Source: Candidatus Zambryskiibacteriota bacterium (GTDB lineage Bacteria > Patescibacteriota > Minisyncoccia > Phycocordibacterales > Zambryskibacteraceae). From it: DNA of 52,402 nucleotides. Every line of letters begins with the position of its first letter. Positions within the stretch are counted from its first letter, which is position 1. The notes below the pieces were generated by a model. That model did no database searches. It was not told the origin of the DNA and saw only the letters and a program-made list of their open reading frames with translations. Below are positions 1 through 52,402 of the stretch, piece by piece. The translations under genes were made by a program, and so were the position numbers. The stretch covers positions 1 through 52,402 of the forward strand of contig SICR01000001.1 of assembly GCA_009691335.1 (NCBI GenBank). The letters run 5' to 3'.

Positions 1-40
1 CACAAAAATTCAACAGAATTTTTGTGCGACCACAATAAAG

Positions 41-883
41 ATGACAATCATTAATGGCAAGATTATAGCTCAAAAGGTTTTAGCGGATATAAAAGGAAAT
101 CCGGCTAACAAGAATATATCTATTGCCGCGGTTTCCGTAAGTAACAGTTTAGCTATAAAGAGCTTCATTGAGATGAAGAAGAAATACGCTGAGTCAGTGG
201 GTATGAAGCTTTATGAATACAATTTCAAGCCCGGTACTCCGGAAGACGAAATTATTAGAAAGTTAGGAGAATTGGATAAGGATAACAATATTACTGGAAT
301 TATAGTAGAGATACCGTTGGCTCCTGGCTATAACACAGAGAAACTTTTGAATGCTGTGCCAATAGAAAAAGATATTGATGCGCTATCTGTCATTGCTCAA
401 GAGAATTTTTATAATGATGATTTCCGAGTGTCTGGTCACACCCCAACCCTCGTCCCGCCTGCGGTCAGAGCGTTAGAAATACTTCTCAATGAGCATAAGG
501 TTAACCTTGAGGGCAAAACCGCTGCAGTCTTTGGACAAGGAGTTTTGATAGGCAAGCCGATATCGCATTGGCTTGAAGGAAGGTGTAAAGAAGTTTTCAG
601 AATAGATGAGGATACCAATGAGCCAGAGAAGCTATGTCTACAATCCGACATTGTCGTCTCTGGGGTAGGGAAGCCTAATTTGATAAGAGGAGAGATGATA
701 AAGGAGGGGGCCGTCGTTGTAGATTTTGGATTTGAACGGTTTAATGGTAAAAGTGTCGGGGATGTAGATTTCAACACCGTGTCGCCCAAGGCTTCGCTTA
801 TTACTCCTGTTCCGGGTGGTATGGGACCTATCGTAATAGCCGCATTTCTCAAAAATGTCCAAGATTTAAGTTTGGCGCGTTGA
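41..883 (+). CDS. folD: Bifunctional methylenetetrahydrofolate dehydrogenase/cyclohydrolase
   Basis: 280-aa ORF. It has the FolD-like layout with GIIVEIPL, VVSGVGKPNLI and ITPVPGGMGPIVIA motifs. Confidence 0.9.
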   Translation: MTIINGKIIAQKVLADIKGNPANKNISIAAVSVSNSLAIKSFIEMKKKYAESVGMKLYEYNFKPGTPEDEIIRKLGELDKDNNITGIIVEIPLAPGYNTEKLLNAVPIEKDIDALSVIAQENFYNDDFRVSGHTPTLVPPAVRALEILLNEHKVNLEGKTAAVFGQGVLIGKPISHWLEGRCKEVFRIDEDTNEPEKLCLQSDIVVSGVGKPNLIRGEMIKEGAVVVDFGFERFNGKSVGDVDFNTVSPKASLITPVPGGMGPIVIAAFLKNVQDLSLAR

Positions 884-901
884 AAACTTTGCCAAGTCTC
901 A

Positions 902-1822
902 TTACCGGGCGTGTAAGTATAGATAAATATCTTCAAGCGCTTTGACTGCGTCACCAGCGGCAATGTTGTTCTGGTGGTAGAAGCCATCAGTAGAGTCTCC
1001 AGCGGCCCAGAGGCCGGGAATTTCGGTGCGCCCAGTACGCGGATCAACGGGGATTTGCTTGATGGGATTTAAATTAATGAGCTCTTCGACAAACCATGTC
1101 GTAGGCAGTAAACCTATCTCGACGAAAATTCCCCCGACTTTTAATTCATGTTCTCCTGAAGTGTCATCATAAACCAAAGTTGTGACAAACTTATCTCCTC
1201 TTACTTCTTTCGGCTTAGCATTCTTTATAGCTGTCATATTTGGATGAGACAAAACCTTTTCCACAGTAGTTTCATCCGCCCTGAGTATATCCCCTCTATT
1301 TAGAAGGGTGACGGATTTGGCATAAGAAAGGAGTTGAGCCGCAGTCTCAAACGCGGCATTGCCTCCGCCGATAACAGCCACATCTTGTCCAGCAAATAGA
1401 GGTCCATCGCACGAAGCGCAATAGGTGATACCCTTATTCTCAAATTCTTTGGCACCGGGGATCTCAAGCTTTTTTCTCTGACTGCCCGTGGCGACGAGCA
1501 CGGTCTTGGCTTGGTAAGTTGCTCCGTTTGCAGTAGTAAGTTTGAAGCCATTGTCGGACTTCTCTACTTTCTCAACTTTTTCCCCAGATTTTATATCTAC
1601 GGATTCTCCAGCGGCAAATCGTAAGTGTTCTTCCAAAAGTTTACCGAACTCCGGACCGGGGATACTCTTCCATCCTATCCAATTCTCAATACCCATCGAG
1701 TCAGTGCTTTGACCGCCAAATGTTTCGGTTATGAGAATCGTCTTTAGGTGTTTTCTGGCAGCATAAACGCCGGCTGCAATGCCGGCCGGCCCACCTCCGA
1801 TGATAGCTAAGTCGTATATCAT
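902..1822 (-). CDS. trxB: Thioredoxin-disulfide reductase
   Basis: FAD-binding site DLAIIGGGPAGIAAG, redox-active CASC (YCASCDG), and a second dinucleotide site VIGGGNAAFE. The start was moved to the internal ATG at 1822 (MIYDLAIIGGG); the track ORF extends to 1873. Confidence 0.9.
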   Translation of the reverse strand: MIYDLAIIGGGPAGIAAGVYAARKHLKTILITETFGGQSTDSMGIENWIGWKSIPGPEFGKLLEEHLRFAAGESVDIKSGEKVEKVEKSDNGFKLTTANGATYQAKTVLVATGSQRKKLEIPGAKEFENKGITYCASCDGPLFAGQDVAVIGGGNAAFETAAQLLSYAKSVTLLNRGDILRADETTVEKVLSHPNMTAIKNAKPKEVRGDKFVTTLVYDDTSGEHELKVGGIFVEIGLLPTTWFVEELINLNPIKQIPVDPRTGRTEIPGLWAAGDSTDGFYHQNNIAAGDAVKALEDIYLYLHAR

Positions 1823-1913
1823 GAAGTACGAAGTAAGGAGTATGAAGTAAGAATAACCAATATAGAATACCAAAAATTTTTCTCTCTTACTACTTACTCC
1901 ATACTGTTTACTA

Positions 1914-3107
1914 CTATTTCAATTTAGAACGGCGGAGAAATGCTGGGACGGCAGACCAGTCATCATCGTTGTCCTCGATTGGAGAGGCAGCTGGAGTGCC
2001 CACAGGCTTTTTGATATCTATATTTTCCCTTAGAGAGCTCACATCCTTCGGAGCGGAAATAGTATTGAATATTCTGCCTTTAGACGGAGCTTCTTCATTG
2101 TTGTTTCCAAAGGTTTGGAATAAGGAAGTGGACTTGGTACCACGGAAGTTGTTATCGGGGAAGTTGCTTGCGATGACGGTAATCCTGATCTCACCTTTTT
2201 TGAGCTTGTCGTCGTGGATGGTACCGAAGATAATCTTGGCATTCGGATCAACTGATTCGGTAATAACTTTGGCGGCCTCCTGTATTTCAAACATAGCCAA
2301 GTCATCACCGCCGGCGATAGAGAAGAGTACGCCCTTGGCGCCGTTGATAGATATTTCCAGAAGTGGGGAAGAGATAGCGGCTTTGGCAGCTTCGGCGGCG
2401 CGGTTCTCTCCTGAAGCGGAGCCTATGCCCATGAGTGCCGCACCTGAGTTCTCTAATACGGAGCGGATGTCGGCGAAGTCAATATTGATAATACCCGGAG
2501 TGGTAATGAGTTCGGAGATACCCTCGACTGCTTCCTTCAAAATGTTATCGCAGATGGCGAAGGCGTTCTTGGCAGTAACATTTTTATCAACGGTCTGAAG
2601 AAGGCGATCATTGGGAATGATGATAAGAGCGTCCACTGATTGTCGGAGTTCTTCGGCCGCTGCTTCTGCAATTCGCATTCTCTGCTGGCCCTCAAAGAAG
2701 AATGGTTTGGTGACGACAGCGACGGTTAGACACCCATTCTCTTTGGCAGTGCGGGCAACTACTGGAGCTGCGCCTGAAGCTGTGCCTCCGCCAAGTCCTC
2801 CTGCGACAAATACCATATCCGCTCCCTTGATGGCTTCCTGAACTTCCTCCTTGGTTTCTTCAACCGCACGCTTGCCAAGCTCTGGGTTCATACCGGTACC
2901 GAGGCCTCTTGTGAGGTTCTTGCCGATGTGGATTTTCTTCTTGGCCAGAGAGTGGTGAAGGTCCTGCGCATCCGTATTTACAGCAATAAACTCAACTCCC
3001 TTGACCTTGGAGTTAATCATATGATTAATGGTATTTTTCCCTGAACCGCCAACCCCGATGACCTTGATACGAGCGAATGATTCTACTTCTGGTTTTATTT
3101 GTGGCAT
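1914..3107 (-). CDS. ftsZ: Cell division GTPase FtsZ
   Basis: GVGGSGKNTINHM and the tubulin signature GGLGGGTASGAAPV; 397 aa. Confidence 0.95.
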   Translation of the reverse strand: MPQIKPEVESFARIKVIGVGGSGKNTINHMINSKVKGVEFIAVNTDAQDLHHSLAKKKIHIGKNLTRGLGTGMNPELGKRAVEETKEEVQEAIKGADMVFVAGGLGGGTASGAAPVVARTAKENGCLTVAVVTKPFFFEGQQRMRIAEAAAEELRQSVDALIIIPNDRLLQTVDKNVTAKNAFAICDNILKEAVEGISELITTPGIINIDFADIRSVLENSGAALMGIGSASGENRAAEAAKAAISSPLLEISINGAKGVLFSIAGGDDLAMFEIQEAAKVITESVDPNAKIIFGTIHDDKLKKGEIRITVIASNFPDNNFRGTKSTSLFQTFGNNNEEAPSKGRIFNTISAPKDVSSLRENIDIKKPVGTPAASPIEDNDDDWSAVPAFLRRSKLK

Positions 3108-3193
3108 ACGCTTAAATTTATGGATGCGCCTATCTTACCAGAGGGTTTAGAAAATGAAAGTACATTGACTACTAAGTAGAAATATGTCTTGTT

Positions 3194-4396
3194 TTATGGC
3201 AAAAGTTGAGACAACCAGCGGGAAAATTTGCGTGCCAGACGCTGACCGTCTTCGGCGGAGATTGGGCCCTTTCTCGGACCCATCATATGTCCCGTGTCGT
3301 CTGAATTGAACCCCCAAAGGGAGAGTCCGCACGCAGTAGCCCAGATATTGTCGCGTATCTTATTTCTATCGGTGTTGCCGAAATGGATTTCCGCGATTTG
3401 TGCTGGTAATTCCAGTTCTTCTTCGGCAAAAGTTTTAATCCCCTGTATGCTAGCGCTTCCGCCAGTAAGTACCGCGCCTGCTGGCAGAAGTTTGTCGCGC
3501 CCAATTTTCTTCAAATGATTTTGTATGAGCTCAAAGTAGTCTCCCAGGCGGGCTCCGATGATGGCATCTAGATTTTTTTTAGAATAAGAAGAGTGGGAGA
3601 GACCGCCGAGTTTGACATTCTCAGCATCTTCTAGTGGCATCTTGAGACCTAAGGCAATGTCGTTGGTGATATCCGCCCCGCCGATGGGGAAGACTTCAAG
3701 GGATATGGGGTTATTATTTTCGAAAACTATGACAGAGAGAGTTTCTGCACCGATGTCAGCCAAGAGGCATCCGACGCGACGCTGCTTTTTAGAAATTGTG
3801 ACGAAGCTCGCGGCTATTGGTGCCGCTACGACATCAATGACTTCTATGTTTGCCTCTTCAATAGTTTTTATAACATCGGAGAGATGATGTTCTAGGCAAG
3901 TTATGAAAAGTGCTTTGACCTCGAGCTTCTGGGCCTTGAGACCGAGAGGTTCTCCCCAAGAAATCTTGCCATCTATTTTGTATTCAATGGGGATGGTATT
4001 GATAATGCGTTTGTTGATTAAGGTGGCGCGGGAGATGGATTGTTCGGCCACATCTAAGACAGCCGTAAGGTCTCTCTCGGTAATCTCGAGATCTGCTCTA
4101 GAGATAGCCACTGAACCAGTAGTAGCGAGACTTCCCAAGCCGATACCTCCAAAGGAGACATATGCCCGCTTGACTCTTACCTCGGAGATTTTCTCCGCTT
4201 TGGCCACGGCGGTGCGCACACTTGCGGCCGTTTCAGCAGTATTGGTTATGAAGCCTTTTTCTACCCCTCTCGTTTCTGCTGTGCCGGTGCCGATGATGCG
4301 TGGGGTGAAGTTGCCGTTAACATTGACGCCTTCCGCGATAATTACCTTGATTTCAAAAGTTCCTATATCAATCCCAACGATGATTTGACGCGACAT
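3194..4396 (-). CDS. ftsA: Cell division protein FtsA (actin-like ATPase)
   Basis: IVGIDIGTFEIKV phosphate-1 motif, LADIGAETL and LTGGSASIQG motifs. It lies immediately upstream of ftsZ on the same strand. Confidence 0.85.
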   Translation of the reverse strand: MSRQIIVGIDIGTFEIKVIIAEGVNVNGNFTPRIIGTGTAETRGVEKGFITNTAETAASVRTAVAKAEKISEVRVKRAYVSFGGIGLGSLATTGSVAISRADLEITERDLTAVLDVAEQSISRATLINKRIINTIPIEYKIDGKISWGEPLGLKAQKLEVKALFITCLEHHLSDVIKTIEEANIEVIDVVAAPIAASFVTISKKQRRVGCLLADIGAETLSVIVFENNNPISLEVFPIGGADITNDIALGLKMPLEDAENVKLGGLSHSSYSKKNLDAIIGARLGDYFELIQNHLKKIGRDKLLPAGAVLTGGSASIQGIKTFAEEELELPAQIAEIHFGNTDRNKIRDNIWATACGLSLWGFNSDDTGHMMGPRKGPISAEDGQRLARKFSRWLSQLLP

Positions 4397-4733
4397 TTAA
4401 ATATTTTTTTTCAGCCTTGTTCATTGTATCGCCATGTTCCATTCCTTTCAAATGAAGACATCCGTGGACAAAGAGGTATGTCGGGCTAAATTTTTTCATC
4501 TTGTATAGGTTTATGAAAATTTCTCCAGAATCCTTCGATAATTTAAACGACAGCACATTGGTGGCCTTGTCTTTGTCGCGATAGTGGCGATTGAGGCTTC
4601 TCGAGAGAGCGTCTCCGCAGAATACCAAAGAGAGTTCGTATCTTTTTCCCAGAATATAATCTTTTATCAGCTCAAACTTGGCCTTCGGAATACGTCTTCT
4701 AGTTGTATTTTTTATTGAAAATCCAAAGGTCAT
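4368..4733 (-). CDS. ybeY: rRNA maturation endoribonuclease YbeY
   Basis: Zinc-binding motif HGCLHLKGMEHGD near the C-terminus; 121 aa. Confidence 0.8.
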   Translation of the reverse strand: MTFGFSIKNTTRRRIPKAKFELIKDYILGKRYELSLVFCGDALSRSLNRHYRDKDKATNVLSFKLSKDSGEIFINLYKMKKFSPTYLFVHGCLHLKGMEHGDTMNKAEKKYLNVASNHRWD

Positions 4734-4751
4734 ATGTTATATGACCTTTGA

Positions 4752-5015
4752 TTATCTTCGGCGGTGAGTGAGAGAGTTCAGCTCACTTTGTTTACCGAGC
4801 TTTATAAGTTCATTGATGGCTTCCTTCTTCTTGAGGTATTCCAAGGTCTTGGACTTCTTCACATTGCCTGACTTGATACGCTCGCTGTATCTCTTGGAAC
4901 GGACACGAGGGAGGACACCTGCCGCTTGGACGCGCTTAGTAAAGCGTCGGAGGACGCTTAAATTATTTTCATTCTGGCCTTTTGTGACCTCGATATTTAC
5001 AGATGATGCTGTCAT
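4752..5015 (-). CDS. rpsU: 30S ribosomal protein S21
   Basis: LRRFTKRVQAAGVLPRVRSKRYSE matches the S21 core. The ATG at 5015 is preferred over the GTG at 5039. Confidence 0.7.
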   Translation of the reverse strand: MTASSVNIEVTKGQNENNLSVLRRFTKRVQAAGVLPRVRSKRYSERIKSGNVKKSKTLEYLKKKEAINELIKLGKQSELNSLTHRRR

Positions 5016-5061
5016 AAGTTGCAAGGGACACTCTAACACGAAGCTAAATTATTGTCTAACC

Positions 5062-6270
5062 CTAAAGACTGACGTGTTTCAGAAAGTCAGGTAGTCTCTC
5101 TATGGGTATCGTGTCTTGGGCGCGGGTTTGGATGTTCCTGACAGTGGCGGTACCATCGAGTGCTTCCTTCTGCCCGATGATGATGAGGTATGGTACGTGC
5201 AGACTCTCTGCACTGCCTAGTTGAACCGTCAGCTTATCTTTGCCGAGAAAGTGGTGCACAGGTATGCGATGAGAGCGTAGAAGCTCAATGAGACTTAGGG
5301 TTTTTATTTTCGCTGATTGGCCGAGTTGTATCAAGTAGAATTTCGGCCTGGGCAACTCTTTGTAAATCTTTTTAATAACATTTTTTTCTGGGCAAAAGAG
5401 GGATACTCCAGCCATTTGGATTTCTTTCTTCATACCTAGTCTACGACCAAGGCGAGAGTAGCGATAGCCAACGGCAAGGTAGTCTCCTCCAATTGACGAG
5501 AGTTCGGCATTTATGCCGGTAGAGCGGATAGCGAATATGGTGTGTGAAGAATGATTCTTTTCTCCTATAAGTTCTGGTGAGAGGCCGAATTCAATACCAA
5601 GCGCTTCGACAAACTCCAGCACTTCTTTGAAATGAGTTCTAGATTGGGCGGAGAGATATGAAATGGAGGCAGGAGCGGATACTCTGAACTGCATGGCTTC
5701 CTCGTGCTCAAGCCTAAATAGGTTAAAGACGTCTTCCTTGAGTGCGATTTTCAACTTTTCAGAAATATTGCTCCCGAATTTTTTGACATAATTTATAAGC
5801 TCTCGCTCGTAGGTGGCCAGAGATTCTTTATCGCCAATACAGTTGAGTTCCACGCGCAGATTTTTGTACCCCTCTTCTGAAAGTATGGATAGGGAGGCAC
5901 GTATGAGAGCTGCCTCGGCAATACCTGTTTGACTGCCAATGAAGTGGAGATCGTACCCGCCTAGACTCGAATGTTTAGTCGAAGTTGGCCCTCCCAACTG
6001 TGTGCGCTTGGCTACTCTTCTATATATCAGAGAGAGAGGATGGGGAAGCGAGGAAAAGTCTTCTTCCAGATAGGTGCGGATGAGGGCAGCCTTTTCTACC
6101 GCATTATAGTGCGAAAGTTCAGTGCAATGCTCGCAAGAGGCAATATCGGTAGCAATTACTTTGGGAGTAGCGATAGGGGTGAAGCCGAAATAAGTTGCGG
6201 TGATAAGTGCTTTATCAAATTCGGATAATTGCCACCTCGGTTTATGTACTTGGCTTACTTTTGTGAGCAT
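5062..6270 (-). CDS. Histidyl-tRNA synthetase-like protein (divergent catalytic motifs)
   Basis: HisRS-like middle region (RVELNCIGDKESL, GGDYLAVGY) and an anticodon-binding-like C-terminus (FYLIQLG...PYLIIIGQKE...VRN). The motif 2 region looks degenerate. Confidence 0.55.
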   Translation of the reverse strand: MLTKVSQVHKPRWQLSEFDKALITATYFGFTPIATPKVIATDIASCEHCTELSHYNAVEKAALIRTYLEEDFSSLPHPLSLIYRRVAKRTQLGGPTSTKHSSLGGYDLHFIGSQTGIAEAALIRASLSILSEEGYKNLRVELNCIGDKESLATYERELINYVKKFGSNISEKLKIALKEDVFNLFRLEHEEAMQFRVSAPASISYLSAQSRTHFKEVLEFVEALGIEFGLSPELIGEKNHSSHTIFAIRSTGINAELSSIGGDYLAVGYRYSRLGRRLGMKKEIQMAGVSLFCPEKNVIKKIYKELPRPKFYLIQLGQSAKIKTLSLIELLRSHRIPVHHFLGKDKLTVQLGSAESLHVPYLIIIGQKEALDGTATVRNIQTRAQDTIPIERLPDFLKHVSL

Positions 6271-6863
6271 TATGGATTACTGCTGAGACTGTCTATTGAA
6301 TAGGATATTTCCCCAGGCATAAACGTCGGCGGATATAAGCGTAGCACTGGTCGTCCCAGCATATTTGCTCTTGGTACGGGACCCCATTCTCGCGAGTCAG
6401 CGGAGGCGGCACGGTTGTCTCCCATAACGAAGTATTCGTCTTCGCCCAAAGTGTAATCCACGCTATCTGGTTTGGACAGTTCGATGTAGGATTCATCTAA
6501 AAGTAGGCCATCCGGGTGTTCAGTATTTTTGATAGTGACTTTGCCTTCCTTAATAGAAACCGTTTCGCTAGGCAGGCCGATAATGCGCTTGATAAACTTC
6601 TTCTTGGGGTCTAGAGGGTATTTAAATATAAGCACTGAGCCACGCTCCGGGTTGTTGAAGTGGTAGGTGACCTCATCAACTATAAGATATTGACCATTTT
6701 TGAAAGTTGGGAACATAGATGAGCCATCTACTATAAATGGTTGTGCGATATAAGTGCGAAAGGGGATGACAATGACGACAGAGAGGATGACAAGTTTGGC
6801 GAGTTCTTTCCAGAATTCAGAACGACTGTTGGCGGGAGGATTTTTTTCTTCTGCCGAATCCAT
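6270..6863 (-). CDS. lepB: Signal peptidase I
   Basis: N-terminal TM helix, catalytic-Ser box GSSMFPTF, and GDNRAASADSREWG box. Confidence 0.85.
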   Translation of the reverse strand: MDSAEEKNPPANSRSEFWKELAKLVILSVVIVIPFRTYIAQPFIVDGSSMFPTFKNGQYLIVDEVTYHFNNPERGSVLIFKYPLDPKKKFIKRIIGLPSETVSIKEGKVTIKNTEHPDGLLLDESYIELSKPDSVDYTLGEDEYFVMGDNRAASADSREWGPVPRANMLGRPVLRLYPPTFMPGEISYSIDSLSSNP

Positions 6864-6910
6864 AATTTATAAAGATTGTATTCTTTAACTTCATTTGACA
6901 CAATAGCAGT

Positions 6911-7435
6911 ATGTATATCGTCGTAGGTCTCGGTAATCCGAGCAGTCAATATTCGCACACTCGACATAACACGGGACGCATGGCGGCCAATTTGATTGAG
7001 GAAAAAATAGATGGGGTGAAAGTTTTTACCCCCGATACCTTTATGAACAAGACTGGCCCTGCTGTGGCCAAGGTAGTAAAGAGCAAAAAGGCAGCAGAGA
7101 AGCTCATTGTGATTTATGACGATCTGGATTTGCCTCTTGGTTTGATGAAAATTTCTTATAACCGAAGTTCTGGTGGACATCGTGGTGTTGAAAGTATTAT
7201 AAAAGCTCTCAAGACCGAAGCTTTCATCCGCATTCGTATTGGTATCTCGCCTGTAACGCCATCAGGCAAATTGAAAAAGCCGAAAGGGGAGAAAGATGTT
7301 GAGAAACATATTCTCTCAGATTTCAAAAAGCCAGAAACAGAAATTCTCAAAAAAGTTTTCAGGTCTGTTGTAACTGCAGTCGAAACTATCAAAGACAGTG
7401 GCCTCGCTCCCGCAATGACGGAGTTTAACGGCTGA
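6911..7435 (+). CDS. pth: Peptidyl-tRNA hydrolase
   Basis: MYIVVGLGNP...YSHTRHNTG N-terminus and GGHRGVESI motif. Confidence 0.9.
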   Translation: MYIVVGLGNPSSQYSHTRHNTGRMAANLIEEKIDGVKVFTPDTFMNKTGPAVAKVVKSKKAAEKLIVIYDDLDLPLGLMKISYNRSSGGHRGVESIIKALKTEAFIRIRIGISPVTPSGKLKKPKGEKDVEKHILSDFKKPETEILKKVFRSVVTAVETIKDSGLAPAMTEFNG

Positions 7436-7547
7436 TAAAACAAAAATACGATTTTTTAGGTTCGCGATAATTTTTTGGTAAAAATTTTGTTTCCTCACGC
7501 CATCGTGCTGCGAAAGCCATAAAAATCGTCTTTTTGTTTTATTTTTT

Positions 7548-7601
7548 ACGAAAGATAATGTCATCTTCTATTCCTTGGGGTCGAAGAGGGTAATCTCGAA
7601 G
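7548..7601 (-). pseudogene. Relic duplicate of the rpsA 3' end
   Basis: About 55 nt homologous to 7650-7705. It reads FEITLFDPKE-TAG-KMTLSFV, compared with the authentic rpsA tail FKITLFDPKEQKMALSFVEKK. Confidence 0.6.
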
Positions 7602-7637
7602 TGCGCTGGTCAACATCGGATGTTGGCCAAGTTTGGA

Positions 7638-8822
7638 TTACTTCTTCTCCACGAATGAGAGAGCCATCTTTTGTTCCTTTGGGTCGAAGAGGGTGATCTT
7701 GAAGTTATAAGACTTGCCCATTTCAAGCTTCTCACGGAGTTTGTCTTCTGAACCGAACTCGGAAATGTGGATGAGACCAGCTACACCTTCCTCAATAGAA
7801 GCCAGGGCACCATGTTTATTGAACTTGATGATGACACCTTGGACTACATCATCCTTCTTGTATTTCTTTTCAGCTTCTCTCCAAGGATTCTCTTTGAGTG
7901 CTTTGATGGAGAGGGAGATTTTGTCATCCTTGATTTCGATGACCTTGACCTTTACCTTTTCACCAATCTTAAACATGGTCTTGGGATTTTCTACAAGTCC
8001 CCAATCAATTTCAGATATGTGGACAAGGCCCTCGAGTCCTTCTTCAAGCTTTACAAAGATGCCGAAGTCGACGAGGCCTGTTACTTCGCCGGAGAGTTCA
8101 TCGCCCAATGTGTAGCGAGCAACGATATTCTCTTTATCTTTAGTCTCTGGGGATTTCTCAGAGAATATAAGCTTACCTTCTTTGGGATTTACTCCGATGA
8201 TAGTGACCAAGAGTTTCTCACCGACCAACTTTCTCAATTCATCTAGTATTCTGTCTTTATCTCCATCAGAGATGCGAGGATAGTGCTCAGGCTTAAGTTG
8301 AGATGCAGGCAAGAATCCGGTAATACCTTGCCAGTTGATGATAAGACCACCCTTGTTGGCATCTGTGATAGAGAGTTCGAATGTTCGTTTCTCGCGAATC
8401 GCATCTTCCGCCTCAGACCAGATGATAGCTTGGCGAGCTTCTTTGAGAGATATTTCTACATAGCCTTCCTTACCGCCCATAGCAATAACCTTGCCTGCGA
8501 CAGTGTCTCCGACATTAATCCTTTTTATAATATCGCGCGCGTTTTGGAACTCGCGACCGTAGATGATACCTGTGCCGAAAGGAGGCAGGTCGATGTAGAC
8601 CGCACCTTTATCGATAGAGATAACCTGGCCCTCGATGAGGTCGTCGACCATCGGTGGAGCGGAGATTCTTTCTATAAAACTATTCATGACTGATTCTGTG
8701 TCAGTAGAAACAACCTCAGAGACTGGGGTTTTCTTTTCCTTTTTTGTTTCCTTAACTTCCGGTTTTGTTGAGATTTTTTCTTCAATTGGCTCGGTAGCCT
8801 TTTTTCTTCCAAATAGTGACAA
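7638..8822 (-). CDS. rpsA: 30S ribosomal protein S1
   Basis: Four repeated S1/OB modules (GxV...GAxVDL.., HISE motifs); 394 aa. Confidence 0.85.
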   Translation of the reverse strand: MSLFGRKKATEPIEEKISTKPEVKETKKEKKTPVSEVVSTDTESVMNSFIERISAPPMVDDLIEGQVISIDKGAVYIDLPPFGTGIIYGREFQNARDIIKRINVGDTVAGKVIAMGGKEGYVEISLKEARQAIIWSEAEDAIREKRTFELSITDANKGGLIINWQGITGFLPASQLKPEHYPRISDGDKDRILDELRKLVGEKLLVTIIGVNPKEGKLIFSEKSPETKDKENIVARYTLGDELSGEVTGLVDFGIFVKLEEGLEGLVHISEIDWGLVENPKTMFKIGEKVKVKVIEIKDDKISLSIKALKENPWREAEKKYKKDDVVQGVIIKFNKHGALASIEEGVAGLIHISEFGSEDKLREKLEMGKSYNFKITLFDPKEQKMALSFVEKK

Positions 8823-9026
8823 ATTGAGTAGTCGCTTCCGGTCCTTGCTGGTTTCAGAATGGTTGCCGTACCAACCCAGCCGTCGCTAAAGCTATGGCGG
8901 GGGAACAAGGGATAACAGAAACGGTGGATGATAATCCTCGGGTTAAACCCAAGGCTGATGGGACTGGTAAAGAACCTTAATAATATACCAGAATCCTTCA
9001 AAAACACAAGTACATTATTTTATTCC

Positions 9027-9074
9027 CCTTAATACATTATTTTCAACCTATAGGATGATTATAATGTATTAAGG
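9027..9074. repeat. Perfect 14-bp inverted repeat with a 20-nt loop
   Basis: ccttaatacattat (9027-9040) is complementary to ataatgtattaagg (9061-9074). Confidence 0.85.
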
Positions 9075-9134
9075 AAACATATAACATATAACATATAACA
9101 TATAACATATGACATATGTCATATGTTTCCTTAA
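9069..9134. repeat. 14-bp inverted repeat enclosing seven tandem heptamers (AACATAT x5, GACATAT, GTCATAT)
   Basis: ttaaggaaacatat (9069-9082) pairs with atatgtttccttaa (9121-9134). The heptamers span 9076-9124. Confidence 0.85.
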
Positions 9135-9231
9135 TCATATAAATATAAAAAATAAGAAAGGGCAGCCTACAGTGGAGCATCATTTGAAGTTTGGGTGTAT
9201 GTTCAAAATAGTGGTAAAACTAGGCTTATTA

Positions 9232-9240
9232 TGATAAAAT
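9232..9240 (+). promoter_or_regulatory. Extended -10 element TGATAAAAT
   Basis: The same 9-mer occurs upstream of tRNA-Cys at 39091. It lies only 8 nt upstream of the ATG at 9249. Confidence 0.4.
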
Positions 9241-9248
9241 AGGCTCAT

Positions 9249-9845
9249 ATGATTATCAGTTACCAAGGGGGAGAATGTTTTAAAATTTCCCAAGGAGATC
9301 TGACCTTGGCGGTCAATCCCAACAAGAAAATGAGTGCTGACATTACACTTTTCTCGACAGTCTCTACCGATGCTAGTTCCGGAACCAGTGCACTTGCCCT
9401 TGGGGCTATGGCGGACAAAGCTGGTTTCGTCATTGATGGTCCTGGTGAATATGAAATCAAGGATATATTCGTTAAAGGCTTCCTTTCTAAAGCCAGAGAT
9501 TCTATCAACACTATTTATATGATTTCGTTTGAAGGTCTCAATCTCTGCTTCCTTGGTGCTCTCGCGGATCCGCAGATTCCAGCAGAAACATTGGAGTCGC
9601 TCGAGAATATTGATATCCTCTTCGTCCCTGTCGGAGGCAAGGAAGTTCTTGATCCAGCGGTCGCTTACAAACTTGCGGTTTCCCTTGAGCCTTCTATTAT
9701 TATCCCTATGCATTACGATGGCACGACGCTGGCGCAATTTATAAAGGAAGGTGGAGAAAAGGTTGAGCCACTAGATAAGTTCGTAGTGAAGAAGAAAGAC
9801 CTAGAAGGCAAAGAAGGAGAAATCATTCTCTTGAAAGAAGAGTGA
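9249..9845 (+). CDS. Putative metal-dependent hydrolase (MBL-fold, UPF0173-like)
   Basis: 198-aa ORF with overall resemblance to short MBL-fold hydrolases. This is a weak motif-level call. Confidence 0.5.
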   Translation: MIISYQGGECFKISQGDLTLAVNPNKKMSADITLFSTVSTDASSGTSALALGAMADKAGFVIDGPGEYEIKDIFVKGFLSKARDSINTIYMISFEGLNLCFLGALADPQIPAETLESLENIDILFVPVGGKEVLDPAVAYKLAVSLEPSIIIPMHYDGTTLAQFIKEGGEKVEPLDKFVVKKKDLEGKEGEIILLKEE

Positions 9846-9871
9846 ACAATTTACAACTTTAATTGAAAATT

Positions 9872-10153
9872 ATGCGACGATACTTAGCCACACTCCACAG
9901 ACAACCAGACCGCCACAAGAAGCGATTCGCCTTACTTGTTTCAGGAGGTGTAACTGTACTTATTTTTGTCATTTGGACACTCGTCACTTTTGGTACGGGT
10001 GGGACATTGGCAGAAGACAACAATACGAAGCGTGCTCACGAGGAAGTTAGCCCTATTGATTCCTTGCGCGCTAGTGCGACCGAAGGTTTTGATGCCGCAC
10101 AAGACAGCTTCAGCCAATTAAGAGAAGGAGTGCTCAATATTCATGGCCAATAA
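9872..10153 (+). CDS. Hypothetical single-pass membrane protein
   Basis: Basic N-terminus followed by one TM helix ([20 protein letters not shown]). The ATG at 9872 is preferred over the TTG at 9863. The 3' end overlaps the gyrA start. Confidence 0.4.
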
Positions 10154-12638
10154 AAAAGAAGAACCAATTGTTTTCGCCGTGGGAGAAAATAGAGTTGTAG
10201 TAAGGTCTATAACGACTGAGATGAAGGAGAGCTTCATCGACTACGCTATGTCGGTTATCACTGACCGAGCCCTACCTGACGTGCGCGACGGTTTGAAGCC
10301 CGTCCATCGCCGAATTCTTTTTGCCATGCATGAGTTGGGACTTACGGCTTCCGCCAAGACTAGGAAGTCAGCTACGGTAGTTGGAGAAGTCTTGGGCAAA
10401 TATCATCCGCACGGTGACGTAGCGGTATATGATGCTATGGTGCGCTTGGCTCAGGACTTTGCCATGCGCTATCCGCTTATCGTCGGACAAGGAAACTTCG
10501 GTTCAATAGATGGGGATAATGCCGCAGCGATGCGCTATACCGAGGCCAAGATGTCCAAACTGGCGGGTGAGATGCTAAAGGATATTGAAAAAGAGACTGT
10601 GGACTTCCGCCCCAACTATGATGGGACAAAAGATGAACCCATCGTCTTGCCTTCCGTCGCTCCACAACTTTTGCTTAATGGCACCCTTGGTATTGCTGTC
10701 GGTATGGCCACCAACATCCCGCCTCACAATTTAAATGAACTTGTCGATGCCACCATAACTTTAATTCGGGACCCGGAAGCTACTACCGAGGATTTGATGT
10801 CGTTTGTAAAGGGGCCTGATTTCCCCACTGGTGGCATCATTTTTAACGAGAAGGAAATTCACCATGCTTATGCCACTGGCCGAGGTCCTGTAGTAACTCG
10901 CGGAGTAGCTGATATTTCAGAGAACAAAGCAGGGAACTTCCAGATAGTCATCACCCAGATACCGTATCGGGTAAATAAGACAGATCTCATAGAAAAGATT
11001 GCCGAACTTCATAGGGATAAGAAAATTGAGGGTATCAAGGGCATGCGTGATGAGTCCGCCAAGGACATCCGCATCGTCATTGATCTCAAACAGGGTTCCC
11101 AGCCGCAAAAGATTCTCAACTCTCTTTACAAGCACACGCAGCTTGAAGATACATTCCACTTAAACATTGTCGCTCTGGTAGATGGTGTGCCGCAGACCCT
11201 CTCGCTCAAGAGTATTCTCGAAGAATTTCTCAAGCATAGGAGGGAAGTTGTCAAGCGTAGAACGATATTTGAGCTAGCTAGAGCGGAAGAGCGTGAGCAC
11301 ATTCTTTTGGGTCTATCGAAGGCACTCGACAATATTGAGAGAGTTATCAAGCTCATCAGAGCTTCCAAAACAGTGGACGACGCCCGCACCGGGTTGATGA
11401 AAGAATTCAAATTTTCTGAAATACAGGCCAATGCCATCCTTGAAATGCGTTTGCAGAAGCTGGCTGGGCTCGAGCGAGAAAAGATAGAAAATGAGCTCAA
11501 GGAAGTCCAAGCCTTTATCAAAGAAATGCAGGAGCTCCTAGCTTCGCCGAAGAAAATTACCGGAGTGGTCAAAGATGAACTTGAACAATTAAAAGAGAAA
11601 TACGGCGATGAGCGCCGCACTAAGGTTGTGAAGGGAGCTGTTAAAAATCTTTCTATTGAGGATTTGGTTGCCGAAGAAGAGAATACCTTAGTGTTGACTT
11701 CGGGCGGATATATCAAGCGCACTAACCCAGACGAATATAAGAGGCAGAAGCGTGGTGGTGTGGGAGTGGTGGACCTTGATACTAAAGAAGAGGATTTCGT
11801 CACCAATTTCCTCACAGCTTCTACTCACGACGACCTCCTATTCTTTACTGACCGAGGTAAGGCTTACCAGATCAAGATGTATGACTTGCCAGAGGGTAAG
11901 CGTGCTACTCGCGGCAAGAGCATTATGAATTTCATCTCACTGTCAGTCGATGAGAAAGTGACTTCAATTCTCGCCATGCCGAAGCGCACTCACTTGGAAG
12001 CTCAACTTCCAAGTCCACTTGGAAGCTCAACTTCCAAGTTTTTAATTATGGTTACAGCCAAGGGTACAGCTAAGAAAGTTTCTGCCAAGAGCTTCACCGA
12101 CGTGCGCTCATCAGGCATCATCGCTATCAAGTTGGCTCCTGGTGATAGGCTTATATCAGTACAGTGTGTAGAAAAGGGTGATGATATAACAGTTGTTACT
12201 AGAGAAGGTCAGTCTATACGTTTCAAAGAAGCGGGGTTGCGCGAGATGGGACGAGGCGCCGGAGGAGTACGTGGTATAAAGCTTGGCACTGGGGACACTG
12301 TCATCGGCGCACATACTATAAAGAAAGATTGGAAGAATGCTCACCTTCTGGTTATTTCTGCCAATGGTTATGGCAAGCGCACAGAACTAGATGAATACAA
12401 GGTCCAAGGCCGAGGAGGTTCAGGCATCTTGACCTCCAAGGTGACTACCAAGACAGGCGATGTCATCTCTTCTCAAGTAGTTACCGATCAAGAAGAGGAA
12501 GTGATAGCAATTTCTAAAAAATCTCAGGTGGTCAGAGTAGACCTCAAAGAAATTCCTGTACTCGGCAGACAGACACAGGGTGTGCGCATTATGAAATTGA
12601 GAGAAGGAGATTCTTTGGCATCGCTTATATGCCTGTAA
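10143..12638 (+). CDS. gyrA: DNA gyrase subunit A
   Basis: [19 protein letters not shown] and AMRYTE (catalytic Tyr) motifs, plus C-terminal beta-pinwheel repeats. Confidence 0.95.
11992..12039. repeat. Two tandem 23-nt hairpin units inside gyrA
   Basis: The unit acttggaag-ctcaa-cttccaagt occurs at 11992-12014 and 12017-12039 (period 25). The total is 48 nt and stays in frame. Confidence 0.85.
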
Positions 12639-12742
12639 ATTCCCGCAAATATAACTTAGGAAAACGCACTATCATTTTTCTGAACTACATTTGCTCCACA
12701 TCTGGCTTTTTATAAATACTTTTTCTCTGTTACACTTATTGT

Positions 12743-14026
12743 ATGAGTAAGTTCCAATTAATCCTTCTTACTGTCTTCGGATTCTTCATCATTGTGGCGG
12801 TAATGGTCTTCGCCATTTATCGTGGTGCCGGCTCAGTTCAAGCTACGGTCACTGTTTGGGGTTCTATTGCGAACAACGATTTTGATACTTTCCTCAATAA
12901 CGCCGGATTCTCACAGGACAAGACTCTGACTATTAGCTATGTTGAGAAATCGGTGGAGTCTCTGGAAGCTGACTTTACCGAAGCTTTGGCCGCAGGCTCT
13001 GGACCGGACATCATTATCTTGTCGCAAGATAAATTCTGGAAGAATAAAAATAAGCTTATCGCCATACCTTACAGCAGTCTGGGAGAGAAAGATTTCAAAG
13101 ATACATTTGTTCAGGCTGGGGAAGTATTCCTGACCGCGGAAGGTATTTATGCCCTACCTATATCCATTGATCCAATGGTTCTGTATTACAATCGAGACCT
13201 TCTCTCTACCGCCGGTATCGCTAAACCCCTTTCTTTCTGGGATGAGATATATAAACAGACTCTAAACTTGAGCAAGCGCGATGCAGCAGGAAATTTAATC
13301 AAATCAGCGGTGGCCATGGGAGAGACAAAGAACATTGACCATTTCAAGGACATCCTCTCTCTACTATTCCTTCAGGCGGGTACTCCTATCACTGCTATTG
13401 TAGGCTCTGAGCTTAGGTCAACACTTACTGACAACTTCAACTTACCCATAAATCCAGCTGGCTCGGCCCTAGACTTCTATGCTGAGTTCGCTAATCCCAC
13501 TAAAACATATCATTCTTGGAACCGGACAATGCCAGAAGCGCAAACCAGATTTACCTCTGGTGACCTGGCGTATTACTTGGGGTTTGCGAGTGAGGTAACG
13601 GCCCTGCGTGGCAAATCCCCTACACTCAATTTCTCTGTTGCTTCAGTGCCACAGTCTCGAGTGGCAGGTAGGGCCATCACTTTTGCTCACATTGAAGGCA
13701 TGGCGATTTCGAGAGGATCCAAGAATCCGACGGCAGCGTTCCTAGCCGTTTCCAAGATTATCTTACCGGAGAATGCTTCTCTCTTGTCGCAAATACTGGG
13801 TTTGCCCCCCGTTCGGCGCGACCTTTTGGGGGTTCGTCCGACGGATTCTATATTCCCGGTATTTTATGATGCGGCGCTCCAGTCCAAAGTTTGGCTTGAC
13901 CCAGATGACGAAGGAACTGATCAAATATTTCGCGACATGATTGACACAATAACCAGTGGCCGAGCTAGGACGAGCGAGATAGTCAATAAGGCCAGTGAGA
14001 AATTAGATAATTTAATTAATAAATAG
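12743..14026 (+). CDS. Membrane-anchored extracellular solute-binding-protein-like protein
   Basis: N-terminal TM anchor followed by ~400 aa resembling family-1 (sugar-type) ABC solute-binding proteins. No permease or ATPase gene is adjacent. Confidence 0.6.
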   Translation: MSKFQLILLTVFGFFIIVAVMVFAIYRGAGSVQATVTVWGSIANNDFDTFLNNAGFSQDKTLTISYVEKSVESLEADFTEALAAGSGPDIIILSQDKFWKNKNKLIAIPYSSLGEKDFKDTFVQAGEVFLTAEGIYALPISIDPMVLYYNRDLLSTAGIAKPLSFWDEIYKQTLNLSKRDAAGNLIKSAVAMGETKNIDHFKDILSLLFLQAGTPITAIVGSELRSTLTDNFNLPINPAGSALDFYAEFANPTKTYHSWNRTMPEAQTRFTSGDLAYYLGFASEVTALRGKSPTLNFSVASVPQSRVAGRAITFAHIEGMAISRGSKNPTAAFLAVSKIILPENASLLSQILGLPPVRRDLLGVRPTDSIFPVFYDAALQSKVWLDPDDEGTDQIFRDMIDTITSGRARTSEIVNKASEKLDNLINK

Positions 14027-14030
14027 TTCG

Positions 14031-14324
14031 ATGGACCCACTTATAGTATGTAACGGTCCGGATTGCGATTTCGCCAAGCTTATTGAGTTGGCTAAGGTGC
14101 TCATCAATGATATGGTGGTACTCTCTACTTTGTTGGCTGCTATGGTATTTGCTTACGCCGGATTCTTGCTCCTTACTTCCGGTGGCAATGAAGGTGACAA
14201 GACCAAGGCCAAGGATATGTTCTTCAAAGTCCTCAAGGGCTACCTGTGGATACTGGCCGCTTGGCTTGTGGTCTATACTATAACCAGCACTCTCTTGGAC
14301 GAGGGTTACTATTTCCTCAAATGA
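14031..14324 (+). CDS. Small pilin-like two-helix membrane protein (Cys-motif type)
   Basis: N-terminal CNGPDC motif, a TM helix, a short charged loop (SGGNEGDKTKAKD), and a second TM helix. Confidence 0.6.
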   Translation: MDPLIVCNGPDCDFAKLIELAKVLINDMVVLSTLLAAMVFAYAGFLLLTSGGNEGDKTKAKDMFFKVLKGYLWILAAWLVVYTITSTLLDEGYYFLK

Positions 14325-14701
14325 AAAATAAATTTCTAGCCCCACTGCTTTCATTCCTGATTATATTCCTTCTGGGTACGACCTTGGTGAATGCACAATT
14401 CGTTGAACACAAGCCCATCCCAAATCCTTTCAAGGAGGGGGTAGGGAATTCCCTCTTCTCTCTAATGAAAGCCGTCGTTGATAAGATCGTATTGCCCATC
14501 GGCGGAGTGGTGGCGGTCCTCTCCTTTATCTACTCTGGTTTCTTGTATGTTATGGCGCAGGGGAATGAGACTAAGTTAGCGACTGCCCATAAATCACTTC
14601 TTTATACCGCTATAGGCACTGCTGTACTTCTAGGCTCATGGGTTTTGGCTAATGTGGTCTGTAATACCATCCATCAACTTGGCGGGCCGATATGCCAATA
14701 A
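14321..14701 (+). CDS. Small pilin-like two-helix membrane protein with signal peptide
   Basis: ATGA start/stop overlap with the previous gene. Signal peptide, TM helix, loop QGNETKLATAHK, TM helix. Confidence 0.6.
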   Translation: MKNKFLAPLLSFLIIFLLGTTLVNAQFVEHKPIPNPFKEGVGNSLFSLMKAVVDKIVLPIGGVVAVLSFIYSGFLYVMAQGNETKLATAHKSLLYTAIGTAVLLGSWVLANVVCNTIHQLGGPICQ

Positions 14702-14706
14702 TGAAA

Positions 14707-14764
14707 TAAAAATGAAAAAAGTTATTCTTGCCACATTGACTTTCGCTCCAGCACTTGCTTCAGC
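14707..14764 (+). repeat. 58-nt exact repeat, copy 1
   Basis: Identical to 15590-15647. It covers 5 nt upstream, the ATG and the signal-peptide codons. Confidence 0.9.
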
Positions 14765-15062
14765 CGGTCCCCAAAACTTCAGCGAGCTCATATATGAATA
14801 CTTACTGCCCATTATCGATGTTACTCTGCCGGTCTTGGTGCTGCTGGCCCTCCTCGTGTTTTTTAAAGGCCTGGTGGGTTTTATCGCCAAATCAGGTGAT
14901 GTCAAAAGCCATGATGCAGGTAAGTCTTTCATGATCTGGGGTCTCGTAGCACTCTTCGTAATGGTCTCAGTTTTCGGCATACTTAAATTTTTCTCCAATG
15001 ATCTTGGGTTCAGGAATCCCAATAATCAGGGAGGCATATTGCCACTTCTACCTGTTAGGTGA
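14712..15062 (+). CDS. Small pilin-like two-helix membrane protein with signal peptide
   Basis: MKKVILATLTFAPALASA signal peptide, TM helix, loop SGDVKSHDAGK, TM helix, Pro-rich tail. Confidence 0.6.
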   Translation: MKKVILATLTFAPALASAGPQNFSELIYEYLLPIIDVTLPVLVLLALLVFFKGLVGFIAKSGDVKSHDAGKSFMIWGLVALFVMVSVFGILKFFSNDLGFRNPNNQGGILPLLPVR

Positions 15063-15067
15063 TTATT

Positions 15068-15490
15068 ATGACCGGATTAAAGGAATTGATACAAGCTTTT
15101 GGCGGAATTATCTCTACGGGGACTGTGATATTGGCTGGAGCGGGACTTCTGATCTTTCTATGGGGTCTGGTCAAATTTATTTTCAAAATTGGTGGTAGTG
15201 AGAAGGCTGTGGAAGAGGGGAGAAACATTATGGTTTGGGGATTAATCGCTTTGTTTGTAATGACTTCTGTATGGGGAATAATACTTTTCTTTCAGAATGA
15301 GTTGAATCTTCCTGACGCTAAACGCGGTATCTTACCATCGCGTAATCCCCTGATTCAACCCGGTAACCAACCTAAACCAGGCATACTACCTACCCGTGGT
15401 AATTTCCCATGGCCTGGTAATGTCCTTCAAAGAGGAAATATTCCACTGGAACCATCAAGACCTTGGTATTACTTCGGCATCTCATTTTGA
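15068..15490 (+). CDS. Small pilin-like two-helix membrane protein with Pro/Gly-rich C-terminal tail
   Basis: AGGTGA lies 5 nt upstream of the ATG at 15068; a GTG at 15059 is an alternative start. TM helix, loop GGSEKAVEEGR, TM helix, then a GILP-repeat tail. Confidence 0.55.
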   Translation: MTGLKELIQAFGGIISTGTVILAGAGLLIFLWGLVKFIFKIGGSEKAVEEGRNIMVWGLIALFVMTSVWGIILFFQNELNLPDAKRGILPSRNPLIQPGNQPKPGILPTRGNFPWPGNVLQRGNIPLEPSRPWYYFGISF

Positions 15491-15589
15491 AGAAGGGGAT
15501 AACTCCATTGTTTTTCTTCGGCCTTGACGTATTATATGGTCATACCGTGTAGGTATTAGAAAGTTAAGAAGTTTATAAGTTAAATAAGT

Positions 15590-15647
15590 TAAAAATGAAA
15601 AAAGTTATTCTTGCCACATTGACTTTCGCTCCAGCACTTGCTTCAGC
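15590..15647 (+). repeat. 58-nt exact repeat, copy 2
   Basis: Identical to 14707-14764. Confidence 0.9.
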
Positions 15648-15933
15648 TCAACTGGGCAATGTTGAGGGTCTTCTGCGTGCAATCGGTAGACTCATTGACC
15701 TCGCTTTGCCTATTATCATCGCTCTGGGTCTTCTTTGTTTCTTCTGGGGATTGGTCAAATTTATCTTCAGTAGTGACGATGAGGCTAAGGCGGCAGGTAA
15801 GTCTCTCATGGTCTGGGGTCTCGTAGCACTCTTTGTGATGGTCTCTGTCTGGGGTCTTATCCGCTTTATCGGTGTGGCTGTTGGCGTAGGACAGGGAGAT
15901 ACGATTACTGTACCGACAGTTCCTCTTAGATAA
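15595..15933 (+). CDS. Small pilin-like two-helix membrane protein with signal peptide
   Basis: Its first 17 aa are identical to the 14712 gene. TM helix, loop SSDDEAKAAGK, TM helix. Confidence 0.6.
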   Translation: MKKVILATLTFAPALASAQLGNVEGLLRAIGRLIDLALPIIIALGLLCFFWGLVKFIFSSDDEAKAAGKSLMVWGLVALFVMVSVWGLIRFIGVAVGVGQGDTITVPTVPLR

Positions 15934-15936
15934 TTA

Positions 15937-16203
15937 ATGACTATTTCTGAGCTCCTCAGTAAGATCAGTCAGTTTATTCTGAACCCTCTTATTACGCTTG
16001 CTTTTGCTGTCGCTCTCCTTGTCTTCTTTTGGGGGATATTTCAGTTCATCAATACCCAAACAGCGGATGATAAGCGTGAGGAAGGCAAGAAGAAAATCTT
16101 ATACGGATTGATAGGAATGTTCATCATGATTTCCGCTTACGGACTCATCCGTATTATACTCGGAACATTCGGTATTACCGCTCCCCCCTACCTGAACCTC
16201 TAG
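15937..16203 (+). CDS. Small pilin-like two-helix membrane protein
   Basis: TM helix, loop TQTADDKREEGKKK, TM helix; 88 aa. Confidence 0.55.
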   Translation: MTISELLSKISQFILNPLITLAFAVALLVFFWGIFQFINTQTADDKREEGKKKILYGLIGMFIMISAYGLIRIILGTFGITAPPYLNL

Positions 16204-16213
16204 CAAGAAATTC

Positions 16214-16259
16214 TGAATAGAAAAATGGCGCCTAATCTCTAGAGAGATTGGGCGCCATT
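16214..16259 (-). terminator. Intrinsic terminator of the high-GC cassette
   Basis: 17-bp inverted repeat: aatggcgcctaatctct (16224-16240) pairs with agagattgggcgccatt (16243-16259). A T-run follows on the minus strand. Confidence 0.7.
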
Positions 16260-16278
16260 GTGTTCCGTGTGACGGTCG

Positions 16279-16626
16279 TCACTCGACGATCGTCACACGG
16301 ATGTACACGGGGTTCGAGTCGACGGCCCGGAACTGGATCTTCTGGACTCGCCCGTGATCGGTGTGCGGGACCAGGCCGGCGTTCCGGGTGACCGGGACGC
16401 CGGCCTGGGTCCGGAACTGGTAGGCCGTGTTCTGGTCTACCCGTTCCCACCGGATTTCAGAGGTACCACTCATGGGCACCCTGACATACTTTGTCCACTC
16501 TGACCCGGCGGTCACAATGAATGTCCTGCTGGCAGTCGCGACCGGTGCTGGGTGCGACAGACATCCGCCGGTGCAGTCCGGTGCGTACCGGTGCACTAGG
16601 CAGTAGACGATGATCGCCGCGAGCAC
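16279..16626 (-). CDS. Hypothetical membrane-anchored protein (high-GC cassette, distal ORF)
   Basis: Strong G/C bias at third codon positions in this frame. GTG start, N-terminal hydrophobic helix (LAAIIVYCLV), then ~95 aa predicted soluble. I recognise no family. Confidence 0.5.
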   Translation of the reverse strand: MLAAIIVYCLVHRYAPDCTGGCLSHPAPVATASRTFIVTAGSEWTKYVRVPMSGTSEIRWERVDQNTAYQFRTQAGVPVTRNAGLVPHTDHGRVQKIQFRAVDSNPVYIRVTIVE

Positions 16627-16641
16627 AAGGCTCGTGAAGAT

Positions 16642-16854
16642 CTACATCGCCCAGGCTACCCGTTGACGGTTGGCCATCCAGCAGGCGCTGAACCCACCTG
16701 GTGCGCCAGTGATCCGCCCAGCCGTCGTCCAGCTGTAGCGAACCGCAGCGACGATGCCCATTACGGCGAGTGCCGTCGGTATGAGCCACCAGCAGCCGTA
16801 GAGCACCGCGATGAGGACCGTCATAAGTATGACGGGGAGTGCGTATATGGCCAT
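16642..16854 (-). CDS. Hypothetical two-TM small membrane protein (high-GC cassette, proximal ORF)
   Basis: GAGGAGG lies 4 nt upstream of the ATG at 16854. Two hydrophobic helices and high GC3. The ORF ends in TAG, in frame with the next ORF. Confidence 0.5.
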   Translation of the reverse strand: MAIYALPVILMTVLIAVLYGCWWLIPTALAVMGIVAAVRYSWTTAGRITGAPGGFSACWMANRQRVAWAM

Positions 16855-16896
16855 GTGGCCTCCTCGTGACATTTTGGCTTAATTGCCCCCTTTGTC

Positions 16897-16925
16897 TATC
16901 CTAGCATAGGATTGGTAGAATGTCA
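16897..16925 (-). promoter_or_regulatory. Sigma-70-like promoter TTGACA-17-TAGGAT for the high-GC cassette
   Basis: Minus-strand TTGACA (16920-16925) and TAGGAT (16897-16902) with a 17-nt spacer. The promoter is flanked by direct CTAGGATAG repeats. Confidence 0.5.
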
Positions 16926-16946
16926 AGTCCTATCCTAGGTTGAAGT

Positions 16947-17675
16947 CTAAGTGACAACCTCTATTTTGGGGCCGAAATCTAGTGGAATAATTTCTTTTAC
17001 TGGAACCTTTTTAATAAGTTCTATTATCTCATCGTGATTGTCGGTGATTGTGAACAAGTTCATATCTTCTGGTCGTATCATGTCGCGTGACAAGAGCTCG
17101 CTTTCTAATAAGTTTTTTATTTTGTTCCAGTATTCGCTGCCGACGCAGATGATAGGCGCACCACCGATTTTCCTAGTTTGAAGGAGGGTAATAATTTCGA
17201 AGAATTCGTCCAGTGTGCCAAAGCCACCAGGGTAGAAGATGAAAACTTCTGCGCCGAAGGCTAGACAAACTTTCCTAGCGAAGAAATAATGGAAACTGAC
17301 GCTCTTTTTGATATAAGCATTGGTTGGCTGTTCTGTCGGGAGCTTGATAAGCAGACCGATAGAATTACCGCCTGCCTCGTAGGCTCCCCTGTCGGCAGCC
17401 TCCATGATGCCTGGGCCACCTCCGGAGACTATTGAGTAACCGAGCTCCTTGACTATTCGTGCGGAGAGGTTCCTAGCGCTTTGGTAATAATAGTCGGCTT
17501 CTCTGGTCTGGTTAGAGCCGAAGAATGTTACAGACCTCGGATAATCCTCAAGGAACTTGAACCCTTCCGTAAACTCCTTGGCAATCTCGGCTATCCTCTC
17601 TATCGAGACCCTTTGCATTTCTTCGCGGGTAAGGGTTGCGGTATTCACCAATTCTTTTTTAGTTATTTCATCCAT
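16947..17675 (-). CDS. LOG-family (TIGR00730-type) Rossmann-fold nucleotide-binding protein
   Basis: GGGPGIMEA and PGGFGTLDE motifs; 242 aa. Confidence 0.85.
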   Translation of the reverse strand: MDEITKKELVNTATLTREEMQRVSIERIAEIAKEFTEGFKFLEDYPRSVTFFGSNQTREADYYYQSARNLSARIVKELGYSIVSGGGPGIMEAADRGAYEAGGNSIGLLIKLPTEQPTNAYIKKSVSFHYFFARKVCLAFGAEVFIFYPGGFGTLDEFFEIITLLQTRKIGGAPIICVGSEYWNKIKNLLESELLSRDMIRPEDMNLFTITDNHDEIIELIKKVPVKEIIPLDFGPKIEVVT

Positions 17676-17715
17676 AAAAATATGATACCATATTGGTTAT
17701 AGTAACAGAATAAAA

Positions 17716-18186
17716 ATGAAGAAATTAACCAAAACCGAAGGTATAGGAGTATTCGCGGGGATTGCTTTGTTGACGTATGTATTCTTTTCCGGTCCTTTAT
17801 TGGCGCTCTTTAATATCAGTAAGACCCAGGTAAATATGGATAACCAAGAATTGCCTCAAACAGGCCTTGTCAAAGTAGATTTGGTGGTGGGTACAGGAGA
17901 TGTCGCCCAAGCGGGGGATAATATTACCGCTCATTATGTCGGAAAACTTCCTAACGGTCAGGTCTTTGACAGTTCGCGCGATAGAGATATTCCTATCCAA
18001 TTTACTTTAGGCACCGGACAGGTTATCAAAGGTTGGGATGAAGGAGTTAGTGGTATGAGAGTCGGAGGTAAGCGCTTGTTGAAGATTGCTCCGGACTATG
18101 GATACGGTGATCGTCCTGTTGGTACAATACCTGCCAACTCAACGCTTGTATTCGAAGTTGAACTTCTGAAAGTAGAAAGGCCATAG
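17716..18186 (+). CDS. FKBP-type peptidyl-prolyl cis-trans isomerase (secreted or anchored)
   Basis: N-terminal hydrophobic segment followed by an FKBP domain (HYVGKLPNGQVFDSS, VIKGWDEG, LVFEVELL). Confidence 0.85.
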   Translation: MKKLTKTEGIGVFAGIALLTYVFFSGPLLALFNISKTQVNMDNQELPQTGLVKVDLVVGTGDVAQAGDNITAHYVGKLPNGQVFDSSRDRDIPIQFTLGTGQVIKGWDEGVSGMRVGGKRLLKIAPDYGYGDRPVGTIPANSTLVFEVELLKVERP

Positions 18187-18190
18187 CAAA

Positions 18191-18856
18191 ATGGAGATAG
18201 ATTTCTCAAATCTCCATCATGCTTATCTAGTTATTGGAGGTTCTCTAGAGGGGGAGCGAGCCGTCCATGAATTTTTTGCCAGCCATGCGGTCAGACTCAC
18301 TGGTTCGCCCGACTTCTTCTTGTACAAAGAGCCCTTGTTCGGCATAGAAGAGGCTAGAGGTGTCTCCGTTGTTGCGGCTCGCAGGGCGTTTACTGAACGG
18401 AAAGTTTTCCTGATTGCTCCTGAACGCATTACTCTTGAAGCTCAAAATGCGTTACTCAAGACATTTGAAGAACCGGTACCGTCTACACATTTTTTCCTAG
18501 TGTCTAGAGAAGAAAATCTCATCATTCCGACACTGCGCTCGCGTATGGAAATCGTAAGGATGACAAGTCTGAACCTTGTCCGGTCTGGACAAGGTTCAGA
18601 CTTGTCATCTGTGAGTGATGCCAAGAGTGATGCCAAAAAGTTCCTGAAACTTCCTTTGAAAGAGAGGTTAACCTTCGCCAAGAAATTCGCAGAAAGGGAG
18701 TTGAATGTCTCTGTTTTCCTCGATGAACTCCTGATCATTTTGAAGGAATCTAATTCCACAAAGGACATTAAAGAGGTCTATCCCTTAAGGCTCGAAAGCG
18801 ATGGTCGGGCGGTATCCGCACGATTAATTCTTGAGCATTTATCCTTAGTGCTATAA
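18191..18856 (+). CDS. holB: DNA polymerase III delta-prime-like clamp-loader subunit (short)
   Basis: LEAQNALLKTFEEP motif followed by TLRSR. No P-loop is present; 221 aa. Confidence 0.6.
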   Translation: MEIDFSNLHHAYLVIGGSLEGERAVHEFFASHAVRLTGSPDFFLYKEPLFGIEEARGVSVVAARRAFTERKVFLIAPERITLEAQNALLKTFEEPVPSTHFFLVSREENLIIPTLRSRMEIVRMTSLNLVRSGQGSDLSSVSDAKSDAKKFLKLPLKERLTFAKKFAERELNVSVFLDELLIILKESNSTKDIKEVYPLRLESDGRAVSARLILEHLSLVL

Positions 18857-18863
18857 TTCAAAC

Positions 18864-19376
18864 ATGGAATATTTAGGAATTTTAGAATGGTTGCGCAATG
18901 AATACGCCGGGATAAGAAGCGGACAAGCTACCCCGGCTATTCTTGATAGAGTTGTGGTCGAGGTCTATGGCAGTCCTATGGCTATAAATCAGCTCGCTAC
19001 TATTACTATAAGCGACTCTCGTTCTCTTCGTATTGTTCCCTGGGATAAGACTGTTATTAATTCTATTGATTCTGGAGTTCGGCAATCCAATCTCGGAGTC
19101 TCAGTAGTTACCGACTCGGAAGGTTTGAGAGTTTCCTTCCCACAACTTACAGCGGAGAATCGCCAAACGCTTTTGAAGCTGGCCAAACAAAAGCTTGAGG
19201 ACGCTCGTATTAAGGTTAGGAATGAGAGACAGAAAGTTCTAGACGATATCGAGAAGAGGGGGGCAGGAGAAGATGAGCAGAAAAGATTTAAAAATGAGCT
19301 CCAGAAATCGGTAGATGAAGCGAACAAAAAGCTTGAGGAACTGTATCATAAGAAAGAATCCGAACTCATGGGATGA
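18864..19376 (+). CDS. frr: Ribosome recycling factor
   Basis: 170 aa with typical RRF composition (LTAENRQTLLKLAKQ..., ISEDEQKR-like segment). Confidence 0.9.
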   Translation: MEYLGILEWLRNEYAGIRSGQATPAILDRVVVEVYGSPMAINQLATITISDSRSLRIVPWDKTVINSIDSGVRQSNLGVSVVTDSEGLRVSFPQLTAENRQTLLKLAKQKLEDARIKVRNERQKVLDDIEKRGAGEDEQKRFKNELQKSVDEANKKLEELYHKKESELMG

Positions 19377-19398
19377 TTTCATATTAACTTCTTGAACA

Positions 19399-20232
19399 AT
19401 GTCAGTCATAGTCTTTTTAGTAATTTTAAGTATTTTGGTACTTGTACATGAATTAGGACACTTCGGTGTGGCAAAGTTTTTTGGTATTAGAGTCGATGAG
19501 TTTGGCCTAGGTTATCCTCCGAGAGCAAAGAAGTTGTTCAAGTGGAAGGGAACCGACTTTACTTTAAACTGGCTGCCGTTCGGCGGGTTTGTGAAGATTT
19601 TTGGGGAAAATCCCACAGATTCCCCTAAGAAGGACCTAGGGGAATCTGTGGGACATTACTCTGGGGCTTCCTCGGTGGATAATTTTCAATATAAGAACCG
19701 AGGCGTGCAATCTTTAGTCTTGGTGGCGGGGGTAGTTTGTAATTTCCTATTCGCTTGGCTTCTAATATTTATAGTTTTGATAACTGGACTCTCAGCACCG
19801 CTAGAAGCCGCTCAAAACGGACACCTCTCTGTCGTCGAGGCGGTACCAGAGAGTTTGCGGATAAGTGCAGTACTAACTCTTAAAACGACACAAGCTCTGA
19901 GTATCTTTATTTCCCAAGCTGTGGTTGGACACGCTGATCTCTCTACTGTTACGGGCCCTGTCGGTTTGGTTGGTTTAGTGGGGGAAGTTTCTGGATTAGG
20001 CTTTGGCTATCTATTAACCTTTATCGCACTTATTTCCATCAACCTTTGCATTATCAATCTCTTGCCATTCCCGGCGCTTGATGGAGGACGACTTATATTT
20101 GTAGTTCTCGAAGCTATTAGTAGACGTTCTATACCTGCAAGGATATTCAACGCTATCAACGCGGTAGGATTTGCTCTGCTAATCTTCCTTATGATATTGA
20201 TTACTATCCGCGACGTTAAAAATATTTTATAA
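19399..20232 (+). CDS. Site-2 (M50) intramembrane metalloprotease, RseP-like, without an obvious PDZ domain
   Basis: HELGHF zinc motif in the first TM helix and a LPFPALDGG motif near the C-terminus; 277 aa. Confidence 0.8.
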   Translation: MSVIVFLVILSILVLVHELGHFGVAKFFGIRVDEFGLGYPPRAKKLFKWKGTDFTLNWLPFGGFVKIFGENPTDSPKKDLGESVGHYSGASSVDNFQYKNRGVQSLVLVAGVVCNFLFAWLLIFIVLITGLSAPLEAAQNGHLSVVEAVPESLRISAVLTLKTTQALSIFISQAVVGHADLSTVTGPVGLVGLVGEVSGLGFGYLLTFIALISINLCIINLLPFPALDGGRLIFVVLEAISRRSIPARIFNAINAVGFALLIFLMILITIRDVKNIL

Positions 20233-20234
20233 AA

Positions 20235-20259
20235 AACCATCGCAAGACGTGCGATGGTT
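20235..20259. terminator. Hairpin terminator (10-bp stem) flanked by an A-run and a T-run
   Basis: aaccatcgca pairs with tgcgatggtt across a 5-nt loop. The U-run is on the minus-strand side, so it may act in both directions. Confidence 0.55.
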
Positions 20260-20473
20260 GGAAGGATGGTTACGAGTTGATTTGGCCAACTCATCGCCGA
20301 GGATTGGAGTGCGACACTGGATGACTCGGATGGACCCGCAACATTATTTTGCCGAGGATACAGGCGAGGGTCAGTGTCGCACGGTTATAATAGTACCACA
20401 TTAGGCTTAGCATAGCAAGGAGAATTATCGTCCGATATTTGGGAATTTTTGAATGAAGATGTAAAATAGTGCT

Positions 20474-21778
20474 ATGAGACAAAGTAGACTTTTTACCAAA
20501 ACGCGTCGCGAAGCTCCCGCTGATGAAGTTTCTAAAAACGCCATCCTTCTCACTCGTGCCGGCTTCATCAACAAGGAAATGGCCGGGGTATATTCCTATC
20601 TGCCTCTTGGTTGGAGGGTGATACAGAATCTTAAAAGAGTTATAGCGGAGGAGATGGAGAAGCTTGGAAGTCGGGAAATACTCATGTCTACTCTTCAGAA
20701 TAAAGGAGTCTGGGAGAAAACAGATAGATGGGATGATGAGAGAGTTGATGTCTGGTTTAAGTCAAAATTGAAAAACGACACCGAGATAGGTTTCGGCTGG
20801 TCGCATGAAGAGCCTATCGCGGAAATGATGAAGTCTCACGTGAAGAGCTACAACGACCTTCCAGTCTCCGTCCACCAATTCCAGAATAAGTTAAGGAACG
20901 AGGTGCGTGCCAAGAGCGGTATTATGCGTTGTCGAGAGTTTATCATGAAGGACATGTATTTCTTCGCCGAAACTGAGGCAGAAAATCTCTCTTTCTACGA
21001 AAGCGCTATTGCCGCGTATAGTAAAGTGTTTGATCGCGTTGGCTTGGGCAATATTACTTACGTAACTTCCGCTTCCGGAGGGATGTTTACCGACAAGTTC
21101 AGCCACGAGTTCCAGACACTCTGTGATGCCGGTGAGGACTATATTTATGTCAACACGGAGAGGAGGCTGGCATTGAATGAAGAGGTTTGGAATGAGAAGA
21201 CTGTGAGTGAACTAGGACTAAAGGAGTCCGACTTTGAAAAGAAGAGTGCTGTTGAAGTTGGCAACATCTTCAACTTTGGGACCAAGAAGTCTGAGGACCT
21301 CGGGCTTATCATCCAAAATCAAAGTGGCGAGAAGCAGTCTGTCCACCTTTCTTCCTATGGTATAGGAGTTAGTAGACTTATGGGTACTATTGTCGAGGTG
21401 CTCTCGGACGAGAAGGGTATGATCTGGCCCAAAGAGGTTGCGCCATTTAGAGTCCATCTGATTTTTCTAGGGCATGATGGCGTTCTCAAGGAATTAGCTG
21501 ACAAAATTTACAATGCGATGCTTTCAGAGAATATTGAAGTGCTTTATGATGATCGGGATTTGCGCGCGGGGGAGAAATTTGCCGATGCAGACCTTATAGG
21601 CATTCCTACTCGAGTAGTAATAGGAGGCAAAACAGTAGAATCTAAAATGCTTGAAGTCAAAGACCGTGGTTCAGATGATGTCCTGATGATGACGCTGGAG
21701 CATCTAATAGAGAAGCTTAATTCCTCGACTTCCTTCGACAAAGTTCAGGATAAATCGCTCGGGACAAGAAGCTACTAA
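20474..21778 (+). CDS. proS: Prolyl-tRNA synthetase, short form without the INS editing domain
   Basis: N-terminus MRQSRLFTKTRRE...S.NA.LL.RAG, class II motifs and an anticodon-binding C-terminus; 434 aa. Confidence 0.9.
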   Translation: MRQSRLFTKTRREAPADEVSKNAILLTRAGFINKEMAGVYSYLPLGWRVIQNLKRVIAEEMEKLGSREILMSTLQNKGVWEKTDRWDDERVDVWFKSKLKNDTEIGFGWSHEEPIAEMMKSHVKSYNDLPVSVHQFQNKLRNEVRAKSGIMRCREFIMKDMYFFAETEAENLSFYESAIAAYSKVFDRVGLGNITYVTSASGGMFTDKFSHEFQTLCDAGEDYIYVNTERRLALNEEVWNEKTVSELGLKESDFEKKSAVEVGNIFNFGTKKSEDLGLIIQNQSGEKQSVHLSSYGIGVSRLMGTIVEVLSDEKGMIWPKEVAPFRVHLIFLGHDGVLKELADKIYNAMLSENIEVLYDDRDLRAGEKFADADLIGIPTRVVIGGKTVESKMLEVKDRGSDDVLMMTLEHLIEKLNSSTSFDKVQDKSLGTRSY

Positions 21779-22845
21779 TGTTTAATTTTTTTGATTTAAA
21801 AAGATGGAAAAGATTATTCTCCCATGACGTGGGCATAGATCTTGGTACTGCCAACACTTTGGTCTATATGCGTGGCAAGGGCATTATCATTAACGAACCA
21901 TCAGTTGTGGCAGTCAATCAGAAGACAGGACAAGTAGTAGCAATAGGCACTGATGCCAAAGCCATGCTCGGCCGCACCCCCCAACATATTACCGCTATTA
22001 AGCCTTTGGTTGACGGAGTTATCTCAGATTTCGAGACTACGGAAGAGATGATCTCTTACTTATTGGGCAAGGCCACAGCTGGTTCGAACAAAATATTTTC
22101 TCCTCGGGTCGTCGTGGGCGTGCCTTCCAATATTACTAACGTTGAGATTCGCGCTGTCCGCGATGCTACTAGAAATGCTGGTGCCGGGGAAGTGCATATT
22201 GTTGAAGAGCCGATGGCAGCCGCCATCGGCATGAGACTTCCAATCTATGAACCGGTAGGCAATATGGTTATAGATATTGGCGGAGGCACTACAGACATTG
22301 CCGTCATCTCGCTCGGAGGAGTAGTGCGTTCCAAAAATATTCGCATTGCCGGTGACAAATTTAATTCGGATATTGTCTCTTATGTCAGGAATCAATTTAA
22401 AATTCTCATTGGCGAGAAGACTGCCGAGATGGTAAAGACTTCCATCGGTTCTGTGCTACCCACTCACGCTCCACTAGAAGCATCTGTCAAAGGTAGGGAC
22501 CTTGTTACTGGGCTTCCCAAAGAAGTAATCCTAACCGACACTGACATCAGGGAAGCGCTCTCACAGTCTATTGAGAGTCTAATTGAGTCAACTCGCGAAG
22601 TGCTCGAGTCAACCCCTCCGGAGATTCTCTCTGATATCATGGCCCGTGGCCTCTTCCTCTCTGGTGGCGGAGCGTTACTGAAGGGCCTCCCTGAACTTAT
22701 TGAAAACGAAATCAATATACCTGTCCATGTCACTGGTGATCCGCTCACGGCCGTAGCCAGAGGCTGTGGCATTATCCTTGAGGATTTGGATAATTTCAGC
22801 GACATACTCATTGCCAATGAAGATGAACTACCTCCTAAAAAATAG
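21778..22845 (+). CDS. mreB: Rod shape-determining protein MreB
   Basis: GIDLGTANTLVY, VIDIGGGTTD and LSGGGALL motifs. Confidence 0.9.
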   Translation: MFNFFDLKRWKRLFSHDVGIDLGTANTLVYMRGKGIIINEPSVVAVNQKTGQVVAIGTDAKAMLGRTPQHITAIKPLVDGVISDFETTEEMISYLLGKATAGSNKIFSPRVVVGVPSNITNVEIRAVRDATRNAGAGEVHIVEEPMAAAIGMRLPIYEPVGNMVIDIGGGTTDIAVISLGGVVRSKNIRIAGDKFNSDIVSYVRNQFKILIGEKTAEMVKTSIGSVLPTHAPLEASVKGRDLVTGLPKEVILTDTDIREALSQSIESLIESTREVLESTPPEILSDIMARGLFLSGGGALLKGLPELIENEINIPVHVTGDPLTAVARGCGIILEDLDNFSDILIANEDELPPKK

Positions 22846-23599
22846 ACATAAAAAGAATTATTCCAGGAAAATAATTTTTATTATTGGCCTTTTTATTCTT
22901 GGAGCATTGGCTTTTTCACTTTTCGATAACTTGTTGATTAAAATAATTTCACCTTTATGGCGTGCAGAGAACGGATTCTCAAGAGGCCTTGGTAGAAGCG
23001 CTGATTTCTTTCGCAGTAGACAGGCACTCATGAGAGAAAACGGCACTCTTAAAGAAAGGTTATCATCTTTGGAATTGGAAGTTTCAGAACTTTCTCTAAA
23101 GAAGATTGAATTGGCAAATCTTGAGTCGCTTCTGGGACGGACAGTTTATAAGGAGAGTATAGCTGCGGGAGTTTTGACGCATCCACCGCAATCTCCATAT
23201 GATTTGGTAGTTGTTGATGCAGGCGCACATGATGGAATTACTGTTGGGGCTAGAGTAACTCTGCCGGAGGGGCCTCTCTTGGGAGAAGTTTCCGAAGTGT
23301 TCCCGACCTTTTCCAAAGTAAAGCTCTTCTCAACCTCGGGAGAAAAGACTGATGCAGTGCTTGAGCGGCATCAAGTTCCGGTGCAATTGGAAGGTATGGG
23401 AGCAGGAAACTTCAAAATAATAGTGCCGCGAGAAACCGAGGTAGTACTTGGAGACAGAGTACTCTCCTCATCTCTTGGCTCAAGTTTGGTGGCTGTTGTT
23501 GAGGATATTAAGGTGACCTCGACGGATCCATTCAAGGAAATTTTGGCTAAGAGTCCAGCCAACATCTTTTCCATAAGATATGTCAGTGTCATAAAATGA
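22817..23599 (+). CDS. mreC: Rod shape-determining protein MreC
   Basis: TM anchor, coiled-coil segment and beta-rich C-terminal domain. It lies between mreB and mreD. The start codon is uncertain (22817 or 22823). Confidence 0.7.
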   Translation: MKMNYLLKNRHKKNYSRKIIFIIGLFILGALAFSLFDNLLIKIISPLWRAENGFSRGLGRSADFFRSRQALMRENGTLKERLSSLELEVSELSLKKIELANLESLLGRTVYKESIAAGVLTHPPQSPYDLVVVDAGAHDGITVGARVTLPEGPLLGEVSEVFPTFSKVKLFSTSGEKTDAVLERHQVPVQLEGMGAGNFKIIVPRETEVVLGDRVLSSSLGSSLVAVVEDIKVTSTDPFKEILAKSPANIFSIRYVSVIK

Positions 23600-23859
23600 G
23601 AAAAAGAAATTTAAGTTCGCTCGCATTATTTCTGGCGATTATCTTCTTGCCTTACTGGATTTATCTGCCTCTTCTTCTGGTTGCGGTCATTATCTTCCCT
23701 TTATATTGGGAAGGAATTCTTTTCGGATTCTTTATAGATATTCTATATGGTCGCGGGGTAACTGCTTTCCCCTCACTCCTTTCGCCGATAGCTTTTATCA
23801 CGGTAATTCTCATCATCGTTTTACTCCCCTTAAGAGAACGCTTACGCTTCAATGTCTAA
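23596..23859 (+). CDS. mreD: MreD-like small membrane protein
   Basis: 87-aa polytopic membrane protein located between mreC and mrdA. This is a positional call. Confidence 0.5.
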   Translation: MRKRNLSSLALFLAIIFLPYWIYLPLLLVAVIIFPLYWEGILFGFFIDILYGRGVTAFPSLLSPIAFITVILIIVLLPLRERLRFNV

Positions 23860-25573
23860 ATTATTCTTTAAAAGAATAAGAAATTATTTCGGAGGGTCTT
23901 CGCGTGTTAAAAGGAAATATCAAGATATTAACCCCGAGGATATCTTCCTTGATTCTACCAATCTACCAGGTTTTGAGGAACATGCGTTAGAGGGTCGTAT
24001 CGAGAAGCCTATTGGGAATGCAACCTTTGTGGTTACAAGGGTCATATTAAGTTTTTTGATACTGGTTCTCATAGGTAAACTTTGGATTCTGGCTATCAAA
24101 GATGGCAGTGTTTACGCAGAGATTAGCGAGAATAATCGTCTGGAGCAAACACTTATCTTTGCCAACCGTGGCGCTATTCTGGACAGAAACGGTGTTGAAC
24201 TCGCTACCAACGATATCAAGGGTGAGAAATCAGATTTTGCCGGCCGGAATTATGCTGGTATAGAAGGGCTTTCTCATATTGTCGGTTATGTGAAGTATCC
24301 ATTGGTAGATAAGGCTGGTGTATATTATGAGAAAGAATATCGGGCCAAGGATGGTGTGGAACTTGTCTATGATGAGGAACTTAGAGGCAAGAATGGCAGT
24401 AAGCTTGTAGAGACTGATGTGACAGGTGAGGTGACATCAGAGAGCGTGGTTGACAAGCCGGAGGACGGTGGCAGTGTTACTTTATCTATTGATGCGCTTT
24501 TGACCCAAGAACTCTACAAGGCTGTATCCTCTCTTGCTCGTTCGAGCAAGTTTATCGGAGGAGCTGGGGTCATTATGGATGTTAACACCGGAGAAATCAT
24601 CGCCCTGACAAGTTACCCTCAGTATGACCAGAATTTGATGACTGGAGGTATTGACCAGAAGACTTTAAATTCTCTTGTAAATAATCCCGCTACCCCGTTC
24701 CTCAATCGCGTAGTTGGCGGTCTCTATACTCCTGGGTCAATAGTAAAACCTATCATCGCTTTGGCCGCTCTCAAGGAAAATATTATCTCTCCAAACAAGG
24801 AAATTTTGAGTACAGGCTTCATCACTGTACCGAATCCGTATAATCCAGCGAAACCCACTATCTTTAAGGATTGGAAAGCTCATGGTTGGACCAATATGAC
24901 CGAGGCGTTGGCAGTTTCTTCTGACACTTACTTTTACTCTATTGGCGGAGGATTCGGTGATCAAAGGGGTCTTGGGATAACGCTCATGGACAAATATTTA
25001 GAACAATTTGGACTTAAGGATCAGACTGGCATAAAACTTTTCGGCGAACTTAAGGGCGTCATACCGACTCCGCAGTGGAAGAAAGAGAAATTTGATGGAG
25101 ATATTTGGCGTTTAGGTGATACTTACATTACCTCCATCGGTCAATATGGTACTCAAGTCACTCCCATCAATACCGTTAGATTCGTCGCCGCTATCGCAAA
25201 CAAGGGAAAACTTCTCAAACCATCACTTCTTCTCGGTGGGGAGAAAGATTCGGTGGTAAAGACTCTCGATTTCTCTGAGAGCGATTGGCAAATAGTGCAT
25301 GATGGTATGCGAGAGGGTGTCACTTATGGTACTTCAGTCGGATTAAACGTCCTATACGTCAAAGCGGCTGGTAAGACCGGTACAGCTGAAGTGGGAAGTG
25401 GGAAATCCTACACTCATTCTTGGTCTGTAGGGTTTTTCCCTTATGAAGATCCTAGGTATGCTTGGGCGGTTATCCTCGAAAAGGGTCCGGCATCCAATAC
25501 CGTAGGAGCCACCTCAGTTATGCGTCAAGTATTTGACTGGATGAGTATTAATAGTCCGAATTATTTTAAATAA
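23852..25573 (+). CDS. mrdA: Penicillin-binding protein 2 (class B transpeptidase)
   Basis: SIVK (SxxK), SSD and KTGTA boxes, with an N-terminal TM anchor. Confidence 0.85.
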   Translation: MSKLFFKRIRNYFGGSSRVKRKYQDINPEDIFLDSTNLPGFEEHALEGRIEKPIGNATFVVTRVILSFLILVLIGKLWILAIKDGSVYAEISENNRLEQTLIFANRGAILDRNGVELATNDIKGEKSDFAGRNYAGIEGLSHIVGYVKYPLVDKAGVYYEKEYRAKDGVELVYDEELRGKNGSKLVETDVTGEVTSESVVDKPEDGGSVTLSIDALLTQELYKAVSSLARSSKFIGGAGVIMDVNTGEIIALTSYPQYDQNLMTGGIDQKTLNSLVNNPATPFLNRVVGGLYTPGSIVKPIIALAALKENIISPNKEILSTGFITVPNPYNPAKPTIFKDWKAHGWTNMTEALAVSSDTYFYSIGGGFGDQRGLGITLMDKYLEQFGLKDQTGIKLFGELKGVIPTPQWKKEKFDGDIWRLGDTYITSIGQYGTQVTPINTVRFVAAIANKGKLLKPSLLLGGEKDSVVKTLDFSESDWQIVHDGMREGVTYGTSVGLNVLYVKAAGKTGTAEVGSGKSYTHSWSVGFFPYEDPRYAWAVILEKGPASNTVGATSVMRQVFDWMSINSPNYFK

Positions 25574-25624
25574 CTTGCACTATCGACAGAACAAAGGTAA
25601 TATATCACCCAATAATTAAAAAAT

Positions 25625-26092
25625 ATGCAGACTGAAACAGATTATCTAACCAAAGAAAAGTTTGCTGAACTAGAGAAGGAACTTGGATTTCTCAAGACTA
25701 CTAAGAGGAAGGATGTGGCCGATGCTCTAGAGTATGCCAAGTCATTGGGCGATCTGTCTGAGAATCAGGAATACCAAGAAGCTCGCGACAGTCAGGCAGT
25801 CCTTGAGGACCGTATCAAACGCTTAGAGCAAATTCTCAAATCTGCGGCCATAGTTTCTACTCGGAGTTCTGATGTAGTTGCCGTAGGCTCTATGATGACC
25901 GTCGAGAAAGAATCAGACAAGTCTCGCAAAGTCTACACCATTGTCGGTTCGGAAGAAGCGGATGCCTCATCCGGCAAAATCTCCATACGCTCGCCACTAG
26001 GTCTCTCTGCCATGGGCAAATCCAAGGGGGGGACATTCTCATTTGAGACTCCAAATGGTATGATGTCGTATAAGATTATCGACATTAAGTAA
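25625..26092 (+). CDS. greA: Transcription elongation factor GreA
   Basis: Coiled-coil N-terminus containing GDLSENQEY, and a FKBP-like C-terminal domain; 155 aa. Confidence 0.9.
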   Translation: MQTETDYLTKEKFAELEKELGFLKTTKRKDVADALEYAKSLGDLSENQEYQEARDSQAVLEDRIKRLEQILKSAAIVSTRSSDVVAVGSMMTVEKESDKSRKVYTIVGSEEADASSGKISIRSPLGLSAMGKSKGGTFSFETPNGMMSYKIIDIK

Positions 26093-27447
26093 TGGCTTCA
26101 CAAGACGAAATACGTGCTACTCGGCTCGCAAAACTCGACCTTTTGACAAAACAGGGTGTTAATCCTTATCCGGCGACTACGGAGCGTACTCACAGCAATC
26201 GGCAGGCAGTTGAGAAGTTTGATGAGCTTTCTAAGGCAGGACAAATAATTCTTGTTGGCCGTATTATGTCATTGCGTGCGCAGGGGAAAATAATTTTTTT
26301 TGACTTCGATGACGGCACGGCTCGCTTCCAGGCCTTTTTAAAGAAAGGTGAGCCATTATCCGAGGAGGCTTTCGAACTTTTTGAAAAAGTATTTGATATA
26401 GGTGATTTCGCAGAAGTAAAGGGTAGTTTGTTTCTGACTAAACAAAACGAAAAGACAATTCTTGCCGAGTCTGTACGAATGTTGTCCAAGTCTCTCTTGC
26501 CGTTGCCGGAGAAGTGGCATGGTTTATCTGATGTAGAAGAGCGTTTTCGCAAGCGTTATCTTGATATTCTTTCAAATCCTGAAGTCAAAGAGAGATTTAT
26601 AAAGCGCTCTAAGATTATAGAGTTAATGAGGCAATTTTATTTAGAAAAGGGATTTATAGAGGTCGACCTTCCGAACTTACAGCCTTTAGCTGGTGGAGCT
26701 ACGGCTCAACCATTCAAAACGCATCACAATGCACTTGATATAGATTTTTACCTACCTATCGCACAAGAGCTTTATCTCAAGGAACTTCTGGCTGGAGGAT
26801 TCGATAAAGTTTTTGAAATTGGTAAGCGTTTCAGGAATGAAGGTATTGATACCAGTCACAATCCGGAATTTACCATGCTTGAATCAAACGAGGCTTATGC
26901 GGATGCAGTAAGTCAGCGTAAGTTTACTGAAGAGCTTTTCAAATATGTGGTCAAGGGATTGTTTGGCAAACTTCAGTTTGAATACCAAGGGCAGACTATA
27001 GATCTTGAGCCCGATTTTAAAGTTATGAAGTATCCCAGCGTCTCTGATGAAGAATACAAAAAAGAAATTCGACCAACTCTCGTCCAACCAACTTTTCTCA
27101 TAGATTATCCGGTTTCATTTAATCCCTTCGCGAAGAGGAAAGAAGATAATCCAGATCTTATCGATCGCTTCCAGCTTGTTATAGCCGGTGTTGAGTTGGT
27201 CAATGCCTTTGCCGAACTCAATAATCCTATAGACCAGCAAGAACGCTATCTGGAGGAAGACAAGAAGGGTAAGTCTGGTGATAAAGAAATCTCTCCGTCG
27301 GATATGGAATATTTGGAAGCTATGGAATACGGTATGCCTCCGAACGGCGGTATTGGTATTGGTGTAGACCGCCTTGTAATGCTTCTAACAGATGTGAAGA
27401 ATATCAAGGAAGTCATTCTATTCCCGACCCTTAAACCAAAGCAATAA
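26092..27447 (+). CDS. lysS: Lysyl-tRNA synthetase (class II)
   Basis: OB-fold N-terminus, FRNEGID and NPEFTMLE motifs, and a GxGxGxDR motif 3 (GIGIGVDRL). Confidence 0.9.
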   Translation: MASQDEIRATRLAKLDLLTKQGVNPYPATTERTHSNRQAVEKFDELSKAGQIILVGRIMSLRAQGKIIFFDFDDGTARFQAFLKKGEPLSEEAFELFEKVFDIGDFAEVKGSLFLTKQNEKTILAESVRMLSKSLLPLPEKWHGLSDVEERFRKRYLDILSNPEVKERFIKRSKIIELMRQFYLEKGFIEVDLPNLQPLAGGATAQPFKTHHNALDIDFYLPIAQELYLKELLAGGFDKVFEIGKRFRNEGIDTSHNPEFTMLESNEAYADAVSQRKFTEELFKYVVKGLFGKLQFEYQGQTIDLEPDFKVMKYPSVSDEEYKKEIRPTLVQPTFLIDYPVSFNPFAKRKEDNPDLIDRFQLVIAGVELVNAFAELNNPIDQQERYLEEDKKGKSGDKEISPSDMEYLEAMEYGMPPNGGIGIGVDRLVMLLTDVKNIKEVILFPTLKPKQ

Positions 27448-27516
27448 GTCTTACCTAAATAAGTCTCATCCAAGTAGTTCTTACCCAAATGAGTCTTAGC
27501 TGAGTCTTACCTGAAT
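27446..27516. repeat. Degenerate ~15-nt tandem array (RAGTCTTACCNAAAT-like, 5 units)
   Basis: The units are aagtcttacctaaat, aagtctcatccaagt, agttcttacccaaat, gagtcttagct and gagtcttacctgaat. Confidence 0.7.
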
Positions 27517-27537
27517 GTCACCCAGGGAATCTGGTGT

Positions 27538-27576
27538 ATACGTTGATTATGTCCTAATAGGACATAATCAACGTAT
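27538..27576. terminator. Perfect 18-bp hairpin between convergent lysS and thrS
   Basis: atacgttgattatgtcct pairs with aggacataatcaacgtat across a 3-nt loop. Confidence 0.75.
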
Positions 27577-27602
27577 GGCCATATACATATCTGCATATGT
27601 AC

Positions 27603-27630
27603 TATGCAGTATGTAGTATGCGGTATGCAG
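27603..27630. repeat. Four tandem heptamers TATGYRG
   Basis: tatgcag tatgtag tatgcgg tatgcag, directly abutting the thrS stop codon. Confidence 0.8.
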
Positions 27631-28863
27631 TTATTTCTTCTCACTAATTTCTTTTTGTAGAGCGGACACTAATTCTTCGATATCTTGAGCACCGAGGTTA
27701 CCTTTATCACGGCTTTCGACAGTCACTTTGTTGTCCGCCACTTCTTTGTCACCGATGACGAGTGCGTAAGGGACCTTTTCAGTTTTATAGTTGCGGATTT
27801 TCTTCCCTAGAGTTTCGTCGGAAGTATCGAGTTCCACTCGGATATCCGTGGCCCTCAATGCGTCCATTATTTCGGTTGCATAGGCGAAATGGGATTCACC
27901 AATGGGGAGAATCTTTACTTGCACAGGTGCAAGCCAGAGAGGGAAGGCGCCGGCATATTTCTCGATAAGGAAAGCCATAATGCGCTCCATAGCACCGATA
28001 GATGAGCGATGTACGACAAAGGCCGAATGTTCCTTACCATCCTCACCAATATATTTGAGATCAAATCGATGAGGGGAAGATAGGTCGTATTGAACGGTGA
28101 ATGCCGTATCTTCTTTACCATTGGCATTTTTCATATTGATATCGATCTTCGGTCCATAGAAAGCAGCATCGTCTTTTGCTTCAGTAAATGATGCTCCACG
28201 TCTTTTCATAGATTCTCGGAGAAGGTTTTCTGCTTTATCCCAGCCGGCATCATCTTTGTAATATTTCTCGGTATTCTTTCGGTCACCCATGGAGAGTGTA
28301 TACCAATAATCTTTACCCATCTCTAGTCCAAAGATAGTGTTTACAAACTCTATCAGGTCGAGAGCTTTACCTATTTCATCAACAGCTTGCTCCTCGTTTT
28401 TGCAGATAATGTGTGCATCTGAGAGGCAGAATGAACGTACACGTAGAAGCCCCATAAGTTCACCAGATTGCTCGTAGCGATATAGATTGGCAAGTTCAGC
28501 GATGCGCATAGGCAGGTCGCGATAAGAACGTGGCTTAGTGAGATAAAGTTCGAAGTGATGCGGGCATGTCATCGGTCTAAGCATGTATTCTTCGTCATCG
28601 ATGATGATAGGTGCATACATTTTATCTTTATACATCGGGTAATGCCCAGATTTTTTGTATAGATCGAGTTTGGCGATGTCAGGAGTACGGACATGGAGGT
28701 ATCCGCGGCGAATCTCTTCGTCCACGATGAAACGCTCTAGTTCGCGGCGCACTGTAGCCCCCTTAGGGAGCCAGAGAGGGAGGCCCTTACCGACAGTATC
28801 GGAAAAGGTAAAGAGTTCAAGCTCTTTACCTAATTTCTTATGATCTCTTTCAGATTCAGACAT
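27631..28863 (-). CDS. thrS: Threonyl-tRNA synthetase, catalytic core plus anticodon-binding domain only
   Basis: It begins at the RDHKKLGKELELF junction that normally follows the N-terminal TGS and editing domains. Class II motifs are present; 410 aa. Confidence 0.85.
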   Translation of the reverse strand: MSESERDHKKLGKELELFTFSDTVGKGLPLWLPKGATVRRELERFIVDEEIRRGYLHVRTPDIAKLDLYKKSGHYPMYKDKMYAPIIIDDEEYMLRPMTCPHHFELYLTKPRSYRDLPMRIAELANLYRYEQSGELMGLLRVRSFCLSDAHIICKNEEQAVDEIGKALDLIEFVNTIFGLEMGKDYWYTLSMGDRKNTEKYYKDDAGWDKAENLLRESMKRRGASFTEAKDDAAFYGPKIDINMKNANGKEDTAFTVQYDLSSPHRFDLKYIGEDGKEHSAFVVHRSSIGAMERIMAFLIEKYAGAFPLWLAPVQVKILPIGESHFAYATEIMDALRATDIRVELDTSDETLGKKIRNYKTEKVPYALVIGDKEVADNKVTVESRDKGNLGAQDIEELVSALQKEISEKK

Positions 28864-28960
28864 AAATAAAATAATATCAGTAAAAATGGCTTATTTAAAG
28901 CTGGAAGTTATATTTGACGATACATAGAATATAAGTTGTCATTTTGAATAGATGACACGA

Positions 28961-31900
28961 TCATAATGCTTTAATCTTTTCCGCAATGAATGATGTTTCG
29001 CCTTTACGCTTACTGACCTTACCCTTGATGGCGATACAGGTGTCCGGTTTGATAAATTCCTTAAACTCGTTATAGACACGAGGGAAGATGGCTACTTCTA
29101 TGGAGCCGGAAAAGTCGGCGAGCTTCATAAAGACCATCTGCTCGTTATTCTTGGTGGTGACAGCCCTTGCTTCTTCTACGATACCACCAATGACCACTTC
29201 GGTGTTCTCACGGAATTCTGTGAGTTTCTTGATATTGATTTCTTTGTCTGCAAACTTTTCTTTGTAAGCATCGAGAGGATGACCGGAAACATAGAGACCC
29301 AAGAGTTCTTTCTCCCAAGATAACCTGTCTTTCATAGTAGCCTCAGGAGCTGTCTGGAGATGTAATGTTGGCAAGCTATTTGGGTCTTCTATAAGTCCGA
29401 ACAAAGAATTCTGGTTTTCAGAAGTATTGAGTCTTTCTCGGTGATAGTGCAAGAGTGTCTCGATGTTGGCTAGAAGATGACCTCGTTCTCCGAATTCGCT
29501 CAAAGCTCCAGATTTTATAAGAGATTCTAAAGATTTTTTATTCAAATTTTTATCTTTGATGCGGTCTAGGAAGTCAGCCAAGCTCACAAATCTTCCGGCA
29601 CGTTTGCGTTCGGCAGTAATTGCGCTTGAAATTCCTTGTCCAAAGTTCTTGATAGTTGTCAGTCCGAAGCGAATGTTGTACTTGGCGGTTTCACCGCCAA
29701 GTGGGATTACGCTAAACTGAGAGAAGCTTTCATTGACCGATGGTGGCAGGACGTCTATTTTCATACGTTTACATTCGTTGACCATGATGCCGATAGTTTT
29801 TATATCTCCAGACTCTGCAGTCAGAACTGCGGACATGTAGATAGCGGGGAAGTTAGCCTTTAGATAAGCGGTGACATAGGCGATATGACCATAACTTGCC
29901 GCATGTGCCTTGTTGAAACCGTATCCTTGAAAGGGGACGAAGAGATCCCAGAGTGCCTCGGCTTTCTCCCTCGCCATTTTGCCGTGGGTAATGCATCCTT
30001 GTACAAACATCATATGCTGTTTCTTCATTTCCTCCGGAATCTTTTTGCCTACGGCTTTGCGGAATTTATCCACTTCTCCCCATGAGTATCCGGCTACCTC
30101 TATTGCAGTCATGAGCAGGTCATCCTGGTAGACGAGTACACCATAAGTTGGCTCAAGAAAGTTCTTCATCTTGGGATGCATAAATGTTACCGGTTTTCTA
30201 CCGTGCTTTCTGGCAATGTATTCGTTGATATTATCCATCGGTCCAGGGCGGTATAGAGCGACCATGACGTTGATGTCATGTATGACAGTGGGTTTGAGAT
30301 CCATTATCGCTCTGGTCATTCCGGAACCATTCATTTGAAAAGTGCCTTCCGTCTCTCCGCGCGTCAGCATCTCATAAGTTTTTTTGTCATCGAGCGGTAT
30401 TTGTTCGATAGACAATTCTTTGCCCTCAATTTTTTTGAGTCGCTCCAAGGTGTCAGCGATGATGGCGAGGTTTCTGATTCCCAAGAAGTCAAATTTAAGA
30501 AGTCCGGCTTCTTCTATGGAATACATATCGTACTGGGTAATGATTTTCTGCTCACCCTTAGTGTCGTATTGTAAAGCTGTGTATTCGGTCAAAGGTTTGG
30601 GGGAGATGACTACTCCAGCAGCATGGACGGAGATGTGGCGGGCATTGCCTTCAATCTTTTGGGCCATATCTAGAACTGCCTTAGAGTCTGCATCACTGTC
30701 ATACAAATTTTTGAGCTCTGGTGATTCTTTGAAAGCACGTTTGATAGTCATCGGGAATCCTTGCACACCGAGTGGAATCAACTTGGCGATATTGTCGCCA
30801 AGTTGATAAGGAAAACCCAATGCTCGAGTAACATCTCGCACCGCACCACGAGCCATCATGGTGCCGAAGGTACCGATCTGGGCCACATGATTCCGGCCAT
30901 ATTTCTCTCGAGCATACTCCATCAATTCATCGCGCCTGTTGTCGGCAATGTCGATGTCAATATCAGGCGGGGAAGGTCGGTCTGGATTGAGGAAGCGCTC
31001 GAATGGCAAGGCATATTTGATAGGATTTACGGTAGTAATACCAGAAAGGTAGGTAACGATAGAGCCTGCGGCCGAACCTCTAGTGTTGGTAAGGATGCCG
31101 TTTCTGTGCGCATGGCGTAGTAAGTCTGCAGTTACTAAGAAGTAGGGTGTATATCCCTTGTCTTTGATAACCTTCAACTCGTATTCTATGCGACTGGTCG
31201 TCTCTGGTGTCTCTTCCATACCGCGCTCGCTTAATCCCGCATAGACCAGAGAACGAAGCTCTTCGTCATGGCTCTTATCGTTACCGACAATATAGTTGGG
31301 GAAGACCCAGTGGCCGAGGTATAGGGTGAGGTTGCATCTCTCGACAATTTTTTCTACATTTGTGATGGCTTCGGGATTATCTTTGTAATCTTCCTCTACC
31401 TCTTTGAGTGAACGGAAATGAAGATCCTGATCCTCGTCGAAGTTGCTACGGTTCAAATGTTCTTGGATAGAGAGAATAGTATTGAGAGCTGGTCGGTCTT
31501 CTTGATCAAGATAGCGAGTATTATATATGGCGAGCATCTTCTCTAAATAAAATCTGTCTTTGAAAATTTCTCGATAGTATTTTTCTTCTTTGGCTATGGC
31601 GATGAGTCCTTCGTTATATTTCTCAAGTAATTCACGATCTACACGAGGCTTGTAGTAGAAACCATCAAGATAAGACGCTGTGACAAGATTCATAAGGTTG
31701 TGATATCCGGAAACATTTTCTGCCAGAAGGATAAGACGAGTCCTCTGATTGTCTATGTGAGCCTCCTTGTCGCCACTAGTGCGGAGAGCAACATAGAAAT
31801 CCACTCCAATGATGGGTTTAATATCTTGTGCCAAACACTCTTTATAAAACTCGATGGCCCCGTATAGATTGCCAGAATCGGTTAGAGCCAGAGCCTTCAT

Positions 31901-32011
31901 CCCGGCTTTCTTGGCAGCATTCACTAACTCTGGAATCTTCGGCAGTGCCTCTAGGAGTGAGTAATGCGAATGGGTGTTAAGGTGGGCGAAATTGAGTTTT
32001 TTGGAGGTCAT
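28961..32011 (-). CDS. dnaE: DNA polymerase III alpha subunit
   Basis: PHP domain N-terminus (HLNTHSHYSLLEA), DIDIDI motif, GYGFNKAHAASY and an OB-fold C-terminus; 1016 aa. Confidence 0.95.
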   Translation of the reverse strand: MTSKKLNFAHLNTHSHYSLLEALPKIPELVNAAKKAGMKALALTDSGNLYGAIEFYKECLAQDIKPIIGVDFYVALRTSGDKEAHIDNQRTRLILLAENVSGYHNLMNLVTASYLDGFYYKPRVDRELLEKYNEGLIAIAKEEKYYREIFKDRFYLEKMLAIYNTRYLDQEDRPALNTILSIQEHLNRSNFDEDQDLHFRSLKEVEEDYKDNPEAITNVEKIVERCNLTLYLGHWVFPNYIVGNDKSHDEELRSLVYAGLSERGMEETPETTSRIEYELKVIKDKGYTPYFLVTADLLRHAHRNGILTNTRGSAAGSIVTYLSGITTVNPIKYALPFERFLNPDRPSPPDIDIDIADNRRDELMEYAREKYGRNHVAQIGTFGTMMARGAVRDVTRALGFPYQLGDNIAKLIPLGVQGFPMTIKRAFKESPELKNLYDSDADSKAVLDMAQKIEGNARHISVHAAGVVISPKPLTEYTALQYDTKGEQKIITQYDMYSIEEAGLLKFDFLGIRNLAIIADTLERLKKIEGKELSIEQIPLDDKKTYEMLTRGETEGTFQMNGSGMTRAIMDLKPTVIHDINVMVALYRPGPMDNINEYIARKHGRKPVTFMHPKMKNFLEPTYGVLVYQDDLLMTAIEVAGYSWGEVDKFRKAVGKKIPEEMKKQHMMFVQGCITHGKMAREKAEALWDLFVPFQGYGFNKAHAASYGHIAYVTAYLKANFPAIYMSAVLTAESGDIKTIGIMVNECKRMKIDVLPPSVNESFSQFSVIPLGGETAKYNIRFGLTTIKNFGQGISSAITAERKRAGRFVSLADFLDRIKDKNLNKKSLESLIKSGALSEFGERGHLLANIETLLHYHRERLNTSENQNSLFGLIEDPNSLPTLHLQTAPEATMKDRLSWEKELLGLYVSGHPLDAYKEKFADKEINIKKLTEFRENTEVVIGGIVEEARAVTTKNNEQMVFMKLADFSGSIEVAIFPRVYNEFKEFIKPDTCIAIKGKVSKRKGETSFIAEKIKAL

Positions 32012-32099
32012 CGATGGCGGAATTATATCACGTCGGCTGTGTATAGAAATTAAATTAACATAAGCTTAACCCTTCGCATTTTCTGATACAATAGATGTA

Positions 32100-32714
32100 A
32101 TGCAGATGATAGTCGGTATTGACGAAGCGGGTCGCGGACCATTGGCTGGACCTGTTGCTGTCGGAGCGGTTTCTATCCCAGCTGATTTCAACCATACTTT
32201 GCCAAAGTTACGAGGGGTATGTAAAAAGTTTTTTAAAGGTATTCGCGATTCCAAACAACTGACTCTCAAAGAGCGAGAATTATGGTTCTCTCTTGCGATA
32301 GAAGCGAGGCGAAGGGGGGAGTTGAACTTCTCTGTTTCTCTTGTATCAGAAAAGATTATAGATAAACACGGCATTTCTTATGCTCTTTGTCTCGGAATAA
32401 AAAGATGCATCTCTAAACTCAATATTGGAGAGAATTCCCAGATCTTTCTGGATGGGGCACTCAAGGCTCCGGAGAAATTCAAGCACCAACTCACGGTTAT
32501 AAGAGGGGATGAGAAGATTCCAGTTATTTCACTTGCAAGTATTTGCGCCAAGGTCATTCGCGACAGGAAGATGGTAAGGCTTTCTAAGAAATTCCCGGAA
32601 TTCAATTTCCATATCCACAAAGGTTACGGGACAAAGATGCATCTAGGCGCTCTCCATAAGTATGGCAGAACAGAGCTACACCGCTTGAGTTTCTTGAGTA
32701 ATGTGATAAAGTAA
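32100..32714 (+). CDS. rnhB: Ribonuclease HII
   Basis: GIDEAGRGPLAGPV N-terminal motif and a HKGYGT motif. Confidence 0.9.
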   Translation: MQMIVGIDEAGRGPLAGPVAVGAVSIPADFNHTLPKLRGVCKKFFKGIRDSKQLTLKERELWFSLAIEARRRGELNFSVSLVSEKIIDKHGISYALCLGIKRCISKLNIGENSQIFLDGALKAPEKFKHQLTVIRGDEKIPVISLASICAKVIRDRKMVRLSKKFPEFNFHIHKGYGTKMHLGALHKYGRTELHRLSFLSNVIK

Positions 32715-32718
32715 AGCC

Positions 32719-32940
32719 ATGGTTGTACGAATGAGGCATACGAGGAGTCATACGAAGAACAGGCGTTCCCACCACGCTTTGGCGAAGCCTGCTATCTCTA
32801 AAGATGAATCAGGCAATGCTCATTTGCGACACCGGATTTCCAAATTAACTGGTAGTTATCGAGGTAGGAAGGTTATTGATATGACCGCCAAGCTTGACAA
32901 GAGGGCAGCTAAGGCCACCGTCGCAGGGTCTGCTCGTTAA
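32719..32940 (+). CDS. rpmF: 50S ribosomal protein L32 with a C-terminal extension
   Basis: RHTRSHTKNRRSHHAL and HLRHRIS...YRGRKVI match the L32 core. Confidence 0.8.
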   Translation: MVVRMRHTRSHTKNRRSHHALAKPAISKDESGNAHLRHRISKLTGSYRGRKVIDMTAKLDKRAAKATVAGSAR

Positions 32941-32971
32941 AAGTTTTAAACATTCGTTCTTTAGGTTCTTT

Positions 32972-33901
32972 ATGTCGCAACGACATCTTTCACGTTCAGT
33001 TGTTCTACAGTCCCTATTTGAATGGGATTTTCCTTCGAATGGTTCAGGACAAGTGAAGAAGGAAGAAGAAGTTTTTCCAATATTTGAAAAAAATGTTCGC
33101 GAGTTTGCTCCAGGTACGCACGACAAGCCGTTTATGGAGAATCTCTTGAAACTTGTGTTAAACAAGAAGAATGATCTGGACACTTTGATAGAAAAGGCGG
33201 CTCCCGATTGGCCTATAGATAAAATCGCTCCTGTGGATCGCAATATCTTGCGCATCGGTTTGGCCGAACTTCTTTTCTCGGACAGGAAGGAAGTGCCGCC
33301 GAAAGTAGCTATCAATGAAGCCATTGAACTTGCTAAGCAATTCGGTGGGGATACTTCCGGCAAGTTCGTCAACGGTGTTCTTGGTGCCGTTTATAAAGAG
33401 ATGGGAGAGCCGGGCAAGAATGACACCAATAAGACTAAGAAGAAGTATGGCAATGTTCCATTGGATCAGCTTCCGGTAGAGAAGCTTGTCGGAGCGGTAG
33501 TTTATGCCAAGCACAATGGTGATACTTATCTGGCCTTAGTTCATGATGTCTTCGGCCATTGGACTTTGACTAAAGGTAGGCTAAATGGGCAGGAGAGCGA
33601 TGAAGAATGTTTGAAGAGAAAGGTGCCTTTGGAACTAGGAGTTCCCATAGAGATCAAGGAAGGTGTGGGCAGTAATTCGTATGCCACCTTCCATCCGGAA
33701 AAAGGCAAAGTGAAGAAAGAAATTAATTACTATCTTGCCGAAGCACCATTTAAAGATTTGACTCTAGAAAACAAAGAAGAGAAGGGCGGTCTCGATGATG
33801 TTAGATGGTTCAAACTTGTCGACATCCTTGACCTAAACTTTTATGATGATATTCTGCCGGTTGTGACCAAGGCCTTAACAAGGCTTGCGGAAATGAAATA
33901 A
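32972..33901 (+). CDS. nusB: NusB antitermination factor fused to a degenerate Nudix-like C-terminal domain
   Basis: NusB core (RSVVLQSLFEWDF ... VDRNILRIGLAELLF ... VAINEAIELAKQFG...FVNGVLG), followed by ~150 aa containing GRLNGQESDEECLKRKVPLELGV. The ATG at 32972 was chosen as the start. Confidence 0.7.
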   Translation: MSQRHLSRSVVLQSLFEWDFPSNGSGQVKKEEEVFPIFEKNVREFAPGTHDKPFMENLLKLVLNKKNDLDTLIEKAAPDWPIDKIAPVDRNILRIGLAELLFSDRKEVPPKVAINEAIELAKQFGGDTSGKFVNGVLGAVYKEMGEPGKNDTNKTKKKYGNVPLDQLPVEKLVGAVVYAKHNGDTYLALVHDVFGHWTLTKGRLNGQESDEECLKRKVPLELGVPIEIKEGVGSNSYATFHPEKGKVKKEINYYLAEAPFKDLTLENKEEKGGLDDVRWFKLVDILDLNFYDDILPVVTKALTRLAEMK

Positions 33902-33913
33902 ACAGTAAACAGA

Positions 33914-34603
33914 ATGGACTTTAGTAAATTTGAAGAAAACGCGGGGGTAAAGTTTAGAGACGCCAACATTTTGCGCCAAGCTTTTACGCACCGCTCTTAT
34001 ATAAATGAGAACAGGGGTTCCGGTTTGGAACACAACGAACGCTTGGAATTCTTGGGGGATGCAGTTCTTGAACTTGTCATTACCGATTATCTTTATAATC
34101 GTCTAAAAGATTCTGCGGAAGGCGAGATGACTTCGCTTCGTTCGGCACTTGTTAATGCCGATACCTGTGCCAAGGTGGCTACGACTTTAGGAGCCAATGA
34201 TTTCCTTCTTTTATCTAAAGGCGAGTCGAAAGATACTGGCCGAGCGCGACAATATATTCTTGCCAACACTCTTGAAGCTGTCATCGGGGCAATTTATGTA
34301 GACCAAAATTATGAGGTGGCAAAAAACTTCATCCTTACTCATATGGTGCCTTTGATGGAAGATATTCTTAAATCTGGGACTTGGATAGATGCCAAATCTC
34401 TTTTCCAAGAAAGGGCTCAGGAAATCATAGGGCACACTCCAGTGTATAAAACCATAAAGGAAAGTGGTCCAGATCACGATAGGCACTTCACCGTCAGTGT
34501 CTCAGTTGGCAACGAAGTTTACGGCCAAGGCGATGGCAAATCCAAACAAGACGCAGAACAAGAAGCGGCAAAGGATGCATTAGAGAAGAAAGGCTGGAAA
34601 TAA
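33914..34603 (+). CDS. rnc: Ribonuclease III
   Basis: NERLEFLGDAVL signature and a C-terminal dsRBD (PDHDRHFTVSV...GKSKQDAEQEAA). Confidence 0.9.
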   Translation: MDFSKFEENAGVKFRDANILRQAFTHRSYINENRGSGLEHNERLEFLGDAVLELVITDYLYNRLKDSAEGEMTSLRSALVNADTCAKVATTLGANDFLLLSKGESKDTGRARQYILANTLEAVIGAIYVDQNYEVAKNFILTHMVPLMEDILKSGTWIDAKSLFQERAQEIIGHTPVYKTIKESGPDHDRHFTVSVSVGNEVYGQGDGKSKQDAEQEAAKDALEKKGWK

Positions 34604-34621
34604 TTTGATAAACTGTAAGAA

Positions 34622-36847
34622 ATGTATTTGAAATCGATAGAATTATCGGGCTTTAAATCTTTTTCCAAGAAGAATAGTTTTGAATTCAATACCCCGATCT
34701 CTTCTATTGTCGGGCCGAATGGCTCTGGGAAGAGTAATGTGGCGGAAGCCTTTCGGTTTGTGCTTGGTGAACAATCTATCAAGAGTATGCGTGGTAAGCG
34801 TGGCGAGGATCTTATCTGGAACGGTGCCGGTACGGAACCTCGAGCCAACAGAGCGTCGGTTAAGGTAACCTTTGATAATACCCGCAAGGTTTTCGACCTT
34901 GACTTTACAGAAGTAACTGTCGAGCGCATAGTTCATCGTGACGGGCTCAATGAATATTTAATTAATAATTCTCTTGTAAGGCTCAAGGATATTGTCGAAC
35001 TTCTTGCTCGTGCGCATATTGGAGCTTCTGGCCACCACATAATTTCTCAGGGTGAAGCAGACAAGATAATTTCTGCTACTGCCAAGGACCGCAAAAGTAT
35101 GGTCGAAGATGCCCTAGGTCTGAAACTTTATCAATATAAGAGAGTTGAGAGTGAGAGGAAGCTTAAGAAAACTTTTGAGAACATCGGTCAGGTAGAAGCC
35201 TTACGCAAAGAAATTGCTCCTCATCTCAAATTTCTTAAAAAGCAGGTAGAAAAACTGCAGATATCAGAGAGACTGCGAGAGGAACTTATTACATCGGCTA
35301 AAGAATATTTCAAACGTGAAGAAAATTACCTTTCTGCCACAAAGGCTGATATTGAAACAGAGAGAAAACCATTGGATATTTCTTTGGAGAAACTTCATAC
35401 CGAACTTTCCGAGGCTAAAAAGACTTTGGCAGAGAGCGGTAAGAAAGAGAAGAAAGAATATTTGATACTCGAACTAGAGAAAGAACTTTCCTATACTCGT
35501 GTGCTCAAAGATGCTTTGGGCCGTGATTTTGGCAAGGCGGAAGGTCTTATCGATGCGCAGGGTCGTATTATCAAGAAGCAACAAGAATTTGCAGCATCGA
35601 ATGGACACAAGGTCATTTCTTTGACAGATGTTGAAGCTTTGTATAAAGAGATCGAAATAGAGAAAGATGAGCCGGGAGTCTTTGAAAAAATTAAGAATAA
35701 ATTCTTTAATTTTTTAGAGAGCAAACGTGAAAATTTGGATTCTAATGTGATAGCTGAGGCTAAAAATGTTTTAAAAGAACTAGAGATCGAGAAAGCAGAG
35801 GTAGAAAAGAAGCTTATGGAGTCTCAAGAGAAAGAAAAGAAGCTAGAAACAGACTACGAGAGTTTGAAAAAGGATGTAGAGAAAGCAAAAGATTCAGACA
35901 ATAGCGCCCAGATAGCGGTATTCCGCATTATGTCGGAAGAAAATGAGATTATTTCAGATCTCAATATGCTGAAGCTTCGAGAAGATGCATTGAAGAGTTC
36001 CGAAGAATATTTTAAGCGAGAATTAGAAGAATTAGGACATTTGACTGGCAGTGAGGTCCTTCATTTCCAGAATCTTGTGGTTGATGACGAAAACAATCAC
36101 ACTTTGCAAAAGCTACGAGGGGCTCAGGAAGAGCGTAAGCGCTTGATTGAGAAATTGAAGATAAGGTTGGAGGATTCCAATATGGCTGGAAGCGAAGATG
36201 TGTTGAGGGAGTACCGCGAGACCTCCGAGCGTGATGAGTTTTTGAATCGTGAACTTCTAGACTTAGAAAAGTCGGCAGAAACGCTCAAAGACTTGATAAA
36301 TGATCTCGAGACTCGTTTGGCGGTAGAGTTTAAGGCAGGGTTAGAAAATATAAACAAAGAATTTGAGAAGCTTTTTTCAAAGATGTTTGGAGGCGGAGAG
36401 GCAGAGTTAATTTTGATCAAAGAAGATAAGTCCTCTATTGGAAGTGATGATCAAACAGGAGAAGACTTATCATCCGAACCTTTGGCGAAGGAGGAAGGTC
36501 TTGAAATAAAGATAAATCTACCAAGAAAGAAAATAAAAAGTTTGATGATGCTCTCGGGCGGGGAGAGAGCTTTGACTTCCATTGCTCTCATTTTTGCCAT
36601 ATCTGCCGTTAACCCACCACCATTTATCATCTTAGATGAAACTGATGCAGCGCTTGATGAAGCTAATTCGAAGAAATATGGAGATTTAGTCGAAATTCTT
36701 TCAGAATATTCTCAGCTTATTCTCATAACTCACAATCGCGAAACCATGAGTCGTGCTGGTGTTATCTATGGAGTGACCATGTCTGGTAATGGCGTTTCCA
36801 AAATTCTTTCGATATCTTTTGATGAAGCAGCGGAAGTGGCGAAATAA
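34622..36847 (+). CDS. smc: SMC-family chromosome partition ATPase, shortened (741 aa)
   Basis: GFKSF and GPNGSGKSN in the N-terminal head, LSGGERALTSIAL and ILDETDAALD in the C-terminal head. The middle is long and K/E-rich. Confidence 0.75.
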   Translation: MYLKSIELSGFKSFSKKNSFEFNTPISSIVGPNGSGKSNVAEAFRFVLGEQSIKSMRGKRGEDLIWNGAGTEPRANRASVKVTFDNTRKVFDLDFTEVTVERIVHRDGLNEYLINNSLVRLKDIVELLARAHIGASGHHIISQGEADKIISATAKDRKSMVEDALGLKLYQYKRVESERKLKKTFENIGQVEALRKEIAPHLKFLKKQVEKLQISERLREELITSAKEYFKREENYLSATKADIETERKPLDISLEKLHTELSEAKKTLAESGKKEKKEYLILELEKELSYTRVLKDALGRDFGKAEGLIDAQGRIIKKQQEFAASNGHKVISLTDVEALYKEIEIEKDEPGVFEKIKNKFFNFLESKRENLDSNVIAEAKNVLKELEIEKAEVEKKLMESQEKEKKLETDYESLKKDVEKAKDSDNSAQIAVFRIMSEENEIISDLNMLKLREDALKSSEEYFKRELEELGHLTGSEVLHFQNLVVDDENNHTLQKLRGAQEERKRLIEKLKIRLEDSNMAGSEDVLREYRETSERDEFLNRELLDLEKSAETLKDLINDLETRLAVEFKAGLENINKEFEKLFSKMFGGGEAELILIKEDKSSIGSDDQTGEDLSSEPLAKEEGLEIKINLPRKKIKSLMMLSGGERALTSIALIFAISAVNPPPFIILDETDAALDEANSKKYGDLVEILSEYSQLILITHNRETMSRAGVIYGVTMSGNGVSKILSISFDEAAEVAK

Positions 36848-36875
36848 AAATCCATACACTCAAACAAAATGTCTG

Positions 36876-36904
36876 AAGGTGTCAACCCGACAGGTTGACA
36901 CCTT
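36876..36904. terminator. Bidirectional hairpin terminator between smc and rnr
   Basis: aaggtgtcaacc pairs with ggttgacacctt across a 5-nt loop. Confidence 0.8.
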
Positions 36905-36919
36905 GTGTGTGCTCTCAAT

Positions 36920-38866
36920 TTATACAAACACAAAGTTAAGATTTTTACGTTCTGTGTCGGCGGCTACTAGTTTGACACGGATTTTGTCGCCGAGAGAATA
37001 TTTCTTGCCGGTCTTTTTGCCTACTATGGCGTAGAGTTTCTCACTCAATTCATAGAAATCATCTTTCATATCACGGAGCTTGACCATGCCTTCGGCTTTG
37101 GTATTTACTTCCTCCACATATACGCCCCACTCAGAAACACCAGAGACTATAGCGTCGAATTCCTGACCCACTCTCTCCGTCATGTATTCAACTTGCTTGT
37201 ATTTGATACTTGCTCGCTCGGCTTCGGCCGCTTCCATTTCTCGTTCGCTAGAATCCTCGGCAAGTCTCTGGTACTTCACTAGCTCATCCTGCTCGATCTT
37301 TCCTTTAGTTAAGAATCGGTAGAGAAGTCTGTGCACCATGAGGTCTGGATAGCGGCGGATGGGGGAAGTGAAGTGAGTGTAATACTCGAAGGCCAAACCG
37401 AAGTGTCCGATATTGGCTGTAGAATACACCGCTTTCGACATAGCTCTGACTGCGGCAGTCTTCACAAGCATTTCTGCTGGAGTGCCAGTGACGGATTTGA
37501 GCATGTGAGCGATATCTTCGGCGGTGGTTTCTCCATCTTTGTTTTTAAGTTCGAAGCCTAGAGCCTTCACAAATGTTGCTAAGTTAATTATCTTTTCTCT
37601 ATCCGGAACATCGTGTATGCGATAGACGAATGCTCCTCGACTTCGTTCGTGGCTAGCGTCATTGGTGGCACCCATAGTAGCTTGCGACATATATGTCGCC
37701 ACTTCTCGATTGGCAAGAAGCATGAAGTCTTCGACAAGCTTGTGGGTATCCTTACGTTCCTTCTTGTAAACTCTGATGGGTTTGCCGTTCTCATCTAATT
37801 CAAACTTTACTTCTTCTGATTCGAAATCTATGGCGCCCTTTTTAAACTTCTCCTCGCGAAGTTTTTTCGCTATTTCATCTAGAGTCTTTAATTCTTTATA
37901 AAACGTTCCAGAACCCTTGTCTAAAATTTCTTGAGCTTCTTCATAAGCAAAACGTTTGTTTGAGTTGATAAGAGTCCTACCAAACCACCTTTCCTTAACC
38001 TTACCTTCTTTATCCATCACAAACACTGCCGAGAAGGCATACTTATCTTCATTGGGATTAAGAGAACAAAGGTCATTTGAGAGTACTTCAGGAAGCATTG
38101 GGATAGTACGATCTACCAAATAGATAGAAGTGCCGCGTTTTCGAGCCTCTTTATCAAGTGTTGTTTTCTCTTGTACGAAGTGCGACACATCGGCGATATG
38201 TATGCCGATTTCGTAGTCGCCATTCTCAAGGGGGCGAATGGATATTGCGTCATCAAAGTCCTTGGCATCTGCCGGGTCAATGGTAAAGGTGGTTGTTTCG
38301 CGGAAATCCTTTCTATCCTTAAGATGGTCTTCTGTATTAAATATATTTTTCCACTCGTCAGCTTCTTTTACCACATCTGAGGGGAAGTCGACTTCAAAGC
38401 CTGATTCATAGACGATGCCAAGCATCTCGGTGTTATGCTCGCCGGCCCGGCCGATGACGCGGATAACCTCGCCCTTTGGACTCTTGGATGCGTCAGTCCA
38501 CTCGGTAATCTTGGCTTGGGCCTTGTCGCCATTCTTACCGTCAAGTGTTTTGTTTGCTGATACGAAAATATCGCGATACATCCGCTTATCATCTGGGATT
38601 AAGAAGAATCCTTCATCAGACTTCTCTAATGTGCCGACGAACTCAGTCTTGTGGCGTTCAATAATCTCAACTACTTTGGCTTGCTTGCGCTCGAATGACT
38701 CTTTCTTTAGATCCTCTATACGAACATTATCTCTATTGAGAGCGGTGTTAATATTTTCCGGTTGAATTTCAAAGTCTTCCTCGCTGTCAGGCATAGGGAA
38801 GTAGCCAACACCTTTACTTGTGACGCGTATAGTTCCTATAAATGGATCTTTGTTTTCTTCCTTCAT
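36920..38866 (-). CDS. rnr: Ribonuclease R / RNase II-family 3'-5' exoribonuclease
   Basis: RNB catalytic domain (DPADAKDFDDAIS, HFGLA...YTHFTSPIRRYPD) and a C-terminal S1 domain. Confidence 0.85.
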   Translation of the reverse strand: MKEENKDPFIGTIRVTSKGVGYFPMPDSEEDFEIQPENINTALNRDNVRIEDLKKESFERKQAKVVEIIERHKTEFVGTLEKSDEGFFLIPDDKRMYRDIFVSANKTLDGKNGDKAQAKITEWTDASKSPKGEVIRVIGRAGEHNTEMLGIVYESGFEVDFPSDVVKEADEWKNIFNTEDHLKDRKDFRETTTFTIDPADAKDFDDAISIRPLENGDYEIGIHIADVSHFVQEKTTLDKEARKRGTSIYLVDRTIPMLPEVLSNDLCSLNPNEDKYAFSAVFVMDKEGKVKERWFGRTLINSNKRFAYEEAQEILDKGSGTFYKELKTLDEIAKKLREEKFKKGAIDFESEEVKFELDENGKPIRVYKKERKDTHKLVEDFMLLANREVATYMSQATMGATNDASHERSRGAFVYRIHDVPDREKIINLATFVKALGFELKNKDGETTAEDIAHMLKSVTGTPAEMLVKTAAVRAMSKAVYSTANIGHFGLAFEYYTHFTSPIRRYPDLMVHRLLYRFLTKGKIEQDELVKYQRLAEDSSEREMEAAEAERASIKYKQVEYMTERVGQEFDAIVSGVSEWGVYVEEVNTKAEGMVKLRDMKDDFYELSEKLYAIVGKKTGKKYSLGDKIRVKLVAADTERKNLNFVFV

Positions 38867-38873
38867 AAATTAC

Positions 38874-38959
38874 TGGTGCCGAGGAGAGGACTCGAACCTC
38901 CAATGGGTTACCCCGCCACGTCCTAAGCGTGGTGCGTATACCAATTTCGCCACCTCGGC
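38874..38959 (-). tRNA. tRNA-Leu (anticodon TAG), CCA encoded
   Basis: Manual cloverleaf: acceptor gccgagg/cctcggc, anticodon loop cttagga, long variable arm, T-loop ttcgagt. Confidence 0.85.
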
Positions 38960-38963
38960 GATG

Positions 38964-39036
38964 TGCGCCCACCTGGGCTCGAACCAGGGACCTTATCCTT
39001 AAGAGGGATCTGCTCTACCAGCTGAGCTATGGGCGC
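38964..39036 (-). tRNA. tRNA-Lys (anticodon CTT)
   Basis: Acceptor gcgccca/tgggcgc, anticodon loop ctcttaa, T-arm cctgg-ttcgagc-ccagg. There is one mismatch at the base of the anticodon stem. Confidence 0.8.
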
Positions 39037-39090
39037 ATCAATACCTATACAAGGATATAGTATTTCAAAAAAGCGATGATTAATCAATTA

Positions 39091-39099
39091 TGATAAAAT
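39091..39099 (+). promoter_or_regulatory. Extended -10 element TGATAAAAT upstream of tRNA-Cys
   Basis: It lies 10 nt upstream of the mature tRNA 5' end. The same 9-mer occurs at 9232. Confidence 0.45.
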
Positions 39100-39109
39100 G
39101 GGTGATCCT

Positions 39110-39185
39110 GGCGTAGTGGCGAAGTGGTAACGCAGCAGTCTGCAAAACTGTTATTGCAGGGGTTCGATTCCCCTCTACGCCTCCA
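39110..39185 (+). tRNA. tRNA-Cys (anticodon GCA), CCA encoded
   Basis: Acceptor ggcgtag/ctacgcc, anticodon loop ctgcaaa, T-arm agggg-ttcgatt-cccct. Confidence 0.85.
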
Positions 39186-39210
39186 TCCCCTAGGAAGGAC
39201 CTAGGGGGAT

Positions 39211-39295
39211 GCCCGGGTGGCGGAATTGGTATACGCGCACGACTTAAAATCGTGTCCCGTAAGGGATGTGGGTTCGATGCCCACCCCGGGCACCA
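39211..39295 (+). tRNA. tRNA-Leu (anticodon TAA), CCA encoded
   Basis: Acceptor gcccggg/cccgggc, anticodon stem-loop cacga-cttaaaa-tcgtg, long variable arm. Confidence 0.85.
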
Positions 39296-39509
39296 TACAT
39301 AGGAACGGATCTGATTCCGGCAGGTTGGACTTGGCTTGTCTTAGATAAAACCAAGGATTTTGCGGGGCCCCGCGCGCTTCGCGCGAGTGGAGGGTGAGGT
39401 TCATAAAATTCAAAGCCAAAGATTTTCTGGAGGGTAGATTTTAAATACAAGGGTTCGGGGAGGTCGTGCTTTCTAGTATGTGCTTGCCCCACCCACCCGT
39501 GCGCGCACA

Positions 39510-39552
39510 AATCCCCGCCGTTTTTAGGAGATATTATAAAACGGCGGGGATT
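39510..39552. terminator. 15-bp inverted repeat (GC core ccccgccg/cggcgggg), terminator-like
   Basis: aatccccgccgtttt pairs with aaaacggcggggatt across a 13-nt loop. Confidence 0.45.
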
Positions 39553-39614
39553 GCTCCCTTATACCCTGAAAAGTCCTTATAATAAGCCCTAATTTTAGAG
39601 AACACTCATTTTGC

Positions 39615-39643
39615 TTGACAGAACTATATAGATATGCTATACT
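39615..39643 (+). promoter_or_regulatory. Near-consensus sigma-70 promoter TTGACA-17-TATACT
   Basis: TTGACA at 39615-39620 and TATACT at 39638-39643 with a 17-nt spacer, about 100 nt upstream of the first cassette ORF. Confidence 0.6.
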
Positions 39644-39650
39644 TATAACA

Positions 39651-39746
39651 GAATTCCTATTCGTATGGATAGGTCGTTCCGAAAGGAATAAGGGCGTTCG
39701 GTTCCTGCGCCAATCAGGAAGCCCGTTCATTACAAGGAGAAGTCGT
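39651..39746 (+). promoter_or_regulatory. Structured 5' leader, copy A (three hairpins plus an SD/AUG hairpin)
   Basis: P1 cctat/atagg, P2 ccgaa/ttcgg, P3 ttcctg/caggaa, and gaagtc-gtat-gacttc spanning the SD end and the AUG. Homologous to 40014-40109. Confidence 0.5.
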
Positions 39747-39929
39747 ATGACTTCCAATGACAATGTGATGCTTCGCACGGCTCAAGATGTCGAGGACCAA
39801 GCACAAAATCTCTCACGTGAGGCCATTCGCCTCCGAGAGATGGCGGACGGTATGATCTCACAAGCCACTCGCCTCCGGCAATATGCTGAGGATTTGCGCA
39901 GGCAACACTCACGTCTACGTCGTGATTAA
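39747..39929 (+). CDS. Hypothetical 60-aa charged helical protein (high-GC cassette gene A)
   Basis: AAGGAG lies 7 nt upstream of the ATG. The frame is GC3-rich and a hairpin follows the stop. I recognise no family. Confidence 0.55.
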   Translation: MTSNDNVMLRTAQDVEDQAQNLSREAIRLREMADGMISQATRLRQYAEDLRRQHSRLRRD

Positions 39930-39937
39930 CAAGTTCT

Positions 39938-39962
39938 AAGGGCGAGTTGTCTACTCGCCCTT
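39938..39962 (+). terminator. 10-bp hairpin downstream of gene A
   Basis: aagggcgagt-tgtct-actcgccctt. The U-tract is weak, so it may be a partial terminator. Confidence 0.5.
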
Positions 39963-40013
39963 CCCTCAAAGGTTTTCTCTAGTAGGAAACTTTCGAGGGA
40001 ACAACGAGTTCCC

Positions 40014-40109
40014 GCAATTCCTTCTCGTATGGGAAGGTGGCTCGCAAGGGCAACGAGGTTCTGTTTCCTACCTCGCCCAAGGGAAATGTTCATTACAAGG
40101 AGAAGTCGT
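40014..40109 (+). promoter_or_regulatory. Structured 5' leader, copy B
   Basis: P1 ccttc/gaagg, P2 ctcg/cgag, P3 tttcct/gggaaa, and the same SD/AUG hairpin as copy A. Confidence 0.5.
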
Positions 40110-40562
40110 ATGACTTCCAATGACAATCTGTCGTTCAATGCAATCGGTGGTCCGAGCAAGTTCGATCTGATGCTCTCGCTCTTCGATGGGAACAAAGAAC
40201 CCCGTCGGACGGTCGAGTTCCAGCTCGAGGGTGCGCGTCGTCCGATCACCGTCGGCATCACGATGGTCCAGCAAGAAGATGGTTCTGGCGAAAGCTGGAA
40301 CTTCCGGGGCTGGGTCAGTGGCGATGATCCCACGGACTCCATGTTCGCCCTCAACCTCCATGTCGACGGGTACTTCTCGACGAGGGGTCGAAAGGGATAC
40401 ATCACGTTCGAAGTACCGTTCCACTACGAGATGAGAGCGGGTGAGCGCCACAAGGTGATCTTGCCTGCCAACCAACTCGCAACCGAGCAGTACGTCGAAC
40501 GTCTGCGTGGAAATCTGGGTAGCGACTTGATGGACCTTATCAAGGACGCTCGAAAGATGTAG
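40110..40562 (+). CDS. Hypothetical 150-aa protein (high-GC cassette gene B)
   Basis: Same SD and same first six codons (MTSNDN) as gene A. Strong GC3 bias, followed by a canonical terminator. I recognise no family. Confidence 0.6.
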   Translation: MTSNDNLSFNAIGGPSKFDLMLSLFDGNKEPRRTVEFQLEGARRPITVGITMVQQEDGSGESWNFRGWVSGDDPTDSMFALNLHVDGYFSTRGRKGYITFEVPFHYEMRAGERHKVILPANQLATEQYVERLRGNLGSDLMDLIKDARKM

Positions 40563-40608
40563 TTCTTGAAGAGTTGAAGTAGAGTTCCCAGTCTCATGAT
40601 ACTGGAGC

Positions 40609-40643
40609 GGCGCATTTCCTTCGGGAGTGCGCCTTTTCGTTTT
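40609..40643 (+). terminator. Rho-independent terminator of the cassette
   Basis: ggcgca...tgcgcc stem with a ttcg-containing loop, followed by ttttcgtttt. Confidence 0.75.
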
Positions 40644-40868
40644 AAAATTTCCTCGCCCCATCGCTCATACCTCTCAAAAAAGTCTAACCCCCGCCAACTC
40701 TAAAAAGAATGAAAGCGATGGGGCTTCGGCTAAAGCGGGCACATTAGTGGAGCGTAGGTGGAGGTCTAAAGCTAGCAGGCGCGCGGAGCGTGCACCTTAA
40801 CCCTTCGGGCAAGAATCAGGAATTTCTGATAAAGTAAGTTCGAACGAGGTCGTACAGACCCACAGTTT

Positions 40869-40939
40869 GCGGCCATAGTTCAGTGGCAGAATGAGTGCTT
40901 CCCAAGCATTAGACGGGGTTTCGATTACCCCTGGCCGCA
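40869..40939 (+). tRNA. tRNA-Gly (anticodon CCC)
   Basis: Acceptor gcggcca/tggccgc, anticodon loop ttcccaa, T-arm ggggt-ttcgatt-acccc. It is close to the E. coli glyU sequence as I remember it. Confidence 0.85.
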
Positions 40940-40958
40940 CTTGATGTATAATAAATAT

Positions 40959-41228
40959 ATGGCTAATATTCAGTTCGAGCAGGAGAAGTATGGATCGGAT
41001 TTCCTTCATCAGGATGCTGCTAGTCCATGGTTCATCCGTATTATTTTCAATATGGGTATTACCAACAGTGATGTTGTGGCCAACATTATCTCCATAACTA
41101 TTGCTATTGCTCTGATTGTTTTCTCTACGATGTTTTATTTAAGGAATCGTCCGCAGACTGAAATGCCACAGCATTTCAAAGACTTACCAACTTATCAACA
41201 AAGTATCTACACCACATTTTATGAATGA
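40959..41228 (+). CDS. Hypothetical small membrane protein
   Basis: One TM helix (VVANIISITIAIALIVFSTMF). The ATG at 40959 is preferred over the TTG at 40941. Confidence 0.4.
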   Translation: MANIQFEQEKYGSDFLHQDAASPWFIRIIFNMGITNSDVVANIISITIAIALIVFSTMFYLRNRPQTEMPQHFKDLPTYQQSIYTTFYE

Positions 41229-41712
41229 AATAATGAAAAATTCCCGCGGCTTCACTCTTATAGAACTTCTAATGTCGATAGCTATCATCGCTATCTTGGC
41301 AAGCTTTACTATGACTTGGATAGATACCGCTCGGGCCAAGAGCCGTGATACCTTAGCTATAAGCGAGTTCCACCAAGTCCAGACTGCTTTGCTGCTTTAC
41401 TATGATAAATATGGACGATACCCGAACGAAACTCCGGTAATGTCGAATCCTTATGTTGATAACTTCAACAATATGGCAGCGCAGTTAGTAACTGAAGGGT
41501 TCTTGGGATCTGTGCCAGTTGCTCCAGCTAATCATCTATATCATTACTACAATTATGGTGGTACGACTATCGGAGGTCTTCTTGTGACCAGTCTGGAAAC
41601 TTATCCGGATAGTACTGGATACTCTGGCAGCTGTCGCCCTTGGCCCGCTGGTGCCGCCAACTGGTGCACTACCAATCCAACCAAGGATTATTGCCTTTGT
41701 AATCCATATTAA
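41221..41712 (+). CDS. Type IV pilin-like protein (prepilin N-terminal cleavage/methylation motif)
   Basis: KNSRGFTLIELLMSIAIIAILAS class III signal. The C-terminal region is Cys-rich. The real start may be the ATG at 41233. Confidence 0.75.
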   Translation: MNEIMKNSRGFTLIELLMSIAIIAILASFTMTWIDTARAKSRDTLAISEFHQVQTALLLYYDKYGRYPNETPVMSNPYVDNFNNMAAQLVTEGFLGSVPVAPANHLYHYYNYGGTTIGGLLVTSLETYPDSTGYSGSCRPWPAGAANWCTTNPTKDYCLCNPY

Positions 41713-42032
41713 TTTTCTGTCAGCTGGTCTAGTCGCTGGCGATTTCTCTCTCCATAATCTATTTTGAAATCAAGGTGGGGGACGATGCCAATGCGCGATT
41801 CATCCCTTACATATCTTTTGAATTCCGGGGTCTTTCTTTCCAGAAATTTGAGAGCGGTTTCCTCCTCTTTCTCCGGTAGGGTAGTGAAGAATACCTTAGC
41901 TTCTTTCCCTGTTGGCGATATCTCGACGCGAGTGATGGTAATGAGAGAGCTATTTGAAGATTCGGCTAGTATAAATTCTGCCGCTAGTCTGTGTATTATT
42001 TCCGTTATTCTTTCTCGCTTTAATTCTCTCAT
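41709..42032 (-). CDS. rbfA: Ribosome-binding factor A
   Basis: 107 aa, ITITRVEISPTGKEAKVFF motif, directly downstream of infB. Confidence 0.85.
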   Translation of the reverse strand: MRELKRERITEIIHRLAAEFILAESSNSSLITITRVEISPTGKEAKVFFTTLPEKEEETALKFLERKTPEFKRYVRDESRIGIVPHLDFKIDYGERNRQRLDQLTEN

Positions 42033-42102
42033 CCTGTACGAAATAAAAGTAATTTATAAATCATTGTAAGTATATAACATAAGTTTCGTACGGGGCTCTC
42101 AT

Positions 42103-43608
42103 TTATTTAGTCACCATAACCACAGCCTCCAGTACATCTCCAGGAGCAATTTCGAATTTCGATTCTATCATGGCACCAAACTCCGATCCTTCTAGGGCTT
42201 CTCCCGTGGCCACTTTGGCTTGTTGGATCTCCTTGACCTTACCCTTACCTATCTCTGTTTCTCGCCGGATAATCTTTATGTTCGTTCCAAGAGATATCTT
42301 GCCAGAGATCACACGTGCACCGAGAACCTGCTTGCCTTTGGACGTGCTAAAGAGTTTCAAAACTTTTGCTGTACCTAGTGTTTCCTCAACTTCGATTCTA
42401 GGTTCGCGTTCTTCCAGAAGTTTGGAGACCTTCTCGGTAAGTTCATAAATAATATTAAAGATAGAGATGCTAATGTTAGAGCGCTCCGCCAATGCTGCTG
42501 CTCCAGAATCTACTTTGGTATTAAATCCCAATATAACTGCTCCAGTTCCAGACAAGGCGCCCTTAACATCACTTTCGTTTATGGAACCGACGCTTGCGAG
42601 GATAACCTTGGGCACCATTCTCTCGCGAGAGAGTTTGGCTATCTCATTTTCAATAGCTTCAAGAGAGCCTGCGGTATCAGCCTTTAGTATAAGTGGAAGT
42701 GCTATGGCATTTCTCACCATAGCTCCCGCTTTGGTGCTTCTTGTATCCTTAACTTCAGACCGAAGATATGCTAGAGCGTCATCTTTTTTCAAAAATGTTT
42801 TGAATTCAGAACCGATTTTCGGCAATTTATCCCAGCCGATTATCTGAACTGGGGAAGAGGTTGAGAGTTCTTCGACAGTATTACCTTCGGCATCCAGAAG
42901 AAATCGTATTGGTGTCATAGCTCCGCCAGCTGCGGCAAAGGTACCCTTGCTTATCGTGCCATTCTTGATAATGCCTACAGCGGTTATGCCTCTTTTTGGA
43001 TCTAACCTGCTTTCTATAATGACTCCTGTGCCAAGAGTCTCTACCTCTGCCGTAAGTTCAAGAAGCTCTGCAGTTAGGCTCACCATATCAAGAAGTTCTG
43101 GTACACCTTGACCAGTTTTAGAGGAGAGAGGAATGGCTGAGACATTTCCACCATAACCTTCTACATATATACCATTCTCGGCCAAGCTCTGCTTTATACG
43201 AGGAAGGTCTGCTGTGGGCTTGTCCATTTTAGTAATAGCTACCAGGTAGGGAAGTTTGCTCTCCTGTATATATTTGAAAACCTCCAATGTCTGAGGCTTG
43301 ACCCCGTCTTCACCAGAGACCACTAACACCGCGATGTCGGCGACATTGGCGCCTCGTGTGCGAATAGAGCTGAAGGCTTCATGTCCCGGAGTATCAAGGA
43401 AAGTGATCTTGCTTTCTCTGCCATCATCTCTCTTGTGCATGACTTCGTAAGCGCTGATATGTTGAGTAATTCCTCCCGCCTCAGTTGCGGTGACATTGCT
43501 CTTCCTAATGTAGTCGATGAGAGTGGATTTGCCGTGATCGATATGGCCGAAGATGCCCACTACTGGAGGTCTGGGAGTTGTATTGTTTTGTAGAGTTTCT
43601 TTAGTCAT
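42103..43608 (-). CDS. infB: Translation initiation factor IF-2 (short form)
   Basis: [11 protein letters not shown]1 box, DTPGHEAF, and C-terminal domains; 501 aa. Confidence 0.9.
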
Positions 43609-43685
43609 TTGTTGAGTATAAGGTAGAGAAACCTAGATTATCACAAATGTGTTGCAAAAACACTTCGCGCGTATAGAATGGCGGC

Positions 43686-44891
43686 ATGGATTGGTTTAAC
43701 AATTTATTTCAGAAAAAGTCTAGGAGAATTTTCTTGGACTATGCTTCTGCCACCCCAGTATTACGGGAGGTTAAGCGCGCTATGGAAATATTTGAATCCA
43801 AAGCTTTCTATAATCCATCAGCTATTTACGAAGAAGGAGTATGGGTCAAGAAAAAGGTTGAGGACTTTAGAGCCATGGTTGCTGTCTTGGTCGGTGCGGG
43901 GGCAAAAGAAATTATTTTTACCGGCTCAGGTACCGAGTCGGTCAATCTGGCAATTCTCGGAGTCTTTGAAGCTTTTCGACAAGTTCAAGGTGAAAGGTCG
44001 AAAGATAAACCACATATAATCATTTCCGCTATTGAGCATCCAGCGGTGGTCAAGGCTACCGAAGAAGCAGTGCGCCGTGGCGCCGAGGTGTCAACCTGTC
44101 GGGTTGACGAGTTCGGTGTGATTTCTTTAGAACATCTTAAGAAATTAATTAAGAAAAATACAATCCTTGTTTCTATAGGTCTGTCCAACTCAGAGATTGG
44201 GACAGTCCAACCTATCTCTAAGGTGGGGCGACTCTTGAGGGAAGAGCGCAAAAAGAGGAATTCCGAATACCCCCTCCTTCATACAGATGCATCTTCCGCA
44301 CCCAGTTATATAAATGTGAATATAGAAGCTTTGCAGTGTGACTTGCTTACATTGGACGGCAGTAAGATTTATGGACCAAAGGGGGTAGGAATCCTCGCTA
44401 CCAGGCGCGGGGTGAATCTTCGCCCCATTATTTTTGGCGGTAATCAGGAGAGGGGAATGAGGGCGGGTACTGTTTCCCCGGCTCTTATTGCTGGTTTTTC
44501 TAAGGCTTTGGAAATTGCTTTGCGAGACAGAGAGCAAGAGCGCACGCGTCTTGAATCCTTGAGACAAGACTTCATTGCTCAAGTGGTGAAGGCGCTTCCA
44601 GAGGCTATCATCAATGGTTCAAACGAAGTTCATTGTCCCAATATCGTCAGTATGTCTATACCCGGCGCTCTCTCTGAATTTCTACTTTTGAAATTGGACA
44701 AGTTGGGTGTGATAGTTTCAGTCGGTAGTGCTTGCTCTTACGATGAACGGGAAAGTGGTTCTCCGGTCATTGCCGCGTTGGGTAAAAAAGAATTAAGAGA
44801 ATCCACTCTTCGTTTTTCTTTCGGAAGATTTACTACTAAAAAAGATTTAGACGAAGCTATAAAAGTTTTTGTCCCAATTCTCAATTTGTGA
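43686..44891 (+). CDS. Cysteine desulfurase (NifS/IscS family)
   Basis: PLP-lysine context GSKIYGPKGVG and active-site loop GSACSY. Confidence 0.85.
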   Translation: MDWFNNLFQKKSRRIFLDYASATPVLREVKRAMEIFESKAFYNPSAIYEEGVWVKKKVEDFRAMVAVLVGAGAKEIIFTGSGTESVNLAILGVFEAFRQVQGERSKDKPHIIISAIEHPAVVKATEEAVRRGAEVSTCRVDEFGVISLEHLKKLIKKNTILVSIGLSNSEIGTVQPISKVGRLLREERKKRNSEYPLLHTDASSAPSYINVNIEALQCDLLTLDGSKIYGPKGVGILATRRGVNLRPIIFGGNQERGMRAGTVSPALIAGFSKALEIALRDREQERTRLESLRQDFIAQVVKALPEAIINGSNEVHCPNIVSMSIPGALSEFLLLKLDKLGVIVSVGSACSYDERESGSPVIAALGKKELRESTLRFSFGRFTTKKDLDEAIKVFVPILNL

Positions 44892-44924
44892 TAAAATATG
44901 TTGCCGAAAGCAGAAAACTAAAGC

Positions 44925-47603
<2,679 letters not shown>

Positions 47604-47639
47604 TTTAATTGCGCTCACTACAGGTAAATATAAAAAGGT

Positions 47640-47664
47640 AAGGGGGTCGAATTTCGCCCCCCTT
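47640..47664. terminator. GC-rich hairpin downstream of clpB
   Basis: aaggggg-tcgaatttcg-ccccctt. The better U-tract is on the minus strand. Confidence 0.6.
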
Positions 47665-47880
47665 TGTGCGTGGAGGCTTTTGCCGATTGACCTCGCTTAC
47701 ATCCCACATGTCCGACATGTGGGGAATTGGGGTTAGGCACCTTTTCTTGGTTGGCCCGGCTTTCGAGTAGTTTCTAAATTATACTTCTTTATTTACTTCT
47801 GTATCCACTGACCATCCCCGTATGGTTACAAAAGGTACCTGAGACCCCATTCACTCATTCACTTCATTCCATTCATACTA

Positions 47881-47975
47881 ACTTGTGCAACGTAATAGAG
47901 GACGTTAGAACTAGTTTAGCAGATTACGAGACTATTCCGTATATACCGAACTTAGCTGTTTGGGCGGAAAGAATG
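47881..47975. repeat. ~95-nt direct repeat, copy 1 (3' of glmS)
   Basis: The 37-nt core 47881-47917 is identical to 49938-49974. The following ~55 nt are about two-thirds identical. Confidence 0.85.
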
Positions 47976-47982
47976 GATAGGT

Positions 47983-49854
47983 CTATTCAACCGTAATCGA
48001 TTTGGCCAAACCTTCCGGTTTATCAGGATTTTTACCTTTCATCAGAGCGAGACGAAAGGCCAGTATTTGGAGAGGTAAGATGTTTATAAAAGGTGAAAAT
48101 TCCTCTCTGACCTCAGGAAGTTCAATATGAATATCCGCTGGGACATTGTTAGGATTGCCTCGAGTCACTAGGGCAATGACAGGAGCCTTTCGAGCCTGAG
48201 CCTCCTTAATATTAGAAATCATTTTATCTATCTGAGAAGACGACGTGGCGATAGCAACCACCGGCATATGCTTATCCAAAAGCCCAATTGGACCATGCTT
48301 CATCTCTGAGGCGGCATATCCTTCAGCGTGAATACCGGCAATCTCTTTTATCTTTAGAGCTCCCTCAAGCGCAATTGGGTACGATACTCCTCTTCCAATA
48401 TAATACGCACTTGAGGCATTTTTTAGTAATTCTAGAGCAAGCTTAATGTTCGGATTATCCAAAGAAAGCACTTCCTCAATATAAAGTGGGAGGGATTGTA
48501 ATTCCTCGAATAACTCTTGGTAACTACCTTCTGGAAGTACGCCTTTTATTCTTGCTAAGTGTAAGGAGAGCATCATCCCTACCGCCATTTGAGCAGTGAA
48601 GGTTTTTGTAGAAGCTACTCCTAATTCTCTGCCTGCTCGCAGGAAAATCCCTGCATCTGTCATTTCAGACATATGAGATCCTTCAACGTTGCAAATACCC
48701 AGAATTGTCGCCCCCAATTCTTGGGCGTGTTCGAGAGCTACGATTGTATCGGCCGTTTCTCCAGATTGCGATATTCCTATTACGAATGACCCATTACTAA
48801 CTAGAGTTTTTCTGTATCGAAACTCACTGGCCAATTCAACATTTACAGGAATGCCCGCTATAGCCTCACACCAATATTTAAAAAGAAGGGCAGAATTAAA
48901 AGATGTCCCATGAGCGACAATATGGAGTATTGACGCATTTGCCAAATCCTTTTCGTATTCCTTTATCCCTCCAAGGATGACGCTCTTGTCCCTAAGATCG
49001 ACTCTTCCTTGAAGAACATTCTCAATCATTCTCGGCTGTTCGTGGATCTCTTTATCCATCCAATATTTGTATTCACCTTTTTCGGTGGCATGTAGAGTAA
49101 TCTCTAATTTCTTTAATTCTGGTGTCTCCACCAATCCAGTTCTTGTATCCTCAACTATATATCCATCTTTGGTAACAGAGATAAGTTTGTGTGAAGGAAT
49201 AACTACATACGTTTGCGTGTAATGTGAGAATGGGTAAACTTCAGATGCGATAAAAAATTCTTTCTCTCCTTCATGTTCACCAACACCAATACGCATTGTT
49301 CGACCGCGAACTGCTCCGACAAAAACACCCGGCTCATCAAGTGATGCAACAATAAAAGCAAAAGTTCCTTCAACATTTTCCAAAGCACTCTTCATCGCCT
49401 CTTTTAGAGACAACTTTGACAGTTTCTGAACATATTCTATCCAGTTAACAAGCACCTCTGTGTCCGTGTCTGAAATAAGCTTTAGAGAAACTCCTGTCTC
49501 TTTCTCAATAGTATTTTTCAAAACAGAGTAGTTCTCAATGATCCCATTGTGAACGATGGCGAGTCGACCGCTTTGACTAAGATGGGGGTGCGCATTCCTA
49601 TCTTCCGGTGTTCCATGGGTCGCCCAACGATTGTGTCCGAAAGCGTATGAAGACTTAGGCAGAAGAGACTTACTAACAAGCTCCAGAAAATCACCCAAAC
49701 AGTCCTCTCCACCTTTCTTACGAATCTCAAATTTGTTGCCAGTAGACACGGCGACACCGAACCCATGATATCCTCGAGTTTCTGCACGCTTAAGAGCATC
49801 GATCACGATGTCAGGTGCATTTCTTTTCCCTATATAGCCGATGATTCCACACAT
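47983..49854 (-). CDS. glmS: Glutamine--fructose-6-phosphate aminotransferase
   Basis: MCGIIGY N-terminal nucleophile, two SIS domains (SQSGETADT), C-terminus ...KSITVE. Confidence 0.95.
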   Translation of the reverse strand: MCGIIGYIGKRNAPDIVIDALKRAETRGYHGFGVAVSTGNKFEIRKKGGEDCLGDFLELVSKSLLPKSSYAFGHNRWATHGTPEDRNAHPHLSQSGRLAIVHNGIIENYSVLKNTIEKETGVSLKLISDTDTEVLVNWIEYVQKLSKLSLKEAMKSALENVEGTFAFIVASLDEPGVFVGAVRGRTMRIGVGEHEGEKEFFIASEVYPFSHYTQTYVVIPSHKLISVTKDGYIVEDTRTGLVETPELKKLEITLHATEKGEYKYWMDKEIHEQPRMIENVLQGRVDLRDKSVILGGIKEYEKDLANASILHIVAHGTSFNSALLFKYWCEAIAGIPVNVELASEFRYRKTLVSNGSFVIGISQSGETADTIVALEHAQELGATILGICNVEGSHMSEMTDAGIFLRAGRELGVASTKTFTAQMAVGMMLSLHLARIKGVLPEGSYQELFEELQSLPLYIEEVLSLDNPNIKLALELLKNASSAYYIGRGVSYPIALEGALKIKEIAGIHAEGYAASEMKHGPIGLLDKHMPVVAIATSSSQIDKMISNIKEAQARKAPVIALVTRGNPNNVPADIHIELPEVREEFSPFINILPLQILAFRLALMKGKNPDKPEGLAKSITVE

Positions 49855-49937
49855 GTGCTTTATTGTATATTAAAATTTAATCCTTAGGTTCGAACCCAAA
49901 AATCCCTATGATGTCTAGGTACTTTAGAGAAATTTTC

Positions 49938-50032
49938 ACTTGTGCAACGTAATAGAGGACGTTAGAACTAGTTTGATGGATTATGGCACGATTCCCTACA
50001 TACCCAATTTGGCTGTTTGGATGAAAAGATGA
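49938..50032. repeat. ~95-nt direct repeat, copy 2 (5' of glmS, 3' of the next gene)
   Basis: See copy 1. The offset between copies is 2057 nt. Confidence 0.85.
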
Positions 50033-50058
50033 TTTACCCTACCCATCAATACACTACA

Positions 50059-50766
50059 TTAGATACATGTTTTTGTTCCGGGTCCGACATGCTCGATTTT
50101 GTCACCGTCAATCTTGATGGCTTGACCGTCTTGGAGAAAGTATATTTTCCAAGGATAGCTTATATGTGATTGCATCTGTTCCCTGAGCTTATTCGTTTTC
50201 TCAATATTCGCAGACAGTTCAACCTCTTTATTATGAGGAGATATTATGAAATCCACTATCCCTAAACCGACATGATCCAAATTCCACTCAGGTGTCCACC
50301 AGCCCAAACCTATATCGGGCGTAAGTAAGCAACTACCAGCACTCGCTCCGACATACACGGTGCCCCTATCTAAGATGTCTTTCAAATATGTATCTAGTTT
50401 AGCTTTCTTTGCCCAATCAAGTAACCAATTTCCATCGCCACCCCAAACATCGATAATATCGGCACTCTCTAGCTTTTTCTTTACTTCCATGGGATCCTCT
50501 TTTAAATCCGCAATGGCTACTTCATAGCCCTTACTTATAAAGTAATCATAGTCTTTCCCTTTTCCGTAATCTACATCGTTTGGACGAGTTAACTTTGCGA
50601 CATATGCACTTACTGGATCACCTTCTTTTTCAGGAACCCACTCGATAGGATCGCTGGCATTAGGAATAATTGCCACCCTAAGATTCTTGCGATCACCAAC
50701 AAGATCCAAAAAATATTTTTCAAGAGAAATGTCCAAAAATCCGTTTGATGTAAGAAGCATTTTCAT
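50059..50766 (-). CDS. Peptidase E-like (S51 / class-I glutamine amidotransferase-like fold) protein
   Basis: GASAGS nucleophile-elbow motif and the overall length fit S51 dipeptidases. This is a motif-level call. Confidence 0.55.
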   Translation of the reverse strand: MKMLLTSNGFLDISLEKYFLDLVGDRKNLRVAIIPNASDPIEWVPEKEGDPVSAYVAKLTRPNDVDYGKGKDYDYFISKGYEVAIADLKEDPMEVKKKLESADIIDVWGGDGNWLLDWAKKAKLDTYLKDILDRGTVYVGASAGSCLLTPDIGLGWWTPEWNLDHVGLGIVDFIISPHNKEVELSANIEKTNKLREQMQSHISYPWKIYFLQDGQAIKIDGDKIEHVGPGTKTCI

Positions 50767-50804
50767 ATCTAAAGTATATCAGTTCCTTCTCTCCTCAACC
50801 TAAC

Positions 50805-50834
50805 AAAAAATGACTCATACTTGAGCCATTTTTT
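50805..50834. terminator. Hairpin flanked by an A-run and a T-run, downstream of tRNA-Tyr
   Basis: aatgactca pairs with tgagccatt (one mismatch) across a 4-nt loop. Confidence 0.55.
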
Positions 50835-50840
50835 GAAGTG

Positions 50841-50924
50841 TGCGCCGGGCAGGGTTCGAACCTGCGTAGCCCATAGGGCGCCAGATTTACAGTCTAGTGC
50901 GATTGACCACTCCGCCACCGACGC
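50841..50924 (-). tRNA. tRNA-Tyr (anticodon GTA)
   Basis: Acceptor gcgtcgg/ccggcgc (one G-U pair), anticodon loop ctgtaaa, long variable arm, T-arm gcagg-ttcgaac-cctgc. Confidence 0.8.
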
Positions 50925-50992
50925 AATTCAGCCATTTTAATGGAAAACGATCGGACTTGCAAAAGTTCAAGTTTAAGGTATTCTAATAACCT

Positions 50993-51166
50993 ATGTCACA
51001 GGATCATCTGATAAAATTTGTCTCCGTAGGGGATGAAAATGGCGTGGGCAAGGGCCACACTTATTATTCGACCAAGAACAAGAAATCAGTCGAGAGAAAG
51101 CTTGAGTTTAAGAAATATAACCCGATCGTCAGGAAACATACGATTTATAAAGAGAAGAAAGCTTAA
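50993..51166 (+). CDS. rpmG: 50S ribosomal protein L33
   Basis: 57-aa ORF absent from the track: MSQDHLIKFVSVGDENGVGKGHTYYSTKNKKSVERKLEFKKYNPIVRKHTIYKEKKA. It matches the L33 core (YxTxKNK...KLExKKYxPxxRKH). Confidence 0.85.
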   Translation: MSQDHLIKFVSVGDENGVGKGHTYYSTKNKKSVERKLEFKKYNPIVRKHTIYKEKKA

Positions 51167-51291
51167 TCTCTACTTTGGCGGCTCTTTACGTTAATGCTTG
51201 GTGGCAAGAGTAGTGTATTCATACACGTATTATAGCCACATTCTGGTACTTTTTCCAGCAGATCTGATAATAATTCAAACTTATTGTTTTA

Positions 51292-51300
51292 TGATAATAT
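51292..51300 (+). promoter_or_regulatory. Extended -10-like element TGATAATAT
   Basis: It resembles the TGATAAAAT elements at 9232 and 39091 and lies ~170 nt upstream of the next ORF. Confidence 0.35.
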
Positions 51301-51307
51301 ACGGTTG

Positions 51308-51457
51308 TATCTAAATAGTGGAATGACCTAAACCTTTGGCAACAGGGGCATGGTCAAAGTCCTACAAAGCAAAAAACTCCTCGTGAGGAATGCTTTGTAG
51401 GCCCTGCCGGGAAACTGGCAGTGGGTGGCAGAGCCACCACCTTGCGAGGAGCTTTTT
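51308..51457 (+). promoter_or_regulatory. Candidate structured leader with competing helices and a U-tract
   Basis: An 11-bp helix (51361-71 with 51391-401) competes with a 12-bp helix (51377-88 with 51440-51). Two small hairpins lie between them, and TTTTT is at 51453-57. Confidence 0.35.
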
Positions 51458-51469
51458 ATATAAAAAATT

Positions 51470-52165
51470 ATGAAAAATAAAATAATAATATTTACACTAG
51501 TAATAGCCTTGGCTATTCCACAGATTGTTTCAGCCGTATGGTGGAATCCGCTATCTTGGTTTACTCAACAGAAAGAGACGTATCAACAGCCAAAAATTAA
51601 TTCTGTTACTACCTCTGCAACAAGTACTGTAGTTGAGCAGACTGATAAGCAAACAAAATCTGAACCCAAACCAGAAATAGTCACCAATACAATTATCAAA
51701 ACAATTCAGGTAGATAACCCAACCCTTTTAGCTCAAATAGAGCAGTCTAAGGCTCTTAACACTTTTCTACAGTCGAAATATGACGGTTTAGTAAATCAAT
51801 TAAATGAATGCAAATCACAAACTTCCGCTCAAACTACTACTCCATCACAGACAGATACTAAAAACATAAAACTTGTTGACATCGATACTAAGATTCTTAC
51901 CTTAATAAACACTCTTAAAAACAATACAGCCCCTTTTACTAATAGTGTTCCCAGCTATGCTGATGGAAAACTAGTTAACCCAAACCTACCAATTCCAGTT
52001 GATACAAATATAGTAGACCAAATTAACAATTACATTCAAGCGTACAAAATTGTTGATTCAAATTCACCAATTAAATCAATTGGAACAGGATTAACCAACG
52101 TAAATATTTTTGGTGTTTTAGATAAACTAATTTCAGATATGAATCTGTATATAAAATATAGGTAG
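51470..52165 (+). CDS. Hypothetical secreted protein
   Basis: Signal-peptide-like N-terminus (IIIFTLVIALAIPQIVSA), Thr/Gln-rich low-complexity region, low G+C. Confidence 0.5.
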   Translation: MKNKIIIFTLVIALAIPQIVSAVWWNPLSWFTQQKETYQQPKINSVTTSATSTVVEQTDKQTKSEPKPEIVTNTIIKTIQVDNPTLLAQIEQSKALNTFLQSKYDGLVNQLNECKSQTSAQTTTPSQTDTKNIKLVDIDTKILTLINTLKNNTAPFTNSVPSYADGKLVNPNLPIPVDTNIVDQINNYIQAYKIVDSNSPIKSIGTGLTNVNIFGVLDKLISDMNLYIKYR

Positions 52166-52169
52166 AAAT

Positions 52170-52358
52170 ATGGAAAAATTAAAACAATATAAGTACGTAA
52201 TAATAATAGTGCTAATGGTCTTAGGGCTTGTCTTCTATTGGTTTGAACTCAGACCTTATCAGGTTAAAAAAACTTGTTATGAGAAATCATACTGGTCCTC
52301 GTCTTATTCCAAAAATTCGGAGGAATACTCTGAATGTTTGAAAAGTCATGGGATATAA
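52170..52358 (+). CDS. Hypothetical small membrane protein
   Basis: One TM helix (YVIIIVLMVLGLVFYWF); 62 aa. Confidence 0.35.
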   Translation: MEKLKQYKYVIIIVLMVLGLVFYWFELRPYQVKKTCYEKSYWSSSYSKNSEEYSECLKSHGI

Positions 52359-52402
52359 ATCCTTCTAAGATGGATGAATGGAAAGCCATACCAATAATAC
52401 TT

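Follow-up and report, generated by a model that had tools for sequence, protein, structure and literature searches.

A GC-rich two-gene insert beside a tRNA gene in a Candidatus Zambryskibacteria genome, with a pseudoknotted leader RNA that may control translation of a Patescibacteria-specific protein family

Patescibacteria account for a large share of bacterial diversity, yet their genomes are tiny, few of their regulators are known, and most genes specific to their lineages are without an assigned function. We studied a stretch of 52,402 nucleotides (the window) from a contig of a Candidatus Zambryskibacteria MAG, in which a GC-rich unit of two small genes lies between two tRNA genes. An earlier note, made from the sequence alone, had read the unit as a cassette of foreign DNA resembling Actinobacteria or their phages. 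Where did this unit come from, what does it encode, and how might its expression be controlled? The features of the interval are as follows.

39204 to 39485 (approximate), reverse strand: relic of a CPR large serine recombinase gene that keeps only its 3' end, roughly the final 60-70 codons, from blastn, tblastn and a C-terminal motif.
39211 to 39295, forward strand: tRNA-Leu(TAA), from ARAGORN and Rfam tRNA; left boundary.
39510 to 39552, no strand: perfect 15-nt inverted repeat with arms 13 nt apart, from a repeat search; between recombinase relic and cassette.
39615 to 39643, forward strand: sigma-70-type promoter, TTGACA-17-TATACT with an upstream TG; 11 of 12 consensus matches.
39652 to 39754, forward strand: leader A, from a CM match (99 bits, E=4e-20), structure parse, MFE fold and covariation.
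39747 to 39929, forward strand: gene A, an orphan of 60 aa, predicted as a single long helix (AF2 pLDDT 94.5).
39939 to 40000, forward strand: two adjacent strong hairpins without a U-tract, between gene A and leader B (fold -36.2 kcal/mol, z=-4.4).
40016 to 40117, forward strand: leader B, with the architecture of leader A, from a CM match (92 bits, E=1.4e-18), repeats and parse.
40110 to 40562, forward strand: gene B, 150 aa, from a small-protein family restricted to Patescibacteria; its subfamily has two extra helices as a C-terminal extension.
40609 to about 40643, forward strand: intrinsic terminator of the unit, with a T-run after 40633.
40869 to 40940, forward strand: tRNA-Gly(CCC), from ARAGORN and Rfam tRNA; right boundary.

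Much of the earlier description of the unit was borne out. Both tRNAs given as its boundaries were found by ARAGORN, the two ORFs of 60 and 150 aa are present, the promoter is indeed near consensus, and the terminator is canonical (40609-40633, followed by the T-run). This promoter was the only one found for the two-gene unit, and it places the 5' end of the predicted transcript at about the AAUUCC of leader A (39652). The NCBI start for gene A is an upstream TTG at 39615, the first base of the promoter -35 hexamer. The inverted repeat at 39510-39552 was not called as a terminator in a terminator scan, the hairpins at 39939-40000 are possibly a processing or stability element, and a similarity search with the spacer 40646-40868 gave nothing. 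Sister contigs were located through the flanking RNase R gene. One of these (51.7 kb, ENA ERZ1305449) contained both junctions with identical gene spacing, while four further contigs ended near window position 39429.

The composition of the unit was compared with that of 23 long native ORFs, which had 44.6 +/- 2.2% GC and 44 +/- 4% GC3. Gene B reached 55.8% GC and 70.9% GC3; its GC3 was about 6 SD higher than in the native genes, and only 1% of 452-nt windows attained its GC. Hence, the high GC that the note had reported is a real deviation, but its figure of 58-68% for 60-nt lines was overstated (they span 52%-70%), and its range of 30-45% for native genes was replaced by a measured 40-49%. 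Likewise, the claimed G/C bias at third codon positions applied to gene B and failed for gene A, which had a GC3 of 49% and an excess at first positions instead (67%). A stronger GC island (64% GC, about 16.3 kb) occurs elsewhere in the window.

The left boundary contained what had been reported as missing, namely a trace of an integrase. A segment of the reverse strand, whose tail runs antisense into tRNA-Leu, matched positions 2649-2734 of another genome locus (L001) with 81% identity in blastn, inside a recombinase ORF at 1282-2880, and was recovered in frame by tblastn (E=4e-10). Its motif NLTLHSREARGxPQNxWF...GIEP could be aligned to the C-terminal ends of numerous recombinase homologs from CPR. 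The alignment covered the C-terminal 60-70 or so residues only, without the catalytic domains, whereas the intact homolog in L001 carries PF00239, PF07508 and PF13408; we therefore regard the copy in the window as a relic and not as a gene. The tRNA-Leu(TAA) at 39211-39295 is the probable former integration target. Among the hallmarks of a tRNA island, an adjacent tRNA, deviant composition and an integrase remnant were all present, and a repeat search found no att-type direct repeats flanking the insert, as the note had also observed.

The unit itself has close kin at other loci. Window positions 40016-40650 shared 88% nucleotide identity with a cassette in L001, where the context is unrelated and AT-rich (flank 42% GC) and where the cassette adjoins the intact large serine recombinase and an IS30-like fragment. 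The homology extended to the promoter (79% over 39612-39686) and to the terminator region (89% over 40565-40650), and the L001 recombinase ORF also runs into a tRNA (tRNA-Ser). A third locus, L009, lies on a Yanofskybacteria contig of 38% GC; its homolog has 60% GC and neighbours a tRNA with a group I intron. These nearest relatives are GC-rich islets themselves. Relatives with the same genes at native composition, which the note had named as evidence against a foreign insert, were found among distant family members only.

Could gene B nevertheless be native and vertically inherited, with constraints on its RNA or protein raising its GC? The family is stably resident in many CPR genomes, in some of them with conserved synteny (obg, rluD), and its genes are on average slightly richer in GC than their flanks (mean +3.5%, range -10% to +21%). 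However, the 71% GC3 of gene B falls at synonymous sites, many family members have the GC of their host genome, the near-identical cassette with its promoter and terminator sits in a different genomic context, and a recombinase relic adjoins the insert. We consider native inheritance very unlikely. The foreign character proposed earlier is supported by the GC3 of gene B, by the L001 cassette and by the relic at tRNA-Leu.

The donor suggested earlier did not fit the distribution of the gene B family. We found 72 homologs, and 2,068 clusters (50% identity) at E<=1e-3. All 80 retained genome loci were MAGs, nearly all labelled Patescibacteria/CPR, and the family occurs almost only in Patescibacteria. 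Searches of phage and plasmid collections by tblastn with gene B, and of IMG/VR with the family, yielded no match, and neither gene A nor gene B matched Pfam, PHROGs, NCBIfam, PADLOC or PDB sequences, in line with the earlier remark that no motif was recognised. Import of the cassette from Actinobacteria or an actinophage, with a role in defence, anti-defence or host interaction, would agree with the elevated GC and with the second GC island of the window. The homologs are essentially confined to CPR MAGs, however, phages, plasmids and IMG/VR gave nothing, PADLOC and PHROGs were silent, and one clade keeps the family gene in stable synteny with obg and rluD, so that both the proposed source and the proposed role seem scarcely credible. 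No neighbour was universal in the conserved-neighbour analysis of the family; synteny was clade-specific only.

Together, these comparisons argue that the GC-rich two-gene insert is real and was acquired horizontally, from other Patescibacteria/CPR bacteria rather than from Actinobacteria. Because the L001 cassette lies beside a recombinase, the relic abuts tRNA-Leu and the family is essentially confined to CPR, we favour a decayed CPR integrative element over actinobacterial DNA. The interval from tRNA-Leu to tRNA-Gly would then represent the remains of a Patescibacteria-specific element that inserts beside tRNA genes. Of its large serine recombinase gene only the 3' end would survive, while its cargo would be a single intact transcription unit consisting of the promoter, leader A with gene A, leader B with gene B, and the terminator. 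The GC-rich copy of gene B may have come from another CPR lineage of higher GC. Since the arrangement of recombinase and cassette in L001 is not that of the window, we infer their linkage in one element rather than observe it.

The protein encoded by gene B appears to be real, functional and under purifying selection. Its dN/dS relative to L001 was 0.27 and the motifs GPSKFDLM, EDGSGESW and GYFSTxxRxG are conserved in the family alignment, which together identify it as a real gene; the core of the family is about 95 aa. The AF2 model of gene B (pLDDT 83) was compared with known structures by Foldseek, as the note had advised. This gave nothing significant in PDB (best match CBF-beta, TM about 0.4, E=0.07) or in BFVD (best E=0.018), with TM<=0.43 for both, and hence no RNA-binding fold was recognised. 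The family is near-neutral (median pI 7.8), the protein of the window has a pI of 5.6, and the signature loop EDGSGESW is acidic. Such charge and such a loop are atypical for RNA-binding proteins.

Gene A is of a different kind. It begins with six codons copied from gene B and has a 42-nt (14-aa) repeat in its interior, and among 5.8e9 clusters its only hit was itself. Descent from the gene B family was considered and rejected, as the family profile gave no match. Gene A may be an orphan helix fused behind a second, chimeric copy of the leader, and is probably a recent recombination by-product that is co-regulated with gene B.

Both ORFs are preceded by homologous leaders of about 95 nt, which comprise hairpins P1 and P2, an H-type pseudoknot, the SD and a hairpin P5 with the AUG in its loop. 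The two leaders end in a shared 43-nt block (42 of 43 nucleotides identical) that holds the SD, the ATG and six codons. In leader A, P1 spans 39656-39673 with the loop GUAU, and the pair C39675:G39692 closes around P2 (39676-39689). The pseudoknot is formed by P3 (39693-39696/39708-39711) and P4 (39702-39707/39715-39720), followed by the SD (39734-39739) and P5 (39739-39754), in which the AUG (39747) occupies the loop and the pair that closes it. The MFE fold of leader A recovered P1, P2, P4 and P5. Across the family the order was 5'-AAUUCC, P1 (loop GUAU, containing AUG), a C:G or G:C pair closing P2, P2 with an AA bulge, the P3/P4 pseudoknot, the SD, and P5 holding the start codon in its loop and closing pair. 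Few of the unpaired junction bases are conserved (AAUU, U, AA, GUUC). No clear covariation was seen for a possible closing helix in which the 5' (G)AAU would pair with the GUUC that follows P4.

The leader matched no described RNA family in our searches. At Rfam 15 gathering scores only tRNAs and LOOT passed in the window, and at E<=10 over 39250-40950 nothing relevant appeared (the best match, Fibro-purF, scored 16.9 bits against a gathering score of 60). A literature search of limited coverage gave nothing relevant on a described CPR leader motif.

Covariation was assessed in two alignments. In a structural alignment of 39 leaders, 35 of the 43 pairs changed on both sides, double changes occurred in 387 cells compared with 107 +/- 11 in shuffles, and sliding of the partners lowered pairing to about 40%. 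This alignment was fitted by our own parser, so that its 99% pairing holds by construction and we give weight to the covariation counts and controls alone. As a control on the parser, the architecture was found in 6.9% of dinucleotide shuffles, and the real median score was reached in 0.1%. A second, independent alignment, built with the CM from 61 leaders, had 93.6% of its cells paired and 16 of 17 pairs compensatory; the closing pair of P2 was CG in 33 leaders and GC in 23. The alignments argue that the leader structure is real and that its covariation is strong.

The leader proved to be tied to a single protein family. In the window, the CM matched exactly twice. Over 580 kb of homolog loci, 62 of 62 CM matches were directly upstream of a family gene. 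A metagenome scan by leader pattern only also gave 62 loci, where the downstream ORF was a family member in all 60 that could be scored; the ORFs of the other two were truncated. The sole exception was gene A of the window, in the same operon as gene B. Confinement of an RNA element to the mRNA of its putative regulator, as expected of an operator, was therefore seen by both approaches (62/62 by CM, 60/60 by pattern).

Strict coupling of this kind, with a structured pseudoknot RNA directly upstream of a small protein, might also point to a type III toxin-antitoxin-like pair, in which the pseudoknotted RNA neutralises the adjacent protein. In contrast to such a pair, the RNA unit here is single per gene and without tandem repeats, it includes the SD and start codon of the mRNA itself, and no terminator separates it from the gene. 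A ToxN-like fold and a PADLOC match were both absent, and we attach hardly any probability to this reading.

A second feature of the leaders concerns their two loops. The loops of P1 and P5 changed together between sequences, with GGAU/GGAU in 3 of 3, GCAU/GCAU in 1 of 1 and GUUAU/GUUAU in at least 8 cases. This loop covariation and the small number of conserved junction bases are more readily explained by a protein partner that co-evolves than by one universal small ligand. The loop covariation could also arise from kinship among the sequences. A kissing loop between P1 and P5 was rejected by inspection: although the loop sequence CGUAUG is quasi-self-complementary, its central pairs would be lost in the GGAU and GCAU variants. 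We also rejected a uORF from the P1 AUG, since its reading frame followed no consistent pattern (in frame with gene B, with an early stop in leader A, out of frame in L009). This P1-loop AUG is also where the longest ORF across gene B begins.

The leader most likely acts in translational control, and probably autogenously; what binds it and in which direction it regulates are inferred. P5 would limit translation initiation, and one factor would recognise both matching loops, P1 and P5, which the pseudoknot scaffold would hold in position. The recognising factor would most likely be the encoded protein, possibly as a dimer, resulting in autogenous translational repression. As a whole, the explanation of a decayed CPR element with a cargo in which gene B is under the control of its leader, probably by such repression, has in our view an even chance of being right. 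Slightly below that we place the proposal that leader and protein constitute a new Patescibacteria-wide regulatory RNP module, in which a protein of new fold would recognise two identical start-codon hairpin loops presented by the pseudoknot scaffold at the 5' end of the protein's own mRNA, or else that the RNA is a new class of riboswitch.

As a riboswitch, the leader would bind a small molecule or ion in its P2/P3/P4 core and shift the SD and start codon between an open and a sequestered state, and the protein would act on, bind or buffer the ligand. This would suit the complex, conserved pseudoknotted fold with its closing pair of invariant geometry, which occupies the 5' UTR in just one gene family and could equally well be an aptamer, and a conserved 5'-UTR structure with covariation is what riboswitches generically show. 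The SD has complements in the pyrimidine-rich strands of P4 and P3 (UUCCU, CCUC) and in the 5' UUCCU, which may allow an alternative, SD-sequestering fold; P4 is, however, not pyrimidine-rich in many members. The acidic EDGSGESW loop might conceivably be a cation site, and the two like hairpin loops recall the guanidine-II riboswitch. Conversely, few unpaired nucleotides are strictly conserved, the two loops vary in concert between lineages, which is unexpected with a fixed ligand, no associated metabolic gene hints at a ligand, and no riboswitch of Rfam matched even at E<=10. We judge a riboswitch rather unlikely, although it is the strongest competitor of autogenous control.

An element that depends on neither protein nor ligand appears more doubtful still. 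Candidates are an RNA thermometer, a switch of the cold-shock type, a stabiliser of the 5' end, and a ribosome standby or AUG-mimic site for a general CPR factor (30S subunit, initiator tRNA). The short hairpin with the start codon could melt, the P1 loop also displays an AUG that is kept in the GGAUG, GUUAUG and GCAUG variants, and the leader forms the extreme 5' end of the predicted transcript. Yet thermometers and stabilisers rarely retain a pseudoknot and a covarying closing pair across phylum-level distances, and the strict confinement to one protein family argues for a gene-specific partner.

The locus thereby yields a protein family of about 2,000 clusters (50% identity) that no database names, a pseudoknotted leader with strong covariation that is exclusive to this family and has no Rfam entry, and evidence that elements whose serine recombinases lie next to tRNAs carry the unit from one CPR lineage to another. 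If the proposal holds, the RNP module or riboswitch would join the small number of cis-regulatory RNAs that are characteristic of CPR, and would travel as a self-contained mobile unit. The leader offers an experimental handle on the signal that these cells sense, as well as a sequence marker for annotation of the family; were it a riboswitch, its ligand would reveal the role of the protein. Furthermore, when a CPR genome has a GC-rich islet beside a tRNA, the islet does not have to indicate the host organism.

The locus shares with other tRNA-adjacent genomic islets a deviant cargo beside the 3' end of a tRNA and an integrase remnant. It differs in that the remnant belongs to a large serine recombinase instead of the usual tyrosine integrase, with an ORF running antisense into the tRNA, in that no att repeats were detected, and in that the element is down to about 1.5 kb.

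Several known systems resemble the leader. The guanidine-II (mini-ykkC) riboswitch has two hairpins with identical conserved loops, of which the 3' one lies beside the translation start. The present leader likewise has two hairpins with matching loops and the 3' one at the translation start, but its loops are of the GUAU type and vary in concert, they are separated by about 60 nt that form P2 and the pseudoknot, the gene is not a transporter or carboxylase, and the leader has no Rfam match.

The thrS operator consists of two mimics of an anticodon arm, and the S15 and S4 leaders are pseudoknots of ribosomal-protein genes. These, too, are structured leaders confined upstream of the regulator's own gene, and here as there two similar hairpins could bind a dimer and a pseudoknot lies near the ribosome-binding site. 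Unlike their regulators, the gene B protein is not a known RNA binder and has a near-neutral charge; moreover, no mimicked cellular RNA was identified and no Rfam leader family matched.

In the ssRNA phages MS2, Qbeta and PP7, the coat protein binds the start-codon hairpin of the replicase gene. The present system differs from these operators in that it belongs to a cellular CPR gene, with one ORF proposed to regulate itself, and in that the hairpin has a second, mimicking copy on its 5' side (P1) and is attached to a pseudoknot scaffold. The gene B model lacks the coat-protein fold, and the resemblance is functional only. In both cases the initiation codon lies in the loop or closing stem of a short hairpin just after the SD, and the repression proposed here would also consist of a protein clamping the start-codon hairpin.

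The earlier note had placed a promoter, two open reading frames (ORFs) of 60 and 150 aa and a terminator between two tRNA genes, and all of these elements were confirmed. Their positions are as follows.

39211-39295: tRNA-Leu(TAA), found by ARAGORN and Rfam
39615-39643: near-consensus promoter, TTGACA-17-TATACT with TG
39747-39929: gene A, 60-aa ORF
39939-40000: two strong hairpins between gene A and leader B (fold z=-4.4)
40110-40562: gene B, 150-aa ORF
40609-40633: intrinsic terminator, followed by a T-run
40869-40940: tRNA-Gly(CCC), found by ARAGORN and Rfam

Immediately upstream of tRNA-Leu(TAA), ARAGORN and Rfam identified tRNA-Leu(TAG), tRNA-Lys and tRNA-Cys. Because a promoter scan of the cassette revealed no second promoter, genes A and B probably form one operon. 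The conserved starts are the AUGs close to the Shine-Dalgarno sequence (SD), at 39747 for gene A and 40110 for gene B. The NCBI annotation of gene A comprises 104 aa from a TTG at 39615, where the -35 hexamer of the promoter begins, and the longest ORF of gene B (177 aa, 40029-40562) begins at an AUG inside the loop of leader hairpin P1. In the spacer between terminator and tRNA-Gly (40646-40868; 220 nt, 51% GC), 40655-40665 and 40714-40724 form a perfect inverted repeat with 11-nt arms; the spacer resembles none of the fetched loci.

Gene B is 55.8% GC overall and 70.9% GC at third codon positions (GC3), against 44.6 +/- 2.2% and 44 +/- 4% in 23 long native ORFs, and its GC content is reached by only 1% of the contig's 452-nt windows. 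Gene A has 52.5% GC and an ordinary GC3 of 49%. Hence, the compositional deviation described earlier is real but its values (58-68% versus 30-45%) were exaggerated, and the reported third-position bias holds for gene B but not for gene A. A second, stronger GC island lies at 16270-16880 (peak 64% GC over 452 nt, background 44%). It carries small minus-strand ORFs after a strong hairpin at ~16230, including a 76-aa protein with two TM segments (16642-16872) and a 115-aa ORF (16279-16626). The two island ORFs tested (16279-16626 and 16457-16789) had no Pfam or PHROG match, and a search of the island for phage DNA gave no match. The window also contains a LOOT RNA (RF03000) at 51325-51438 on the plus strand (69.7 bits; gathering score 46.4).

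A close relative of the cassette lies on the metagenomic contig L001, where the flanks have 42% GC. Window 40016-40650 (leader, ORF and terminator) shares 88% nucleotide identity with L001 188-823, and the promoter regions share 79%. The dN/dS between the two gene B copies is 0.27, so gene B is maintained by selection. The neighbours of the cassette on L001 are an IS30-like fragment, a gene of 93 aa and a large serine recombinase of 532 aa, which is intact (domains Resolvase, Recombinase and Zn_ribbon_recom). The earlier note had seen no integrase, but a relic of such a recombinase is present at 39204-39485 on the minus strand. Window 39347-39442 is 81% identical to the interior of the L001 recombinase ORF, and the in-frame translation of the relic matches the recombinase with E=4e-10. 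On the minus strand the relic encodes NLTLHSREARGAPQNPWFYLRQAKSNL...GIEPTS, a peptide that aligns with a C-terminus conserved in many recombinase homologs from Patescibacteria (CPR). These homologs typically terminate in a 'GIEP' or 'GFEP' tail, the tRNA T-arm read antisense, where the ORF enters the 3' end of a tRNA gene. The L001 ORF (1282-2880) runs into tRNA-Ser(GCT) (2786-2875, minus strand), and the relic into tRNA-Leu. Database homologs of the recombinase C-terminal region (P0197-P0280) are mostly short fragments, several annotated as partial, which suggests multi-copy elements that break assemblies. Att repeats around the insert were looked for and none were found, in line with the earlier note. 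We read the locus as a probable decayed element inserting next to tRNAs, and because cassette and recombinase co-occur in two contexts, both may belong to one element.

Both insert junctions are reproduced, with identical spacing, in a second contig (51.7 kb, ENA ERZ1305449). Four other contigs, which share the identical RNase R gene, break off near window position 39429, ~563 nt upstream of RNase R and inside the relic; these breakpoints at the left junction suggest repeated or polymorphic sequence, or strain heterogeneity. Another contig ends within the tRNA cluster. In Yanofskybacteria, the close relative L009 stands at 60% GC against 38% around it, next to a tRNA that a group I intron interrupts. 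This tRNA (4700-5010, minus strand) is directly downstream of what is the closest cassette homolog on a long contig; the intron match (RF00028, 4774-4984, 36.6 bits, E=3e-7) is below the gathering score, and the upstream side carries a further GC-rich 98-aa ORF (3524-3820, minus strand). In 7 of the 57 loci scanned (L022, L028, L029, L035, L044, L073, L080), the leader-gene unit has a tRNA gene no more than ~300 nt away, against ~3% expected at random sites by our own estimate, and the unit seems enriched beside tRNAs. The composition of gene B, the identity to L001 in its 42%-GC context and the relic beside tRNA-Leu support the earlier proposal of foreign DNA at a tRNA.

Gene B belongs to a large family. 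A word-indexed search returned 72 homologs, none of them named, and a profile run against 1.84 billion representatives returned 2,068 clusters at E<=1e-3 (954 at E<=1e-10). Members are mostly 85-125 aa long, with the invariant motifs GPSKFDLM, EDGSGESW and GYFSTxxRxG. In some members (L065 3579-4270; P0073, P0076, P0079, P0114, P0121), two domains are fused in tandem and share one leader. Pfam, PHROG, NCBIfam, PADLOC and PDB sequences offer no match, and the suggested defence role is unsupported. The AF2 model of gene B (pLDDT 83) predicts a strand and helix, then a beta-sheet and two C-terminal helices specific to its subfamily, and has no significant Foldseek match. Among GTDB contigs, taken at one genome per species, 88 stretches encode relatives; the 80 loci retained are all MAGs, nearly all labelled as Patescibacteria groups, including Saccharibacteria, Paceibacteria, Uhr-, Yanofsky-, Doudna-, Peregrini- and Kaiserbacteria. 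Searches of phage, plasmid and IMG/VR collections gave no relatives. Subtracting flank GC from gene GC gives a mean of +3.5% and extremes of -10% and +21%, and therefore many copies are at native composition. One clade (L093, L100, L107, L110, L121, L127, L135, L140, L143, L145, L150) shares the order obg GTPase, ~100-aa His-rich protein, leader-gene unit, rluD-like pseudouridine synthase and MscS-like membrane protein. The family is thus a resident CPR family, not an actinobacterial one, and the donor of this copy is another Patescibacterium rather than the Actinobacterium or phage proposed earlier.

Genes A and B are each preceded by a related ~95-nt leader. The 3' blocks of the two leaders, which include the SD, the ATG and six codons, are identical at 42 of 43 positions, and the same design occurs upstream of homologs in nearly every locus. 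From 5' to 3' it comprises:

5' end: AAUUCC, set by promoter position
P1: hairpin of 7 bp, loop GUAU closed by C-G
P2 closing pair: U, then C or G, whose partner across P2 is the G or C that follows an AA bulge
P2: hairpin whose length varies; loop GNRA or UUCG
P3/P4: H-type pseudoknot, the P3 3' strand directly after the P4 5' strand
Linker: GUUC and SD
P5: hairpin NNN-C-GUAU-G-N'N'N'; of the start codon, A and U lie in the loop and G closes the stem

A rule-based parser fitted 40 leaders to this scheme; it succeeded on 6.9% of dinucleotide shuffles, and 0.1% reached the real median score. In the resulting alignment, A3, the 99% pairing is true by construction and the informative values are the covariation counts and controls: both sides change in 35 of 43 pairs, double-change cells number 387 versus 107 +/- 11 in shuffles, and pairing falls to ~40% when partners are slid by 1-3 columns. 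A covariance model, R1, was built from a plain MAFFT alignment. In its independent alignment of 61 distinct leaders, 93.6% of cells are paired and 16 of 17 pairs change in a compensatory way; the closing pair is CG in 33 and GC in 23. AT-rich genomes (L036, L038, L051, L067, L071-L088) carry a shorter variant ~120 nt upstream of the family gene, consisting of GACUGAGUUAUUCAGC-AACGUA and a hairpin, with GUUAU as the loop of the start-codon hairpin. Both of its loops are again identical, and R1 did not detect it.

R1 found exactly two copies in the window and 62 matches in 580 kb of homolog loci, all 62 directly upstream of a family gene (in L065, a tandem fusion). Because these loci had been picked via the protein, metagenomes were scanned with a leader-only pattern, which yielded 62 loci. 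The ORF behind the leader matched the family profile in 55 of them, and in 60 after one profile iteration; the remaining two ORFs were truncated. Gene A alone follows a leader without belonging to the family. It is predicted to form a single helix and has an internal 42-nt repeat, and its only database match is NCBI protein EXS69_00230. Leader A is chimeric: it resembles L001 in the promoter and 5' part of P1 and L014 and L048 across P1-P2, and it is the same as leader B in its 3' third. In our view, gene A arose recently by recombination.

The start codon is embedded in structure, an arrangement conserved by covariation, and the 5' hairpin P1 bears the same loop as P5. Where P5 has a loop other than GUAU, P1 usually carries the matching change (GGAU/GGAU in 3 of 3, GCAU/GCAU in 1 of 1, and GUUAU/GUUAU throughout the AT-rich variant). 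Kissing between the two loops was rejected, since the loop variants break its central pairs. Taken together, the matching loop changes, the few invariant junction nucleotides and the strict association with one family make a translational operator the best-supported reading, which we rate somewhat short of an even chance, within an even chance for the full explanation. One factor would read both the P1 and P5 loops and, most economically, would be the encoded protein itself, giving autogenous repression. The near-neutral pI of the family (median 7.8), its acidic signature loop and the lack of a recognised RNA-binding fold were counted against protein binding. The pseudoknot core and the pyrimidine tracts complementary to the SD would suit a riboswitch, the main rival, which we consider unlikely; a thermosensor, stabiliser or standby site is less probable still.

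Compared with known systems, the leader matches nothing in Rfam 15 even at E<=10, and literature searches returned no description of it; what makes the locus valuable is this cis-regulatory RNA motif, which is new and well supported, together with its tie to a large CPR protein family that has no name.

Follow-up and report, generated by a model that had tools for sequence, protein, structure and literature searches.

A conserved structured mRNA leader with twin GUAU-type hairpins upstream of an uncharacterised protein family of Patescibacteria

A duplicated stretch in the DNA of Candidatus Zambryskiibacteriota bacterium (assembly GCA_009691335.1, contig SICR01000001.1) is a real structured mRNA leader, and both of its copies are members of one conserved 5'-untranslated family which is apparently uncatalogued. 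The analysed DNA, referred to as the window, comprised positions 1-52,402 of the forward strand. The leader probably lets the protein of the gene family that follows it limit its own synthesis. The initial annotation of the window had described two copies of a transcribed, structured 5' leader, and this description was upheld; the assignment of some stems, the status of the downstream genes and the history of the two copies had to be revised.

Results

Architecture and covariation of the leader

The leader model was built from the two copies of the window and searched with nhmmer and a covariance model. From the 5' end, the leader consists of AAUUCC, P1 with the loop GUAU, P2, an H-type pseudoknot (stems S1 and S2), a GUUC box, the Shine-Dalgarno sequence (SD) and a start hairpin containing the AUG. 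Both P1 and the start hairpin present C-GUAU-G, while the GUUC box and SD are single-stranded. P2 is variable, yet its AA bulge is invariant, as are the other unpaired AAUU tail, the CA of L3 and the GUUC box. The distance from AAUUCC to AUG was 82-124 nt with a median of 96 nt in the set of 96 leaders. The coordinates of both copies and of the surrounding features are presented in Table 1.

Table 1. Features of the leader region in the window (CM R1, covariance model; S1 and S2, pseudoknot stems).
Feature	Position	Strand	Details
Sigma-70-type promoter	39615..39643	+	TTGACA-17-TATACT, extended TG; 11/12 matches
Leader A	39652..39746	+	full motif architecture, 5' AAUUCC; L002/L004 subtype; CM R1 101.4 bits
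P1 of leader A	39656-39662/39667-39673		loop GUAU 39663-39666
P2 of leader A	39675-39680/39685-39692		AA bulge 39690-39691
Pseudoknot of leader A	S1 39693-39696/39708-39711; S2 39702-39707/39715-39720		
GUUC box and SD of leader A	39725-39728; 39734-39739		SD AAGGAG
Exact 40-mer	39725-39764 and 40088-40127	+	GTTCATTACAAGGAGAAGTCGTATGACTTCCAATGACAAT; GUUC box, SD, start hairpin, codons 1-6
Start-codon hairpin, copy A	39739..39754	+	GAAGUC-GUAU-GACUUC; AUG 39747-39749
ORF A	39747..39929	+	60 aa, predicted coiled coil, pI 8.5
Two adjacent stable hairpins between cistrons	39939-39961 and 39962-40000	+	-36.2 kcal/mol, z = -5.0
Leader B	40016..40109	+	L001/L081 subtype; CM R1 92.7 bits
P1 of leader B	40020-40026/40031-40037		loop GUAU 40027-40030
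P2 of leader B	40039-40043/40048-40054		
Pseudoknot of leader B	S1 40055-40058/40071-40074; S2 40064-40069/40080-40085		
GUUC box and SD of leader B	40088-40091; 40097-40102		
Start-codon hairpin, copy B	40102..40117	+	same sequence as copy A; AUG 40110-40112
ORF B	40110..40562	+	150 aa; core of ~95 aa and C-terminal helical extension in this member
Intrinsic terminator	40609..40643	+	11-bp stem and T-run; closes the A-B unit; kept in L001, L002, L004

With the sequence-only alignment of 66 leaders, 86.6% of the cells paired compared to 66.7% in shuffles, the value fell to 38-48% when the partner column was slid, and both sides changed in 29 of the 30 pairs; these statistics take no account of phylogeny. 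The proportion of pairing cells was 90.3% in the 96-sequence alignment. S1, which lies outside the covariance model, paired in 92-95% of cells and S2 in 76-86%, and all pairs of both stems (4/4 and 7/7, respectively) changed on both sides. S1 and S2 are interleaved and each has compensatory changes, as in an H-type pseudoknot. The top 19 column pairs by mutual information were all model pairs, and RNAalifold independently gave P1, P2, S1 and the start hairpin. About 15 leaders are devoid of the pseudoknot and keep P1, P2 and the start hairpin.

The stem of the start hairpin varies in the family as GUC/GAC, GCC/GGC, CUC/GAG, ACC/GGU, UCC/GGA and GAC/GUC. The SD/AUG hairpin is a conserved, covarying part of the leader, and RNA pairing constrains codon 2. 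In copy A, the A and U of the AUG are in the loop, the G is in the closing pair and the last G of the SD is in the stem. The covariation and the position on the sense strand between promoter and start codon are those of a structured cis-regulatory mRNA leader. The 5' AAUUCCU was also considered as an anti-SD; the pairing is possible, but no covariation with the SD region was detected.

P1, proposed earlier with two compensatory pairs, folds in both copies, and so does the hairpin GAAGUC-GUAU-GACUUC around the AUG. The MFE fold of leader A recovered P1, P2, S2 and the start hairpin. The stem formerly named P3 corresponds to S2. The earlier P2 (ccgaa/ttcgg) did not hold, as 57% of cells paired versus 51.5% in shuffles (66 leaders); the actual P2 is GUUCC/GGAAU with 90-95% of cells pairing. 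The suggested loop-loop contact was partly correct: the GGCG/CGCC pairing of copy A is stem S1, but it belongs to an H-type pseudoknot and is not a contact between loops. Its counterpart in copy B, GGGC/GCCC, was not confirmed, the conserved stem there being GAGG/CCUC.

The comparison with Rfam, which the initial annotation had recommended together with a homologue search, resulted in no matching family. At the gathering threshold, Rfam 15 (4227 models) returned only tRNAs and LOOT in the window. At E<=10, positions 39296-40868 matched only MIR477 (20.5 bits versus 65) and Fibro-purF (16.9 versus 60), and no match at leader coordinates was obtained with twelve other leaders at E<=1. A literature search for the leader motif and the protein family found no description of either.

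Occurrence and gene association

The homologue search gave many further, strongly covarying copies. Of the 160 gene B homologues taken from genomes and metagenomes of Patescibacteria, about 137 had the leader immediately before them in the same orientation (two sets of 80 loci gave 75 and 62 matches at E<=0.1; another tally gave 133 loci). In the remaining loci, variant leaders occurred; those of divergent family members had the same twin hairpins. Since the gene B family carries the leader in most loci, the unit consists of the leader and the family gene. The association is exclusive apart from two cases: leader A, which precedes the orphan gene A, and a partial copy at locus L061, where only the pseudoknot, GUUC box and SD stand ahead of an unrelated 74-aa ORF. 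At least one module may therefore act alone. In ~1 Mb of flanking DNA, no leader ahead of other genes was found except this partial copy, and every locus but the window has one full leader per gene.

A phage origin was examined and rejected. The protein scan of viral contigs gave no relative, and none of the nine matches of the P1 pattern in viral contigs was supported as a true leader: 7 had no covariance-model match and two were weak, one being in a phage tail gene. A tRNA gene was located within ~500 nt in ~9-10 of 60 loci; the identities were mixed and the enrichment was at most about two-fold.

Identity of the two loops

The loops of P1 and the start hairpin change in step and stay identical, being GUAU, GGAU, GCAU, GUUAU or UUGAU. 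At loop position 3, the combinations of P1 and start hairpin were UU (74), GG (5), CC (1), GU (7), UG (1) and UA (4), and the association was significant (Fisher p = 9e-5, without correction for phylogeny). The five GG cases are not mutual nearest relatives. Both hairpins had the 5-nt loop GUUAU in at least 13 loci, among which several middle architectures were represented, and UUGAU (L157) and UUUAU (L097) also occurred in both. The exceptions to identity were the 7 GU and 4 UA cases and L001, with GUUAU/GUAU. As identity and not complementarity is kept, the pattern speaks for a common reader with drifting specificity rather than for pairing between the loops; it points to one bivalent reader for both loops. 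Kissing or duplex formation of the quasi-self-complementary CGUAUG segments was rejected because P1 never carries a base that would compensate for the A of the AUG.

Promoter and transcription unit

The TTGACA-17-TATACT promoter, previously noted just ahead of leader A, was confirmed. It ends 8 nt ahead of AAUUCC, placing the predicted transcription start at ~39650-39652, and the strand has no other promoter-like site in the interval bounded by the flanking tRNA genes; none was detected upstream of leader B. Among 64 other loci with a detectable -10 box, the box ended 4-8 nt before AAUUCC in 38, and a perfect TTGACA was present in 33 of the 64 promoters of leader loci. The only terminator-like site in 39296-40868 follows gene B; a transcription attenuator would require one inside the leader, where there is none. 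The two hairpins between the cistrons have no U-tract and the terminator scan was negative there as well; rather than a terminator, they may form a processing site or an element of RNA stability.

One promoter would accordingly produce a bicistronic unit of leader A, the orphan ORF A, the two hairpins, leader B, gene B and the terminator. ORF A would thereby come under the same control as gene B.

ORF A, ORF B and the protein family

The two ORFs share only codons 1-6 (MTSNDN), as was stated initially. The description of both as orphans was right for gene A and wrong for gene B, which had 72 homologues in one search and at least 570 cluster representatives at E<=1e-3 in another. For ORF A, only the self-match was found among 5.8 billion proteins, and there was no match in Pfam, PHROGs, PADLOC or NCBIfam. 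Gene A was also considered as a decayed paralogue of gene B and rejected: outside gene B, no frame of 39296-40868 matched the family HMM, and tblastn of gene A against all loci found no match. The public annotation gives ORF A as 104 aa starting from the TTG at 39615. The leader as an N-terminal coding extension (this NCBI call; also P0005, P0018 and P0032) was rejected due to in-frame stops in 74 of the 96 leaders; the leader lengths are spread evenly over the three residues modulo 3, as is characteristic of non-coding sequence.

The gene B family is an uncharacterised Patescibacteria family with the motifs GPSKFDLM...RRTV...EDGSGESW. Two AF2 models had pLDDT values of 85 and 88. With both models, Foldseek gave no match in the PDB below E = 0.05; the closest fold, CBF-beta, was not significant (E ~0.05-0.1, TM 0.3-0.5). 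Profile searches of the PDB and searches of Pfam and NCBIfam gave no relative of the family, and no RNA-binding relatives of the predicted fold were found in the PDB searches. The median pI of the family, 7.9, is not informative on RNA binding. The family gene is stand-alone and has no conserved neighbours. A defence system or toxin-antitoxin was rejected, as neither PADLOC nor PHROGs gave any match. The basic xPRR loop, located behind helix 1, is lost in 12 of 14 proteins of the GUUAU class, which is suggestive and confounded by relatedness.

History of the two copies

The exact 40-mer, correctly reported before, occurs exactly twice in the window and was produced by no shuffle, and AATTCCTNNTCGTATGGNNAGGT is present only at 39652-39674 and 40016-40038. 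The 5' parts of leaders A and B are only 57% identical, whereas the 5' part of leader B is 88% identical to its orthologue L081 and 81% to L001. Over the stretch including the 40-mer, leader B and these orthologues are only 65% identical. A 40-mer that is identical within one genome and 65% identical between orthologues argues for recent gene conversion or a recombination junction, and the 40/40 identity does not indicate deep selection on the RNA, as had been assumed. Both copies are transcribed leaders, but they are of different subtypes and not simple duplicates. The promoter region of A is homologous to that of the single-leader relatives L001 and L161, in which the orthologous promoter is directly ahead of a B-type leader. 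Judged from these identities, the A/B arrangement is mosaic and contains either a tract of recent conversion or the junction of a recombination; it is not a unit preserved by selection.

The original explanation, that the leaders are copies of one duplicated unit whose 40-mer, including 18 coding nt, is held by purifying selection on the RNA, is very improbable: the start hairpin and SD are indeed constrained at the RNA level throughout the family, with codon 2 covarying with positions -5 and -4, but in the 40-mer region ~35% of the positions of orthologous leaders deviate from B, in contrast to 81-88% conservation for the 5' part of leader B, leaders A and B diverge in their 5' parts and belong to different subtypes, and the promoter ahead of A is orthologous to one that directly precedes a B-type leader in L001/L161.

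Discussion

Proposed function

We consider the chances about even that the leader acts as a translational operator through which the encoded protein controls its own synthesis. In this scheme, initiation would be limited by the start hairpin, whose median stability is about -7 kcal/mol, and a bivalent trans-acting reader would bind the loops of P1 and the start hairpin, locking the AUG away. This reader would most likely be the family protein itself, acting as a dimer, and the result would be negative autoregulation. The pseudoknot and P2 would serve as a scaffold positioning the two hairpins and may also have a function of their own. We infer both the translational repression and the identity of the reader from the features described above. 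As in an autoregulatory operator, the leader is specific to the gene of the presumed binding protein in most of the 160 loci, and the AUG lies in the loop and closing pair of a covarying hairpin with the last SD base in the stem. Against autoregulation, the strong conservation of the pseudoknot and GUUC box is not required by a simple two-hairpin operator.

A broader proposal, still quite possible although somewhat more doubtful, is that the leader and the family protein form a new, Patescibacteria-specific autoregulatory RNA-protein pair. The protein would be a small beta-rich fold without a PDB or Pfam relative, reading GNAU-type tetraloops as a dimer; one loop would present the start codon of the mRNA and the other would be its 5' mimic, with loop and protein co-evolving (GUAU, GGAU, GUUAU). 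The operator would be portable, having been captured by an orphan ORF in this window.

Alternatives to autoregulation

A riboswitch, with P1, P2 and the pseudoknot as the aptamer and a small molecule or ion as the ligand that alters the stability or accessibility of the start hairpin, is unlikely. The highly structured, covarying core with its H-type pseudoknot and invariant unpaired nucleotides would suit an aptamer, the site is at the extreme 5' end of the mRNA, and the SD/AUG hairpin is a plausible expression platform; the pseudoknot-only copy of L061 ahead of a different gene and leader A ahead of a non-family ORF are also in agreement with it. However, ~15 leaders lack the pseudoknot and the GUUAU class has other structures instead, whereas the twin hairpins are never lost. 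Ligand binding would not explain why the loop of P1 matches that of the start hairpin while both change. The leader is linked to a single uncharacterised family without conserved neighbours and not to a metabolic or transport pathway, and no genes pointing to a common metabolite or ion were found.

It is likewise improbable that the leader is read by another cellular factor (a general RNA-binding protein, an RNase, or an initiation machinery that recognises the AUG presented in a hairpin, P1 being a decoy), or by none, acting as a stabilising or temperature-sensitive structure in which a 5' hairpin guards the mRNA from decay and the AUG hairpin melts. P1 starts 4-5 nt from the predicted 5' end, as in protective 5' hairpins, the start hairpin is as modest (median -6.8 kcal/mol) as in RNA thermometers, both loops contain AUG-like triplets, and the very strong promoters would fit post-transcriptional control of an abundant mRNA. 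Compared with the ROSE and fourU thermometers, the strength fits, but the loop is conserved and duplicated in P1 and a covarying pseudoknot lies upstream; a thermometer or stabiliser needs neither conserved loop sequences nor a pseudoknot. If the reader were universal and conserved, like the ribosome or initiator tRNA, the loops could not drift in step to GGAU, GUUAU or UUGAU. For a general factor, targets ahead of other genes would be expected, whereas ~1 Mb of flanking DNA gave only the partial copy of L061.

ToxIN-like type III toxin-antitoxin systems have tandem pseudoknotted antitoxin RNA repeats upstream of an endoribonuclease toxin gene, with a terminator between. Such a system was rejected: elsewhere there is one leader per gene, the RNA includes the SD and AUG of the gene itself, no terminator separates leader and gene, and PADLOC gave no match.

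Significance

The ultrasmall Patescibacteria (the Candidate Phyla Radiation) are a large, mostly uncultivated share of bacterial diversity and have tiny genomes. According to one publication (PMC11665869), next to nothing is known about their regulation, and control at the level of translation is a suspected key to their life cycle. As a regulatory RNA, the leader is well supported; the examined loci gave >130 instances, tied to a conserved family with near-consensus promoters. The alignment and covariance model are usable for the annotation of Patescibacteria and would mend gene calls that translate the leader. The covariation of twin-loop identity provides a testable hypothesis. If the leader is an operator or riboswitch, it could serve as an expression-control tool for Patescibacteria, for which such tools are lacking.

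Comparison with known systems

A compact H-type pseudoknot in the 5' UTR is shared with the preQ1-II/III, SAM-II/V, fluoride and guanidine-III riboswitches, in which the pseudoknot controls translation. Those riboswitches have the SD in or beside the pseudoknot, and their ligand is indicated by the genes with which they are associated; the leader had no Rfam match even at E<=10, and its twin identical loops have no counterpart there. An H-type pseudoknot is also present in the leaders of S15 (rpsO), L20, the S4 alpha operon and T4 gene 32, where the gene's own product binds it and control is exerted at initiation. Their pseudoknot includes or abuts the SD/AUG, whereas that of Patescibacteria precedes the SD by 25-30 nt and some lineages do without it, and the family protein is not a known ribosomal or nucleic-acid-binding protein.

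The twin loops resemble the targets of CsrA/RsmA, a dimeric regulator bridging two short motifs presented in loops, one of which overlaps the ribosome-binding site; in our case the regulator is putative. CsrA/RsmA recognise GGA and act globally on many targets, in contrast to GNAU with the AUG and one gene family. In the operators of MS2, Q-beta and PP7, as in the leader, a short hairpin holds the start codon of the regulated gene. The coat-protein dimer binds this hairpin and represses translation. Those are phage operators with a single hairpin and a regulator from a different gene, whereas the Patescibacteria leader is chromosomal with two identical loops, and the scan of viral contigs gave only chance matches.

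In E. coli, the homodimeric threonyl-tRNA synthetase binds two hairpins of the thrS leader in competition with the ribosome. These hairpins mimic the anticodon arm of tRNA-Thr, the AUG is outside the hairpin loop, there is no pseudoknot, and no sequence or Rfam relationship with the Patescibacteria leader was found. Both leaders have two hairpins with the same recognition loop in the 5' region adjoining the SD/AUG, and in both, putatively as regards RNA binding in the present family, the gene's own product would be the dimeric binder.

Results

Gene B had been taken for an orphan in the initial annotation, but the clustered database yielded 72 homologues of it, and at least 570 cluster representatives were found at E<=1e-3. 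All homologues share the pattern GPSKFDLM...RRTV...EDGSGESW, and their usual length is about 95 aa. Loci encoding family members were fetched in two sets of 80, one from metagenomes and one from GTDB genomes; nearly all of these 160 came from Patescibacteria (Saccharibacteria, Paceibacteria/Parcubacteria, Uhrbacteria, Peregrinibacteria, Berkelbacteria and others), and the viral search found no viral relatives. No annotated domain was found in the family protein, its confident AF2 models had no significant structural neighbour, and the genomic context of the gene was uninformative.

The first hint of leader conservation came from public gene calls of some homologues, which are too long at the N-terminus and translate leader-like sequence. 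Such calls were detected at window 39615-39929 and for proteins P0005, P0018, P0032 and P0198; ORF A itself is EXS69_00230 in NCBI, 104 aa called from a TTG at 39615. The proposed search for further leader copies was productive: an HMM trained only on the two copies in the window matched about 100 loci, always on the + strand and ending at the gene start, and its second iteration matched about 125. The covariance model R1, made without pseudoknot stem S1, matched 75 and 62 in the two 80-locus sets. Within the window it gave the two copies 101 and 93 bits, and no other site exceeded 9 bits. The model could be used to fix public gene calls that translate the leader. In L141 (3767-4968), a GC-rich Uhrbacteria contig, the leader stands upstream of a 367-aa multidomain protein with the family domain internal.

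The structure was read from 66 non-redundant leaders in a MAFFT alignment built without structure information. The leader consists of AAUUCC, hairpin P1 (7 bp, loop C-GUAU-G), a U, and hairpin P2, which is of variable length with a C:G or G:C closing pair and an invariant AA bulge. These are followed by the S1 5' strand (GGAGG-like), L1, the S2 5' strand, the S1 3' strand (CCUC-like), L3 and the S2 3' strand, and finally by UGUUCNUU, the SD and the start hairpin NNC-GUAU-GNN. Standard pairs occupied 86.6% of the cells in this alignment compared with 66.7% in shuffles, none of 500 reaching the observed value, and sliding the partner column lowered pairing to 38-48%. Both-sided changes were observed in 29 of the 30 pairs and covariation in all six helices. 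P1, P2, S1 and the start hairpin were recovered independently by RNAalifold. In a 96-sequence model-based alignment S1, which is absent from R1, paired in 92% of cells with 4/4 pairs covarying. The top 19 column pairs of an APC-corrected mutual-information scan were all model pairs. The P2 drawn in the initial annotation failed the pairing test when it was applied to the leader alignment. The leader is non-coding; it is real, conserved and structured, and almost certainly functional as a structured leader.

Features of the leader region in the window
Feature	Position	Details
Region of the finding	between 39211-39295 and 40869-40940	between tRNA-Leu(taa) and tRNA-Gly(ccc)
Promoter	39615-39643	only same-strand promoter between the flanking tRNAs
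P1 pattern	39652 and 40016	no other site
Exact 40-mer	39725-39764 and 40088-40127	no other site
ORF A	start 39747	60 aa
ORF B (gene B)	start 40110	150 aa
Terminator	40609-40633	only terminator between the flanking tRNAs

The exact 40-mer, P1 and AUG hairpin described earlier for both window copies were all confirmed. In single-sequence folding the copies had an identical 7-bp P1 with a GUAU loop and a 6-bp GAAGUC-GUAU-GACUUC hairpin around the AUG. Gene A is indeed an orphan: no homologue was found anywhere, its sole database match being a Candidatus Zambryskibacteria record, and ORF A had no hidden similarity to the family of gene B. ORF A contains a 14-nt direct repeat (39822-39835, GCCATTCGCCTCCG; 39864-39877, GCCACTCGCCTCCG; 42 nt apart) that codes for a heptad-like segment occurring twice, as AIRLRE and ATRLRQ.

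Among 161 sources, two full leaders were present only in the window. The promoter region before leader A is homologous to that directly before the single B-type leader of the closest relatives, L001, L161 and L081. The 5' part of leader A was 73% like L004 and 70% like L002, and that of leader B 88% like L081 and 81% like L001. Leaders A and B had 57% identity in the 5' part whereas 37/37 aligned positions matched in the 3' part, where leader B was only 65% identical to its orthologues. These comparisons point to a mosaic origin of the arrangement, and the identical 40-mer is therefore either a junction left by recombination or a tract of recent conversion.

A -10 box with at least 5/6 matches was detected in 64 of 95 leaders; in 38 of the 64 it ended 4-8 nt before AAUUCC, and a perfect TTGACA was found in 33. 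The RNA is therefore predicted to start at the leader motif, and the promoters are strong. Leader B had no promoter of its own in the same-strand scan between the flanking tRNAs, and the stretch separating it from ORF A contains two stable hairpins, neither with a U-tract. Given also the lone promoter and lone terminator, A and B probably share one transcript. A perfect 15-bp inverted repeat at 39510-39552 (AATCCCCGCCGTTTT/AAAACGGCGGGGATT, 13-nt loop) looks like a bidirectional terminator between the tRNA cluster and the leader-A promoter.

An element of about 90 nt (GATTTTGCGGGG..CCGCGCGCTTCGCGCGAGTGGAGGGTGAGGTTC...GATTTTCTGGAGG) is conserved at window 39347-39442 (+), at L001 2607-2692 (-), and in L161, L162, L164 and L166. 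It adjoins the 3' side of tRNA-Leu(taa) in the window. In the closest relatives it adjoins the 3' side of tRNA-Ser(gct) and has the family gene, a 93-aa ORF and a large serine recombinase as neighbours. The element may be a small RNA, or may mark an island boundary or att remnant. The G+C content of the A-B unit (39700-40700) is 50-61% compared with about 38-45% in the flanking genes. Considering this and the recombinase beside close relatives, the unit may be a horizontal acquisition. Yet L172, a more remote member, has a similar RNase HII-NusB-RNase III-SMC neighbourhood. A LOOT RNA (RF03000) was found at 51325-51438 (+) with 69.7 bits, clearly above the gathering score. Its presence agrees with the window being from a Patescibacteria (CPR) genome, as does the Candidatus Zambryskibacteria match of ORF A.

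The start-codon loop is duplicated in the P1 loop. In the main class, loop position 3 (P1/start hairpin) was U/U in 74 leaders, G/G in 5, C/C in 1, G/U in 7, U/G in 1 and U/A in 4 (Fisher p = 9e-5), and the G/G leaders were dispersed among U/U relatives. Divergent members missed by the covariance model have other middle sections, yet two hairpins. Both hairpins carried GUUAU in the divergent L058, L109, L124, L125, L137, L143, L148, L150, L154 and L158-160, and both loops were UUGAU in L157 and UUUAU in L097; several of these variants had no obvious SD. GUUAU was also present in both hairpins of the main-class L114 and L123. Between the two loops identity is kept but complementarity is not. 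The pseudoknot has disappeared from about 15 leaders, which retain P1, P2 and the start hairpin.

Discussion

The leader probably controls initiation via the AUG hairpin. In the simplest reading, a bivalent reader would bind both loops, its specificity drifting by lineage. The encoded protein is the candidate reader since it is the sole component always co-inherited with the leader, and we give this putative role close to an even chance. Of 14 GUUAU-class proteins, 12 have a deletion of the basic xPRR loop that follows helix 1; given the confounding by phylogeny, this is only a lead.

A riboswitch, or a modular leader composed of a pseudoknot module and a twin-hairpin module, is possible. A two-hairpin operator does not account for how strongly the pseudoknot and GUUC box are conserved, and in L061 (1066-1178) a paralogous partial leader is reduced to the pseudoknot, GUUC box and SD. 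This copy shares about 85% identity with the corresponding segment of the main L061 leader, has its own consensus TTGACA-17-TATAAT promoter and stands in front of a 74-aa ORF (1164-1388) that is unrelated; the pseudoknot module may therefore function alone.

In the Rfam check suggested by the initial annotation no family matched any tested leader representative, and comparison with named families gave no membership. As far as Rfam 15 and the literature searched show, the leader is undescribed; it is predicted to work like a translational operator.
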